From IMG/VR virus record IMGVR_UViG_3300021085_000013, positions 62,001 through 116,899 of that record: 54,899 bases of DNA; one strand, 5' to 3'. Source of the stretch: an uncultured virus (IMG/VR IMGVR_UViG_3300021085_000013) (lineage: Duplodnaviria; Heunggongvirae; Uroviricota; Caudoviricetes). Below, piece after piece: positions 1 to 54,899 of the stretch (position 1 is the stretch's first letter; every line of letters begins with the position of its first letter). Both the position numbers and the translations under genes were made by a program. The notes under the pieces were generated by a model. It did no database searches and was not told the origin of the DNA. It saw only the letters and a list, made by a program, of their open reading frames with translations.

Positions 1-2800
1 TATTAACTATTCTACCGTGCGTCATAACTGAATCTCCGGCCTGATCACCTATCGCTGGATACGATGAAGGCGAGTCATTATCGCTATTATAGTATATTGA
101 TCCTGAAGGTGGTGGAGGCGGTCCGCCACAGCTTTCTGGCATACCAGTGAAACCTGAGTCTGTGCCTATGTTCCAATATACTGAATCTTGTTTCTGCCCT
201 TCTCCTATTAAAGGGAAGGCATTTGTCATGTTAGGTGATGATGTGTTATCTAATACCTTCTGTAATGGATATTTTCCTAAATCCTGAACAGAGCTTAAAC
301 CTACGATAGGAGATTGTCCTAATGGAACGTAAATTTTTACGTTTTCTCCAAGATGACCTCGAACACTATTATCTAAATCAGTTTGATTATCATTAGATGC
401 AAATTCATTATTATAATTAAATCTTTCTGTCATTGATGTAGGGTAATCTCCACTAAAGAAACATACATGTTTATTAATACCATCGCATACTGCAGTTGAT
501 GCTCCGGCTCCTGATGCTAATGTAAATTTAGTAGACCACAAATGAAAGTTACCGTGTAGAGTTTCTCCTAAGAATCCATTCTCAGATGGTCCACCCCAAT
601 ATTTAGATAGTGTAGGGTAATATGAATTTCCCGTATAAGGATCTCCATTGTATGTAAATGCATCTGTATATGCTATTGATCTGTACCATCCCTGCGCCGG
701 TTTAACTATTTGATTATCGTTATCTACTTTCCATATATGGGTGGCATAATCATCATACCATTCCCATGTATTTTGGCTCGTTGAAGCCGGGTGATTATCA
801 TAATTAAATGAACAATAATATTCTGTTATAGTGGCGTTTGAATAGACACTTCTTCCGGAAGCAATACCTCCATTATTTATCGCATCAATAATAGTTTGTT
901 CTGTCACAGGGTCTCCAGATTGATTGCTACTATTACCGGCAGACTTTCCAAACATATAGTCCTTGTCTCCTTCTACGTCTTTTATAGATTCTCCGTATGC
1001 AAAATATTTATTTTGAGGATTTGCATAAACACTATCTCCACTCGTGATTCCTTGTCCGTAAATATATTTTTTAGATTGTCCATCGATGTGAATATAACAA
1101 TCCTGTAACTCTATTCCATTTTTGTAAAATCTTTCTCCAGCATTTGAGCTTCCACCCCATTCTTGTGAAATTGATTGACCATTTTGTCCTCCGGTCCATT
1201 GTAGAGAATCAGTGGCTTTAGTAGCAGCATAAAGGGCTGAGACATCTTTTAGTGTTCCACCATAATTGCTATTTTCTATTGGATGCCAAGACGCACTTAC
1301 TCCATTTAAAGTTATTCCAGAATTATCATTACCCCATTCATACCCGACGCTCCCGAGTCTAATTATAGAAACTTGATCACCCATTTTATCATACATGTTA
1401 TGGTTTTCATCAGCTGAATTACTTTGGAGAAGATATACATAATTTGGATTAGCATTAGGATAACCATTAATTACACTATCCGATACACCAGCTCCCATTC
1501 CAGCTCCATAAAGACCACCTAGTAATACATGTTGCTGGTGTACAAGTGTACCATTATTGACGTTATCTGTTCCATCTGGGGAAATTCCGGAAATATTATA
1601 TTCAAATGTCATAATATCTGGAGTAGCATACGATATACCACCTCCATCTCCCCATGCTTGGCCGTGACATAAATACCATCCAGAATACATACCATATCCT
1701 GCTCCAAAGTTAGATGAGAAATTATGTGCACCATTACTGTAACCTATATAAGAGGTAGTGGAGTCGTTTAAGTAAAAGTTTTGATTAAATATGTCAACGG
1801 GTATCTTTGTTATACTACCAAGCGGCATTGAATTAAATACAATTCCCGGGTTAATCCAACTTACAGTTCCTTCTGTATCTGCAGATATTAATACGTTATT
1901 AGTATTTGCAAGCACGTCGTATTTTATATTACCTACTGTAAACTTTATTTCTTGACCATTACTTTCTACTTTTATTTTTTCTTCAAAGTTAGAAAGAGTT
2001 CCAATTGTCTGGATTACATTACTCCCGGAACTATTATATGATTCTATATTGGTAAATGTAGACTTGTGATTAATATTGTATTTTCCCCATGGTTGAGCCG
2101 GCACTGGAGTTGATATTGCAAAAGCAGCGGCGTTATCATCGACTCCTATAAATAAAGTAGAATTTGTCGGTGGATCTCCATTTACTGGGTCTACATTCTC
2201 CTGTAGCGATATTCTAAAGGATCTATATTCCCAGAAAGGATCCCATGTCGGAGATCCTGGAGGAGGTGTCATCGTTAATTTAATAGAATCAAACTGAGAT
2301 TCACTAGATTGTATTGCATATTGTCCGTCTGAAAATCTTGAATTAGTTACTACTGTTAATTGTGCCTTGGAAGATGGTGCGTTTGCAAAATCTTGATCAT
2401 TATAATATGGACTTAAATACTCTCCAGTTGCACTATCTAGATGTGCACTTGCACCTATAATTACAACCGGATTAACATTTGCAGATTGATAGAGAGTTTC
2501 GTCAGCCTTTGGATATAATATAGGATATTGTGTGCTAGCTCCATTAAGAAACCATCTTCCTCCAACTGGAGGACCTTCTATTCCCTGTGGACCCTGTGGA
2601 CCTTGTGATCCAATCTCCCCATTTTCTCCTTTATCGCCGTCTATCCCATTATCACCTTCTAACCCTAAAGGACCAGCAGGTCCTCCATTCGCAAGAAGCT
2701 TAAAATTATAATTAATTTTATCTATTTTATGCTTTGACCACCATTCACTGCTGTTTGGATCTAGATCGCTTTTAAAAAGTTCTTTGATTCTTATATTCAT
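1..2800 (-). CDS. Tail fibre / receptor-binding protein, 3' end beyond window edge (not in ORF track)
   Basis: ATG at 2800 (MNIRIKELFKSDLDPNSSEWWSKHKIDKINYNFKLL). Frame spot-checked at ~2580, ~1660 and the window edge. Short Gly-X-Y run at ~2575-2690 (GPLGLEGDNGIDGDKGENGEIGSQGPQGPQGIEG). Tail-collar-like GWYLCHG at ~1661-1681. Gly/Ser/Asn/Trp-rich body. Confidence 0.75.
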   Translation of the reverse strand, partial: MNIRIKELFKSDLDPNSSEWWSKHKIDKINYNFKLLANGGPAGPLGLEGDNGIDGDKGENGEIGSQGPQGPQGIEGPPVGGRWFLNGASTQYPILYPKADETLYQSANVNPVVIIGASAHLDSATGEYLSPYYNDQDFANAPSSKAQLTVVTNSRFSDGQYAIQSSESQFDSIKLTMTPPPGSPTWDPFWEYRSFRISLQENVDPVNGDPPTNSTLFIGVDDNAAAFAISTPVPAQPWGKYNINHKSTFTNIESYNSSGSNVIQTIGTLSNFEEKIKVESNGQEIKFTVGNIKYDVLANTNNVLISADTEGTVSWINPGIVFNSMPLGSITKIPVDIFNQNFYLNDSTTSYIGYSNGAHNFSSNFGAGYGMYSGWYLCHGQAWGDGGGISYATPDIMTFEYNISGISPDGTDNVNNGTLVHQQHVLLGGLYGAGMGAGVSDSVINGYPNANPNYVYLLQSNSADENHNMYDKMGDQVSIIRLGSVGYEWGNDNSGITLNGVSASWHPIENSNYGGTLKDVSALYAATKATDSLQWTGGQNGQSISQEWGGSSNAGERFYKNGIELQDCYIHIDGQSKKYIYGQGITSGDSVYANPQNKYFAYGESIKDVEGDKDYMFGKSAGNSSNQSGDPVTEQTIIDAINNGGIASGRSVYSNATITEYYCSFNYDNHPASTSQNTWEWYDDYATHIWKVDNDNQIVKPAQGWYRSIAYTDAFTYNGDPYTGNSYYPTLSKYWGGPSENGFLGETLHGNFHLWSTKFTLASGAGASTAVCDGINKHVCFFSGDYPTSMTERFNYNNEFASNDNQTDLDNSVRGHLGENVKIYVPLGQSPIVGLSSVQDLGKYPLQKVLDNTSSPNMTNAFPLIGEGQKQDSVYWNIGTDSGFTGMPESCGGPPPPPSGSIYYNSDNDSPSSYPAIGDQAGDSVMTHGRIVN

Positions 2801-2802
2801 TA

Positions 2803-5800
2803 TTATGCAATTATTTTAGAATGGACTCTAAAGCTATAGTTATATCCAGGCTTTTTATTATATATTAATCTAAAATCTAAAGGCTTTTCTGAGAATCTAC
2901 TTATTTCAAAATTAGTAAGAGGTATATGGCCATCTGACATAATATCTTCAACATGCCTCACATTGTTTAATTTTGAATATTCTTTTTCACCAGCTTTTTC
3001 GAACCCATATACTATAATTTCGTCTAAAATAAATCTAGGAATAATATTTTCTTTTGCGTAAATGCTTACGTCATCTTCTATTGTTGTTTTATCTCCGTAG
3101 GAATTAGCAACATTTACATATTTTCCATAATGTCCTACTATATTATCTTCTTTAAGCTCTTTAACAATCGACTCAACTATATAAAAATCCATATACACTT
3201 TATTACGATCTTCGAATATGTATACTGTATTTACATTTTCCTTTTCGTCATATCTTACTACGTCTAAATCTCTTAAGCTAAATACTCTAGAAGTATGATA
3301 TGCGGTTATGTCGTATTGGTTTTTCACTTTCATGATAGTAGAGGCAAAGAAAGATCTCTCTTCAATTGGACTTAGTGTTCCGTTTACTTTTATATTTTTA
3401 CCTCCTTCATAGGATCTAGTATAATAGTCTTTAGTATATTTACTATTAAATAAATTTAGATTCTTTTTATCTATAGCTATTTCACCAATAAGGGGGTATA
3501 GCGGTTGTTTATCTGTTTCTTGACTTAGTTTTAAAACATCACTACCTTCTTCGTTAACTTTATGATAAAAGAAATTAGGTATAATTCCAAACATATTGTC
3601 TATTTTTAAATAAGATGCAAATACACAATTTACCTCTGATAAATTGTTATATTTGGATTGTTCCCACATAAATTCATCCATTTCTTCAAGACTTCCAAAT
3701 GACGGAATGGAGTCTTCTATTTTTTTACTACGATATGGTGGTGTAAATTCTATTACACTTCTAAATAAAGGGTTATATTCTCCATTCATTCTTCTAAGAT
3801 TTGTATAATATCCACCATCTTCCCTAGCAACTAGGTCATGACCAATTTCATTATTACTTAATTTAAATGCCTTAGGTTTATCATCATCCGTTTCAGCGGT
3901 AAGTATAGACGTCTTAATAAATTCTACTCCGTCCTGTATTTCTATTGTGTATAGCCCAGTAGATTCGACACCTTCTTCTGAAATGGTAGTATACGTTATA
4001 TTAGAATTGCTATTTATTCTTTCTGCCATTCCAGGAGCAACTACATCTTTTAAAACATTTTCCCATCCAGATCTACCACCTTTATCGTATGATAAGACTA
4101 CTGAGTTTGAAATATTACTAGCATCAGTTGGACTAAGATTAAATGATAAATAAATAGATCCGTCATCGTTGGTTTGAACAGCGCCAGGTGTTCCTGAAAC
4201 AATAATATTATTATCATCTACGACTGATACTACTTTCATTCCAAATTGTTGACTAGAAGAATATCCAGGAATATTAAATTTTAAATATGCATATTCTCCG
4301 TCTATCTTAAATATATCTTCCGTGAATTTAGGTTGATTATTTCCGACAGACGCAATTGAAGCTGTTAATAGCTTGGTGTCTTCTTCCCATGAAGAAGCGC
4401 CTGCTGCACCCTGACCTCCAAATTCTAAGAAACCTCTAACACTAGAATCAATGATTTCTCCAGTAGTAGCATCTTTAATATCTGTTAATGTGTATGAAAG
4501 ATATCTATCAAATTCAGTGATTTCATTTTCAGGTATTGTTAAATGTATTAGAAGGGTTATAGTTTTAAATTTATCATTTTTTATAAATTCAAAGTCAGCT
4601 CTGGATTCTGACACTATTTCTTGAGCCTTTGGCACATCCGTGTAACACAATACTGTCGAATATTTATAATCGTTTATTTCTGAAGACGCACTGAATGATA
4701 TAGGTTGACTCAGAGAGAACTCCTTTCTTTCTTTATAAATATATCTAAGTCCTTTAAATACTGTAGAGGAGAAGCTCAAAGAGTCTCCTGATGTAAATGA
4801 AGTATATAGTCTCTTGGTCATTGCATCTACCCAATCTCCATTTAGATCCGATGCTCCTGTAAAGTTTAAAAACGCAGAAAAATAATCATAGTCTACATCT
4901 TTTAATTTACTAGAGATATCGCTATAAGACATTTTTTCATCAGTCGGATTAATGTAATCTCTAAGATATGGTATTTTATCAGAATCTCTCAAATAACTAG
5001 GAATATTCCATATTAAAAAATGTTCCATGTTTAGTTTATCACTATCCCTATCATTTATTATAGAAATATCTGCAGAAAGGTTATCAATTCCAAACGCTTC
5101 ATTAGCATTTAGTATATACGGTAAATTTCTTGAATTTATAGCAGTACCTTCTTTTAATGCAAATTTACATATAGTGGGAACTACTCTTGAATTAATACTT
5201 GTTTCTTTTAAAGAGTTTTCATTCAATCTATCATACTCGCTGGCTATTTCAATTTCAGAGCTGTCTCCTTCGGTCGAATCATCTTCTATTATGTTTGCTA
5301 ATTTTTTAAATTGAAATAAATCTAGATTTTCATCACCTGGAATAAATATAAATTTAGATGAGTTGTCAATATCTGATGCTAATATTGCGTATTCGGGATT
5401 AGGTTCACCTGATAATATTAGTTTAGTACTTATCTCTTGGCCATACGATAAAGAAAGGTTAGATGTAACGTTTAATACCTTAACATATTCTTGATCTATT
5501 GCAGATTTTAAGAAATCTCCTTTTTTAATAAACTCATCGACGAATAGTCCATGGATTACTATGCTCCATTCACCTTCCGAATTTGACTGAGGAACACCAG
5601 AGAAACCGGATCCACCATTAGAGTTTATTATCTCTGTATAACTTGCAGATGAGACTGAAAATGAACTTTCATCTTCCTTATAATTCTCACTTTCAAATTC
5701 TAGATGCGTCACGTCAGAGTTAGTAGTACTATAGAAATCAAAATCAAAATCTTTAAAGTCGTATGCTGAAAATTTACCGAAAGGCGTCTTATATGGATTA

Positions 5801-7644
5801 TATGTAGAGAATACCCTTCTTGTAAATTTTATAGGTTTTTCGAAAATAACTCTAAATTCTTCTGCATTTAAAGGATCTCTAATTATTTCTATAATTCTAG
5901 TAAATTTATCCTTTCTGTCATATTTTACATAATCTCCAACGTTAATGTTACCAACGTCCTTTGAAGAAACTACTAGTCCTTGGTCAATTGCACATCCACC
6001 TGACATAGTATAAATAGAATAATCTCCAATAGAAAGATCACCAGAAACTATACCACCTTCATTAATAAATTCATTATATCTTTTAGAAAAATGAGAATCC
6101 GCTAATGTACAATCACTCATATCTAAAAACGTATAAGGATTCGAAGTATTGATACCGAATATAGTGGTATATTTATTTCTACCTTGTGAATAATCATCAA
6201 TTACAATCCTACTGCGATATGATTGAGCGCTATATGGTATGATTTCCCCATTTCTTATTGCTCCTGCTAATGCAGCTGCTATTTGAGAAGTGTTTCCTTG
6301 ACATGAATATCTACCCTCAGAATACGTTCCAATCGGTAATGTTTCGTCTGCTATAAATATGAAATCTCCTAGATTAAACCTTTCTATAGAGATTTCTAAA
6401 AGATCTCCTAAAAATATTTTATCATTATGAACAGGCGGTTGCGTCAGTGAAAATTTCATAAATCCATTAAAGGCTTTCTTGTCTACGAATGGAGTTTCTA
6501 TTTCATTTTCTTTCTTAGCAGTAAACTTGTTAGAATCTCCCTTAAATGAAGTAGAAATAAACATATTACCGAACGATAAATTATAATTTTCAAAAGAATT
6601 TTTTATGTGATGATAATTACCTTCATTATCTTTGACCCAGCTCAATATCGGAAGACTAGATTCAGATTCATTAGGAATAATTTTTAAATCCTCAGATTCA
6701 TCATCTATTAAATTTAAGACTCCAAATTTACTTACATTCTCAACTGAGACAGTTCCTTCTTCATGCTCATCAACATATATTCCAAAATATCTATAAATGT
6801 TATAATCTTCTGCATCTTCATCATCAAAGAGAAATTCAATATTCATTACATTAGCTGAAATAATACCATTTCTTTCAAAACTTGATGTAATAGCATTGTT
6901 TGCTAATATCTCTGGAAGATCTTCTCTTATATAATCATCGTCTATATAATCTATTTTATTGACAAAACCACCTATCATCGCATCTATTCCCGAAAAATGA
7001 GTAGGTTCATCTATTTCAAAATTAAAAGAAAGGTGTGAACTTGGAAAAAGAGGATCTTCTATGTGGCTATTTAAATATGCTCCTAATTTAGAGTTATTAG
7101 TAAGATCAAATGATTTAATAATAGTAGCCTTCGAAAGCATTTCTTGAATCCTATTATTTTGACCATCGGCATCTTCTGTATATTTTTTAGAAAAATTAAC
7201 ATCTTCTATTCTGTATATTATAAATTTACTGGGGACCTTGTCTTCTAACCAAATAGGAGCAAGTATTCTATATTGTTCATCATACACTTTAGTGTAATTA
7301 AAGGATGCTCCATAGTTATATAAATTTTCATACTGTGAAGAAAAATCCGCACTAACAGCTAAATCAGTATGCTCTCTACCTACTTGATATCTTTTATCTT
7401 TTGGTAATTTTCCATAGAAAAGAGCAACATCTCTATTATATTGACCAAAGTCAGATAGTGGATATTTTTGAAATTCAACTTGTGAGAGAGTTCTACTAGC
7501 CTTAATAGAGCTTAGGTAAATATCTCCTAAAGAATCTGCAACTAACTTAATATTAGAAGTTAATTTTGGATTAGTTCTTAGTAAAGCAAATGATTTGTTT
7601 TTAACCAAACTATTCTTTGCCGCTGTGTTAATAATTTTCGCCAT
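2803..7644 (-). CDS. Large hypothetical virion structural protein (1613 aa)
   Basis: Long acidic ORF in the structural cluster, preceded by GATATATA motif. No family recognised. Confidence 0.55.
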   Translation of the reverse strand: MAKIINTAAKNSLVKNKSFALLRTNPKLTSNIKLVADSLGDIYLSSIKASRTLSQVEFQKYPLSDFGQYNRDVALFYGKLPKDKRYQVGREHTDLAVSADFSSQYENLYNYGASFNYTKVYDEQYRILAPIWLEDKVPSKFIIYRIEDVNFSKKYTEDADGQNNRIQEMLSKATIIKSFDLTNNSKLGAYLNSHIEDPLFPSSHLSFNFEIDEPTHFSGIDAMIGGFVNKIDYIDDDYIREDLPEILANNAITSSFERNGIISANVMNIEFLFDDEDAEDYNIYRYFGIYVDEHEEGTVSVENVSKFGVLNLIDDESEDLKIIPNESESSLPILSWVKDNEGNYHHIKNSFENYNLSFGNMFISTSFKGDSNKFTAKKENEIETPFVDKKAFNGFMKFSLTQPPVHNDKIFLGDLLEISIERFNLGDFIFIADETLPIGTYSEGRYSCQGNTSQIAAALAGAIRNGEIIPYSAQSYRSRIVIDDYSQGRNKYTTIFGINTSNPYTFLDMSDCTLADSHFSKRYNEFINEGGIVSGDLSIGDYSIYTMSGGCAIDQGLVVSSKDVGNINVGDYVKYDRKDKFTRIIEIIRDPLNAEEFRVIFEKPIKFTRRVFSTYNPYKTPFGKFSAYDFKDFDFDFYSTTNSDVTHLEFESENYKEDESSFSVSSASYTEIINSNGGSGFSGVPQSNSEGEWSIVIHGLFVDEFIKKGDFLKSAIDQEYVKVLNVTSNLSLSYGQEISTKLILSGEPNPEYAILASDIDNSSKFIFIPGDENLDLFQFKKLANIIEDDSTEGDSSEIEIASEYDRLNENSLKETSINSRVVPTICKFALKEGTAINSRNLPYILNANEAFGIDNLSADISIINDRDSDKLNMEHFLIWNIPSYLRDSDKIPYLRDYINPTDEKMSYSDISSKLKDVDYDYFSAFLNFTGASDLNGDWVDAMTKRLYTSFTSGDSLSFSSTVFKGLRYIYKERKEFSLSQPISFSASSEINDYKYSTVLCYTDVPKAQEIVSESRADFEFIKNDKFKTITLLIHLTIPENEITEFDRYLSYTLTDIKDATTGEIIDSSVRGFLEFGGQGAAGASSWEEDTKLLTASIASVGNNQPKFTEDIFKIDGEYAYLKFNIPGYSSSQQFGMKVVSVVDDNNIIVSGTPGAVQTNDDGSIYLSFNLSPTDASNISNSVVLSYDKGGRSGWENVLKDVVAPGMAERINSNSNITYTTISEEGVESTGLYTIEIQDGVEFIKTSILTAETDDDKPKAFKLSNNEIGHDLVAREDGGYYTNLRRMNGEYNPLFRSVIEFTPPYRSKKIEDSIPSFGSLEEMDEFMWEQSKYNNLSEVNCVFASYLKIDNMFGIIPNFFYHKVNEEGSDVLKLSQETDKQPLYPLIGEIAIDKKNLNLFNSKYTKDYYTRSYEGGKNIKVNGTLSPIEERSFFASTIMKVKNQYDITAYHTSRVFSLRDLDVVRYDEKENVNTVYIFEDRNKVYMDFYIVESIVKELKEDNIVGHYGKYVNVANSYGDKTTIEDDVSIYAKENIIPRFILDEIIVYGFEKAGEKEYSKLNNVRHVEDIMSDGHIPLTNFEISRFSEKPLDFRLIYNKKPGYNYSFRVHSKIIA

Positions 7645-7701
7645 TTATGAATAGACTCTATTTTTGTTAGAGTATATATCTTGCTTTGTTACAGCAGAAT
7701 A

Positions 7702-10700
7702 TTACCTGTATGGGCGAGCGTCAAAGTCGTATAATCTAGAGGATGAAAAATCTGTATATCCGCTACTAGAGTTGAAGAATCTTCTTCTATTCCACCACCA
7801 TCCACCAGAACCTGAGCTACTTCTATAACTTTGTAGCATTACTTTATTGATACTATTCTTATTAGTACCAACTGCTCTGTATTTAGCATATACTTCGATA
7901 TCAAACTTAAATTCAGATTTATACGTGTCTAAGATGTCTATCCCTATTTTTTTAGAATAAGTTAAATTAGCAAAAGAATTTCCATATATACCACCTATTC
8001 TACCTTTACCACTTTCATCTTCTCCAAAATAATCTGTCATTCTATATTGAAATACCATATCTACTGAAACAGCATTCTGACTTCCACCTTCTACTATTTT
8101 CTTACCATACTTATTAGGTCCATCTACTGATAGGCTAGTTTGATTTATAGGTGAAAGATATAAGAAAGATCCGCACGAAAGACCACCTAATAAATATTGA
8201 TCATCTTCCGTAAATGAATTCTTAACAGATTTTCTAGGAATAACCGTACCTGATTCATCCATAGGTCCGGATTCTGATCCATCCCTAAATGTAATAGCCA
8301 AAGGCTGATATGGCGTTTGTATTTTTCCGTTTTGGTCATTGGCTCTTTTAACTGCGTACTTAGGCATTGAAACTATTCCAGTTGTCACCATTTCAAACAC
8401 ATTTAATCTATTGTCAGGGTCAATTCCTCCCTCATCGGCGTCTTTAATAAGTGGATGAAATTTAGATAAAAATAAACCTTTATCATATTCACTAGAACCC
8501 AGCGTTGTTATCGAAATTAAATCTAGTTCAGAATTATTAGCAGAGCTTTCTACATTACCTCCACCGTATGTTCCGTTCCATATAAAATCTGATCCGTTTG
8601 ATGTTGGGCTATTAGTTAATTGACATGTCATAGTACTAGAATCAGCTCCACTAAAATCTCGTAAATGCGTTCTATCGGCAATACTACCTGGAGTAAATAG
8701 TGTATTACCACCATTGTTATTTCTTATTGGATAACTTAAACCATATTCTGCAGTAGTAACTCCGTTTGTTACGGCATGAGAAGATCCCGTATCTGCATTT
8801 GTTGTAAGGTATAAATTACCATTATTAGATATATTTTTAAATCTAGAATATATGAATTGCCCATTTAATTGTGAAGATTGTTCTGGTGCCGTAGCAAAAT
8901 AATTATAAGAATTACCATCTCCAGTTAAGTTTTGATAAACTAAAGGAACTTGATCATATTTTCCTTCTGTCATATAGTATGTATCATTAGATATCATATC
9001 ATCAGGACCAGCATTTGAAGCTAGCTTCATGTTACCTGTTTCTAGATCTATTATACCTAATCCATAATCTTGTTGACTTGTTGAAACATAGGCAGGTTGT
9101 TTAAGATCTCCAACGATTCTTGCACATAGTTCTAAGTCAGATGCCTTGGTGTTATGTAATTCAACTGTAAAGTTTTTAGTAACAACATATCCTTTGCTAA
9201 TTCCCGTAGGTGCATTGTCTACATAATATCCTGCAAATATTTTAGCGGTAGTGTTGTTTTTAACCATAGTGGCAACTCCTTCTTCATCTACAATTTTAAC
9301 TTGTAGTTCTCCAACAGTACCTTCTACTTTAGATTGTAATCTTTCTAATTGATTCTGTAATTCTAATAATTTTTCATAAACACTAATAGGATTCTGTTCT
9401 CCGGTTAAAAATCCTGATGCAAGGCTTTCAGCGCCATGTGCATAGTATGTATCACCTGCTGTAAAGCCAGTATCAAGGTGTGTAAATAAATTCTGAGATT
9501 CTAAATCATCATTTATTTCAACTTTAACATTATCTAGATCGTTTTGATTTACGAGTGAATTAGCTCCGTCAGTTGCTATTACTCCTTCAGGGAATGGAAT
9601 ACTAATAATTTCGGACCATTCTGATTCTACTGGAGTCGTAGGAAAACCTGCTTCAGAAACAGATTTTACCATCATTTCGATAACTTCGCCTTGTCTTATC
9701 GGTAAATCTATAGAATTAAAGTTAATAGCCTGTGCATCTTCTTCAGATTCTATAATCCATCTATAACCACCGTCTGCTTGCTTTTCTCTTTTTCTAACAG
9801 GACCTTTAACTTCTACCCAGTTTGAAAATGCAGCAGTTTTTTTATTAAATTTAATTTGCTCAATCACGGAAGTTTTTCCAGTAGAAGATGCATACCTATA
9901 TCTTGCGATAAACTGAACTACTTCTTGTGAAACTTCATCTCCAACTTTTTTAGCATCTGGAATTGACCAGAAACCTCTAACTCTATATTTAGGAGAAGCT
10001 TTGGGTAATTCATTAGATTCTGCAATGGCTTTAATTTCACTAACGCTAGAAGAAAATACCTTTGTCTCAGCTGCTTTTTCTCTAATTAAAGAAGATAGTT
10101 CGTTCTTCTCTCTATTTCTTTCAATTTTAGATGAGAATTTTTTAGTAGCAATTAACTTTCTTTTTTTCTTAATAGTAGAATCAAGTTTTTTAACAGCTTC
10201 CTTTGCAGCGACCTTATCTGATTTAATCTGCTTAACCTTCTGAACACTTGCGTTTTCAGTAAGGTGTTTATTTATCTGAGTAACCTTAAAGTTATCAGAT
10301 TCAATAATCGGTGCATCTGGGATAAGACCTTCCGATGCAGGCGGAATATAATCTACTTTAAGTGCTTTAATGAATTGTCCAAAGTCAGCAACCTCTTCTT
10401 TGTAATATTTAGCGAGAGATGTTATTACACCTTCTTCGTTTTGAATAGTTAATTCATTGGAAAAGAACGCAATTCCTGGTGAAAAATCAGTTGAAGGAAT
10501 TTTAGAAATAGGATCAATTGGCTTAACAAAAACAACTTGTCTTTCATTAAATCCAACTTTAATTTCAATATCAACAGATAAATCAATGTCTTTATAAATT
10601 CTTAGAGAATCTGCACCAATCTTTACAGGAACATATCCTTCTAATAGTTCTAAACCTACTTGAGATGTTGAAGCATCGATAGAGGTTATTTTATATCTTG

Positions 10701-11523
10701 TGTTATATTCTTTATTGTTTACTACTAATGAATCACCTATCTTTAAAGATTCAGTGTCTTTCATTCTTTTATTAGCATCAGAATATGTTAACTTATTTAA
10801 AGTATAAACTTTAATCGTCTTAGTTTGACTAACACCGTCTACCATGACGGTCTTCTGAACATTCTCAACCTTTAATACATCTAGGCCTCCTGTATATTGA
10901 ATAGACCTAATTGGCATATCAACAGTCTCTGCATCGATTCTGTATTTTAAACCAGCTTCTTCAATTTTAGAAACAAAACTTTCGTAATTAATATCATTTT
11001 CACCTTTATAAATTTCATCAAAGGATTCAGTCGATGCAATATCTTCATGATCAAAAATAAATCTTTCAGTGTATATTCTTTCAGTGTCTACCGGAATCTG
11101 TCCTTTAACATCTAAACTTATTGTTAATAACGGGTTTAAGAAATCTTCAAAGAAATCGTTTAATTTAGTATTAAATTCTTTAGGAGTTGCAAGAGATGTT
11201 ACGGGTAAAGAAGGTCCTTTTAATTTAGAAGTATGTATTTTTCTATAAGATCCATCTTTAAGTTTAACATTTGCACTTGAAGTGTCTAGTCCACTAATTG
11301 CAGTTAAATTCTTATCAATTCTTTCAATCTCTCTTTTCAAAAATCCAAATGCTGGAATTTGAATCGCTGTCATTTTTCCTGTGCGATTATCGAATAGGTC
11401 AATGGTAACTGTTTCTTTATCTGTAGAAATAGCCTCATTGATACGCTCAAAAGTTTCTAGTGAATTAGTGTTTAATTCTAGAAACTGTTCGAGTAAATGT
11501 GATATAGAATTACTAGCGCTCAT
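7702..11523 (-). CDS. Large hypothetical virion protein with coiled-coil segments (1273 aa)
   Basis: ORF track. Lys-rich helical stretch (KVKQIKSDKVAAKEAVKKL) and EKLLELQNQLERLQSKV. Structural context. Confidence 0.55.
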   Translation of the reverse strand: MSASNSISHLLEQFLELNTNSLETFERINEAISTDKETVTIDLFDNRTGKMTAIQIPAFGFLKREIERIDKNLTAISGLDTSSANVKLKDGSYRKIHTSKLKGPSLPVTSLATPKEFNTKLNDFFEDFLNPLLTISLDVKGQIPVDTERIYTERFIFDHEDIASTESFDEIYKGENDINYESFVSKIEEAGLKYRIDAETVDMPIRSIQYTGGLDVLKVENVQKTVMVDGVSQTKTIKVYTLNKLTYSDANKRMKDTESLKIGDSLVVNNKEYNTRYKITSIDASTSQVGLELLEGYVPVKIGADSLRIYKDIDLSVDIEIKVGFNERQVVFVKPIDPISKIPSTDFSPGIAFFSNELTIQNEEGVITSLAKYYKEEVADFGQFIKALKVDYIPPASEGLIPDAPIIESDNFKVTQINKHLTENASVQKVKQIKSDKVAAKEAVKKLDSTIKKKRKLIATKKFSSKIERNREKNELSSLIREKAAETKVFSSSVSEIKAIAESNELPKASPKYRVRGFWSIPDAKKVGDEVSQEVVQFIARYRYASSTGKTSVIEQIKFNKKTAAFSNWVEVKGPVRKREKQADGGYRWIIESEEDAQAINFNSIDLPIRQGEVIEMMVKSVSEAGFPTTPVESEWSEIISIPFPEGVIATDGANSLVNQNDLDNVKVEINDDLESQNLFTHLDTGFTAGDTYYAHGAESLASGFLTGEQNPISVYEKLLELQNQLERLQSKVEGTVGELQVKIVDEEGVATMVKNNTTAKIFAGYYVDNAPTGISKGYVVTKNFTVELHNTKASDLELCARIVGDLKQPAYVSTSQQDYGLGIIDLETGNMKLASNAGPDDMISNDTYYMTEGKYDQVPLVYQNLTGDGNSYNYFATAPEQSSQLNGQFIYSRFKNISNNGNLYLTTNADTGSSHAVTNGVTTAEYGLSYPIRNNNGGNTLFTPGSIADRTHLRDFSGADSSTMTCQLTNSPTSNGSDFIWNGTYGGGNVESSANNSELDLISITTLGSSEYDKGLFLSKFHPLIKDADEGGIDPDNRLNVFEMVTTGIVSMPKYAVKRANDQNGKIQTPYQPLAITFRDGSESGPMDESGTVIPRKSVKNSFTEDDQYLLGGLSCGSFLYLSPINQTSLSVDGPNKYGKKIVEGGSQNAVSVDMVFQYRMTDYFGEDESGKGRIGGIYGNSFANLTYSKKIGIDILDTYKSEFKFDIEVYAKYRAVGTNKNSINKVMLQSYRSSSGSGGWWWNRRRFFNSSSGYTDFSSSRLYDFDARPYR

Positions 11524-11524
11524 A

Positions 11525-13525
11525 TTATCTTAAAATATCGTATTCAAACGTTTTGTTTATTGAATCAATACAAACAATTTCTATATAAGGAGTAGCACTA
11601 AGTAAAGAAGAGGCTGGAATAGTAATCTTCTGAGACCATCCATTTTCTTTATCTGTCCACATTGTTATATTATTAGATTGTAAGTTTTTGATTTTATTTT
11701 TAAAAGTTACTCTAACAACTTGGCCTGTTTTCCATTGTGTTACAGTATCGTCTAGGTATATATTTAGATTAGAATCAAAGCTTTCGTCGAAGGCCGTATA
11801 GATTCTAACTAAGTTATCGAATTCTTTAACTCTTTGCCAAACTGCCTTTGTTGCAGATTCTGAAGGTAAGAAAGGACCATCTGAATTTAAAACTCTTTCA
11901 TTAATACCCGATATAGTATCATATACATAGGCGGGGCTTAATGAATATCCGTAATTAACGCATGAAATCTTAACTTTACCCGTGCTTGATTGTTTGTCAA
12001 TAGAGATCCCTTTATTACCGGATTCTATTACGTCTGTATTATATTGTAACTCTGCAGGTATTTCACCAGATATCACCTGATTTAATCTAGCATTGGTGTT
12101 TGTTATTAGATCTAAAAGACTTCTTTCATCTTGAAAATTAATAGTTGCATTTTCAACATCTTGTTCTATATTGTCTAATCTTTTAGATATTCCTTGTAAA
12201 TTTTGAGAACTTATAAAGAAACTTTCTAACATTTCAACTTTCTTAGAAATATCATTATATCTTGTGTTAGCATCTCTTAATAATTGAACTGCATTTTCTA
12301 AAGCACTTGTAGTGTCTAAGAAAATATCCATTGAGAATGTAGAATAATCATTAACATTCTTTTCTACTCCTACATTATCTAAAGCTGAATTAAATTTAAG
12401 ATTTAATTTAAGTGCAAATGCATTACCATTAAGACCTGTAACCTCGTTAGGCTTATACTTAGTTAATTCTGGAATATACCATCCGTCGTTTGAAGTATCT
12501 TCTTTCCAGTTATCTAATAATATTATACCGTATAGGTTTGTCGCTTTGTTTCCAATATTAGACTTTGAATATATGTCATAATAAACTAGAATAGCATTGA
12601 ATCTAAAATCTCCACCTCTTTTAGAATAATCTAATATTGAATCTAATTTTGGATCGTTTATTATTTTAGAATATGCAGAAGCGTTAAAGTCTATTCCAAA
12701 TGTTGGAATTTCATTTTCATTAATATTATAAGTTCCATCATCTTGATCAGTATAGGCTTGTAAGTCTAAAAAAGGAGCATTTGGATGAATGTCGTCTGAC
12801 GTTCTTCCTTCAACCATGCCGTCAAAGCTTGGATTAAATTTAATATTATTAGTGTTAAACTTAGATGTTTCTAATAAAACTTCAGGTGTATATCCTACAG
12901 AAGAAGGAACATTAATAAATATTTCATTGTATTGTTGTCCTTTATAGTTCTTGTCGTTAGTTACATCAATATTTCCGATGTATTTTATAACTTGACTATA
13001 TTCAGAACCGGATTGTGTAGAGTCATCTAGCTCTATCATTCTAGAAAATCCTGTTGAAACTTCTTGTGAAGTTGCAGTTCTTACTCTTATTGCGTTGATG
13101 TGATATAAGTATTTAAAGAATATTTTTTCTGCATCACTTTCAAATAAAACATCATCAAAATCGTCGTTAACCTCAGGGTTAAGAAGCATATTCTCTAAAT
13201 TAAGGGCATAACTTTGAAAAGTTTGTGCAAAATGAACATTACCATTTCCATCATGTAACGAATCATTATAAGAACTAGCATTAGAACCGCCACCTCCTTC
13301 AAATAGTCTAGAATATTCGATGTAGTTAGGTCCAGAATACTCAGGGTTATTCGGATCACTTTGAATAGAATCAGCATATACTGGCAAGTCTAGTAATGCA
13401 AATTTAGAAAATTCAAAATTAATATCCGGATTATAATATGCACGCGTAAGATCTCTTGCTGAATTAGCAAAAGCATACATCGTACCTCCCTGTTCCTGTG
13501 GAATCCTTATTAGTGGTGTAGCCAT
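11525..13525 (-). CDS. Hypothetical virion protein with coiled coil (666 aa)
   Basis: ORF track, tightly coupled to neighbours. Heptad-like region ALENAVQLLRDANTRYNDISKKVEMLE. Confidence 0.55.
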   Translation of the reverse strand: MATPLIRIPQEQGGTMYAFANSARDLTRAYYNPDINFEFSKFALLDLPVYADSIQSDPNNPEYSGPNYIEYSRLFEGGGGSNASSYNDSLHDGNGNVHFAQTFQSYALNLENMLLNPEVNDDFDDVLFESDAEKIFFKYLYHINAIRVRTATSQEVSTGFSRMIELDDSTQSGSEYSQVIKYIGNIDVTNDKNYKGQQYNEIFINVPSSVGYTPEVLLETSKFNTNNIKFNPSFDGMVEGRTSDDIHPNAPFLDLQAYTDQDDGTYNINENEIPTFGIDFNASAYSKIINDPKLDSILDYSKRGGDFRFNAILVYYDIYSKSNIGNKATNLYGIILLDNWKEDTSNDGWYIPELTKYKPNEVTGLNGNAFALKLNLKFNSALDNVGVEKNVNDYSTFSMDIFLDTTSALENAVQLLRDANTRYNDISKKVEMLESFFISSQNLQGISKRLDNIEQDVENATINFQDERSLLDLITNTNARLNQVISGEIPAELQYNTDVIESGNKGISIDKQSSTGKVKISCVNYGYSLSPAYVYDTISGINERVLNSDGPFLPSESATKAVWQRVKEFDNLVRIYTAFDESFDSNLNIYLDDTVTQWKTGQVVRVTFKNKIKNLQSNNITMWTDKENGWSQKITIPASSLLSATPYIEIVCIDSINKTFEYDILR

Positions 13526-13547
13526 CTAATTAATTGTTTATTTTTAA

Positions 13548-14114
13548 TTAAGATATTGTAGCTGAGTGTGAGCTAACAATATACCATTTTCCTCCGTTAG
13601 AAGATTCTCCTATTAAATTAATACATCCATTCTGACCTACTGAAATAGTAGATGTTGAATCGTATCCGTGAATCGCTCCATTTGAGGCATCTATCGTAAA
13701 CGCTAATTTAGCGATAATACTTAATGTTTGTCCAGGTGTAGATGCTCCTAATACTACCGATGCTGCTAATGAATTTAATTCATAAGCTCCTAATGCAGGT
13801 GTTCCAGTTGGAAAGTTAATAGTGTCTGCTATTGAAATCTGTTGTCCTTTTTCAAAAATAACATTTTCTTTAAATGTAGCTTCAACACCAGATGTAAGCG
13901 TTGATCCATCAACTGTAAATGTAGCTAAAGTTCCATTGTTTATATTCAATGATCCAGCTCCAACCGAACTTGTTAAAAGTAAAGTGGAATTTGTCGTGTC
14001 TAGGACGTTTGCAATTAATCCTAATTCTTCATTAACGTTATCAAAATTGTTATTGATAGTAAGTCTTGAAGAAGAAAGACTATGTGTCCCTAAAATTGTT
14101 GTAATACTTGCCAT
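13548..14114 (-). CDS. Putative baseplate/fibre-associated protein (188 aa)
   Basis: N-terminal SRLTINNNF resembles the INxNF attachment motif of T4 gp9/gp10-type and fibre proteins. Ser/Thr/Gly-rich body. Confidence 0.45.
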   Translation of the reverse strand: MASITTILGTHSLSSSRLTINNNFDNVNEELGLIANVLDTTNSTLLLTSSVGAGSLNINNGTLATFTVDGSTLTSGVEATFKENVIFEKGQQISIADTINFPTGTPALGAYELNSLAASVVLGASTPGQTLSIIAKLAFTIDASNGAIHGYDSTSTISVGQNGCINLIGESSNGGKWYIVSSHSATIS

Positions 14115-14115
14115 T

Positions 14116-17019
14116 TTATTTAATTGTTAAGATGTTTTTTCTTGTTATGTTTTTATTTCCATTCAAATCAGTTAATTCCAGCTCTAAACTATACTCTCCT
14201 TTTGTATCGAATAGGTATGTCAGCCACTGATTATCATAATATATATCTTCTTTTTTTACACTATTATTTATCAATCTCCATTTCTGCTCTATAACACCTG
14301 GCATTTTAGTTAAATCATAAGAAAACGTCATATGATTTAGTAAACTAATAGTGCCATGATCGTCTATTATATAGGTATCGTTAAAGTTAGGATTGTATGC
14401 TTGATATTTTACAAAGCTATTAGAATCTATTATACCTGTTGTAGTTGTTGCGTTGTGAAAATCATAACTTTGATTAGGCTGTTTCGATACAACTAACATA
14501 TATGTACATTCATCAACTCCATTTATTCCTGTCGAAACATTACCATCAGAATCAAAATAAATTGGATTCCAATTAAATTTAGAAAAAATAGGATATTGAT
14601 TAGGATTTAAATTATTAAGTTCTTGTTGTAAATTATTCCAAGCTGATAAATCCTGGGCATTCGTTGGGTATATTGCAGTAGGTGTGTACGATTCTACTAT
14701 TTCTAATCCAGTAAATGTATCTAGTTGCGAAACTGATATAGTTCCATTTAGGTCTCCGTTTAATTCTAACTTAAATGAAGAATTTAAATCTGCACCTACT
14801 CTGGTTTGATTCCATGAAGTAGTAGGTCCGTCGTTCCATGTTTGCTTTCTTAAAGCCTTCCATTGATATGCTCCAGTTGTTTCTGCAAACCCAGTTGGAG
14901 CGGAAGGATCGGCATATCTTCTACTTATAGAAAATTCTTTTCCTAATGTTTCGTCATTAAGATAATTTGCTCTATCAAGTGTTAAATAATAAGTAGCAAT
15001 ACTTTCTTCGATAGTGTTTAAGTTTTCTCTACCCCATTCCCATGAAGAACCAGCTTCATCCCACTGATATTTATAGTTAGCCCAATCTAATTCTTCTGTA
15101 AGTTTCTGATAAAGTCCATATATCTGGATGTTCTTAGATTTAACCACTATCTTTTCATTGTGGCTTACACTTCTTATATTATATAAATCCCAAAAGGCAA
15201 CATCAATTGAATACTCACCTATATATGGAAGTATTATTGGCAATGTATACCAGTCGTCAATAGATCCTCTGATAGTTTTAGAGTAACCCCTAGGACCTTT
15301 AATTATCCATTCAATTTCATATACACTTCTTTTCCACCAATCATCCCATGTCAAGAAAGTGTCTTGTGGAACTATTGCAGCTGTTGGATTCCATTCAGGA
15401 GCAGGAGTACTTGGGTCTGAATCATAAACATTATTTGGGTTTACATCATTTGGTAATTCAGAAACGTTTAACTGGTTTTCACTATTATCAGCTAATGTTC
15501 CATTAGGATTATAAACTGGAAATGCAATATCGTCATCAGTGTCATTTGCATCTATAAATGTAAAATCAGCATCATCCCATGTGTCTTTAAGTGAAGTTCC
15601 TGTTAAAATTATAGGTGCACCTATTGGAATATTTTCAATAGTATTATACGTGCTCATATCTTCATCATGCCATTCAGTATAGAAAGATCTAATAGAATCT
15701 TCTAATTCATTTCTTTCTGTTTTATTAAAAACTTCTATCTTTTGATTACGACCTTCTAACCTATAGTCTACTTTCCTAAGATCTTCTATATAAATTGATT
15801 TAACTTCAGGAAAGACTTCATAGTGTACGTCTTGCCCTGCGAGCTGAGAATGTATTTGATGTTGGTTATTCCAAACTCTCTGATTTACTCCGTCAAAGTA
15901 ATCACCTTCTGCTGTAATATCTACGATCTTTGCGTTAAGGGGTAAGTACTCTTTTTGTAGTTTACGCTTTAAAGCATATAATTTTATTAAAATTTCATCA
16001 GGTGAAAAATCTGTAATTTCCTCTACTTCAGGTAAATCAAATTCATTTAGTCTTCCAGTGGGAACATTTAATCTATACGCTAGTGAAAATCTAGAAGTTT
16101 TCTTTTGATTAGAATTAGGAAGGTTCTTATTTTTACTCTTCTTTGCTAAAAAACCTACTTCAGTTTGATTAGCAACAGGAACCACCATCATTTTTCCAAA
16201 TCCTTCAGATTGTTCATTTATGTTTAGCCAGTATTCTCTAAGACTTACATTGTTATATCCAAAGAAATCAATAACACCTAACAGCGCTTTATACGTTCCT
16301 ATGAAAGGCTTAATGGTAGAAGCCTGTAATAAAAGTTCTTTTCTTTTTCTATTTAATAGTTTATAATCTACACCAAGATCTTTAATATCAGAATCTCTAA
16401 ATATCAAATAATCCATTTCGGTAAGATTAAGAGCCATGTTAGTTAAAAGGCTTTTTAGTCTTTCATCTTCAGCAACAATTTCACCATACACTTTAATCTC
16501 AGCAACCTTTACTTCATTGCCGTCTTCAGTTGCATATACTTCTAATTTTCTAATATGAAATCCTTCTTGATCTGAGCTCATTGCAATATTAGCAATACAT
16601 GCCTGAGGACTTAGTGCGGCTGCATTTAGAGGAACTATTTTAAAACCATCTGGGTCAATTGATGTATAATAGCTATTGTCTCTCATTTCACTAATTTGAA
16701 AAGAATCTATATTTACATCATAATCCCCATTATTCATTTTACCACTATATAAAAATATATCTGTACTTTCACCATAGTCTTCTGTGAATTTAAACTTAAG
16801 CGTATTTTTATTTGCGTCTACTGATATTGGATGTACAAACCTTTGATTATCTAATTCATCCTTTACTTCTTCTAGTACATATAAATTTAAAGTTTCATAT
16901 AAACCCGTAGATATCTCAGGTAAAAATGCATTACCTGTAGAATATCCTAAATCAGAATTATATTCTAGATTTAATTCGTTAGAATTATTATCAAAAAATC
17001 TTAGATTTTGGTATGACAT
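14116..17019 (-). CDS. Putative baseplate wedge protein with C-terminal Ig/PKD-like segments (967 aa)
   Basis: Downstream of gp6-like gene. FIGTYKALLGVIDFFGY resembles the wedge (gp7/gpI-like) GT motif. GEYSIDV and GEYSLELELTDLNGN are PKD-like. Confidence 0.5.
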   Translation of the reverse strand: MSYQNLRFFDNNSNELNLEYNSDLGYSTGNAFLPEISTGLYETLNLYVLEEVKDELDNQRFVHPISVDANKNTLKFKFTEDYGESTDIFLYSGKMNNGDYDVNIDSFQISEMRDNSYYTSIDPDGFKIVPLNAAALSPQACIANIAMSSDQEGFHIRKLEVYATEDGNEVKVAEIKVYGEIVAEDERLKSLLTNMALNLTEMDYLIFRDSDIKDLGVDYKLLNRKRKELLLQASTIKPFIGTYKALLGVIDFFGYNNVSLREYWLNINEQSEGFGKMMVVPVANQTEVGFLAKKSKNKNLPNSNQKKTSRFSLAYRLNVPTGRLNEFDLPEVEEITDFSPDEILIKLYALKRKLQKEYLPLNAKIVDITAEGDYFDGVNQRVWNNQHQIHSQLAGQDVHYEVFPEVKSIYIEDLRKVDYRLEGRNQKIEVFNKTERNELEDSIRSFYTEWHDEDMSTYNTIENIPIGAPIILTGTSLKDTWDDADFTFIDANDTDDDIAFPVYNPNGTLADNSENQLNVSELPNDVNPNNVYDSDPSTPAPEWNPTAAIVPQDTFLTWDDWWKRSVYEIEWIIKGPRGYSKTIRGSIDDWYTLPIILPYIGEYSIDVAFWDLYNIRSVSHNEKIVVKSKNIQIYGLYQKLTEELDWANYKYQWDEAGSSWEWGRENLNTIEESIATYYLTLDRANYLNDETLGKEFSISRRYADPSAPTGFAETTGAYQWKALRKQTWNDGPTTSWNQTRVGADLNSSFKLELNGDLNGTISVSQLDTFTGLEIVESYTPTAIYPTNAQDLSAWNNLQQELNNLNPNQYPIFSKFNWNPIYFDSDGNVSTGINGVDECTYMLVVSKQPNQSYDFHNATTTTGIIDSNSFVKYQAYNPNFNDTYIIDDHGTISLLNHMTFSYDLTKMPGVIEQKWRLINNSVKKEDIYYDNQWLTYLFDTKGEYSLELELTDLNGNKNITRKNILTIK

Positions 17020-17021
17020 TG

Positions 17022-17291
17022 TTATCTAATTTTTTTATCGTTCTTTTTAATAGTGTAAGATTTATAACTCTTTAAATAATTCACAGAGTCTACCCAATCA
17101 GCCAACACCTCTTGAATAAACTTTATAAAATCATTCATTTGGTTATTTCTCCATATATGACCAGATATAGAATTCTTTAAAATGTTTTTTCTATAATCAT
17201 TTCCAAGATTTTTTCTATCGTCAAATACACTTTCCCTAATAGAGTATAGCCTTTCTCTTCTGCTTTTAAAAAGATTTTTAAAAATACTCAT
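17022..17291 (-). CDS. Hypothetical protein (89 aa), baseplate cluster
   Basis: ORF track. Start overlaps upstream stop. Confidence 0.5.
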   Translation of the reverse strand: MSIFKNLFKSRRERLYSIRESVFDDRKNLGNDYRKNILKNSISGHIWRNNQMNDFIKFIQEVLADWVDSVNYLKSYKSYTIKKNDKKIR

Positions 17292-19111
17292 TATATAGCT
17301 TTTCTATTTTTAGCTTGAACTTTAGCAAATATGCTATTTTTCACAGCTGGTTCATCAAAGTAAATTGAAAGAGCTGCTTTTTCCCCAGTCTTTACTGAAT
17401 CATCCACCATGTTTCCATTTTGATCTAACCATCCACCTCTAAACAATGCAACTTCTTCTTTTTCTAAAATTATATCTCCAAAAGAATCTAAATTAATTAC
17501 ATTCTCCGGAAGAGCAGCGCCTTCTTCAAAATTAACCTGTGAGGTAGTTACGTTTCTTTTAAAGAAAACCATTTTTTGTTTTCCGTTACCTATATCCTCT
17601 AATAGTGGAGTAGAAGGCGTTACGGTTACTGTTTTAGAAATATAATATCCTAATCTTCTAGCTGTTTCTTCTTTTTCAGAAGTGAATTTAACGTTAACGG
17701 AATCAATACCTTCAATACCTTCAATAATTGCTACTATATCTGATTTTGGAAGACGATCTCTTCTTGTAATATTAATTAAGTATTCAGCGACCTTAGATCT
17801 AATTTCAGATGATAGGTTATTTTTATGATATCCTTCAAAATATCTAACCTTAATATCCATTCTAAAGTATTGCGGTAAAGGATCTACTATTTTAACTTCA
17901 GTCGTTACCATCTGTCTTCCTGATTTTTCTAATAATCCCATAATTCCTTCTTTTTCTATTTCAGTAAAAAAGAATTCAGAAGTATCTAAGCTAAAATAAT
18001 CTTTATTGTTTTGTAATTTTTTAAGAGTATTAGGCAACATGAATAGATAGATAACATTATCATCGTCTAAATATCCATCGTCTGTAGTATTATATGCATC
18101 TAAATATGAAAACAAGCCGTATCTTGAAAGAAAGTGCTCATAGTTATCTGGGGTTGCTAGTACAAATGAATGTGACTGTAATGGGGCAATTAATTTTGTT
18201 AATGCAATATCTTCTGGATTTGCTCCCATTTTAGGAGCGACTGTAAACGAAAATTCTAATAATTCGTTTAAGTCATGTGTGTTTCCTAAAGAATCTGTTC
18301 CTTCAGTTTCAAACTTAAATGTCAAATCAGCTCTACCGTTTAAATTACCCATAGCACCGGAAATCTTTAAATATTCTACTTTAATCGAAGCTCCCTTTTC
18401 AGGTATTTCTCCAAATGAACCATTACCAAAATAAAGATCTAATCCACCTGTTATACCTGTTTTCACAATGTAACCCTGTGTTCCTTTCTTCATATCATAC
18501 AGTGAATCATATTTTGACCACAAATTAGAATTAACGGTTACTCTAATTTGATCATGATCAACCATTCCTTTTGTTATTACGTTAAATGACTGAAATGACT
18601 CCCCTGTTGAAGTTAATGTTTGATCTTCATATTCTCCTTGAACTACGGGAACATATATGAAATTAGAATTAGATTTGTCTAATCTAAATTGATCATTATT
18701 GGTTCTTAAAGTATACACTAGACCATTATCATTTGATTTTATAATAGCATTAGCGGGAATGTTTAAAGCATCTCCTGCAATATCATCTAATCCCTGTACA
18801 CCTAATCTCAGCTTTAATTCACCAGAAGCGGCAGCTCCTCTAAATGAATCATGTCCTGCTAATCTTGAAAGGCCATAAATTGATTCTGGGTTTTGAGCTG
18901 TTAGTATATTTTGCTCAACCGTTGAGTCTTCTATATAGAAGAAGATTAATTTTCCTATTTCTGAAATAACATCTAGTAATTGTGAAAAAGGAGAAGCGGT
19001 TGTAAATGCAGTTCCTACTGCACCATATACCCTGCTAACATACGATCTCACATCTGAGATCATTTCTCCAGTTTTAATTCTAGACGTTGATAAAAAGTTA
19101 TTATCTGCCAT
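17291..19111 (-). CDS. Baseplate wedge subunit (T4 gp6 / baseplate J-like)
   Basis: AQNPESIYGLSRLAG, LYFGNGSFGEIP, IKVEYL..SGAMGN and ATPDNYE match gp6-family patterns. Adjacent to gp25-like gene. Confidence 0.8.
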   Translation of the reverse strand: MADNNFLSTSRIKTGEMISDVRSYVSRVYGAVGTAFTTASPFSQLLDVISEIGKLIFFYIEDSTVEQNILTAQNPESIYGLSRLAGHDSFRGAAASGELKLRLGVQGLDDIAGDALNIPANAIIKSNDNGLVYTLRTNNDQFRLDKSNSNFIYVPVVQGEYEDQTLTSTGESFQSFNVITKGMVDHDQIRVTVNSNLWSKYDSLYDMKKGTQGYIVKTGITGGLDLYFGNGSFGEIPEKGASIKVEYLKISGAMGNLNGRADLTFKFETEGTDSLGNTHDLNELLEFSFTVAPKMGANPEDIALTKLIAPLQSHSFVLATPDNYEHFLSRYGLFSYLDAYNTTDDGYLDDDNVIYLFMLPNTLKKLQNNKDYFSLDTSEFFFTEIEKEGIMGLLEKSGRQMVTTEVKIVDPLPQYFRMDIKVRYFEGYHKNNLSSEIRSKVAEYLINITRRDRLPKSDIVAIIEGIEGIDSVNVKFTSEKEETARRLGYYISKTVTVTPSTPLLEDIGNGKQKMVFFKRNVTTSQVNFEEGAALPENVINLDSFGDIILEKEEVALFRGGWLDQNGNMVDDSVKTGEKAALSIYFDEPAVKNSIFAKVQAKNRKAI

Positions 19112-19128
19112 TTTACTTTTTTGTTTTA

Positions 19129-19482
19129 TTATACATAGACACCTACTTGATATTTGTTGTCTACTCTTATATCTATAAAGACTGCATGTCTGTCGACTTC
19201 TTTAGTAAAGTCAACGTCTACAGTCACGTTAAATTTTTGCGCAAGTGGACAGAATTGAAAAATCTGTTCTGCTACCACTTTTTTTAATAAATAGTCATTA
19301 TAACTTAATGAATATACATAGTCTTCTAAATTAGCACCAAATTCTGGATTACCTAGAACATCACCCTTTCTTGTAAAAAGAACTGTTTCAATCTGCGTTA
19401 ACAGTCTTGAAAGTTCTGAATAGTTTTCCATCTCAGTTGGATCGAAACCAGGATCTCCTTGCGCTTTTATATAAAACTCCAT
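19129..19482 (-). CDS. Baseplate wedge / sheath-initiator protein (gp25/GPW family)
   Basis: IETVLFTRKGDVLGNPEFGANL matches the gp25 signature. 117 aa. Confidence 0.85.
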   Translation of the reverse strand: MEFYIKAQGDPGFDPTEMENYSELSRLLTQIETVLFTRKGDVLGNPEFGANLEDYVYSLSYNDYLLKKVVAEQIFQFCPLAQKFNVTVDVDFTKEVDRHAVFIDIRVDNKYQVGVYV

Positions 19483-19498
19483 TTAACTATATATTCTA

Positions 19499-20332
19499 TT
19501 AAGAATGCATCATCCAATCGGTGCCTTCATCTGATTTAATTTCTTCAATAACAGCTTCTAATTCTCCTTCTCCTAATCCCTGTATTGCATCTGCATTTAC
19601 CTCTATATTTCCTGGCAATGCAAATCCAAAGATACTTAACTTTTGGCCAAGTGATATTTTAATCTTTGCAGCGCAATATCTAAAGAATGCTTCATCTTCA
19701 AATAATGCACACTCTGGAATTGTTTCATATACTTCTAATATAATATCTCTATTAGGGGTTTCTCCAGTAAATTTAATCTCATGTGTTAGTTGGTTATAGT
19801 GATAGCCAATGGGGTTTTCTAGAATTTGTCTAGCCATATCAAAGAAACTTTCATTAACCACGTAATATTGAAGGTTCTCTGCTGCATCTACTACACCATC
19901 TCCACCGAACATTCCAGTATACATCATTCTTTCGATAGCAAAATCACCTTGTGAAAATCTAATATCTGTTCCACCCGCATACTTTGATCCGGTTTCAAAA
20001 CATCCATATACTGAATAAACTTCTCCACCACCTGTAACTGGATCCATCTTTGGAAGAGTAAAGCATCTTCTAGATTTAAAAAGATTAGACTCAAAAAGTT
20101 CTTTAGGCAAAACCATAAAGTTTTCTTTCATTGAATACTCGTAATTTTTATAGAACCATTTCTTTGCTCTCTTGACAATATTCTCTACTTCTGATTTTGG
20201 AAGATTCATAGGAATCATACAAGACCCTGTTACCTCTGATGCCAACTCATTTACAAAGTTGTTAAAGCATACATTATCATCCCAAGTAGGCTTATTTAAA
20301 TGGCTATTATTACCTATTATATTATCACTCAT
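19499..20332 (-). CDS. Neck / head-tail adaptor protein (T4 gp13-like)
   Basis: C-terminal LGQKLSIFGFALPGNIEVNADAIQGLGEGELEAVIEEI resembles gp13 LPGGVTLNG..I..EA..E. Size fits. Confidence 0.7.
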   Translation of the reverse strand: MSDNIIGNNSHLNKPTWDDNVCFNNFVNELASEVTGSCMIPMNLPKSEVENIVKRAKKWFYKNYEYSMKENFMVLPKELFESNLFKSRRCFTLPKMDPVTGGGEVYSVYGCFETGSKYAGGTDIRFSQGDFAIERMMYTGMFGGDGVVDAAENLQYYVVNESFFDMARQILENPIGYHYNQLTHEIKFTGETPNRDIILEVYETIPECALFEDEAFFRYCAAKIKISLGQKLSIFGFALPGNIEVNADAIQGLGEGELEAVIEEIKSDEGTDWMMHS

Positions 20333-20348
20333 TTTATTTTAGTTATTT

Positions 20349-21644
20349 TTAAACTTCCGTATAAAGTATTTTTTCAGTGTTGTCAAACTTTGCAGTTCTT
20401 TTATCGTATTTACCGTCTCTAAATATACCTCCTTGCATCGTCCCTTTCATTATTCCATTTCCGTATACGTAACAATCTTTTAAAACACAAGACTGATGAA
20501 CGTATGAACTTTCTAATTTAGATGAATTAATCTGTGTAGATTGATAAAAGTTACAAGTGTGAATATCAGATCCATTTATGTCACAGCTAAAGAAATCACA
20601 ATTTGTAAATTCTCCTCTTAAAGAACATCTTACAAATTCATATCCTTCTAATTCTACGCAATATGATAAGTTACCATGATCTACTTGAATTGTCCCGTTA
20701 TCTGCATCATAGTTAATATGTCCCTTTGTTAATTCACCATGTGTAAATAACCTAAGAACTCTTTCTCTAATATTAGGCCAGTGTAAATCTATTATTTTTT
20801 CATTGTCATTTAAATCAACCGTTAATTTAACATCTTGATTCCAACCTACATTAATAGTTTTCCAATCTTTTCTAGCCTTTATAATTCTTTCATTTTTTGC
20901 AAGAATTTTTCTAAGCTCTATTGAATTAAGATTGTCAAATTGAACACCACTAGTACTATTCCATAATTGAGTTATAAAAAGATCTAGCATTTGTAGAATC
21001 TTAGAAGTTTTCTTTTCCCAATCTGCTCCACCTAAGTATCTAAATTCTAAATAATTTTTATGTCTTTTTTCAAAGTTAATTCCATAATATTTAGAATCGG
21101 GATATATGAAATTACTAGGAGTAATATTTAATCCATCATAGAAATAAGTATCTGACTTAGGTAAAACGAATTTAATTGACTTTGCGTATGCAGAATCTTT
21201 TCTTTCTGGGAAAAACTTAAAAACTTGGCTTTCTTTAAAATCTAAAATAAATTTAAGAACATTCATTTTAGATATTCTGTGCTTATTCTCTATTTTATCA
21301 GTATCGAAAGAAAGGTTTAAGTGAATAGAACTTCTATCATTAGTATACCCATTTTCTTCTATCCATTTACATACTTTAATAATCATCATTCTTGCAGCAT
21401 AATACGGCTGTGCTCCCGTTACAAGTTCCATTAGTTTTTCACCACCTGACATATCAGGTTCAATTTTAAACTCATCCCTTGTAACTTCAAAGTCACTATG
21501 TGCCTTTGCCTCTACTCTAATTTTTTTACCTAAAAGACCTGCTAATTCCTTAGCAGTCGTATCGATATCCTTATTAGAATAAAATTCAAATTCAACACCT
21601 ACTAGTGCGTTCTTTAATATGTCTGAATTATTAATATTATTCAT
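20349..21644 (-). CDS. Putative amidoligase (COOH-NH2 ligase, Amidoligase_2-like) with C-terminal beta-helix-like tail
   Basis: GVEFEF, ELVT, TNDRSSIHLNLS, KYYGINF and LEFRYLGG in the expected order. Cys/Ser-rich repetitive C-terminus. Confidence 0.75.
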   Translation of the reverse strand: MNNINNSDILKNALVGVEFEFYSNKDIDTTAKELAGLLGKKIRVEAKAHSDFEVTRDEFKIEPDMSGGEKLMELVTGAQPYYAARMMIIKVCKWIEENGYTNDRSSIHLNLSFDTDKIENKHRISKMNVLKFILDFKESQVFKFFPERKDSAYAKSIKFVLPKSDTYFYDGLNITPSNFIYPDSKYYGINFEKRHKNYLEFRYLGGADWEKKTSKILQMLDLFITQLWNSTSGVQFDNLNSIELRKILAKNERIIKARKDWKTINVGWNQDVKLTVDLNDNEKIIDLHWPNIRERVLRLFTHGELTKGHINYDADNGTIQVDHGNLSYCVELEGYEFVRCSLRGEFTNCDFFSCDINGSDIHTCNFYQSTQINSSKLESSYVHQSCVLKDCYVYGNGIMKGTMQGGIFRDGKYDKRTAKFDNTEKILYTEV

Positions 21645-21703
21645 TTACGTAATTATATAACTTAAGTTGGTTTATATATCTCTGTTAGATACACTATAAC
21701 GTG

Positions 21704-21730
21704 AAAAAGCCCGAGTGATCGGGCTCTTTC
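21704..21730 (-). terminator. Rho-independent terminator after S1 gene
   Basis: Minus strand GAAAGAGCCCGA-TCAC-TCGGGCTTTTT: GC stem plus U tract. Confidence 0.8.
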
Positions 21731-21749
21731 AACTAAATTATAGATTTGA

Positions 21750-23075
21750 TTATAGTTTAAGGAATACTTTTCTAGTGTCTTCTTCAACTCTGATCACTTG
21801 GACAGTAATATCTGCACCTTTCGATATGTCTTTAATATCTATGTTTTCAGGGAATTCAGATACATGTAAGAGTCCTACAACACCTTCTTCTATTTCTACA
21901 AATAAACCATAGTCTTTAGTAGATTTTACCTTTCCTACTACTTCAGTTTTCTTAGTATATCTTGAAGAAATACCTTCCCATGGATCTACTTTCTTTTCAG
22001 CAGGAGAACCTTGAACAAGTGTAATTTTTCTTTCATTAATAACTTCCTTAACATAGAATTTAATTTCTGTTCCTGGCTCTAAAGATCTGTCTCTATGTGC
22101 CTTTGAAGTTTCAGTATCTAAGTCGTTAACGTGAATCATACCTGTTAAACATCCTTCAAACTCAACGAATACACCGTATTTTGCAGAACCGGTAACATGA
22201 CCTGTTCTTTCAACTGTAATATCCTCTTGTATTGTTTTAAGTGTATTAGGAATAAGTGCTCTTAAATATGCTCTATGTGAAACTACAACAGTTCCTTTTT
22301 CTTCTGAATAACTCACAGGTACTACATACATTTCTGTGCCGATGATTGATTCAAAGTCATGTAATTTATTTACACCTGCTAAAGAACCTGGCATAAAGCA
22401 ATCAATTCCTTGAACCTGAACAATATATCCTCCACCTGGAATCATTTTAGAAACAATACCGCTGTATGCTGTATTCCCATCATCAATAGATGCTACGATT
22501 TCTTTAATAACTTTAGTCTTAAGACCTTCAGTTACAGAACCTATCATATATTTCTTGACATTCATTGAAGTATCGGCAGTCAATTGAACATCAACTTCAG
22601 CTCCTTCTTTTAAAAGTTCTTTTACTTCTGCAGTTTCTCTTGACAAATCTACATAGATTAATTCTCTATACCCTACGTCAATTGACGCCCATTCAGAATC
22701 AACGCCATACACCTTTCCAGTGTAACTAGCGCCTAATTGTAAAGAATATAAAGTGTTAGAAGTTAATGAATGACCTTCCATTAGATCAAATAACTCTTGA
22801 GCATACGGCTCTCTACTATATACCTTTACTCCTTTAGGTACTTTAATATGTGGATTTGGTTTTCTAAACTTAGTGGGGCAATCCGCCTGATAAAGATCCC
22901 ACATGAATTCTCCATTTTCATCTAGAAAATCAGTGTCAGGTCCTGGCGTTAATTTTTCTGGGGTTGCTTTGTTTAGAGAAGTTTCTACTTTAACTTCTGT
23001 TTCTTGATTAGCTTCTTTAAGCTGTGTAGTTGTTGAGAGTCTTGGTCTCTTTTGTTTAGTTGTCTTTGTTGACAT
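21750..23075 (-). CDS. rpsA: Ribosomal protein bS1 homologue, four S1 domains
   Basis: Four tandem S1/OB repeats (YTGKV..IDVGY; GGYIVQVQGIDCFMPGS..VVSHRAYL; YGVFVEFEGCLTGMIHVNDL; DPW..GKVKSTKDYGLFVEIEEGVVGLLHVSE). N-terminal EFMWDLY resembles the Bacteroidota bS1 N-terminus. Confidence 0.85.
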   Translation of the reverse strand: MSTKTTKQKRPRLSTTTQLKEANQETEVKVETSLNKATPEKLTPGPDTDFLDENGEFMWDLYQADCPTKFRKPNPHIKVPKGVKVYSREPYAQELFDLMEGHSLTSNTLYSLQLGASYTGKVYGVDSEWASIDVGYRELIYVDLSRETAEVKELLKEGAEVDVQLTADTSMNVKKYMIGSVTEGLKTKVIKEIVASIDDGNTAYSGIVSKMIPGGGYIVQVQGIDCFMPGSLAGVNKLHDFESIIGTEMYVVPVSYSEEKGTVVVSHRAYLRALIPNTLKTIQEDITVERTGHVTGSAKYGVFVEFEGCLTGMIHVNDLDTETSKAHRDRSLEPGTEIKFYVKEVINERKITLVQGSPAEKKVDPWEGISSRYTKKTEVVGKVKSTKDYGLFVEIEEGVVGLLHVSEFPENIDIKDISKGADITVQVIRVEEDTRKVFLKL

Positions 23076-23121
23076 TTACTTTGTTTTTAAAAGGGTTAAT
23101 GTATGTTTTACTAGTTATATA

Positions 23122-24840
23122 TCAAATTACGGTGGCGTCAAATCCTATCATTGGAACGTAAGGAACAGTAGGAACTGGTATACCGCCCATATAAATAAAT
23201 TTCATTTCACTAAGATGCGTAAAATAAGAATATGCAAGTGCTTTAGCCACTGCATTGGCTGCACCTTCCCTATCTAATCCATAATCTTTACCTGAATTAA
23301 GAGCTCTTCTTAAATTATCTGCTAATTTCCTTTGATTTCCGTAACTAACTCCTATGTATTTTCCGCCTAAAGGAGGAACAGATAGACATGGCGGTGTCGG
23401 GGGATCAGTTGCAAATGGCTGTATTGTTGCATCTTTCCAGTATTTAAGAGTTGCCTTTGCAAGTTCTTTATATGGATCATCTTTACTTCCACCTTCTGCT
23501 AACATTGCAGCTTCAATTCCCATTTCTACTATTAAAGTATTTCTAATTTGCTTAGCTAAAGTTCCCGTCTTAGACATATCTATATTCACAATAGAATCCT
23601 GTGTTTCGTCGTTTTCAGTAAGAGGACATCCTTGCCATTTTTTTCTTAATTCATCTTCTAGAAAAACGGGTTTAACTTTATTTTTTTTAAAACCATAGTC
23701 TTGTTTACCGTTCCACGTAAATTCTGTAATAACATACTGAGTTAATGCAGGTGGCATTTTATTATTTTCATCAAAAGGCTCCTGTATTTTTAAATTAGTT
23801 AATTTAAATGGATATCTTACTTTTAATTTTTCAGCAGGTTCCATTTCTTCATATCCTACGGGTAATGTAGTATCAAAGGGCCATGGATATTTAATAGCTT
23901 GTATAGGATCTTTCTTTAATGCAGTTTCATCATTGTATAAAAACTTTCCATCACTATCTACAGTTGGATGACACTTCCTTATTTCATCAATTACATATTT
24001 AGAAACTAGTAGATGAAATTCTCCATCACTATTTTTATTATTATTATTTACTGAAAAACCCGAGGAAGATTTAAATGATTGCCAACCCCAGTCTAATCCC
24101 TTTAGTGTAGATATAGCCGCCTTCCTGTTATTGTTCATCTGCTGAATGTCTTGATTACTAAATCCTGAACCGCCAACCCCAGCTGTGGAATTGCTTCTAA
24201 TTTCATTAGTTCCCATCCAAGTCGCCCAGTGCCAAAAATCCCATCTTTTATCTCCGTCAGAAATATCCTCAAATTGCATTAATAATCTTGTTGCAAATAT
24301 TCTAGCTAATTCATCGCCGGTTTCTTTACCATCTAAGCGATGAAACTCGAAGAATTTAAATCTATATAGGTTTTCTGCTTCGTCATCCTTAAACTCTTCC
24401 AGATACTTGTCAAGCTCTTCAGTTGGCTCGTATTGTATACCTCCTGAAATTTCACCTTCTAGTTTATTATATTCAGGATCATTGTCTTTTCCTGCAATAC
24501 TTAACCTGGAAGCTGCGCCAGCTGCACTCGCCAACCATGTTGCAATTCCTATTTTCTTTTCTTCGGTGTCTGGTGTTTCCATGACAGGTTCTCCTTTTTC
24601 AAAAAGGTCAGTGAACCAATGTTCATAGCTTGCTATGAATGCACTCTCCCCGGGTGATGATTCATGAGGTGCCATTCCTGGAATACACGTTGCATTAGGA
24701 CCAGAACCTTTTTTAACATCAATCGTATATTGTGTGGCTAATAATTTACCGAATTCTGCGGCACTAGTCGGTGGGGCAGTAGGTGCGCTTAAAAGAAATC
24801 CTTCTACTTCACTAATAAAATTAGTCCAATCTGCAGCCAT
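23122..24840 (-). CDS. Hypothetical protein (572 aa) downstream of spike gene
   Basis: ORF track. Pro-rich termini. No family recognised. Confidence 0.5.
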   Translation of the reverse strand: MAADWTNFISEVEGFLLSAPTAPPTSAAEFGKLLATQYTIDVKKGSGPNATCIPGMAPHESSPGESAFIASYEHWFTDLFEKGEPVMETPDTEEKKIGIATWLASAAGAASRLSIAGKDNDPEYNKLEGEISGGIQYEPTEELDKYLEEFKDDEAENLYRFKFFEFHRLDGKETGDELARIFATRLLMQFEDISDGDKRWDFWHWATWMGTNEIRSNSTAGVGGSGFSNQDIQQMNNNRKAAISTLKGLDWGWQSFKSSSGFSVNNNNKNSDGEFHLLVSKYVIDEIRKCHPTVDSDGKFLYNDETALKKDPIQAIKYPWPFDTTLPVGYEEMEPAEKLKVRYPFKLTNLKIQEPFDENNKMPPALTQYVITEFTWNGKQDYGFKKNKVKPVFLEDELRKKWQGCPLTENDETQDSIVNIDMSKTGTLAKQIRNTLIVEMGIEAAMLAEGGSKDDPYKELAKATLKYWKDATIQPFATDPPTPPCLSVPPLGGKYIGVSYGNQRKLADNLRRALNSGKDYGLDREGAANAVAKALAYSYFTHLSEMKFIYMGGIPVPTVPYVPMIGFDATVI

Positions 24841-24842
24841 TC

Positions 24843-25568
24843 TTATTTATTTTCTTGTTGATAATCAGGGTGTTTACTTTTCAAAGATGCAACACCCGAT
24901 GGGGTAGGAGGTAATGAAACCGCAGTTCCTGATGGACCAACTCCGGTTGGATGTATATGGTTTTCAAAAAGAGTTAAATACTCGTCTAACCATGCTTCTA
25001 GTGATTTACCCCTTACAGCGGGTTCTGAAGTATCTTCTCCACTTTCACCTGTATTACTTAAATATACGTCTCCTGAATCTATGAATATTCTATCGTCCGT
25101 AGAAATTTTAATATCGCCGGCTTCATCTATTTGTATTATAGGTCTTTCTTTTGCACCGCTTCCTCTTGTAATTATAAGACCATCTTCTTCTGAGTGATAA
25201 ATTCTTACGTTTCTTTCAGCGTCATATACTAGACTTATTACATTTTCAGCATTGCCAGCTCCTTCTAATATATCTGTTTTAAGATCTTCGTTTTGATCTA
25301 TATGAAACCAATATTCAGGATGATATAAATTACCATTATCAAATCTAGCTGAAACTATATCTCCTATTCTAGGAACCTGGTGAGAACCTACTGCGTTTCT
25401 ATTCATAGGAGTTGCCCATGGAATAGCATCATCTGGTAAATTATCAAACTTTCCTAAAACTTTAACCTTACATCTACCCAGTTTAAGAGGATCGACATTG
25501 TCGATAACTTCTCCTAACCAATGTGTGTCTCTAAGATTATCAGTATTTAATTCCTTTTCAGTTGACAT
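24843..25568 (-). CDS. Baseplate central spike (gp5 N-terminal OB / gpV-like)
   Basis: WLGEVIDNVDPLKLGRCKVKV..LPDDAIPWA..VPRIGDIV..F (gp5 OB domain). C-terminal HIH metal-binding apex motif. No lysozyme domain seen. Confidence 0.85.
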   Translation of the reverse strand: MSTEKELNTDNLRDTHWLGEVIDNVDPLKLGRCKVKVLGKFDNLPDDAIPWATPMNRNAVGSHQVPRIGDIVSARFDNGNLYHPEYWFHIDQNEDLKTDILEGAGNAENVISLVYDAERNVRIYHSEEDGLIITRGSGAKERPIIQIDEAGDIKISTDDRIFIDSGDVYLSNTGESGEDTSEPAVRGKSLEAWLDEYLTLFENHIHPTGVGPSGTAVSLPPTPSGVASLKSKHPDYQQENK

Positions 25569-25571
25569 ATA

Positions 25572-26822
25572 TTAATCGTTTACATTACCAAGAGACTGTG
25601 CGGCTGCTTGTTCTAAAGCACTTCCAACAGTTGCACTTGTATCTACATTAAACACATTTTCTGCGATGTTAGCTCCTATATTATCTACTCCATCTGAAAC
25701 TCCCCTTAGAGCATCTTGATATATGTTTTCGAAATTAGGAACTCGTCCTCTGACACTGTCCCTTGCTCCTTGAACTAATTCATCTTTCTTTTCTCTTGCT
25801 AATCTGTTAATATCAGTTTCTGCTCTATCTTTTAATTCTTTAAGCTTTCCTAGTGCTTTATCTTTTAAGAAACCAAGTATACCATCTGCTTCATAATCTT
25901 CAGAATCGGGTGCTGGTGAATATCCGTTTGGAAATGTATCTGATACTATTCCATTTAAGACTCTGGCATCGACTTTATCTATAACTTCATATTTCATTTC
26001 GACAGTTTGCCTGGTTTGTTCACCTGGATTTTTAGTAAGATCTGCAAAAGGATCTGCTCCTGAATTTAGAGAGAATTCACATTCTCTAAATCTAAACATA
26101 AAGAAAGGTCTTGCTGCATTTCCTGAAATACCTTCATTTCCATTCTCTACACCCAATGAAGGTTTAAAATTACCAGGGAATCCTTTAATAGTCTCTAAAG
26201 ATATTTTCTTAGGAATTCCTGATAATGAAATTTTAGACATATTTTTTATAGTTCTAACCTCAGTAACGTATATTGTCATTGAAAATTTTCTAAGATTTTC
26301 AGGTAATATCCAATTATGCTTATGTTCGTCAAATACGGCCTTTCTATATAAGTGCATTAAACCCGAAACCCTAAGGTTAATTGATTCTAAGCAACTTAAC
26401 GTAAGCTTTGCATCATCTCCTCCTCTATATGGATTATTTGGGTCTATGCCTGCTATAACACGATCTACTCCCTGTATTCCTTGAAAAAACCATGGAGTAT
26501 TTTTATTAATATCTAATAGTGCTTTTTTAAATTTTATGAGATTAGATAATCTTTCACTATAGAATCTAGTAGTAGGATCGTTGTCATCCGGTTTGAACGT
26601 AATAGGATCTATTTTACCAGGAGTAATCGCTGTTGAATTATCAGAACCAGTTGCTCCCAGGTGTCGAGTATAATATTCTTCGGCAGCTCCTGAAAAAATA
26701 GGAGAATGCTCATGACTATTAACGTCAAACAATATAACGAAGGACAAATATGTAGGATCCTGGTATGGAGACTGCGCTAATTTACCCTTTTTAAAATCTA
26801 CTATGTTTTTAAAGTCTGACAT
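25572..26822 (-). CDS. Putative tail-tube-like / baseplate-tube junction protein
   Basis: Position between spike and hub genes. Tube-like segment (LPENLRKFSMTIYVTE..FRFRECEF). Weak. Confidence 0.4.
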   Translation of the reverse strand: MSDFKNIVDFKKGKLAQSPYQDPTYLSFVILFDVNSHEHSPIFSGAAEEYYTRHLGATGSDNSTAITPGKIDPITFKPDDNDPTTRFYSERLSNLIKFKKALLDINKNTPWFFQGIQGVDRVIAGIDPNNPYRGGDDAKLTLSCLESINLRVSGLMHLYRKAVFDEHKHNWILPENLRKFSMTIYVTEVRTIKNMSKISLSGIPKKISLETIKGFPGNFKPSLGVENGNEGISGNAARPFFMFRFRECEFSLNSGADPFADLTKNPGEQTRQTVEMKYEVIDKVDARVLNGIVSDTFPNGYSPAPDSEDYEADGILGFLKDKALGKLKELKDRAETDINRLAREKKDELVQGARDSVRGRVPNFENIYQDALRGVSDGVDNIGANIAENVFNVDTSATVGSALEQAAAQSLGNVND

Positions 26823-26841
26823 GAATTATATATTCTTATTA

Positions 26842-28332
26842 TTATGATGTTGTTTCTGCGTTAACGTTATTGAGTCTACTTGGCCATTCTCTTCTTAAAA
26901 GAGTTAGTTCTTGAGTAATTCCAGTGCTTTCTTTATACCTGTATATAATTCCAGCAATAACATAAAAACCAGTTAAAAATTCATCTTTAATTTGTTCTGT
27001 TCCCATTTCTGAAGGATGTTCTGCCTCGGTATCTTGATCTGTATCAAATCCTTTACCTTCCTTTGATTCATTGATTCCTTGTGCAGCAGACATTTGTGTA
27101 AATCCACCTTTCAGAATCTGAACAGGTATCTTTTGCCACAGATGAATACCTGGATTAAATGTTTTAAGATTAACAACGAGCTTCATCTTATTCATTTCAT
27201 CTAAGTTTTGTTGATTACTTATCGCAGAATAAGAATAATTAAGATGCGTACCGGGTGAATCATCTGATTGAATGGGAAGCCTACCTACAAATTTTGATTT
27301 TACCTCTTTAGTATATCTGTCTTCGCCTCTTCTGCCCTTTAGAGGTTCTTCAATGTCTTTCATATCATCGCTGGCAAGGGGTTCTAATTCATGAGCTACT
27401 ACTCCTACGCCCGGTTCATAGTAAATCATTTTTCTTTTATATCCATTCTTTTTAGAAAGCGAGCCAGCGTTATTAACTAGAGAATAACTTTCTATAAATG
27501 TATTCGTTGAATTCATATTAGCGGCATTCGTCAATATGTTGCTTATCTCTATTTTATTAGAGCTCTGCTCTTCGCCATCTTCATCAAAGTCCATTTCCAT
27601 ATTTATGAAAGTTTCATCTACGCCTTCTTCTGAATTTAATAATGAATTAATATCTACAAAACATATATTATAATAGGGATCTATACAATATGTTTGAAAA
27701 CTATTTTCACCAATATATGAGTGTTCTACTAAATTATTTAAAAATTCAATATTGGGTTGGCACGCACTAAGAGCTTTCATTTTGTCATCAGATGCATCTA
27801 TGTTTGTTGCTAATCCTAATTTTAATTTAGTTGCAAATTCTTCAATCTGTTCCCTAGAAGTTCCTTCATAGGATGCACATCCCTCAGAATACATTGTAGG
27901 TATTTTCATAGTTCCTTCCATGGAATATTTAGAACCATTTGTTGCTTTTTCTAAATCCCTGTTAGGAGGACCTGAAACTTCATCTATATCAAAATCTATT
28001 CTTATGTCTCTAAAGGTATCTTGTTGTCTAGATGCAATTCTAATAGATATAACATCTCCGTCCCTAGGTGTTGAATCACTGTCAAACGTTCCAGCAGTGT
28101 CCATTATTACAACATTGATTGTAGGAATTTTGTCATTACAGTTTATCTCTAAACGCCTTACATCTGCTTCTGAAAATGATTTACCATTAATCACTATCAT
28201 TGGAACAGGTCCTCCGATGGTGTGACTATGCTTATCTCCATCAGGTTCATCTTCTCCCATCGCATCAAACTTTATAACATCAAGTTCTAATGAATGATCT
28301 ATTACATTTAAAATATGATTGTTTAATGGCAT
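26842..28332 (-). CDS. Putative baseplate hub protein (gp27/gpD-like)
   Basis: C-terminal FLTGFYVIAGIIYRY..QELTLLRR resembles hub proteins. Synteny between gp53-like and gp5-like genes. Confidence 0.55.
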   Translation of the reverse strand: MPLNNHILNVIDHSLELDVIKFDAMGEDEPDGDKHSHTIGGPVPMIVINGKSFSEADVRRLEINCNDKIPTINVVIMDTAGTFDSDSTPRDGDVISIRIASRQQDTFRDIRIDFDIDEVSGPPNRDLEKATNGSKYSMEGTMKIPTMYSEGCASYEGTSREQIEEFATKLKLGLATNIDASDDKMKALSACQPNIEFLNNLVEHSYIGENSFQTYCIDPYYNICFVDINSLLNSEEGVDETFINMEMDFDEDGEEQSSNKIEISNILTNAANMNSTNTFIESYSLVNNAGSLSKKNGYKRKMIYYEPGVGVVAHELEPLASDDMKDIEEPLKGRRGEDRYTKEVKSKFVGRLPIQSDDSPGTHLNYSYSAISNQQNLDEMNKMKLVVNLKTFNPGIHLWQKIPVQILKGGFTQMSAAQGINESKEGKGFDTDQDTEAEHPSEMGTEQIKDEFLTGFYVIAGIIYRYKESTGITQELTLLRREWPSRLNNVNAETTS

Positions 28333-28336
28333 GCTT

Positions 28337-28804
28337 TTAAATTCTTATTTCCCCGTTACTTACTTCGATATTAACTTCTCCAGTCTTTAATATATTAGGA
28401 GGTAATATTTCTTTATTATATTTCTTACTTAAATATTCAATTCTATTTGCATCTTTAACAGGGAGCCTTTTAGTATTTATGAATTGATCTCTTATCGGAT
28501 TTTTCTCGTCTTTATTTAATGTTAATTTCCATTTCTTTTTACCATAATCTTTAGGTGGAATGTATAATACATCACCTTCTATAATAGAAAAGGGATTAGA
28601 TATTCCATTAAACTTTAAAATAATGTCAATATAATCATGAGATCCATATTCTGATAAAGACACTAGATCTATTCTACCGGTCTCATCATTACTTACGATA
28701 TGAATATCCTGTACTCTCGTTGAATCTGCAAAAATAAGAGTAGGAGCACTCATAGACAGTTTATTATCTATGATTTTCTTTTTATCTATAGAATATATTT
28801 TCAT
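28337..28804 (-). CDS. Baseplate wedge LysM-like protein (gp53/gpX-like)
   Basis: RIDLVSLSEYGS....IILKFNGISNPFSIIEGDVLYIP pattern. Confidence 0.75.
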   Translation of the reverse strand: MKIYSIDKKKIIDNKLSMSAPTLIFADSTRVQDIHIVSNDETGRIDLVSLSEYGSHDYIDIILKFNGISNPFSIIEGDVLYIPPKDYGKKKWKLTLNKDEKNPIRDQFINTKRLPVKDANRIEYLSKKYNKEILPPNILKTGEVNIEVSNGEIRI

Positions 28805-28805
28805 C

Positions 28806-30581
28806 TTAACCGTTAGCTATTTTTCTAAATTCAGAATTAAGAGCCTTTCTTTTATCTTTACCACCATAAGCCGTTTCAACGTACACTTTATTAACATCAA
28901 CTCCGTCCTTAGGTTGAAGATAAAATCTACCTCTACCCATATTAAACATAGACTCTATATCTAATTTATCTCTTGCTCTACCTGGCTTTAATGTAATTTC
29001 AACTACCATTCTTTCAGGAAAATCCTGAACTCCCATGCCGCCTTCAAAGGTTACATTAGTTTCTCTACATGTTAGATTACCTACCATCATTACTGGGTTT
29101 AATGGATTTCCAACTGTCAAGTGCCATGAACCGGTAGGATCTCCTGTTAATAGAGAGGCTGCGGCCTGACCACCCTGTGGAGAATTAAACATTTTCATTA
29201 AAGTACCACCTAGTATATTATTTAAAAACTTAGAATCTTTCCCATCCATTAATCCTCCTATATCTTTAGCAACTCCTTTAAACATGTCACCTAAACCAGA
29301 CGCTACACTTTTGATAAATCCACTATAGTTACCAGATTTAATCATCGAAAGATCTCCTAATGGCTTTCCAGTAGAACCATCTCCAACATATCGTACTGCT
29401 CCTCCCCAGAATGGTGCTTGACTTGAAGTCAATACCATTATATTAGCAAGTTGATCTAGCATCAATATTTTAGGGTTAGCTCCACTAAATGATCTTAACT
29501 CATATTCAAATTTAAGTTTAAATTCTTGATTAAACGTTAAACCTTGATCTCTGAAAGATACATTCTTAATAACGTTTACCGGGCCAAAAACATGATTAGG
29601 ATAGGTATCACTATATGCATCATAACCTGCTCCACCATTTGCTCTTCTTTGGGCGGTTACTCCATCTACACCTGCATTTGCGTTTGCAGCTGCAGTACCT
29701 ATTACACTTGAATCTAAAAACTGCCCAAAAGCACCTCTTCTGTTTTTATTTTGAGATTGCTTAGTCTGTACACTTGCGGTTTCATCTTTCCAATTATATC
29801 CATGGCTCCAATTAAGTATAGAGTTCATATTGTTACCGGTAACTTCACTCATCCATGTAACTGCTCTTGCAATGTCAGGCTGATCGACTGGTGTCGGATT
29901 TCCTGCTTTATCAACATCCATTGGCGCTATAATATCGTCCATTATAGGATATGGAAATCTTCTAAGAGTTAATAAATAATTATTAGGTATTTTACCATTA
30001 TATCTACACATTGCAAAATCAGCGTAATTATACATATAACCATAACCGGATCCGCCGGCAGCAGCTGCTTTTGTAACTTCTATTATTTTAGAAACAGAAG
30101 GATTATCTAATGTTTTAGGATCTATTTTATTATATTCTTTAATATCTACACCCGTCGCCTTCGCAGATCCACCGGGAGTAAAGAAACTACCTCTAAAATT
30201 TACTAAAGAATATTTATTAAATACAGAATAAGGTTTTAAACCATCGGTTATCGCAGCAGAAGCTACGCCTTCTTGTGGTTTTCCAGCATCATCTTTTTTA
30301 TAGTAGATAACTGAGTCGGCTGTTTGTGTGTAATATGCATCTGCTTCTGAATTAATAGTAGGGCTAACGTTACTCAGGGGTTGACCTGTTTTCATAGCAG
30401 CATTCCTTGCATTTGGGTCTGCAAATTGACCCTTTAATATATCCTGTGGATCTACATTTCCGGCACCATTGCCGTCTGGACTAGAAAGATTAAAGAAGTT
30501 ATCTACTTTATCTCCAAATCCTGAAACTGATGATTTTAAACTGGAAGCTGCTCCCGCTGATACTAATCCAAATAATGGCAT
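28806..30581 (-). CDS. Putative baseplate tail-tube initiator-like protein (591 aa)
   Basis: First gene of the baseplate operon. C-terminal GNLTCRETNVTF..FPERMVVEITLK resembles tube-initiator folds. Weak. Confidence 0.4.
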   Translation of the reverse strand: MPLFGLVSAGAASSLKSSVSGFGDKVDNFFNLSSPDGNGAGNVDPQDILKGQFADPNARNAAMKTGQPLSNVSPTINSEADAYYTQTADSVIYYKKDDAGKPQEGVASAAITDGLKPYSVFNKYSLVNFRGSFFTPGGSAKATGVDIKEYNKIDPKTLDNPSVSKIIEVTKAAAAGGSGYGYMYNYADFAMCRYNGKIPNNYLLTLRRFPYPIMDDIIAPMDVDKAGNPTPVDQPDIARAVTWMSEVTGNNMNSILNWSHGYNWKDETASVQTKQSQNKNRRGAFGQFLDSSVIGTAAANANAGVDGVTAQRRANGGAGYDAYSDTYPNHVFGPVNVIKNVSFRDQGLTFNQEFKLKFEYELRSFSGANPKILMLDQLANIMVLTSSQAPFWGGAVRYVGDGSTGKPLGDLSMIKSGNYSGFIKSVASGLGDMFKGVAKDIGGLMDGKDSKFLNNILGGTLMKMFNSPQGGQAAASLLTGDPTGSWHLTVGNPLNPVMMVGNLTCRETNVTFEGGMGVQDFPERMVVEITLKPGRARDKLDIESMFNMGRGRFYLQPKDGVDVNKVYVETAYGGKDKRKALNSEFRKIANG

Positions 30582-30616
30582 ATTGTAATATTATGTTTTT
30601 ACTAGGTTTTATATAT

Positions 30617-31207
30617 TCACAATTCTATGTCATCCAGATCGTCTGACTGTGGTCTATATAAAAGCTTATCATAATATTTATCCGTCTTTGGTTCCCTATC
30701 TCCTAGAAACTTCTTAAGATGGGCAGCATATACTCCCCGTGATTGATAATAATATTTGCCAGAAGAATATACACTTCTGCTTGAGAGTTCAAATATATCT
30801 TTAAAATTCTTTTCGATTAAGAAATCTTGTATATTGTTAAATAGATCTATTACCTCTGATTTGGTTTTAACACACATTACGGAGTCAACTGAGATCATAT
30901 AAGATTCCCACTTAGAGTCTATTTGATTTTGAAAGTCTTTCATAGATTTATAGTTCTTTCTAGAAAGACCGAATGTTGTAGTTCTATTATTAAAGTCTTT
31001 TGAAAACTTCATACCGAAGAGATATCTTTTTAAGAAATCTATATTATCATGAAACTTGGTAATTCTTATTTGATATCTTGGCATATCCTCGTCGAACTTA
31101 ACGTCATGAATTATTGCATAAACGGGAAATACGATATGAGAATGTCTAGTGTTGGATATAAGGGCATGTATTCTTTCACCCTTTGAAAATAACTTATGCC
31201 TTATCAT
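30617..31207 (-). CDS. Hypothetical protein (196 aa)
   Basis: ORF track, coupled to upstream gene. Confidence 0.55.
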   Translation of the reverse strand: MIRHKLFSKGERIHALISNTRHSHIVFPVYAIIHDVKFDEDMPRYQIRITKFHDNIDFLKRYLFGMKFSKDFNNRTTTFGLSRKNYKSMKDFQNQIDSKWESYMISVDSVMCVKTKSEVIDLFNNIQDFLIEKNFKDIFELSSRSVYSSGKYYYQSRGVYAAHLKKFLGDREPKTDKYYDKLLYRPQSDDLDDIEL

Positions 31208-31608
31208 TATAGATCGATTATCTTGACGCTTTCAAATCTTTTAAGAACGCCTTTAGGATAATCATCTCTATTAATAACTGTTAAGTTTAGTGATGCATCG
31301 GGTTCTATTGTTTCTTGTAGAAATAATTTAAAGTTGTCAATAGTTTCTGCATCTAAATTTTTAAATAAGTAAATGATTTTTTCTAAGTCTGCATTCTTAT
31401 TTAGAACATTAATGAAAGAATCTCTTATTGCAAGACCAATTACAGATCGATGTGGTTCAGTGTCATAGGGATCTGATTTAACTAGCTTATTTCTAATGCT
31501 ATAAAAATCTATTACTGTTTCTCCCGGGTTGTTTCTACAGAATTTATTAAATTCCTTTCTACTGTTACACCACACGCATTCTATTGTAATTTCGGTCGTT
31601 GTTGTCAT
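31207..31608 (-). CDS. Hypothetical protein (133 aa)
   Basis: ORF track, overlapping start/stop. Confidence 0.55.
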   Translation of the reverse strand: MTTTTEITIECVWCNSRKEFNKFCRNNPGETVIDFYSIRNKLVKSDPYDTEPHRSVIGLAIRDSFINVLNKNADLEKIIYLFKNLDAETIDNFKLFLQETIEPDASLNLTVINRDDYPKGVLKRFESVKIIDL

Positions 31609-31919
31609 CTTATCAATTTCTCCAACTCTTTAATTTTAGTTTGTAAAGTTTGGATTTTATGTTTTGTTTCGATGGTAGAGGGACTATAATTAGTTCCCCA
31701 TTCAGTGACCACCTTTATTTGATTAGATTGTTTTGAATTACCAAAATCTAATCCGACATCGATACAGATATCTTTGATAAAATTTAATCTATCATCAATA
31801 CCTTTATCAAAATCATAGACAATAACTGACTCGTATTTCTCACCAGCCGCATTGATGTTATCATCTGTTACGGTTTTAATTACACCGTTATCTGCTATCT
31901 TAAGAGTTATCTCCTGCAT
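31605..31919 (-). CDS. Hypothetical protein (104 aa)
   Basis: ORF track, overlapping neighbours. Confidence 0.55.
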   Translation of the reverse strand: MQEITLKIADNGVIKTVTDDNINAAGEKYESVIVYDFDKGIDDRLNFIKDICIDVGLDFGNSKQSNQIKVVTEWGTNYSPSTIETKHKIQTLQTKIKELEKLIR

Positions 31920-32286
31920 TTAATCTTTCTTCTAGGGATTCTTGAACTTTTCTGTATATTTTCCTAGCCGCTTTTCTATCAGCTCTATAAGTTTCTTTAT
32001 CTTTGATCGTAGTCATCGCGAAGGCCTCTTCTAATAAATCAATCTCTTCCTTGTTATAACCGATTTCAGTCCATGTTTCTTTTAACGATTCTAACTTAGC
32101 TCCTAGTTGAGCTTCTATTTGATCATTGACTCTATTCGTATTAGCTTCATGAAATTGCTTTCCTTCTTCTTGTTTTAAAGAATACCATGCTATTCCTTTT
32201 TCAGAGAATCTTCCCCATTCGTTTTTAGCTTTTAATAATCCAGCTTGTTTATAGGTGTCTCTTCTGTATTTTCTTGCTTGACTCAT
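31900..32286 (-). CDS. Hypothetical helical protein (128 aa)
   Basis: ORF track. Confidence 0.55.
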   Translation of the reverse strand: MSQARKYRRDTYKQAGLLKAKNEWGRFSEKGIAWYSLKQEEGKQFHEANTNRVNDQIEAQLGAKLESLKETWTEIGYNKEEIDLLEEAFAMTTIKDKETYRADRKAARKIYRKVQESLEERLNAGDNS

Positions 32287-32804
32287 ATTTTATAATAATT
32301 AGTTACAAATTCAGTTATTTGTTCGTTTAAAAATTCTTGTAGGTTATTTATCTCTATTTGAGAAACAGCTGATTTAGAGATCTCTTCTAAGATTTGTTCC
32401 TTTTCTTCTTCAGAGTTTTCAACTAACATGTTAAATATTTCTTTCTTAGGAAGATTAATTCCTACACTTAATTGAAATGATTCAACGTTCTTAGCAGATA
32501 AAGTTTTAATTAATTGACCGAGTGGAGAATTAGTTTCTTTAACTTCTACTTTCTTTTCAATTTCTTTAATAGGAGCTTCCTTCGCTTTAGGTTTATTATT
32601 TCCAATAAGATCAACTCCAGGAAAAGGTAATCCCTCGGCGGTTACTAGTTCTAAAAACTCAGGTAATACTTTGTTGAATATTTTAGATCCATCTTTAAAG
32701 TAAGTAAATTCAGAATCTTTAGATTCTACCTCAACCACTTTACCAAAATTATCTCCCTTTTTCCACTGATATTTTACAATATCTTTTTCTTCAGTTGTTT
32801 GCAT
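32283..32804 (-). CDS. Hypothetical protein (173 aa)
   Basis: ORF track. Preceded by AAAC-N16-GTATAA motif. Confidence 0.55.
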   Translation of the reverse strand: MQTTEEKDIVKYQWKKGDNFGKVVEVESKDSEFTYFKDGSKIFNKVLPEFLELVTAEGLPFPGVDLIGNNKPKAKEAPIKEIEKKVEVKETNSPLGQLIKTLSAKNVESFQLSVGINLPKKEIFNMLVENSEEEKEQILEEISKSAVSQIEINNLQEFLNEQITEFVTNYYKI

Positions 32805-32822
32805 GATTTAACCTATTTTATT

Positions 32823-32849
32823 ATTATACACCTAAACTTAGAAAAGTTT
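32823..32849 (-). promoter_or_regulatory. Putative promoter, class AAAC-N16-GTATAA
   Basis: AAAC-TTTTCTAAGTTTAGGT-GTATAAT. One of eight equally spaced copies. Confidence 0.65.
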
Positions 32850-33053
32850 AAGCTGTGGTATAATATAGAAGGTATTAGATTCTCCTTCTTGATAGAACTT
32901 TATAAAGTCGTTTATAAAGGCATGGGATGTAGATGGTCCTATCATTGCCTCTGTCTTTTTAATATACCTTCTAAAAAACTCATGGCTTCCATGTTCTTTT
33001 AAATAGTCTTCTAGGCGGTTTACTTCTGGTAAGTTTATTCTATTAATGCTCAT
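32838..33053 (-). CDS. Hypothetical protein (71 aa)
   Basis: ORF track. Confidence 0.5.
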   Translation of the reverse strand: MSINRINLPEVNRLEDYLKEHGSHEFFRRYIKKTEAMIGPSTSHAFINDFIKFYQEGESNTFYIIPQLKLF

Positions 33054-33549
33054 TCCATACGATTACTTGTTCAACAATAATTCCTGCCTTTTTTAATAAA
33101 GAAATACCTGACAGATCTCTATATCCTTCACAGTAGAATACTTTTTCTACACCAGCTTGTATAATTAACTTAGCGCATTCAAAGCATGGAGAAGTAGTAG
33201 TATATAGGATCGATCCTTTCGAAGTAAGTGTAGATTTTGAAATCTTCATTAGTGCATTTGATTCTGCATGTAAGACTTCTTGTTTAGTAACTTGTTTAGA
33301 ACAACAAGTATCTTCACATTCATATCCTTTTTCTATTAGAATTTCTTTGTGGTCAGGATTATCTATATTTCTAGTTTGAGTTTCTTCACATTGATTATCA
33401 AAACCATGTGGAGTTCCATTATATCCAAATGAAACAATCTGCTCGTCTTTAACTACTATACAACCGACCTTTCTTCTCTCAGCATAACTGAGTTTAGAAA
33501 TTTGATATGCTATTTGCATGTATATTACGTCTACTGAAATTCTTGGCAT
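33043..33549 (-). CDS. dCMP deaminase
   Basis: RRKVGC, GYNGTP, HAESNAL and PCFECAKLIIQAG zinc-deaminase motifs. Confidence 0.92.
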   Translation of the reverse strand: MPRISVDVIYMQIAYQISKLSYAERRKVGCIVVKDEQIVSFGYNGTPHGFDNQCEETQTRNIDNPDHKEILIEKGYECEDTCCSKQVTKQEVLHAESNALMKISKSTLTSKGSILYTTTSPCFECAKLIIQAGVEKVFYCEGYRDLSGISLLKKAGIIVEQVIVWNEH

Positions 33550-33562
33550 ATTACTTTATAAA

Positions 33563-33605
33563 TAAAAAGGGTCCATGTATTATACATGAACCCTTTAAAA
33601 AGTTT
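33563..33605 (-). terminator. Hairpin terminator overlapping an AAAC-N16-GTATAAT promoter (33579-33605)
   Basis: Minus strand AAAGGGTTCATGTA-TAA-TACATGGACCCTTT followed by a T-rich tract. Confidence 0.7.
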
Positions 33606-33623
33606 ATATTGTTAATTTTAATA

Positions 33624-34526
33624 TTAAGCTTCTGGAGTTTCCTCACCAACAGCTGAATCAGACTCTTTCATCTCATTCACTTTCTTAGAATATGATTCGA
33701 TCATTTCATTACATGCAGCTTCATAAGCTTCAACTGAATAATCTTCTTTCATTTCTTTAAGAGATTGGGCAGCTAACGCTCCAACTAATGCAGCATTTTC
33801 TTTCATATATGTTTCAACAGTATGCTCATCATGTGCATCGTCTTCCCAAGCTTTAGCTTCATTTTTACATGATTCGTAAACCTCTTTTAACATATCAGAA
33901 ACTAGTCTTACTTCTTCCTCTTCTTCAGCAACTTCTTCAGTTTCTTCTTCAGCAACCTCTTCAGTTTCTTCAGCTTCAGAAATTTCTTCATTTCCAGCAG
34001 CATCGACAGTGTCTTCTAATTCAGCTTCTAATTCGTCTGATTTGTCTTCAGGAGTTTCACAGTCATTGTCAACTACTTCAGTTTCATCTTTTAAATTTTC
34101 AGCAGGTAAACCAGCTTCTTCACCAGATTCAGTTACTACTTCTTCAGTTTCAACTGATTCAAATTGTAAAGAATCAATTCTGATATTCATTGAAGCCATT
34201 TCCATCGGTTTAGTACCATCTTCATAGTCCACTGTTGCGAACATATCTCCAAGTTCTATGATTTTAAATCTTCCAGGAAATCTAACGTTTTCTCCGTAAA
34301 CAGTTTCACCTTTCTTAATTGCTTTTTGAGCTTTCTTTAATTTAGGGTGTAAACCTTCGTTAAGTTCTTCAGTAGATTCTTCTACAGCATCACCGTTTCC
34401 TTGAACTTCTTCCGCCTTTTCTTCAGATTGTTCAACTGGCTCAGCTGCCGCAACTACGTCTTGTTGCACCTCCTCAGTTCTATCCATCTCAGATAAAAAC
34501 TGTTCAAATGATTTTAATTTTGCCAT
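33624..34526 (-). CDS. Highly acidic protein, putative internal head/scaffold protein
   Basis: Very Glu-rich. N-terminus MAKLKSFEQFLSE. Late-type motif upstream. Confidence 0.5.
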   Translation of the reverse strand: MAKLKSFEQFLSEMDRTEEVQQDVVAAAEPVEQSEEKAEEVQGNGDAVEESTEELNEGLHPKLKKAQKAIKKGETVYGENVRFPGRFKIIELGDMFATVDYEDGTKPMEMASMNIRIDSLQFESVETEEVVTESGEEAGLPAENLKDETEVVDNDCETPEDKSDELEAELEDTVDAAGNEEISEAEETEEVAEEETEEVAEEEEEVRLVSDMLKEVYESCKNEAKAWEDDAHDEHTVETYMKENAALVGALAAQSLKEMKEDYSVEAYEAACNEMIESYSKKVNEMKESDSAVGEETPEA

Positions 34527-34581
34527 AATTTTTTATTTTATTTGTTTTTGTTGTATTAATTACTATCTATATATCCCTTTT

Positions 34582-35064
34582 TTATAGGGTTTTAATCTTG
34601 TTTTGTTTCATCCAGGCTTCTAGCTCTTTAACTGCTCTATCGAATACCCTGTTTCTATCAATTTTTAATTCAAATGAATTAAAGTAATTTTTCATCATAT
34701 AATATGCAGGTTCTACGCTTTCATCATTCGCTGCTAGATCTTCTACATGTTTAGAAACTTCATACGCATAATATGCAGATTTTTCAGCCATAGGGTTTGT
34801 CATTGCTTGATAGAATTGTCCACCATAAAATTTACCTACTATGTCTCCGAATTTTTCTTTCATTTCTATCCATGAAATTCCTTCTAATCCAATCCATAAT
34901 TTGGCTTGAACAGATTTTGTATCTTTTCTAATAAAACCTGCCTTAGCCATTTCTTTAGATATATCTTTAATTTTCTTAGGAATTGGTAATTTACCAAACT
35001 CTTTTTCCCATGTAGAAATTTCTTTATCGTTTACAAAGGATTCAAATAGCTTTATGTGTTTCAT
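34582..35064 (-). CDS. Hypothetical protein with capsid-targeting-like N-terminus
   Basis: MKHIKLFESFVND. Confidence 0.55.
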   Translation of the reverse strand: MKHIKLFESFVNDKEISTWEKEFGKLPIPKKIKDISKEMAKAGFIRKDTKSVQAKLWIGLEGISWIEMKEKFGDIVGKFYGGQFYQAMTNPMAEKSAYYAYEVSKHVEDLAANDESVEPAYYMMKNYFNSFELKIDRNRVFDRAVKELEAWMKQNKIKTL

Positions 35065-35405
35065 TTTTTAGTTATTTGTATTTTCAAAGAAGAAGTACCC
35101 TGTATAATTCTATGATACTCTCCTGCATTTACTTCTATATATCCTTTTAATTCTATAGGGAGCTTATTATCGTATTGGAACTTCCAATCATTTTCGTTTA
35201 AAGCTTCGATAACCCTGTCCTCCTCGTCGAAGTGCCATTTAAAAAGATGTTCAGGTTGGTTTGGTAAGAATTCTCTAATGATTATATTTTTTGAAACAGC
35301 CGTCTCCGTAAAGGGTAATGTTTTATCATCGACCATGGATATCATTTCTTCCATGGACATTTCTCCACAACCGCAACTTTTACATTTACAATCTTTATCT
35401 ACCAT
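35061..35405 (-). CDS. Cupin-like protein with N-terminal CxCxxCxC
   Basis: WHFDEEDR...YHRII resembles cupin metal ligands. Start moved to ATG 35405 to avoid a 67-nt overlap. Confidence 0.5.
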   Translation of the reverse strand: MVDKDCKCKSCGCGEMSMEEMISMVDDKTLPFTETAVSKNIIIREFLPNQPEHLFKWHFDEEDRVIEALNENDWKFQYDNKLPIELKGYIEVNAGEYHRIIQGTSSLKIQITKK

Positions 35406-35938
35406 GGTTGATCGCTTTTTATACCAAGCTGTTTTCCAAAAAGAGTAGGTCCGTAACATGCCCAAAATCCCGCCTTAGTCGGATCCATCTTAGCCATTTT
35501 ATCACAACCGTGTCTAGCCCAAAAGTTAGCTGCTCTTCCCGGGTCGTCGTTCTTAATAGTAGATGAAGGATCTCCCCATTCTAATTTCTTAGCAATGATG
35601 TTTCCTTCTTTATCAGTTCTTCCACTATTTCTGTAAACTATGAATTTCTTATTTCCACCCCTCGTTGGTGAATCTAATTTTACATTCTTTTGATTTCCTC
35701 CTCTAGGTTTATAGACTGCTTTAGTTCCTACTTCTAGATTTTTAGCCATCCATCCTGAAGGACCCTTTAAGATAATATTGTTTTTATCCCAATATTGTTT
35801 TACTTCTTCAAATAATTCAATATATGCATCGCTTCCTAAACGAAAGAATGAATTAGTAAGATCTAATCCTTCTTCAATGTGAGCTTTTAATTCGGGTGAA
35901 ACTTCGTTCCAATCTTCAAATGTCTTTATAAACTTCAT
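35399..35938 (-). CDS. Hypothetical phage protein with capsid-targeting-like N-terminus
   Basis: MKFIKTFEDWNE. C-terminal DPGRAANFWARHGC..KAGFWAC resembles a module seen in large aquatic phages. Confidence 0.55.
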   Translation of the reverse strand: MKFIKTFEDWNEVSPELKAHIEEGLDLTNSFFRLGSDAYIELFEEVKQYWDKNNIILKGPSGWMAKNLEVGTKAVYKPRGGNQKNVKLDSPTRGGNKKFIVYRNSGRTDKEGNIIAKKLEWGDPSSTIKNDDPGRAANFWARHGCDKMAKMDPTKAGFWACYGPTLFGKQLGIKSDQPW

Positions 35939-35949
35939 AACTTATATAT

Positions 35950-36882
35950 CTATGATAGAACGAGCTCCTTTAAAAACTCCTGCTTGTATCGCTGTAGGGC
36001 AAGTTCTTTCGCCTTTGCTTCGAGTTCGATATCTAGATCCATACCATACGTTTCAATGTGATCATATACATAATCAGCATGTGCACGTTTATTGCCTTGT
36101 GTAGCATCTTCGTGTATTTGTTTACATGAAGAATAGTGGCATAGTTGGCGAATTCCTTTAGGCCATGATTTAGCTGCAAGTTCTAGAGCTTCTTTTTCTG
36201 GCATTGAATCTTCGTAGCACCAGTGATGATGATAGTCAAATGTTATTGGAGTTTTACCCGTTAATAGATGTATGTCATATAAATCCTGTACCGAATACTG
36301 TGCTGTTTTGTCATCGTTTTCGATAACTAGACGATTCGCTGCGCCTGGAGTAAGTCGCTTGAAATTTTCAGCAAATCTTTTCTTAGTAGCTTCTTTATCG
36401 TCGTAGGTTCCGCCGATGTGAATATTGATAGCAGCATAAGGAGTTTGTGGTAAATCTAGCATATCCATTATTTCGCCGTGTTGACGTAAATCTTTAAGGG
36501 CTTTGATAACTACCTTTTCATTCGGAGAAGCAAGAACATTGAAAGGACCTGGATGGAATGTCAATCTTTGGCCATATTGTTTAGCAAGTTTACCTGCACC
36601 TTTCATTAGATTACACACTTTGTCATAATCAGGAAGTTCAGATAATTCGTATTCCGACATCCATGGAAATAGATTACTTGACATACGATACATTGTTATG
36701 TCGTTCTTGTAATTCCACTTGATAATTTCTATCATGTCCTTGATATTTAACACTGCAAGTTCTGATGCGTATTTAATACCCTTTTCCATGAAGGTTCTTT
36801 TAATCATTTTTCTACCAACATATATGTTCGATTCTTTTTTAAGAGTCATGTTGATACAACAATATCCGTAGTCTGCTGCCAT
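35950..36882 (-). CDS. uvsE: UV DNA damage endonuclease (UvsE/UVDE)
   Basis: GYCCIN, YRMSSNLFPW, RLTFHPGPFNVLAS, INIHIGG, RLVIENDD, FDYHHH, HADY, EAKAKE. Confidence 0.93.
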   Translation of the reverse strand: MAADYGYCCINMTLKKESNIYVGRKMIKRTFMEKGIKYASELAVLNIKDMIEIIKWNYKNDITMYRMSSNLFPWMSEYELSELPDYDKVCNLMKGAGKLAKQYGQRLTFHPGPFNVLASPNEKVVIKALKDLRQHGEIMDMLDLPQTPYAAINIHIGGTYDDKEATKKRFAENFKRLTPGAANRLVIENDDKTAQYSVQDLYDIHLLTGKTPITFDYHHHWCYEDSMPEKEALELAAKSWPKGIRQLCHYSSCKQIHEDATQGNKRAHADYVYDHIETYGMDLDIELEAKAKELALQRYKQEFLKELVLS

Positions 36883-36892
36883 ATATTTTATA

Positions 36893-37135
36893 TTAAGAGT
36901 TTGTATTAAGTTTCTTTTTTACTTCTTTGACCGTTCGTTCGGCCATGCATGCTTCTTCTAATGTAAATACATCGAAATCCATAAAAAGTAATCGGTCTTC
37001 CGTCTGAACAAACAGATTGTCACCAATTACTTCATATCCATTTTGTCTGTATACTACACTGTCTTCTATTCGTACGACATGAGTAGTGCCTTCGATTCTA
37101 GCAATGCGTTCATACATTGAAATCATTAGTCCCAT
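36893..37135 (-). CDS. Hypothetical protein (80 aa)
   Basis: ORF track. Confidence 0.5.
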   Translation of the reverse strand: MGLMISMYERIARIEGTTHVVRIEDSVVYRQNGYEVIGDNLFVQTEDRLLFMDFDVFTLEEACMAERTVKEVKKKLNTNS

Positions 37136-37539
37136 TGCTTTTCAAATTCGTACCAATGATCTGTTTCTGCACAACACTTAAGTCCGTCGACAATAAGCAT
37201 ATCAATTTCAGAAGCGGAGAGAGTGTCGAACCATGCGCTAATGATACCTTCTAAAAGAGGAAGAGTTTCCTCAGATGTCATTGAATTGCGACCCATGTTA
37301 GAATAAATGTATTCTTCTTGTGCTTGTCTAACAATTGCTCCACCAATTCTAATTGCTACATCACCGTTATCGTTAAATCGCCTTCCTGAAAAGTATTCGC
37401 CATCTCCGAACTTTTCGAAAATATCCTTTTCTGGATGTCTCATTTTAAAGATTCCAATTTGAGTAGTGAGATGTGGGATAATAGATTTTGCAGGTTCATA
37501 CCAACTAATTCCGTTTGCTTTGATTGATTCTAAGTTCAT
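37126..37539 (-). CDS. Hypothetical protein (137 aa)
   Basis: ORF track. Directly downstream of 41-bp repeat. Confidence 0.55.
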   Translation of the reverse strand: MNLESIKANGISWYEPAKSIIPHLTTQIGIFKMRHPEKDIFEKFGDGEYFSGRRFNDNGDVAIRIGGAIVRQAQEEYIYSNMGRNSMTSEETLPLLEGIISAWFDTLSASEIDMLIVDGLKCCAETDHWYEFEKQWD

Positions 37540-37558
37540 GTGTTTGTTTTAATTATTA

Positions 37559-37599
37559 ATTACTATACTAATATAAGCAAAATACTTGAGATAAAAAAA
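37559..37599 (-). promoter_or_regulatory. 41-bp conserved upstream element, copy 1 (putative early promoter)
   Basis: Plus strand attactatactaatataagcaaaa.....gagataaaaaaa, near-identical at 37995 and 43948. Confidence 0.7.
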
Positions 37600-37616
37600 C
37601 ATTTTACTGTTTATTT

Positions 37617-37754
37617 TTAATCTTCTTTATTTTTATGCTTATTCTTTCTTCGATACTTTTTCTTGTTTCTCACAGGAGTAGGCATACGAAGGGCATCAAG
37701 CCACTCTTGTAATGTTAAATTTACTTCTTTTAATTTCTTACCCTTGTTTTCCAT
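37617..37754 (-). CDS. Small basic protein (45 aa), ArfA-like; not in ORF track
   Basis: Translated by hand: MENKGKKLKEVNLTLQEWLDALRMPTPVRNKKKYRRKNKHKNKED*. ATG overlaps upstream stop (TAATG). Confidence 0.55.
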   Translation of the reverse strand: MENKGKKLKEVNLTLQEWLDALRMPTPVRNKKKYRRKNKHKNKED

Positions 37755-37978
37755 TACCTTTCTAAGATTACAAAATCTCCAAACGCTTCGTCAAATACCT
37801 TAATAAGATTTTCATAGTCTCCTCCTGTCATTTGAGAATAAAGAGTTTCCCAATCCTTTCCAAGATCTTTTGAAAAACTTTTTGCGTAGGCTAATAGCAT
37901 GAAGGCATTTCCTTCAGGACCCGTTAAGTCGATTATTACAGGATTTGATTGATGTTTGTGAAGTTTTTTTCTGATCAT
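37754..37978 (-). CDS. Hypothetical phage protein (74 aa)
   Basis: IDLTGPEGNAFMLL motif. Downstream of 41-bp repeat. Confidence 0.6.
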   Translation of the reverse strand: MIRKKLHKHQSNPVIIDLTGPEGNAFMLLAYAKSFSKDLGKDWETLYSQMTGGDYENLIKVFDEAFGDFVILER

Positions 37979-37994
37979 TATTATTGCTTGATTG

Positions 37995-38035
37995 ATTACT
38001 ATACTAATATAAGCAAAAAATCTGAGATAAAAAAA
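37995..38035 (-). promoter_or_regulatory. 41-bp conserved upstream element, copy 2
   Basis: attactatactaatataagcaaaaaatctgagataaaaaaa. Confidence 0.7.
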
Positions 38036-38083
38036 CTTTTAGCTGTTTATTTTCAAAAAACTTTTGGTTATAACCAGAAGTTA

Positions 38084-38680
38084 TTACAAAAACTTATGGT
38101 ACAGTTTACCTAAAGGATATTCGTTATCTTCTGACTCCATCTTTTCAGGATGCCATTGAACTGCCCATATCTTTTTATCTAAGTCTTCGAATCCTTCAAC
38201 TACAGAATATAATGGATATGAAAGATGTGTAGCTTTGAAGTTTTTAGCTAGTATATTACAGTGTTGATGATGCCTAGAATTAACACTAGTTAATGTTCCA
38301 TTTAAATCTTCAACCGTATGGAATTGAGATGGCTTCCCGCTATGATCAACGTCTTCTGAAAAGTCAGCTGCTTTATGATCTTCTACTATTGCATCAGATA
38401 AATCTTCTACCGTTCCTCCAAAATAATGATTTAGGATTTGCATTCCTCTACATATTCCTAATATTCTATTATTAGAATCCAGGGCCTGTTTAATCCATAC
38501 GAATTCTTTAGCGTCCCTTTCTTCGTCTTTTCCAATGTCTGCTCCTCCACATAATAGTAAAGGGCCTTTGACCTTGCGTCTAAGATCTAGCCATATTATT
38601 TCATGGTTGTAATGTGAAAGCCAGAGTCGAATTGCCTCTTTTTCCTTTATTCCCCTTGGAGGTGCTACGTAAATAGTCAT
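38084..38680 (-). CDS. Class I glutamine amidotransferase / peptidase C26 family
   Basis: GGADI, GICRGMQ nucleophile elbow, VNSRHHQ, VQWHPE. Confidence 0.88.
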   Translation of the reverse strand: MTIYVAPPRGIKEKEAIRLWLSHYNHEIIWLDLRRKVKGPLLLCGGADIGKDEERDAKEFVWIKQALDSNNRILGICRGMQILNHYFGGTVEDLSDAIVEDHKAADFSEDVDHSGKPSQFHTVEDLNGTLTSVNSRHHQHCNILAKNFKATHLSYPLYSVVEGFEDLDKKIWAVQWHPEKMESEDNEYPLGKLYHKFL

Positions 38681-38683
38681 AAT

Positions 38684-38710
38684 AAAAACCCAATGAATTT
38701 GGGTTATTTT
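38684..38710 (-). terminator. Putative Rho-independent terminator
   Basis: Minus strand AACCCAA-ATTCA-TTGGGTTTTT. Confidence 0.6.
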
Positions 38711-38717
38711 TAAAAAG

Positions 38718-39275
38718 CTAGGATTTGAAAAGGTTGTTTACCTGATCAACGATATCTTTTCCTTTATAAGATGCCTTAAAATGTTTAAGCAATTCTTTCT
38801 TAGCTTTCTTTTTATCAGAAGATGATAAATTGTCAAATCTGTCTATAATAGAAGAATTGTTATCTTTTGCGGCTCTATATTGTCCACCATCATCAATGTA
38901 TTGTGCATATAGATCGTATGATTTAAAGTATTTTAAGAATAATTCTAGATCAGATAAGATTTCTTTTTCTAGTTGATTCTTTAATTTTCTATAGATGGTT
39001 TTCTTTTTGTTATAGTAATATTCCCATCCATCATTTTCTTGCATTCTCCATCCACTTACTTTATACATGTGGATCGTATCTTTAGAAGATAATTTGATTT
39101 CAAATTTAATACCCTTGTCAGTTGAAAGATCTTCAATGCTTTTAAGCATATCTTCCTTAGGTAATAATCTCGCCATAATCCATTCAACTTCCTGTTTCAT
39201 TTCTTCAGGAGAACCCCAGTTCTTTTTGAAATCGTTATATGCGTAATACTTTTCGAATGTCATTAGATGTTTCAT
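38718..39275 (-). CDS. Hypothetical protein with capsid-targeting-like N-terminus
   Basis: MKHLMTFEKY. GATATATA 4 nt upstream and own terminator downstream. Confidence 0.55.
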   Translation of the reverse strand: MKHLMTFEKYYAYNDFKKNWGSPEEMKQEVEWIMARLLPKEDMLKSIEDLSTDKGIKFEIKLSSKDTIHMYKVSGWRMQENDGWEYYYNKKKTIYRKLKNQLEKEILSDLELFLKYFKSYDLYAQYIDDGGQYRAAKDNNSSIIDRFDNLSSSDKKKAKKELLKHFKASYKGKDIVDQVNNLFKS

Positions 39276-39286
39276 ACTCTATATAT

Positions 39287-40012
39287 CTATCCTACGAATC
39301 CAGGATCTCCAGCTCTTCTATCCCATCCAATATGTTTGACATATCCATCATTATCGTCCACTGATAAACTAACAACTATAAAACCCTGATCTCTATACCA
39401 GTGATCTACGAGATGTTCTCTAACCATTCCCGTGTACCCGTTATTTAATAGTCTATAGTCGCTCATTCTTTTTAAGCCTGGATTCCAGCTAAATCCCATA
39501 TAATCCCTGACTATCATGGGAGTACCGTCCTCGTTCATGTCTCCTGTTGAAAAACTAGCAGGAAGAACAGCTCTAACTTTCATTCCGTTTAATTCAAATA
39601 CTCTTTCAGATATTTTATTTAAAATCCTATCGTTCTTTGGGCGTATCCACGCTTGTAATATTTTTTCACTAGCAGAGAGAATTCTAATAGAATCTTCGAT
39701 AAATCCATGTCTATAGAATTCCCAATCTTCTTCACAATGAAAGACATATTTAGTAGTTACGGTAGAGTATGCTTTATCTATTGACTTTGACTGTCCTAGT
39801 TTATTTTCATTAAACATAAACTCTAAAGAGTTATTATACTTCTTATTAAGCTCATCACATGCATCAAATACTTCTTCCTGTGCAGAGTCCTCTGTTATAA
39901 TAAATCTTTCAATTGGATATGTGTTGAATTTAAAAAAAGAGTCTAGTGTTTTTTCTAAAAGATCAACTCTTCCACATGAGGTAAGAACAACTGTAACTGA
40001 ATTTATTTCCAT
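39287..40012 (-). CDS. Glycosyltransferase, GT-A/GT2-like
   Basis: VVLTSCGRVDLLEKTLDSF, YVFHCEEDW, FSWNPGL, VKHIG. Confidence 0.8.
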   Translation of the reverse strand: MEINSVTVVLTSCGRVDLLEKTLDSFFKFNTYPIERFIITEDSAQEEVFDACDELNKKYNNSLEFMFNENKLGQSKSIDKAYSTVTTKYVFHCEEDWEFYRHGFIEDSIRILSASEKILQAWIRPKNDRILNKISERVFELNGMKVRAVLPASFSTGDMNEDGTPMIVRDYMGFSWNPGLKRMSDYRLLNNGYTGMVREHLVDHWYRDQGFIVVSLSVDDNDGYVKHIGWDRRAGDPGFVG

Positions 40013-40344
40013 AGTATTTGTATTGATATTAAAATAAGGGTTAATAACAGAGACACTCCGGTCTTCGCCGTGATACCTTCATTCATAAAGTAATAAGTCA
40101 TAGCAGTAAATATAAGAATACCACTAGCAAAACCTATGAATCTTCCAGGCCAAAGTAAACCGTCAAAGTGCTCAACAACCATCTGCGTTGCTTTAATTAA
40201 AATGTAACTAATGATAGAACCCATTCCAATGGCAACTGGCCATGGATTTTTCTTAAACCAAGGCCATACAAATTGTCCATTAGTTTGAATCCAAATAAGT
40301 CCTTGCCCTAATAGGAATAATAAAAAGCCGTAAAAAAGTTTCAT
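40003..40344 (-). CDS. Small multi-pass membrane protein
   Basis: About four hydrophobic segments in 113 aa (SMR/DMT-like size). Confidence 0.6.
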   Translation of the reverse strand: MKLFYGFLLFLLGQGLIWIQTNGQFVWPWFKKNPWPVAIGMGSIISYILIKATQMVVEHFDGLLWPGRFIGFASGILIFTAMTYYFMNEGITAKTGVSLLLTLILISIQILWK

Positions 40345-40973
40345 TAGAATAATGAATTAGTAGTAGTTAATAGATGTGATATAAATGAAGGCCTATGTGA
40401 ATCACTGGCTCCCATTTCCTTTATTGCAGTTATATGTTGTTTTGTTCCATATCCTTTATTAGAATTCCACCCGTATCCTGGAGTTTCTTCATCTAATTCT
40501 TTCATTAACATATCTCTACTTGTTTTAGCAAGTATAGATGCAGCAGCGATAGAACTATATTTATTATCTCCACCTATTACAGTTTTAAAAGGTATTCCTT
40601 CATATCCGTGGAATTGATCTCCATCCACTAATATAAAATTAAATGAATTGTCAATGGTGTTTAGACATTCTTTCATTCCTAGAAGAGTAGCCTTTAATAT
40701 GTTAGTAGATTCTATTGTTTCCGTATCTATATGCTGAACGCTATACGCAATTGCGTTATCTAATACTATTTCCCTAGCCTCTTTTCTCTGAGATTCATTT
40801 AGCAATTTAGAATCTTTTATTAAAGGATGGTTAAATCCATACGGCATAATAACCGCAGATACTGTAACTGGTCCTGCCAAGGCACCTCGACCTGCTTCGT
40901 CTATTCCAACTTCAACGATACTTCTATCGTCATTATAACTTCCTTTAAGTAAGATGTGTTTTGCTTTCTCCAT
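40344..40973 (-). CDS. rnhB: Ribonuclease HII
   Basis: GIDEAGRGALAGPV, DSKLL, ILVDG, GD..Y.SIAAASILAKTSRD, NKGYGT..H. Start at ATG 40973, downstream of the promoter motif. Confidence 0.92.
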   Translation of the reverse strand: MEKAKHILLKGSYNDDRSIVEVGIDEAGRGALAGPVTVSAVIMPYGFNHPLIKDSKLLNESQRKEAREIVLDNAIAYSVQHIDTETIESTNILKATLLGMKECLNTIDNSFNFILVDGDQFHGYEGIPFKTVIGGDNKYSSIAAASILAKTSRDMLMKELDEETPGYGWNSNKGYGTKQHITAIKEMGASDSHRPSFISHLLTTTNSLF

Positions 40974-41014
40974 ATTAAGTTTTATAGGAGTTATACACAC
41001 ATTTAGTGAAATGT

Positions 41015-41743
41015 TTATTTAGGCTCGTGGTTTTCCTTCCACTTATCGTATCTCTTTACAACTTCTTGAAGGATCTTTGCTCTAACAATATCTTTTTCAG
41101 TAAATTCATGCACACCTATTCCTTTAATACCTGTCATTAATTCAGTAAACGAAGGTAAACCAACATTGGCTTTAGATATATCATGCTGGCTAACGTCTCC
41201 TGTTACTATAACCTTAGAGTCTTTACCCATTCTTGTTACAAATAACATTAACTGCTTGAACGTTGCATTCTGTGCTTCATCTAATACCATTAATGATCCG
41301 TCAAATGTATCACCTCTCATATAAGCCATTGGCCTAAATACAATAACTTCTTTCTCTACGAGAGTTTGTGCTATTTCAGATCCTACTATTTTTGTAATGT
41401 TAGATATGTATGATTGCATAAACGGATCTATCTTGTCTGCGATATCTCCTGGTAAAAATCCTAACTTTTCACCTGCTTCTTGGATGGGTTTACATAATAC
41501 TATTTGTGAAATCTCTTTTCTAGCTAAGAGGAGAAGTGCAGTATAACATGCTGTAAATGTTTTGGATGTTCCAGCTGGACCTGTGCAAAACGTTATCTGA
41601 TTCTCTAGTATTGTGTTTGTATATTTCTTTTGGGATTGTCTTAATTGTACTCCTTTTAATTCTGCTTCTTTTATTCCGTATCTTCTTCTTCTAGGTCCAT
41701 CGGAGCTAGATGAAGATTTATTGTTTGAATTGTTTCTGCTCAT
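41015..41743 (-). CDS. phoH: PhoH-like ATPase
   Basis: GPAGTSKT, EAGEKLGFLPGD, AYMRGDT, LDEAQN, VTGDVSQHD. Confidence 0.92.
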   Translation of the reverse strand: MSRNNSNNKSSSSSDGPRRRRYGIKEAELKGVQLRQSQKKYTNTILENQITFCTGPAGTSKTFTACYTALLLLARKEISQIVLCKPIQEAGEKLGFLPGDIADKIDPFMQSYISNITKIVGSEIAQTLVEKEVIVFRPMAYMRGDTFDGSLMVLDEAQNATFKQLMLFVTRMGKDSKVIVTGDVSQHDISKANVGLPSFTELMTGIKGIGVHEFTEKDIVRAKILQEVVKRYDKWKENHEPK

Positions 41744-41757
41744 CGAGTTTAATTTTT

Positions 41758-42015
41758 TTAGTCTCCTGCCATTATTACCGTTTTTTTAAGCTGCAATAAC
41801 GTATCACATTTTTCATACTCCTCAAGTTCTTCAAAATATTCTATAATAATATCTATGAACTTGCTCCTTTGTCCTTCGCCATGAGGGATTTCTATCGTAT
41901 TCTTGCCTTCGCTGAATACAACAAATCTATTAATGGTTTTAGTAAAATTTCTTGTGATAGTATAATAGCTTGATCTCATCAATGCGTCTTTGTCATCACT
42001 AAAAGATTCCTTCAT
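41758..42015 (-). CDS. Small protein with C-terminal UVR (UvrB/C)-like motif
   Basis: YFEELEEYEKCDTL. ATG 42015 preferred over TTG 42057. Confidence 0.55.
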   Translation of the reverse strand: MKESFSDDKDALMRSSYYTITRNFTKTINRFVVFSEGKNTIEIPHGEGQRSKFIDIIIEYFEELEEYEKCDTLLQLKKTVIMAGD

Positions 42016-42121
42016 TACAAAGTATATTTTTTTATATCGAGATATTAATAATCTCAATTTATATATTTAATTCCGGTAAGGTCTAAGGTAAAATGAAGTA
42101 AAAAAATATGTTATTATATTT

Positions 42122-42319
42122 CTACTTGTCCTTGTTTTCGGCGTCTGATTTCTTCTGAAGATATATTGCCTTTTGGAACTTAAGTCTCTTTACTGCAGAG
42201 GGCTTCGTATATTGCTTTTCATCTCTGACCTTTTTCATTTGTTTGGTCTTGATGGTTTTGCGCTTATACTGTTTTAAAGCTTTTTCTATATTCCCTTTAT
42301 CTACATTAATTATTAACAT
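42122..42319 (-). CDS. rpsU: Ribosomal protein bS21, Bacteroidota type
   Basis: MLIINV..NIEKALKQYKRK.......R....YTKPSAVKR....KAIY. 65 aa, basic. Confidence 0.9.
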   Translation of the reverse strand: MLIINVDKGNIEKALKQYKRKTIKTKQMKKVRDEKQYTKPSAVKRLKFQKAIYLQKKSDAENKDK

Positions 42320-42618
42320 ATATTGCTTATGATTTTTTTAAGTTCATGGCATCTTTCATATTCTTCTTGTTCTGCAAAATACTTGATAACCGTTTCTAGT
42401 GCTGCTATTTTTTCTTCTTTAGGAGAATTATTATTTAATGCTCCCATTTCATTTTCAATTATAGCCTTATAAATTAAGTCCATCATTATCTCTTTGGATG
42501 ATGATTTCAATTTCTCAATAAACGCGATTGATTCTACGCTGTTGTTAACTTCAAATTCTGGATTATTTCTATTGGTATCTGAATTATCCCATTCGTCAAA
42601 ATCTGGTAAATCATTCAT
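42313..42618 (-). CDS. Small protein with C-terminal UVR-like motif
   Basis: YFAEQEEYERCHELKK. Confidence 0.55.
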   Translation of the reverse strand: MNDLPDFDEWDNSDTNRNNPEFEVNNSVESIAFIEKLKSSSKEIMMDLIYKAIIENEMGALNNNSPKEEKIAALETVIKYFAEQEEYERCHELKKIISNIC

Positions 42619-43411
42619 TGTCTATTTCTTTTATTTTTTTTATTAGTTCTATTTGTGAATCTTTAAGGGGCGGATTAAATGCATTTAATTTCACCATAAG
42701 GTTACCATAAGTATTCATACTATATATCGGGAATCCTTTACCACTTATTCTTAATATCTTATTATTCTGTGAATTTGGAGGTACATTTACCTTTATTTTA
42801 TAGAAGGGAGTATTAATTTCTATTTCAGTACCTAGAATCATATCGTAAAAGGAAACATCTGCATCTACGTATATGTCATTGCCATGCAGTATAACCCTAT
42901 CATCAAGCCTTAAATTAATTATAATAATTAAATCTCCATTAGGGGCTGATGAGTTAGCAGGATGAGGTTGACCTTTACCACTAATCCTTAGCTTCATACC
43001 CTCATAAACTCCCTTTGGTATATTAATGTTTAATTTTTTAGAACCTATATCTACTCTCTTTTGAGTTCCATGGTAAGATTCTTCTAAGGTAATTGCCATT
43101 CTAATCGTGACATCTCTTCCTTTAGATGAAGAGCCGAATGCATCATTAAACATATCACTAAAAGATCCTTCTCCATTTCTAAACCAACTGTCGAATGGAT
43201 TTTCTGAAGGACGATATTCTAATTCAATATCGTATTTTCTTTTTCTATCCTTATCAGATAAAACCTCATAAGCTGTGACTATTTCTTTAAAGGAAGACTC
43301 ATCCCCTTCAACTGTATCGGGATGATATTGCTTTGCTAGTTTACGATATGCCTTTTTAATCTCGGCTTGGCTTGCTGTCTTTTCTATCTGCAGCAGTTCG
43401 TAGTAATTCAT
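42611..43411 (-). CDS. DnaJ-family co-chaperone (CbpA/DnaJB type, no Zn finger)
   Basis: J-domain with HPD (IKKAYRKLAKQYHPD). C-terminal LRISGKG..GDL repeats. Confidence 0.92.
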   Translation of the reverse strand: MNYYELLQIEKTASQAEIKKAYRKLAKQYHPDTVEGDESSFKEIVTAYEVLSDKDRKRKYDIELEYRPSENPFDSWFRNGEGSFSDMFNDAFGSSSKGRDVTIRMAITLEESYHGTQKRVDIGSKKLNINIPKGVYEGMKLRISGKGQPHPANSSAPNGDLIIIINLRLDDRVILHGNDIYVDADVSFYDMILGTEIEINTPFYKIKVNVPPNSQNNKILRISGKGFPIYSMNTYGNLMVKLNAFNPPLKDSQIELIKKIKEIDNE

Positions 43412-43550
43412 TCTTTCTTTTCTTTACGGCTTCTTTAACGACTTTAATACTCTTTCTTTTTTCAACCACATCTCTTTTCTGTTGGTTTTCCATAAGATCT
43501 GCAATTCTCGTAAGTTGATCCGCAATGACTTTTAGTAATTGTTCTTCCAT
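43356..43550 (-). CDS. Hypothetical basic protein
   Basis: Start at ATG 43550 (MEEQLLK), 6 nt after the AAAC-N16-GTATAA motif. Confidence 0.5.
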   Translation of the reverse strand: MEEQLLKVIADQLTRIADLMENQQKRDVVEKRKSIKVVKEAVKKRKNELLRTAADRKDSKPSRD

Positions 43551-43593
43551 AATATATTTATACACATTTATTTGATTATGTTTCAACCCCCTT

Positions 43594-43623
43594 AAAGGCC
43601 AATGGTTATAACTATTAGCCTTT
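43594..43623 (-). terminator. Imperfect hairpin, possible terminator
   Basis: Minus strand AAAGGCTAATAGTT-AT-AACCATTGGCCTTT. Confidence 0.45.
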
Positions 43624-43637
43624 ATAAAGGAAGATTG

Positions 43638-43931
43638 TTATTTATTATCTAAAATCTTTTTAAGATGTGCACACTTTTCATACTCTTCAGATTGTTGAAA
43701 CCAGTCTAACATTTGTTGAAGTGTTCTTATGATTGGTTCTATTTCGATACCATTATCTTGCATTGATTTAAAATCAACTCCCTTTTCTAAAATCATATCC
43801 CAATTATTTCTAACTAGTTTATCTTTTAATTCATGAAGGTTATTTTCCATATCTGCATTTTTTTGGATCTGAGCTATTTCATCGTGCTCATCATTGTTTT
43901 GGTCTTCAAAACCATCAAAGTCGTCAAACAT
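43638..43931 (-). CDS. Small protein with C-terminal UVR-like motif
   Basis: WFQQSEEYEKCAHLKK. Confidence 0.55.
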   Translation of the reverse strand: MFDDFDGFEDQNNDEHDEIAQIQKNADMENNLHELKDKLVRNNWDMILEKGVDFKSMQDNGIEIEPIIRTLQQMLDWFQQSEEYEKCAHLKKILDNK

Positions 43932-43947
43932 ATTTTTCTTATTTTTA

Positions 43948-43988
43948 ATTACTATACTAATATAAGCAAAATATCTGAGATAAAAAAA
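43948..43988 (-). promoter_or_regulatory. 41-bp conserved upstream element, copy 3
   Basis: attactatactaatataagcaaaatatctgagataaaaaaa. Confidence 0.7.
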
Positions 43989-44327
43989 TTATTTAACAAC
44001 TATTTTTCTACTTTTTTCATTTTTATCGAAAGCAATAGTTAAAACTCCATCTTTCATCGATGCCGAAGCAGTGTCTACGTCAAGTGTATTCGATAATTTA
44101 AATCTTTTGCTAAATGATTTTCTAAACCCATCTTCTTCAACTTCTGAGCTTACTGTTAAAACTCTATCTTCAATCTGAATGTCGATATCCTTTTTTGTAA
44201 AACCCGGAAGAGCTAATAAGATTTTACCTTCTTCAAATAAAACTTGTTTACCTCCAATTGTGTTAAGCGAATTTACGGTTTCAATCGAGTCGTTAATTAA
44301 ATCTTCAAGTGTTGTTTTAAAATACAT
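43989..44327 (-). CDS. Small heat-shock protein (Hsp20/alpha-crystallin)
   Basis: ALPGFTKKDIDIQIEDRVLTVS..SFSKRFKL..ASMKDGVLTI. Confidence 0.9.
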   Translation of the reverse strand: MYFKTTLEDLINDSIETVNSLNTIGGKQVLFEEGKILLALPGFTKKDIDIQIEDRVLTVSSEVEEDGFRKSFSKRFKLSNTLDVDTASASMKDGVLTIAFDKNEKSRKIVVK

Positions 44328-44455
44328 AGTTAAAATTTTTATTTAGTTATCGTAGCAATATCGCTACAATACTATATTCTAACAAAATTGTGCCAGAGTT
44401 GTTTTTCTATACAAAGTGTCATACTTATAATAAATTGTATGACAATGTGACATTA

Positions 44456-45199
44456 TTAGAATGGTACAAAGGCTTTAGAGACAAGTTCCATATCTGACAT
44501 TTTTAACATGACATTCATGGTTCCTATTACATCGTCCTCACAATAGTCTTTAATTTCTTCTAATCTTCCAGCATAATATGCTTCAGAAACTTCACCACCA
44601 TACATGTTTTGTTTAGGAGAAGGTATCTGTAAAAGATCACAGATCATAGAAAGTGAAGCACCGTTCCATCCACCAAACTTCCATATTTCATTAGTATCTA
44701 GTAGGCAGTTTTCCCATGGTTTAAGTTTTTGTAAATGTAATTGTTGAGGAATTTCTACACCCTGAATAATAGACCTTTTAATTAAATATGGCATATCAAA
44801 TCCTTTAATGTTATGTCCTACGATTTGAATTTTAGGATTTGCTTTAAATATCAAAGCCATCGTATCCATGAATTCTTTTAAAGTATTCTTTTCATCATCT
44901 CCATAAAATGATTTCACTTTAGGGTTAGGTGTAATGCCATCTGGGAAGGTTATTTGCCCGATTGTAATTACTACTGCTCTTCCGAATTCAGGATAAAGGG
45001 CAGCATCCTTGATATACATATCAGCATCTGAAACTCCTTCATACTCTGATTTACTTTGTCTACCATACTTTGCTTTCTTTTCCCAATGAGAGTATGCGTT
45101 TTCTCCAATAATCTCTGCAAAGCTATCTAAGTCCTTTGCAGCAGTTGACGTTTCAATGTCAATAAATAACATGTTTTTTAAATCTGAAATACTATACAT
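44456..45199 (-). CDS. 3'-5' exonuclease (PolB-exo-like, DEDD)
   Basis: FIDIET, GHNIKGFDMPYL, KPWE..LDT..WKFG, YCEDDV. Confidence 0.85.
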   Translation of the reverse strand: MYSISDLKNMLFIDIETSTAAKDLDSFAEIIGENAYSHWEKKAKYGRQSKSEYEGVSDADMYIKDAALYPEFGRAVVITIGQITFPDGITPNPKVKSFYGDDEKNTLKEFMDTMALIFKANPKIQIVGHNIKGFDMPYLIKRSIIQGVEIPQQLHLQKLKPWENCLLDTNEIWKFGGWNGASLSMICDLLQIPSPKQNMYGGEVSEAYYAGRLEEIKDYCEDDVIGTMNVMLKMSDMELVSKAFVPF

Positions 45200-45440
45200 C
45201 TTTTTCTTGTTTTGGGTGAGTTTTTCTAATATTATAAATAGAGACTGGATATCTCATTTGTCTTCCATAATTTCCATTAACAAATGTAAACCATCTATGT
45301 CCATAGGTTTCTGTTAATTTATCGGCAGTGCAGTCTAATTTGCCTCTTTCCCATGATCCTGCGAAATAGAAATAATACGTTTCACCTATAATAGGCTTCT
45401 TAACGTAAATAATCTCTAGCTTCTTTTTCTTCTTTGCCAT
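45192..45440 (-). CDS. Hypothetical protein (82 aa)
   Basis: ORF track. Promoter motif 4 nt upstream. Confidence 0.55.
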   Translation of the reverse strand: MAKKKKKLEIIYVKKPIIGETYYFYFAGSWERGKLDCTADKLTETYGHRWFTFVNGNYGRQMRYPVSIYNIRKTHPKQEKDV

Positions 45441-45469
45441 GTAGATTATACTTAAATATGTGTAATTGT

Positions 45470-45937
45470 TTATATTTTATTCTTTAATCTCATCAAGTAT
45501 ACTACTCTAGAGAAATGATAAAAGGAAAGAATAGGTATCTGTAACACTTCAAACAAGAATAAATTTTGTTCAGTGTCTATAAAGAGTGTTGGATATAATA
45601 TTGCAGATATTATTCCAAAGATTTTAAATCTTTTATCAAAGAGCATAATCCACGTCGATGACATAAAAAATAGAATAGCGGATATATTGTGTATTGTAGG
45701 GTAATTTGTAACGCTAAAGCTTGCTATGATTATTAATAAGAATGCTGGTATTTTCCATTCAATAGAACGATGAAGCCATAATCCTAATGAAACTCCTATT
45801 GTTAATAAAGGGAATAAGATTGGTTTTAATTGATGATAATCACTATAACTATCCTCTATGCCTAAGATTAGTGGCAGACACACTGTATATAATATTGCGT
45901 AAATACACAGCGCAAATCGTAACCATAATCTATTCAT
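45470..45937 (-). CDS. Multi-pass membrane protein
   Basis: Highly hydrophobic. SYSDY and H.ISA.LFF segments. Confidence 0.6.
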   Translation of the reverse strand: MNRLWLRFALCIYAILYTVCLPLILGIEDSYSDYHQLKPILFPLLTIGVSLGLWLHRSIEWKIPAFLLIIIASFSVTNYPTIHNISAILFFMSSTWIMLFDKRFKIFGIISAILYPTLFIDTEQNLFLFEVLQIPILSFYHFSRVVYLMRLKNKI

Positions 45938-45993
45938 ACTTGGAAGTTTATTAATTATACTTAACTATACACTTCCATTTGGAATTGTTTCAA

Positions 45994-46218
45994 TTAAAAG
46001 TGTCCGTGTTCTTTAACACGCCTTATCATAAGGTAAGTATTATATGATACATTAATTTCTGCATATCCTCCTGTTATAGTAGAAGGACATGATTCCCTAG
46101 AAATCCAATAGCTAGGTGGTTCTTTAATTCTTTCTGTTATAAAGTCAAACAGCTTGTCAATGTCCATGTGATGAACCCATAAGTTCACATGCATACACGT
46201 CATGTCAGGATATGCCAT
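45994..46218 (-). CDS. Hypothetical protein (74 aa)
   Basis: ORF track. Confidence 0.45.
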   Translation of the reverse strand: MAYPDMTCMHVNLWVHHMDIDKLFDFITERIKEPPSYWISRESCPSTITGGYAEINVSYNTYLMIRRVKEHGHF

Positions 46219-46221
46219 AAT

Positions 46222-47175
46222 TTATTCTTTTATTTCGAATCGTTCACTGTCAAGTTCTATAGTTTTTTTATCTAAATCATTAGATAATTTCGTTAGAGCT
46301 TTATCAGTATCTTTGTTTACTTCTCTTCCGTAAAAGTCTTTAAATATTTTACGGTATATTTGTACAGTAGAATCATAAGGAACTCCAGGTTGAGAATTAC
46401 TTTCTATAATATACAATTTTCCTTTTTGATCTTCCATTATATCAAAACATATATATGGTAAATCTTTAAACTTATTACAGAATTTTTCTATTAGTGTTTT
46501 AAATTTTTCAGGAAGAGCTGTAACATCTCTTTTGATATATTTAAAATTCATTTCTTCTTTGCCGTCACCATCACCTGATTTTGCTTTATCATTTAATGGT
46601 TCTCTTTCCATCCAAAAGAAAGCATCTCCTTTAAAGTTAATTATTCTATGCTCTGATTTCTTATCTACAAATTCGGAATATACGTCAAATTTAGAATGAT
46701 CAGCTTTATCCCAATCTTCCTGAGATTTAAAAACCTGAATTCCAATACCTGAATGTCCTTCAGCTGGCTTTGCAATTAATGGAAAGCCAATTTCTAAAGC
46801 TTCTTTCTCGTCATGACATGTCTGTGGAATGTTTTCATCTCCATCTACTATTTTATGAAACTCTGCCTTAGATCCAGATTGCTTAATGAATTCTGGTCTA
46901 TTATATACATTTTCCTTTTTAACTAATCCTTCCTTTAAAAGTGTTTCAACTACTCCTGAATTATATGTTAATATAGGATAGTCTGTATTAATATCTATGT
47001 CTTTGTAATTGTCTTTATTAATTTGTATAAAGAAATTATCGGAAGCAAATCCCTTATAAGACCACCACCTGTGACCTGAGTCGGGATCAATTGCTAGATA
47101 AACTTTAAAAAGATCATTAGTATCTTCGTTTAGGTTTTCGTTAATAAATTGGTCGAATGATTGTATTTGCTTCAT
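46222..47175 (-). CDS. ATP-grasp ligase (RimK-like) with capsid-targeting-like N-terminus
   Basis: IPQT, FPLIAKPAEGHSGIGI, SEFV..EHR, FDIM..LYIIESNSQPG. Starts MKQIQSFDQFINE. Confidence 0.8.
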   Translation of the reverse strand: MKQIQSFDQFINENLNEDTNDLFKVYLAIDPDSGHRWWSYKGFASDNFFIQINKDNYKDIDINTDYPILTYNSGVVETLLKEGLVKKENVYNRPEFIKQSGSKAEFHKIVDGDENIPQTCHDEKEALEIGFPLIAKPAEGHSGIGIQVFKSQEDWDKADHSKFDVYSEFVDKKSEHRIINFKGDAFFWMEREPLNDKAKSGDGDGKEEMNFKYIKRDVTALPEKFKTLIEKFCNKFKDLPYICFDIMEDQKGKLYIIESNSQPGVPYDSTVQIYRKIFKDFYGREVNKDTDKALTKLSNDLDKKTIELDSERFEIKE

Positions 47176-47182
47176 ATTCTAT

Positions 47183-47800
47183 TTATCCGCTCATCTTGCA
47201 GAAACTTACAGTAATATACCTTGTTCCTGAAAAAATAGGCTTTGCACCATGTCTATGTGTAATTGCGCCTGGATGTAAAGCTGCCATTCCAACTCTAGGA
47301 GGACTAATATTTGCCTTATATAATGGGAAATAAGTTCCACCTCCTGTAAAATCTTCATTCATTCTAACAACAGTTGTTAAATGGCTATTATCATGGTGAA
47401 GAGAAAGGTGCGCTTGTGTTTCTGTAGTATACTTTACAATAAATGTTTCATCTGACATAGAATTCCACTGCTTTCCTTCTAAAGTCCAGAACCATATTCC
47501 TAATGGCCTAACAAATTCGTTAAGAACCTTTGAGTAAATTTCATTCATCCATACTTTGTCAATAAGCATGTCGGTTGTTGGATAAAATTCATGTCTATCT
47601 ACTGTCCATTCTCCTTCAGTTTCACATAGTTCAATTAGATCTTTACAAAACTGTTCTTTAAATAAAGGAAATACTAAAACGCTCGGAGCCGCTTCGTCAA
47701 CTATGAGTTCATATTCTCCTTTTCTTAAAAGAGGATCGATGTATTTGTCACACCATGCATCCCAATCACTTGCATCTAAAATTTCTACGTATTTTCCCAT
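47183..47800 (-). CDS. PLOD-like (procollagen lysyl hydroxylase) 2OG-Fe(II) dioxygenase
   Basis: FPLF..FC..LIE..E, PTTDM, FIVKY....Q..L..HHD.S, GGGT.F, HPG.ITH.H..P..GTRYITVSF. These follow the PLOD/LH catalytic domain motif series. Confidence 0.85.
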   Translation of the reverse strand: MGKYVEILDASDWDAWCDKYIDPLLRKGEYELIVDEAAPSVLVFPLFKEQFCKDLIELCETEGEWTVDRHEFYPTTDMLIDKVWMNEIYSKVLNEFVRPLGIWFWTLEGKQWNSMSDETFIVKYTTETQAHLSLHHDNSHLTTVVRMNEDFTGGGTYFPLYKANISPPRVGMAALHPGAITHRHGAKPIFSGTRYITVSFCKMSG

Positions 47801-49674
47801 TATTTTACTTTTTCTAATTTAGTTACTTTTTTTTCAATTCCTGATTTTTCAGTGTATGTTTCGTTAGCAACTCCTTCTTCTTCTCCATATCTTGACTCTG
47901 CCGATATAGGATATTCAGGACTTTCATTATATGCCCAATCTTCTATTCCTAATTCAATAAATCTTGCGTTTATTTGTTTATTATAATATTGTGCTATTGT
48001 TCTAACTCTTCTTTGAATGTCTGCTCTTGATAAATCATGGGTGTTTCTTCCACCCTGATTATTATAGAGAAATTGAATATAGCTTAGTTTAGGTATTTTA
48101 CATATCTTAGAATATAGGAAGCTTCTAATCACTAATTCAAAATCATCTGCAATTGTTAGACTTCTGTTATGTCCTCCTATTTCAAAATAAGTAGATCTTC
48201 TCCATGCTCTAACGTGATTTGGAACTCCTACAATATGTCTGATTGTTTTTGGATTAATATTCTGTTGATTAGCCGGTGACAACATTCTACCTTCATACTC
48301 TTCTTCTCTATAAGAACCATATCCTAATGCAAACCCTTCTCCATATCTTTGATTTTCCCACTCTTCATTTACCTCGGCAGTATCTCCATAAAACATACCA
48401 CAATCAGGATGTGCCTGTGCAGCATTATGTAAATCTTCTGCACATGTTTTAACCAATAAGTCATCATGGTCTAATTCTGCTAGAATATATCCTTTAGCAA
48501 GAGAACAACATCTGTATTTAGATTCTCCAATACATCCTCCTGATTTTTCTCTAAAATCATACACCTTTACTCTTGGATCTACTAGCGCAATTTCCTCTGC
48601 TATCTTTAAAGTTTTACCTCCATCTGTGGAATCATTTACTAAAACCCATTCCCAGTTATTATACGTCTGATCTCTTACGGATCTATATGTGTTCCATAAC
48701 TTTTCACCAGTATTATATATAGGCGTAAAGAATGAAATCATCTGATCATCTTCTAGGTTAGAAGGAGATAGAATAGAATTCATTGCTACGGAATATGCGG
48801 TGTTTCCTATATTTTCCGTGTTCTCAGAATTAAACCACCTTTTTCTAAATTGAAGAGGAAGAGAAGCTAGGTTAGGAAACTCTTTCCATGATTCTCCATT
48901 TGTAATAATTGCGTCAGGATTAAACGACGTAACTGTGTTAATTACTTCACTATCGTCTTCTAAGTATTTAACGTCTAATTCATCCGCTTCATACGATAAA
49001 TATTTTATAGACTTTAATTCTGGCTTAGTTTTTCCTATATAAATTATTTTAGGTATTTTTGCACTTGGTACTTTTTCTAAATAATTGTAGTGGCATAAAA
49101 CCTTGTCAATCCATACGAATGAATCACCGTGTGTTTTTAATACTTCTTCTATAAAGAAACCGTCTGCTGCATAATTTGCACTAAATGAATGAGTATCAAA
49201 TATGCTTCTATTAATAACCATCTGTGCAATGTCAATTTTCTGAAAGGCAGTATTTTCACGACTAGCTACTCTAATTTCTTGTCCGGTAAAATCTCTACCT
49301 GCAACTAATTGAGAAACGATATGAACCTGTGCAACTGGAAGATTCTTTATACTCGCTTTAATAGTTTTGTAAAAGTCTTCGTGTATAATGTTATCATCAT
49401 CCAGTAAATAGATCCAACCTGATTTGATTGTTCTAATAATATCAGAAACTTCAGGATATAATAATCCTCCTCTTTGTCCTTTTACAAAATGTAATTTGAC
49501 ATTAACAGTATCTGTTAAGTTCGAGAGAACCTCTGCATCAATATCCTTTAATGCTCCTGTATCAAATACAATGTGCCAATTTACTGTTACTCCCTTAGGC
49601 GCATTTAATACTCCTTCTTTAATTGTTAAAAGGTTACTTGTTCTGGTACACCTTGTAATAATATTAATCTTCAT
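47800..49674 (-). CDS. Bifunctional glycosyltransferase with two GT-A/GT2 domains
   Basis: N-domain IITRCTR..YLLDDDN..ADGFFI. C-domain FTPIYN..SV..QTY.NWEWVLVNDSTD..ELDHDD..ADDFEL. Confidence 0.85.
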   Translation of the reverse strand: MKINIITRCTRTSNLLTIKEGVLNAPKGVTVNWHIVFDTGALKDIDAEVLSNLTDTVNVKLHFVKGQRGGLLYPEVSDIIRTIKSGWIYLLDDDNIIHEDFYKTIKASIKNLPVAQVHIVSQLVAGRDFTGQEIRVASRENTAFQKIDIAQMVINRSIFDTHSFSANYAADGFFIEEVLKTHGDSFVWIDKVLCHYNYLEKVPSAKIPKIIYIGKTKPELKSIKYLSYEADELDVKYLEDDSEVINTVTSFNPDAIITNGESWKEFPNLASLPLQFRKRWFNSENTENIGNTAYSVAMNSILSPSNLEDDQMISFFTPIYNTGEKLWNTYRSVRDQTYNNWEWVLVNDSTDGGKTLKIAEEIALVDPRVKVYDFREKSGGCIGESKYRCCSLAKGYILAELDHDDLLVKTCAEDLHNAAQAHPDCGMFYGDTAEVNEEWENQRYGEGFALGYGSYREEEYEGRMLSPANQQNINPKTIRHIVGVPNHVRAWRRSTYFEIGGHNRSLTIADDFELVIRSFLYSKICKIPKLSYIQFLYNNQGGRNTHDLSRADIQRRVRTIAQYYNKQINARFIELGIEDWAYNESPEYPISAESRYGEEEGVANETYTEKSGIEKKVTKLEKVK

Positions 49675-49689
49675 ATTTATATTTGTTTT

Positions 49690-50622
49690 TTATACGTCAA
49701 AAAAGAACATGTGAAAAAATCTAGCATTGTCAATTGCATCTCCAAAATACTGAGTCGCAGCGTGGATATTTTTAGCATTAAACAAGACTAATCTATTATA
49801 CACATTTCCTACTTCATCTATTTTTTCAAAATTAGATCCATCGTAAAAATTCATTTCATTACTATTACCCTTGAATGCATCTATGTATGCTTGGGTTTTT
49901 CTTTTATCGTCATCGAATGTATAATCACCCGTGACTTTACTTCTATAGAACGCAGTTCCAGATGTAGGTGGAGCGTCAGGTGTTAAATATACCATTGCTG
50001 CATAAGTTTGATTATCTACGTGATAAACAATCTGCTGATCTGCTGTACAGAATTGAAATATTCCATTAGCATACCTGTCGTGATTCCAATTGAATATTGG
50101 TTTTCCTATAATTTCTTCTAGTTTTTCTTTAGTTCCATCTAAGATAAATCTTTCATTTGCTCTTTGGCCCTTGTGATAATCGGAAGGTGTAAATTCTAAA
50201 TGGTTCATTGCCCATTCTCTTACAAGGTCAGGATCATTATAAAAATTATCTACTACTATAACATCCTTTGATGTATTTGCAAAGCCTGAATGATACGATA
50301 ACCAGTGTCCGATTGGACCTATTGCAGTTTCTCCAATACTAGTATGGATGACTAGTGTTTTTAGTTTTTTATCAAAAGGAACCTCAATAGTAAATGACAT
50401 ATTCTGATTAGTAAGCTGATTTGAATATACTTCCATTACGTCTTGCCTATCACCTAAAAATTGAACTTTAAGAGGTTCATTTGACATTGAAAAGCCTAAA
50501 GCTTCTCCGCCTATTAATCCAACCCATCCATTAAGGGTATATGTTTCTGTGTTTTTAGTTACGCTTTCTACATAGAATTTTACATTCTTGTTAAACGTGT
50601 CATGTTTGATTTTATTATCCAT
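49690..50622 (-). CDS. 2OG-Fe(II) oxygenase (DUF6445-like) with extra N-terminal domain
   Basis: VVDNFY.DPD.VR, HVD, YLTPDAP..SGT.FY, NRLVLF....H, terminal R. HxD...H facial triad. Confidence 0.75.
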   Translation of the reverse strand: MDNKIKHDTFNKNVKFYVESVTKNTETYTLNGWVGLIGGEALGFSMSNEPLKVQFLGDRQDVMEVYSNQLTNQNMSFTIEVPFDKKLKTLVIHTSIGETAIGPIGHWLSYHSGFANTSKDVIVVDNFYNDPDLVREWAMNHLEFTPSDYHKGQRANERFILDGTKEKLEEIIGKPIFNWNHDRYANGIFQFCTADQQIVYHVDNQTYAAMVYLTPDAPPTSGTAFYRSKVTGDYTFDDDKRKTQAYIDAFKGNSNEMNFYDGSNFEKIDEVGNVYNRLVLFNAKNIHAATQYFGDAIDNARFFHMFFFDV

Positions 50623-50643
50623 TGATTGCGTTCTATAATATTA

Positions 50644-50712
50644 GTTATACTTAGATATTTTAAATTGTTTACTAAGTGTAATAAGATAATAAGTTATTAC
50701 AATCTATATATC
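50644..50712 (-). promoter_or_regulatory. Tandem putative promoters for the oxygenase/GT operon
   Basis: GATATATA at 50705-50712 and AAAC-N16-GTATAAC at 50644-50670. Confidence 0.6.
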
Positions 50713-50716
50713 ACAT

Positions 50717-50746
50717 AAAAAAAGGGTCCTCTTTCGAGGACCCTTT
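50717..50746 (-). terminator. Strong Rho-independent terminator after collagen fibre gene
   Basis: Minus strand AAAGGGTCCTC-GAAA-GAGGACCCTTTTTTT: perfect stem, GNRA loop, U tract. Confidence 0.9.
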
Positions 50747-50770
50747 CTAAAATTATCTTGATGATTTAAA

Positions 50771-53700
50771 TTAAGACTCTAAAGACTTAATTCTTGCTTC
50801 AAGTTCTCTAATAGCTTCGATTAAAAGACCGACCATTTTTTCATAGTCAACAGTTTTGTAAACTGTTCCGTCTTCTGCACCATCCATTAGTGGCATTTCA
50901 TGTTCTCTTACTAACATAGGTAATACCTCTTCTACTTCTTGGGCGATAAGACCTAGATCATGAAGACCTTTTCTGCTACCGCTATTCCAATCGTATTCAA
51001 CACCTCTTAACTGTAAGACTTTAGATAATGCTTCTTCAATAGTAGTCACGTTATCTTTAAGTCTCGCATCCGAGATAGAAGTTGAGTATGCAACAACATC
51101 ACCGTCAACGTGAAGGTTACCGTTACTGTATAATCTCATTTCTTCTGAGTTGTTAATGTAGAATTGTTGTAATGCACTACTGTTATTGTAGTACACATAT
51201 TCACCACCTGAGTTACCAACATACTGATTAGAATATAATCTGTAGTTAGACGTGTTAGGACCTACGGCACCTTGGTTACCCGTGTTACCTTTAGGACCAG
51301 TTGCACCAGTATAACCTTGAGCACCATTAGATCCATTAGATCCATTTGCACCAGTTAAACCTCTGTCACCTTTAGGACCCGTAGGACCAGTGTAACCTTG
51401 AGGACCTGTATTACCAGTTGTACCTTTAGGACCAGTTGAACCTGTAAGACCTTGGAAACCTTGATAACCTCTAGCACCAGTTGAACCAACAGTACCTTTA
51501 GGACCTGTAGGACCAGTGTAACCTTGAGGACCTCTAGCACCTGTGTCACCTTTAGTACCCTTAGCACCAGTTCCACCAGTTGGACCAACAGAACCTTGAG
51601 CACCAGTTGAACCAGTGTTACCTTTAGGACCTGTAGGACCAGTTGAACCAACATTACCTTTAGAACCAATAACACCTTGAGCACCTGTAGGACCAGTTGA
51701 ACCAACGTTACCTTTAGCACCTAGAGCACCTTGAGCACCTGTATTACCAGTGTTACCTTTAGGACCAGTTGAACCAACGTTACCTTTAACACCAATTATA
51801 CCTTGGAAACCTCTAGCACCACCAGCACCAGTAGAACCTTTAGGACCAACTGCACCAGTTGCACCTGTAAGACCTTGAGGACCAGTAGCACCTCTAGCAC
51901 CAGTTGCACCTTGAGCACCAGTATTACCTTTAACACCGATATCACCTTTAGTACCTTTAGCACCAGTTGAACCTGTAAAACCTTGGAAACCTTGATAACC
52001 TCTAGCACCTGTGTTACCAACGTTACCTTTAGGACCAATAGGACCAACAGAACCTTGATTACCAGTATTACCTTTAGTACCTTTAGCACCTACAGCACCT
52101 TGAGCACCAGTAGAACCATTAGAACCTTGAGAACCCGTGTTACCAACGTTACCTTTAACACCAATTATACCTTGGAAACCTCTAGCACCAGTTGAACCTG
52201 TAGAACCAACAGCACCTTGAGCACCAGTTGAACCTGTAGAACCTTTAGGACCCGTGTTACCAACGTTACCTTTGACACCAATTACACCTTGGAAACCTCT
52301 AGCACCAGTTGAACCTGTAGAACCTTTAGGACCAGTTGAACCAACATCACCTTTAAGACCAATGATACCTTGAATACCTTGATCACCTTTAGTACCTTTA
52401 GCACCAGTTCCACCAGTTGAACCTTGGAAACCTTGAGCACCTGTAGCACCTCTGTCACCTTTAGTACCTTTAACACCAGTTGCACCAGTTATACCTTGGA
52501 AACCTTGGAAACCTTGATCACCTTTAGCACCAACATTACCTTTAGTACCAGTTATACCTTGGAAACCTTGATTACCTTTAGCACCAACATCACCTTTAGT
52601 ACCTTTAGCACCAACTGTACCTTGAATACCTTGGAAACCTTGATCACCTTTAGCACCAACATTACCTTTAGTACCAGTTATACCTTGGAAACCTTGAGCA
52701 CCTGTAGCACCTCTATCACCTTTAGTACCTTTGATACCGATAACACCATTTGCACCTTGGAAACCTTGATCACCTTTAGTACCAACATTACCTTTAGCAC
52801 CAGTTATACCTTGGAAACCTTGATCACCTTTAGCACCTGTGTTACCAACGATACCTTGAATACCTCTGTCACCTTTAGCACCTTGAGCACCAGTGTTACC
52901 TTGATCACCTTTAGTACCAATGTTACCTTTAGCACCAGTTATACCTTGGAAACCTTGATCACCTTTAGCACCTGTGCTACCTTGTTTACCTTGTACACCA
53001 ATAATACCTTGTTCACCAGTATCACCTTTAGCACCTTGAGCACCTGTGTTACCAACAACACCTTTAGCACCAGTTATACCTTGGAAACCTTGATCACCTT
53101 TAGCACCTTTACCACCATCAGCTCCAGCAGCTCCAGTATTTCCTTGGAAACCTCTATCACCTTTGTCGCCTTTGTCGCCTTTTAAACCAACTTGACCTTG
53201 GAAACCTTGATCACCTTTAAGACCTTGCTCACCTCTGTCTCCATTGGCACCAGTTTTACCTTGAGCACCTTGAATACCTTGTTCACCAGTATCACCCTTA
53301 AGACCTTGGTAACCTAAATCACCTTTATCACCGGTTCTTGCGAACGTTACTATTAATTCTTCATTTGCTGAGAATACATTAGCTGCAGAAGCATATAATG
53401 TGTTACCAGTTACTTTGAAATATGTATTAATCTCCTGTAAAGAAGAGATTGTAAATAACATATATTGAGAAGAATCTAATTTATTAGAAATTCTAATATG
53501 ACCTTTAATTGTAGATGTAGAATCATCAATAGTTCTTAAGTATTGCTGAACGTCATTGTTAGTTGCATTTAAATCATCAATATTGATTTGTGTTGCACTT
53601 CCAGCAGCGTCAGTGTTAAGACTAATATATCCTGCACCCGGATCGCCTGCGGTACCAGAATTAAATTTATAGTAGAATGTTGCTCCACCAAAATTACCTT

Positions 53701-54899
53701 CAGGACCTTGGAAACCTTGATCACCTTTATCTCCTTTAATACCTCTATCACCTTTGTCACCTTTGAAACCTTGATCTCCTTGGTCACCTTTAGCTCCAGT
53801 TCTTCCTTGGAAGCCTCTTTCACCTGTATCACCTTTTAAACCAACATCTCCTTGGTCACCTTTAGCTCCAGTATCTCCTTGGTCACCGACTTTACCATCA
53901 ATACCTTGGAAACCTCTATCACCTTGATCACCTTTAAGACCTCTTTCTCCTTTGTCACCTTGGTCACCTTTGACACCAACGATACCTTGGAAACCTCTGT
54001 CACCTTTATCACCTTTAAGACCTCTGTCACCTTTAAGACCAGTATCTCCTTGGAAACCTTGGTCACCTTTAGCACCAGTATCACCTTGGTCACCTTTAGC
54101 ACCAGTATCTCCTTGGTCACCTTTAGTTCCAGTTATACCTTGGAAACCTTGATCACCTTTATCGCCTTTAAGACCTATATCACCTTTAAGACCAGTTTCA
54201 CCAGTATCTCCTTGATCACCTTTAGCTCCAGTATCTCCTTGGTCACCTTTAGTTCCAGTGTTTCCTTGGAAACCTTGAATACCTCTGTCACCTTTAAGAC
54301 CTGTTTCACCTTGTTCACCAGTGTCACCTTGATCACCTTTAAGACCTTGATCACCAGTTACACCTTGATCACCAGTTATACCTTGGAAACCTTGATCACC
54401 TTTAGTACCAACTTTACCGTCAATACCTTGATCACCTTTGTCACCTTTAAGACCAGTTTCACCATTAGCACCAGTATCTCCTTGATCACCTTTTAAACCG
54501 GTGTCACCTTGATCTCCTTTAAGACCAGTGTTTCCTTGGAAACCTTGAAGACCTCTGTCACCTTTAAGACCAGTTTCACCTTGTTCACCAGTTTCACCAG
54601 TTTCACCTTGAATACCTTGATCACCAGTTGCACCTTGATCACCAGTTATACCTTGGAAACCTTGATCACCTTTAGTACCAACTTTACCGTCAATACCTTG
54701 ATCACCTTTGTCACCTTTAAGACCAGTTTCACCATTAGCACCAGTATCTCCTTGATCACCTTTTAAACCGGTGTCACCTTGATCTCCTTTAAGACCAGTG
54801 TTTCCTTGGAAACCTTGAAGACCTCTGTCACCTTTAAGACCAGTTTCACCTTGTTCACCAGTTTCACCAGTTTCACCTTGAATACCTTGATCACCAGTT
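50771..54899 (-). CDS. Giant collagen-like fibre protein with C-terminal peptidase S74 chaperone domain, 5' end beyond window
   Basis: Frame read open upstream of the ORF-track start (53461) and still in Gly-X-Y register at the window end, giving >1370 codons. Gly-X-Y blocks at ~51258-53333 and ~53696-54899 are separated by a ~120-aa globular domain. C-terminal [37 protein letters not shown]. Confidence 0.9.
54361..54899. repeat. Exact 270-bp tandem duplication within the collagen gene
   Basis: 54361-54629 is identical to 54631-54899 by line-by-line comparison. Unit is 30 Gly-X-Y triplets. Confidence 0.9.

Follow-up and report, generated by a model that had tools for sequence, protein, structure and literature searches.

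A candidate operon for modification of a collagen-like tail fibre, with a PLOD-type lysyl hydroxylase gene, in an uncultured marine jumbo myophage

The source of this DNA is a marine jumbo myophage that has not been cultured; its virus record has a length of 116,899 bases, of which the window is the last 54.9 kb. A collagen-like fibre gene on the minus strand is followed by the genes for P0003, P0002, P0001 and P0005, in that order (Table 1). ORF and domain inspection recovered, on this strand, every feature that a preliminary description of the DNA had placed here. The fibre gene is truncated at its 5′ end because the window ends at the end of the record; in contigs that are 92–100% identical the ORF has a length of ∼1850 aa (full ORF in contig L005). 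The stop codon of P0002 overlaps the start codon of P0001 in the sequence TAATG. Across four metatranscriptome libraries, contigs with an identity of at least 95% cover the full set of five genes; this places the genes in RNA libraries but does not in itself prove transcription.

Table 1. Genes and fibre segments of the locus, with positions in the window.
Feature	Position	Strand	Content and basis
Collagen-like tail-fibre gene	50771..54899	(-)	1375 aa visible, open at 5′ end; Pfam Collagen, Peptidase_S74, PHROG tail-fibre families
Collagen segment 1, aa 2–406	53681..54895	(-)	135 triplets, Lys at Y in 35
Non-collagen domain breaking the helix, aa 407–522	53333..53680	(-)	L033 and L061 fibres have homologous stretches (49% and 42% identity)
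Collagen segment 2, aa 523–1215	51254..53332	(-)	231 triplets; Lys at Y in 53, Pro at X in 20
Intramolecular chaperone domain Peptidase_S74, aa 1276–1330, fibre C-terminus	50909..51073	(-)	Pfam
P0003, DUF6445 2OG-Fe(II) oxygenase (predicted), 310 aa	49690..50622	(-)	Pfam, invariant columns, AF2, Foldseek
P0002, tandem GT-A glycosyltransferase, 624 aa	47800..49674	(-)	Pfam GT2, NCBIfam HpsE, invariants, Foldseek
P0001, stand-alone PLOD-type lysyl hydroxylase (LH) domain (by sequence), 205 aa	47183..47800	(-)	PDB phmmer, profile, invariant columns
P0005, RimK/TTL/D-Ala-D-Ala-ligase-like ATP-grasp protein	46222..47175	(-)	Weak Pfam and NCBIfam ATP-grasp matches; Atlas neighbours; synteny

The fibre is assigned to PHROG tail-fibre families and matches Pfam Collagen with an E-value of 1.4e-169 and, near its C-terminus, the Peptidase_S74 chaperone domain (PF13884, E 6e-16). 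Uninterrupted runs of 135 and 231 triplets together with PF13884 predict a phage tail fibre that combines a collagen triple helix with an intramolecular chaperone. Counting G-X-Y triplets in runs of three or more, we found 369 in the visible part. Lys occupies position Y in 88 of these and X in 5; for Pro the counts are 21 at X and one at Y. This is the distribution that had been described earlier. At 57 of the 88 sites the Y-Lys is directly followed by Gly-Asp. The resulting KGD motif provides electrostatic stabilisation of triple helices.

By its sequence, P0001 belongs to the PLOD-type lysyl hydroxylases. Pfam alone gave a single OGFOD2-like match of 21 bits, under the cut-off of 31 bits. 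A single-sequence phmmer search of the PDB returned the LH domain of human LH3/PLOD3 (6fxk, 8one, 8zgc) as the top match with an E-value of 2e-25 and an alignment over the whole length (P0001 aa 16–201 to LH3 chain positions 517–713). The LH domain of mimivirus L230 (6ax6, 9nev) was also matched over the whole length (E 1.5e-18), and the best prolyl 4-hydroxylase (P4H) match had an E-value of 0.29. When profile A2, built from 29 sequences of the P0001 family, was searched against PDB proteins, the E-values were 2.2e-40 for LH3, 2e-37 for L230 and 2.6e-4 for the best P4H. More than 30 orders of magnitude thus separate the collagen-LH matches from other 2OG oxygenases, in agreement with the initial PLOD-like assignment. 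The predicted Fe triad (H135, D137, H184) and the predicted 2OG-binding R194 are invariant across the 29 homologues and line up with the “HHD”, “THYH” and “GTRY” stretches of LH3. It is highly probable that P0001 is an active hydroxylase of the PLOD family.

P0001 consists of the LH domain only and lacks the GT domain that animal PLOD enzymes and L230 carry in the same polypeptide. In contrast to LH3, it also has no accessory domains and no ER or signal-peptide context, while the X-Lys-Gly context of LH3 is likewise available in the phage fibre. L230 resembles P0001 in being a virus-encoded PLOD-type LH domain, and mimivirus, like the window phage, encodes Pro-poor collagen-like proteins with Lys at Y. 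In the part of the source available (PMC9614988), L230 is shown by experiment to be a collagen lysyl hydroxylase and hydroxylysine glucosyltransferase whose activity needs an Fe-stabilised homodimer, and hydroxylysine is detected in mimivirus virions. However, L230 is a single 895-aa chain with a GLT25D1-like GT from a giant virus of a eukaryote, whereas P0001, at 205 aa, stands alone and is encoded by a tailed phage. The GT beside P0001 is an unrelated tandem GT-A, and the substrate of P0001 would be a tail fibre produced in the bacterial cytoplasm.

P0003 matches Pfam DUF6445 (E 4e-15, 56.7 bits; cut-off 24), and a sequence search found no relative of it in the PDB. Its AF2 model (pLDDT 87) predicts an N-terminal beta-sandwich (aa 1–105) and, after it, a 2OG-Fe(II) oxygenase fold for the DUF6445 domain; Foldseek gave matches to HygX, OGFOD1, P4H, PHD2 and Tpa1 with a probability of 1.0. 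Residues H201, D203, H287 and R301 do not vary among 26 sequences. The second 2OG oxygenase proposed for this locus is therefore borne out by its fold and its conserved HxD…H.

The single chain of P0002 contains a pair of GT-A domains, as the earlier call of a double glycosyltransferase implied, and a DxD-type motif is present in each of them. The N-domain (∼aa 1–200) has an invariant DDD at 92–94 and an NCBIfam HpsE-type GT match at aa 23–107. The C-domain, a GT2 domain (∼aa 309–535), has the invariant residues D402, D404 and D405 and a Pfam GT2 match at aa 314–455 (E 3e-18); both sets of invariants are based on 28 sequences. The best structural matches in Foldseek, covering both domains, were the E. 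coli K4 chondroitin polymerase K4CP (2z86, E 6e-17), LARGE1 (7zvj) and Pasteurella heparosan synthase 2 (8vh8), with E-values ranging from 6e-17 to 3.5e-11. With TM-scores of 0.22–0.31 and identities of 10–14%, this is a resemblance of fold only. A different domain arrangement, or poor modelling of it (pLDDT 74), accounts for the low TM-scores.

The preliminary description had read the locus as a PLOD system split into separate enzymes. The genes do not bear this out: no relation of P0002 to GT25 or to the GT domain of PLOD could be detected. Pfam gave no GT25 or GT_PLOD (PF25342) match to P0002, even when the N-half was searched to an E-value of 10, and BLASTP against P0006, a GT25 + GT_PLOD + LH protein, gave a best E-value of 0.038. 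Pfam found no GT25 (collagen galactosyltransferase) or PLOD-GT domain in the window, whereas both are fused to LH in other phages.

The conserved partner of the tandem GT is DUF6445, not LH. The two occur together in 79 of 80 DUF6445 loci, and 68 of the 80 have a collagen ORF within the locus, with the enzyme genes placed tightly and directly after the collagen genes on the same strand. In all 64 loci whose type differs from that of the window, including one complete 171-kb genome, the pair follows collagen fibres without any LH. It is an independent module, far commoner than LH. P0005, whose Atlas neighbours are viral RimK/TTL/R2K clusters, may belong to the module.

For pelagimyophages, the part of the publication available (PMC7029224) interprets glycosyltransferases of the tail-fibre region as modifiers of the host surface. 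Applied to this locus, the GT and the oxygenases would serve O-antigen or capsule conversion and phage exclusion, and their adjacency to the fibre would reflect a variable “host recognition cluster”. Homologues of P0002 are indeed named “O-antigen biosynthesis protein” in source databases, and in Foldseek its modelled structure is similar to those of polysaccharide polymerases and teichoic-acid GTs (K4CP, heparosan synthase, TarP and RmlT). We nevertheless consider this explanation quite unlikely. It accounts neither for a PLOD-type protein hydroxylase, nor for the GT fusions of this hydroxylase in 56 of 78 long relatives, nor for the position right after collagen genes, nor for the fibre compositions that track the enzymes (see below), and the secondary structure of the P0002 model predicts no membrane segment.

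To place the composition of the fibre, we used as controls unselected phage collagens among the first 76 loci listed. The median share of Lys at Y, dereplicated and with phage kinship ignored, was 0.29 in LH-linked fibres (n = 9), 0.14 in DUF6445-linked fibres without LH (n = 53) and 0.008 in the 43 collagen ORFs among the control loci listed. Lys at X was close to zero in all three groups. With a share of 0.23, the fibre of the window has a Lys-at-Y bias beyond that of other phage collagens. A weak match to the LH profile was seen in only one of the 76 control loci listed, and represents a generic P4H-like protein. DUF6445-linked fibres have a signature of their own: Gly-Phe/Tyr-Gln triplets make up at least 3% in 34 of 53 ORFs vs. 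one of 43 among the controls listed, and Thr and Gln, not Lys, are the Y residues common to these fibres.

In close relatives without an LH gene (L245, L249–251, L253–254) the ATP-grasp gene directly follows the GT gene, and the fibres have Lys at 0.15–0.28 of Y positions. No LH was found anywhere in five such contigs; these include the complete 171-kb genome, with collagens of up to 0.27. Lys at Y therefore does not depend on LH. Since the module lacks LH in all 64 other loci and LH is missing from close relatives, LH is an accessory addition.

We surveyed the LH domain in other phages among the top 148 relatives of P0001, of which 57 are, like P0001, 260 aa or shorter. Domains were called on the best 78 of the 91 long relatives (>260 aa). 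Among these 78, a GT domain is found in the same chain as LH in 56; GT25 occurs in 47, PLOD-GT in 16 and DUF6445 in one, and a DUF6445-LH fusion is represented by L071 and by P0368. The LH domain often adjoins fibres with 18–58% Lys at Y. The expected linkage of LH to GTs and Lys-rich collagens was observed. The 79 fetched loci contain 20 LH clusters; 8 of these have a same-strand collagen ORF up to 10 kb upstream, and 12 have none within that distance. In the largest cluster without an adjacent collagen gene, LH lies beside the capsid (gp23) and PhoH genes. Whole contigs of clusters of this kind carry collagen ORFs elsewhere in two of five cases, with Lys at 0.28–0.52 of Y positions; the three in which no collagen ORF was found anywhere are only 39–52% complete.

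The clusters away from collagen genes could indicate that P0001 acts on another X-Lys-Gly protein of phage or host, or on a non-protein substrate, with the Lys-rich fibre a coincidence. Lys-rich fibres without LH, and the structural rationale that the KGD motif has of its own, would agree with this. We find it very unlikely, as the similarity of P0001 is specific to collagen LHs, Lys at Y is higher in LH-linked fibres than in both comparison sets (controls as listed), and Lys-rich collagens can be encoded elsewhere on contigs that lack an adjacent collagen gene. The Lys residues of the fibre are a likely substrate of P0001.

It is reasonably likely that the locus consists of a tail-fibre gene and an operon for post-translational modification of the fibre, in which LH has been added to a DUF6445/GT core; judged from sequence, the enzymes of the operon probably hydroxylate and glycosylate the fibre. 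The core, often with the ATP-grasp ligase, would be the module found beside collagen-like fibres in many related phages, and in the lineage of the window LH would have been inserted between the GT and ATP-grasp genes, with the TAATG overlap coupling its translation to that of the GT. In the cytoplasm of the infected cell, before the chains trimerise, LH with Fe(II), 2-oxoglutarate and O2 would convert Y-Lys of X-Lys-Gly into hydroxylysine, with 88 candidate sites in the visible part of the fibre. The GT would then add sugars to the fibre, and the DUF6445 oxygenase may act on another residue.

Whether P0002 glycosylates the hydroxylysine rather than another acceptor is more doubtful, and we propose it only tentatively; its two GT domains might then build a disaccharide on hydroxylysine, as originally suggested. 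Alternatively, the LH product may stay unglycosylated or be used by a GT encoded elsewhere, while DUF6445 and the GT modify other fibre positions, for example by O-glycosylation of Thr/Ser or of a residue hydroxylated by DUF6445. We regard these two separate routes as somewhat unlikely. They would fit the occurrence of DUF6445 and the GT without LH, even beside fibres with no Lys at Y, the Gly-Phe/Tyr-Gln, Thr and Gln signature of DUF6445-linked fibres, and LHs elsewhere that carry their own GT25, GT4 or PLOD-GT domains. They fit less well with the TAATG coupling, with the finding that no other GT is encoded near LH in the window, and with a second lineage in which GT4-LH fusions (L076, L081–L083) lie directly beside a GT2 whose identity to the C-half of P0002 is 40%.

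A more elaborate and unlikely version of the modification operon is a phage “proteoglycan”, made by a system not recognised before: DUF6445 would hydroxylate a fibre residue marked by Gly-Phe/Tyr-Gln triplets, the LARGE/chondroitin-polymerase-like GT would polymerise a repeating disaccharide on this residue, the captured LH would add dozens of hydroxylysine sites and the ATP-grasp protein would amidate glycan or protein. If so, the GTs that marine myophages encode in their tail-fibre regions would modify the virion and not the host.

Hydroxylation and glycosylation of collagen lysine are considered a chemistry that belongs to animals and to mimivirus. A full-text literature search found no published phage example, consistent with the preliminary description, which knew of none. 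In the part available (PMC2938197), Iyer et al. (2010) predict from comparative genomics that collagen-like or tail-collar proteins are modified by the 2OG dioxygenases encoded next to them. Their enzymes are bacterial and of the beta-hydroxylase/PhyH type with sulfotransferases, in contrast to the PLOD-type enzyme of this phage; cyanophage dioxygenase arrays are read there as secondary-metabolite genes, and neither a PLOD-type LH nor GT coupling is described for phages in that part. If the modification operon is real, a tailed-phage version in the bacterial cytoplasm would extend the evolutionary range of collagen lysine chemistry and bear on the origins of PLOD and GT25 enzymes. Tail fibres, which determine host range, would bear enzymatic decorations invisible to genome annotation, and the published reading of GTs in “host recognition clusters” of marine phages as host O-antigen modifiers would be challenged. 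Small, soluble, prokaryote-compatible enzymes of 205 aa could serve to make hydroxylated recombinant collagens. The presence or absence of LH among close relatives offers a natural experiment on the role of the modification.

Proteins with an LH domain ∼30% identical to P0001 are encoded by the Synechococcus phage S-CAM9 (gp218, YP_009322466.1), by S-PRM1 (AXN58392.1) and by the Roseobacter phage CRP-6 (gp58, QBQ72782.1), where they are annotated merely as hypothetical. Unlike P0001, they combine GT25, PLOD-GT and LH in one chain, and they have Lys at the aligned 2OG-binding position where P0001 has Arg. In S-CAM9 gp218 and CRP-6 gp58 the LH domain forms the C-terminus, and both genes adjoin tail-fibre genes with G-X-K-rich collagen runs. 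Additional 2OG oxygenases are adjacent to gp218 in S-CAM9.

The gene layout given in the preliminary description was borne out in the window: a collagen-like fibre gene is followed by genes for a putative 2OG oxygenase (P0003), a two-domain glycosyltransferase (GT; P0002) and a predicted lysyl hydroxylase (LH; P0001), the last two overlapping as described.

Features of the fibre locus and the baseplate wedge gene
Feature	Position	Strand	Remarks
Fibre ORF	50771-54898	-	open 5' end, 1375 aa; Pfam Collagen E 1.4e-169
Peptidase_S74 intramolecular chaperone	fibre C-terminus	-	Pfam E 6e-16
P0003, DUF6445	49690-50622	-	148-bp gap from fibre ORF
P0002, tandem GT	47800-49674	-	15 bp from P0003
P0001, predicted LH	47183-47800	-	TAATG overlap with P0002
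P0005, ATP-grasp	46222-47175	-	7 bp from P0001
Baseplate wedge protein	17291-19111	-

Over the 369 G-X-Y triplets of the fibre the Y position is occupied by Gln 103, Thr 95 and Lys 88 times. Lys is found at X five times, and Pro occurs 21 times at X vs once at Y, which agrees with the bias noted earlier, Lys often at Y and Pro essentially at X. Gly-Asp follows 57 of the 88 Y-position Lys residues; salt bridges formed by this pairing stabilise triple helices. The full-length fibre ORF of a near-identical contig encodes 1853 aa with an N-terminal non-collagen part of only ~10 residues. The repeat region varies, as the identity between the window fibre and that of the near-identical contig (L005:1470-7028) is 87.5%, with length differences and indels, whereas the LH, GT and DUF6445 genes are 99–100% identical in such contigs. 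Thus, evolution is much faster in the collagen repeats than in the enzymes. A scan of 45900-51000 gave 26 promoter-like sites vs 26.5 expected and 2 terminator-like sites vs 1.6 expected.

The identity of P0001, a stand-alone protein of 205 aa, was assessed against all PDB sequences. Residues 16-201 matched the LH domain of human LH3/PLOD3 with E 2e-25 and that of mimivirus L230 (6ax6) with E 1.5e-18, while the best prolyl 4-hydroxylase (P4H) had E 0.29. A profile of 29 homologues widened the difference (LH3 2.2e-40, L230 2e-37, P4H 2.6e-4, prolyl 3-hydroxylase 0.03). The motifs LHHD, THRH and GTRY of P0001 align with PHHD, THYH and GTRY of LH3, and H135, D137, H184 and R194 are invariant in the 29-homologue alignment. 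Pfam gave an OGFOD2-like match only, below threshold, PHROGs a generic 2OG oxygenase family, and NCBIfam no match for either P0001 or P0003. By these sequence comparisons P0001 is predicted to be a PLOD-type lysyl hydroxylase, as first proposed.

P0003 matches Pfam DUF6445 (56.7 bits, cut-off 24). Its AlphaFold model (pLDDT 87) has an N-terminal beta-sandwich (aa 1-105) and a C-terminal oxygenase-like domain, which Foldseek matched to the 2OG oxygenases HygX, OGFOD1, bacterial P4H, PHD2 and Tpa1 (probability 1.0, E 6e-5 to 1e-3, TM ~0.4-0.5 on target). H201, D203, H287 and R301 are invariant among 26 sequences. As sequence searches of the PDB with P0003, single sequence and profile, gave chance-level matches only, the fold assignment comes entirely from the AF2 model; it is consistent with the second 2OG oxygenase proposed before. 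The PHROG label “minor coat protein” was set aside because the modelled fold is that of an oxygenase. The beta-sandwich, with pLDDT above 90 and no family match, may bind the substrate or a carbohydrate.

The claim of a double glycosyltransferase also held. Pfam places a GT2 domain of P0002 at aa 314-455 and NCBIfam a further GT match at aa 23-107; all 28 sequences compared keep the acidic motifs DDD 92-94 and D402-x-D404-D405 unchanged. The best structural matches of its model (pLDDT 74) are two-domain GT-A polymerases aligned over both domains, namely K4 chondroitin polymerase (E 6e-17), LARGE1 (E 2e-11) and heparosan synthase 2 (E 3.5e-11). Sequence comparison with GT25 and the PLOD GT domain found no relation. 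Prediction of a complex between P0002 and P0001 scored 0.00 in two runs with controls not folded, a score that speaks neither for nor against binding.

We then asked how the three enzymes are distributed. At E <= 1e-5, same-length homologues numbered 595 for P0003, at least 2046 for P0002 and 88 for LH. Of 80 loci retrieved with DUF6445, 79 had the tandem GT, mostly directly adjacent and in five loci 3 kb away, and 68 had a collagen ORF. LH was found in just 16, every one of the window type, leaving 64 without it. DUF6445 and GT are 94–95% identical to those of the window in L245, 74% and 89% identical in L249-251, and 66% and 77% identical in L253-254; all of these loci are without LH, and the ATP-grasp gene follows the GT gene directly (gap <= 45 bp). 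No LH was found anywhere in five such close-relative contigs, one of which, a 171-kb genome, is complete and has terminal repeats. Since the DUF6445 and GT module is the commoner one and close relatives are without LH, the LH gene is an accessory gene inserted in a pre-existing module of collagen fibre, DUF6445 oxygenase and tandem GT (and ATP-grasp). Furthermore, the fibres of L245, L249-251 and L253-254 keep Lys at Y in a share of 0.15-0.28 of triplets despite the absence of LH, so LH is not required for Lys at Y. The preliminary description read the enzymes as a split PLOD unit. This reading was abandoned, as P0002 is unrelated to GT25 or the PLOD GT and P0003 with P0002 occurs without LH in most loci. 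A functional tie between LH and the DUF6445/GT modules is nevertheless suggested by DUF6445-LH fusions (L071, P0368) and by a GT2 protein, 40% identical to the C-terminal half of P0002, that adjoins GT4-LH fusions in another lineage.

The close relatives differ cleanly in whether LH is present (the window) or absent (L245, L249-L251 and L253-L254). P0005, a RimK/TTL/D-Ala-D-Ala-ligase-like ATP-grasp protein, is encoded directly after LH in the window and directly after GT in relatives without LH, and more distant DUF6445 loci have ~30%-identical copies 1–3 kb downstream. P0005 could be a third enzyme that modifies the fibre or its glycan. Gly-Phe-Gln and Gly-Tyr-Gln triplets track the DUF6445 and tandem-GT module, and the window fibre has 28 GFQ. 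These triplets made up at least 3% of the total in 34 of 53 DUF6445-linked collagen ORFs (DUF6445 set, loci L233-L312) vs 1 of 43 controls among the matches listed, uncorrected for relatedness; among nine LH-linked ORFs only those of the window type reached this level.

To place LH among its relatives we searched 1.84 billion cluster representatives. A cut-off of E <= 1e-3 gave 2173 relatives, one of 1e-10 gave 592 and one of 1e-30 gave 77. Among the best 148 of the 2173, 57 were at most 260 aa and 91 were longer. A Pfam domain scan covered 78 of the 91 long relatives and placed a GT domain ahead of the LH domain in 56 of the 78. GT25 was found in 47 and PLOD-GT in 16, with GT1/GT4 in many and DUF6445 and C39 peptidase in one each. 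The animal collagen galactosyltransferases belong to GT25, and so does the N-terminal domain of L230 according to the review PMC9614988. Two relatives are fused to Peptidase_C39 (P0346, 607 aa) and to GT25 and TPR repeats (P0377, 570 aa). In cultured phages, GT25, PLOD-GT and LH are joined in one chain in S-CAM9 gp218, an S-PRM1 homologue and CRP-6 gp58, all annotated as hypothetical (L004, NC_031922.1 34413-36254; L002, MK613348.1 gp58; L001). These genes adjoin tail-fibre genes with G-X-K collagen runs, e.g., GPKGEKGQKGEKGQK. In S-CAM9 two further PF13640 oxygenases are encoded between the LH fusion and the tail-fibre genes.

Scanning IMG/VR with the LH alignment yielded 212 confirmed loci, and the best 80 of these represent 79 distinct loci in 20 clusters at 85% identity. 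In 8 of the 20 clusters a same-strand collagen ORF was present no more than 10 kb upstream, usually one to three genes away. The remaining 12, mostly GT25+LH or GT4+GT25+LH fusions, had no collagen ORF within 10 kb, and the largest of them lies beside gp23 capsid and PhoH genes. Whole-record searches of five contigs without nearby collagen detected collagen ORFs elsewhere in two (82% and 55% complete; Lys at Y 0.28-0.52) and none in the other three (39–52% complete). As controls we used 76 loci among the matches listed with at least 12 consecutive GGN-N6 repeats, some of them from giant-virus bins; one of these loci had an LH-profile match, a weak one (E 9e-14) to a generic P4H-like protein. 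After dereplication the median share of Lys at Y was 0.29 in LH-linked fibres (n = 9, 7 at >= 0.2), 0.14 in DUF6445-linked fibres without LH (n = 53) and 0.008 in collagens from the listed control loci (n = 43, 4 at >= 0.2). Rank tests gave p 1e-5 to 3e-4, a significance that is overstated because relatedness is ignored.

Six runs recorded as metatranscriptomes hold 62–81% of the sampled words of 46222-51500. Contigs from four of them cover all five genes at >= 95% identity, and one 4.9-kb contig runs from the ATP-grasp gene through P0003; as such libraries may contain DNA, the contigs are not proof of transcription. Where the fibre gene gives way to P0003, no contig in the four runs bridges ~50687-50802, and contig depths differ on either side.

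The analysis shows the order of the genes, the domain identities, the conservation of catalytic residues, the linkage found by comparison and the biases in composition. In the proposed pathway LH would act in the cytoplasm on fibre chains not yet folded, hydroxylating Lys at Y. Sugars would be added by one or both GT-A domains of P0002, with hydroxylysine, Thr or a site that P0003 has prepared as the acceptor, and the S74 domain would then drive trimerisation. Helix stability without hydroxyproline, shielding and adhesion are speculative purposes of such a modification. The interpretation in the preliminary description is partly supported: the predicted identity of LH and the linkage of LH to GT and collagen genes speak for it, while P0003 and P0002 form a module independent of LH.

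A full-text literature search, excluding subscription-only papers, found no bacteriophage for which a lysyl hydroxylase, hydroxylysine or glycosylation of collagen is described, in line with the earlier remark that no characterised example was known. In the sections consulted, bacterial collagen-like proteins are predicted to be hydroxylated and sulfated by other dioxygenase families and cyanophage dioxygenase arrays are interpreted as metabolite genes (PMC2938197), prokaryotic collagens are mostly unmodified (PMC8968730), and GTs in pelagimyophage tail-fibre regions are interpreted as host O-antigen modifiers (PMC7029224). Likewise, sections of other papers describe L230 (PMC9614988) and collagen/S74 fibres in polinton-like viruses (PMC12220804); the part of PMC12014285 consulted held no passage on point. 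The predicted system in the window belongs with viral and animal collagen lysine modification. Among the control loci, the giant-virus bins L108 and L116 have collagen ORFs with Lys at Y in 18–26% of triplets and no LH seen within the fetched flanks; these collagens fit the mimivirus precedent.

The window is low in G+C (~32%) and has essentially all long ORFs on the minus strand. By its PHROG matches it has a structural region of myovirus type (baseplate wedge, hub and sheath-like genes) and also encodes PhoH, Hsp20, a dCMP deaminase and a 3'-5' exonuclease. The source record of 116,899 bases, of which the window is the final 54.9 kb, is 42% complete by CheckV, and contigs whose genes are 92–100% identical are up to 178 kb long. 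Named phages gave no megablast match to 46000-54899. The nearest relative of the baseplate wedge protein is from an uncultured 462-kb phage (42% identity), followed by Lak megaphages of Prevotella and by Tenacibaculum, Chryseobacterium and Flavobacterium phages; on these baseplate relatives a pelagimyophage identity was rejected. Based on the structural genes, the 178-kb relatives and the nearness of the baseplate protein to the 462-kb phage and the Lak megaphages, we assign the virus as an uncultured marine jumbo-type myophage. The baseplate wedge relatives hint at a Bacteroidota host.
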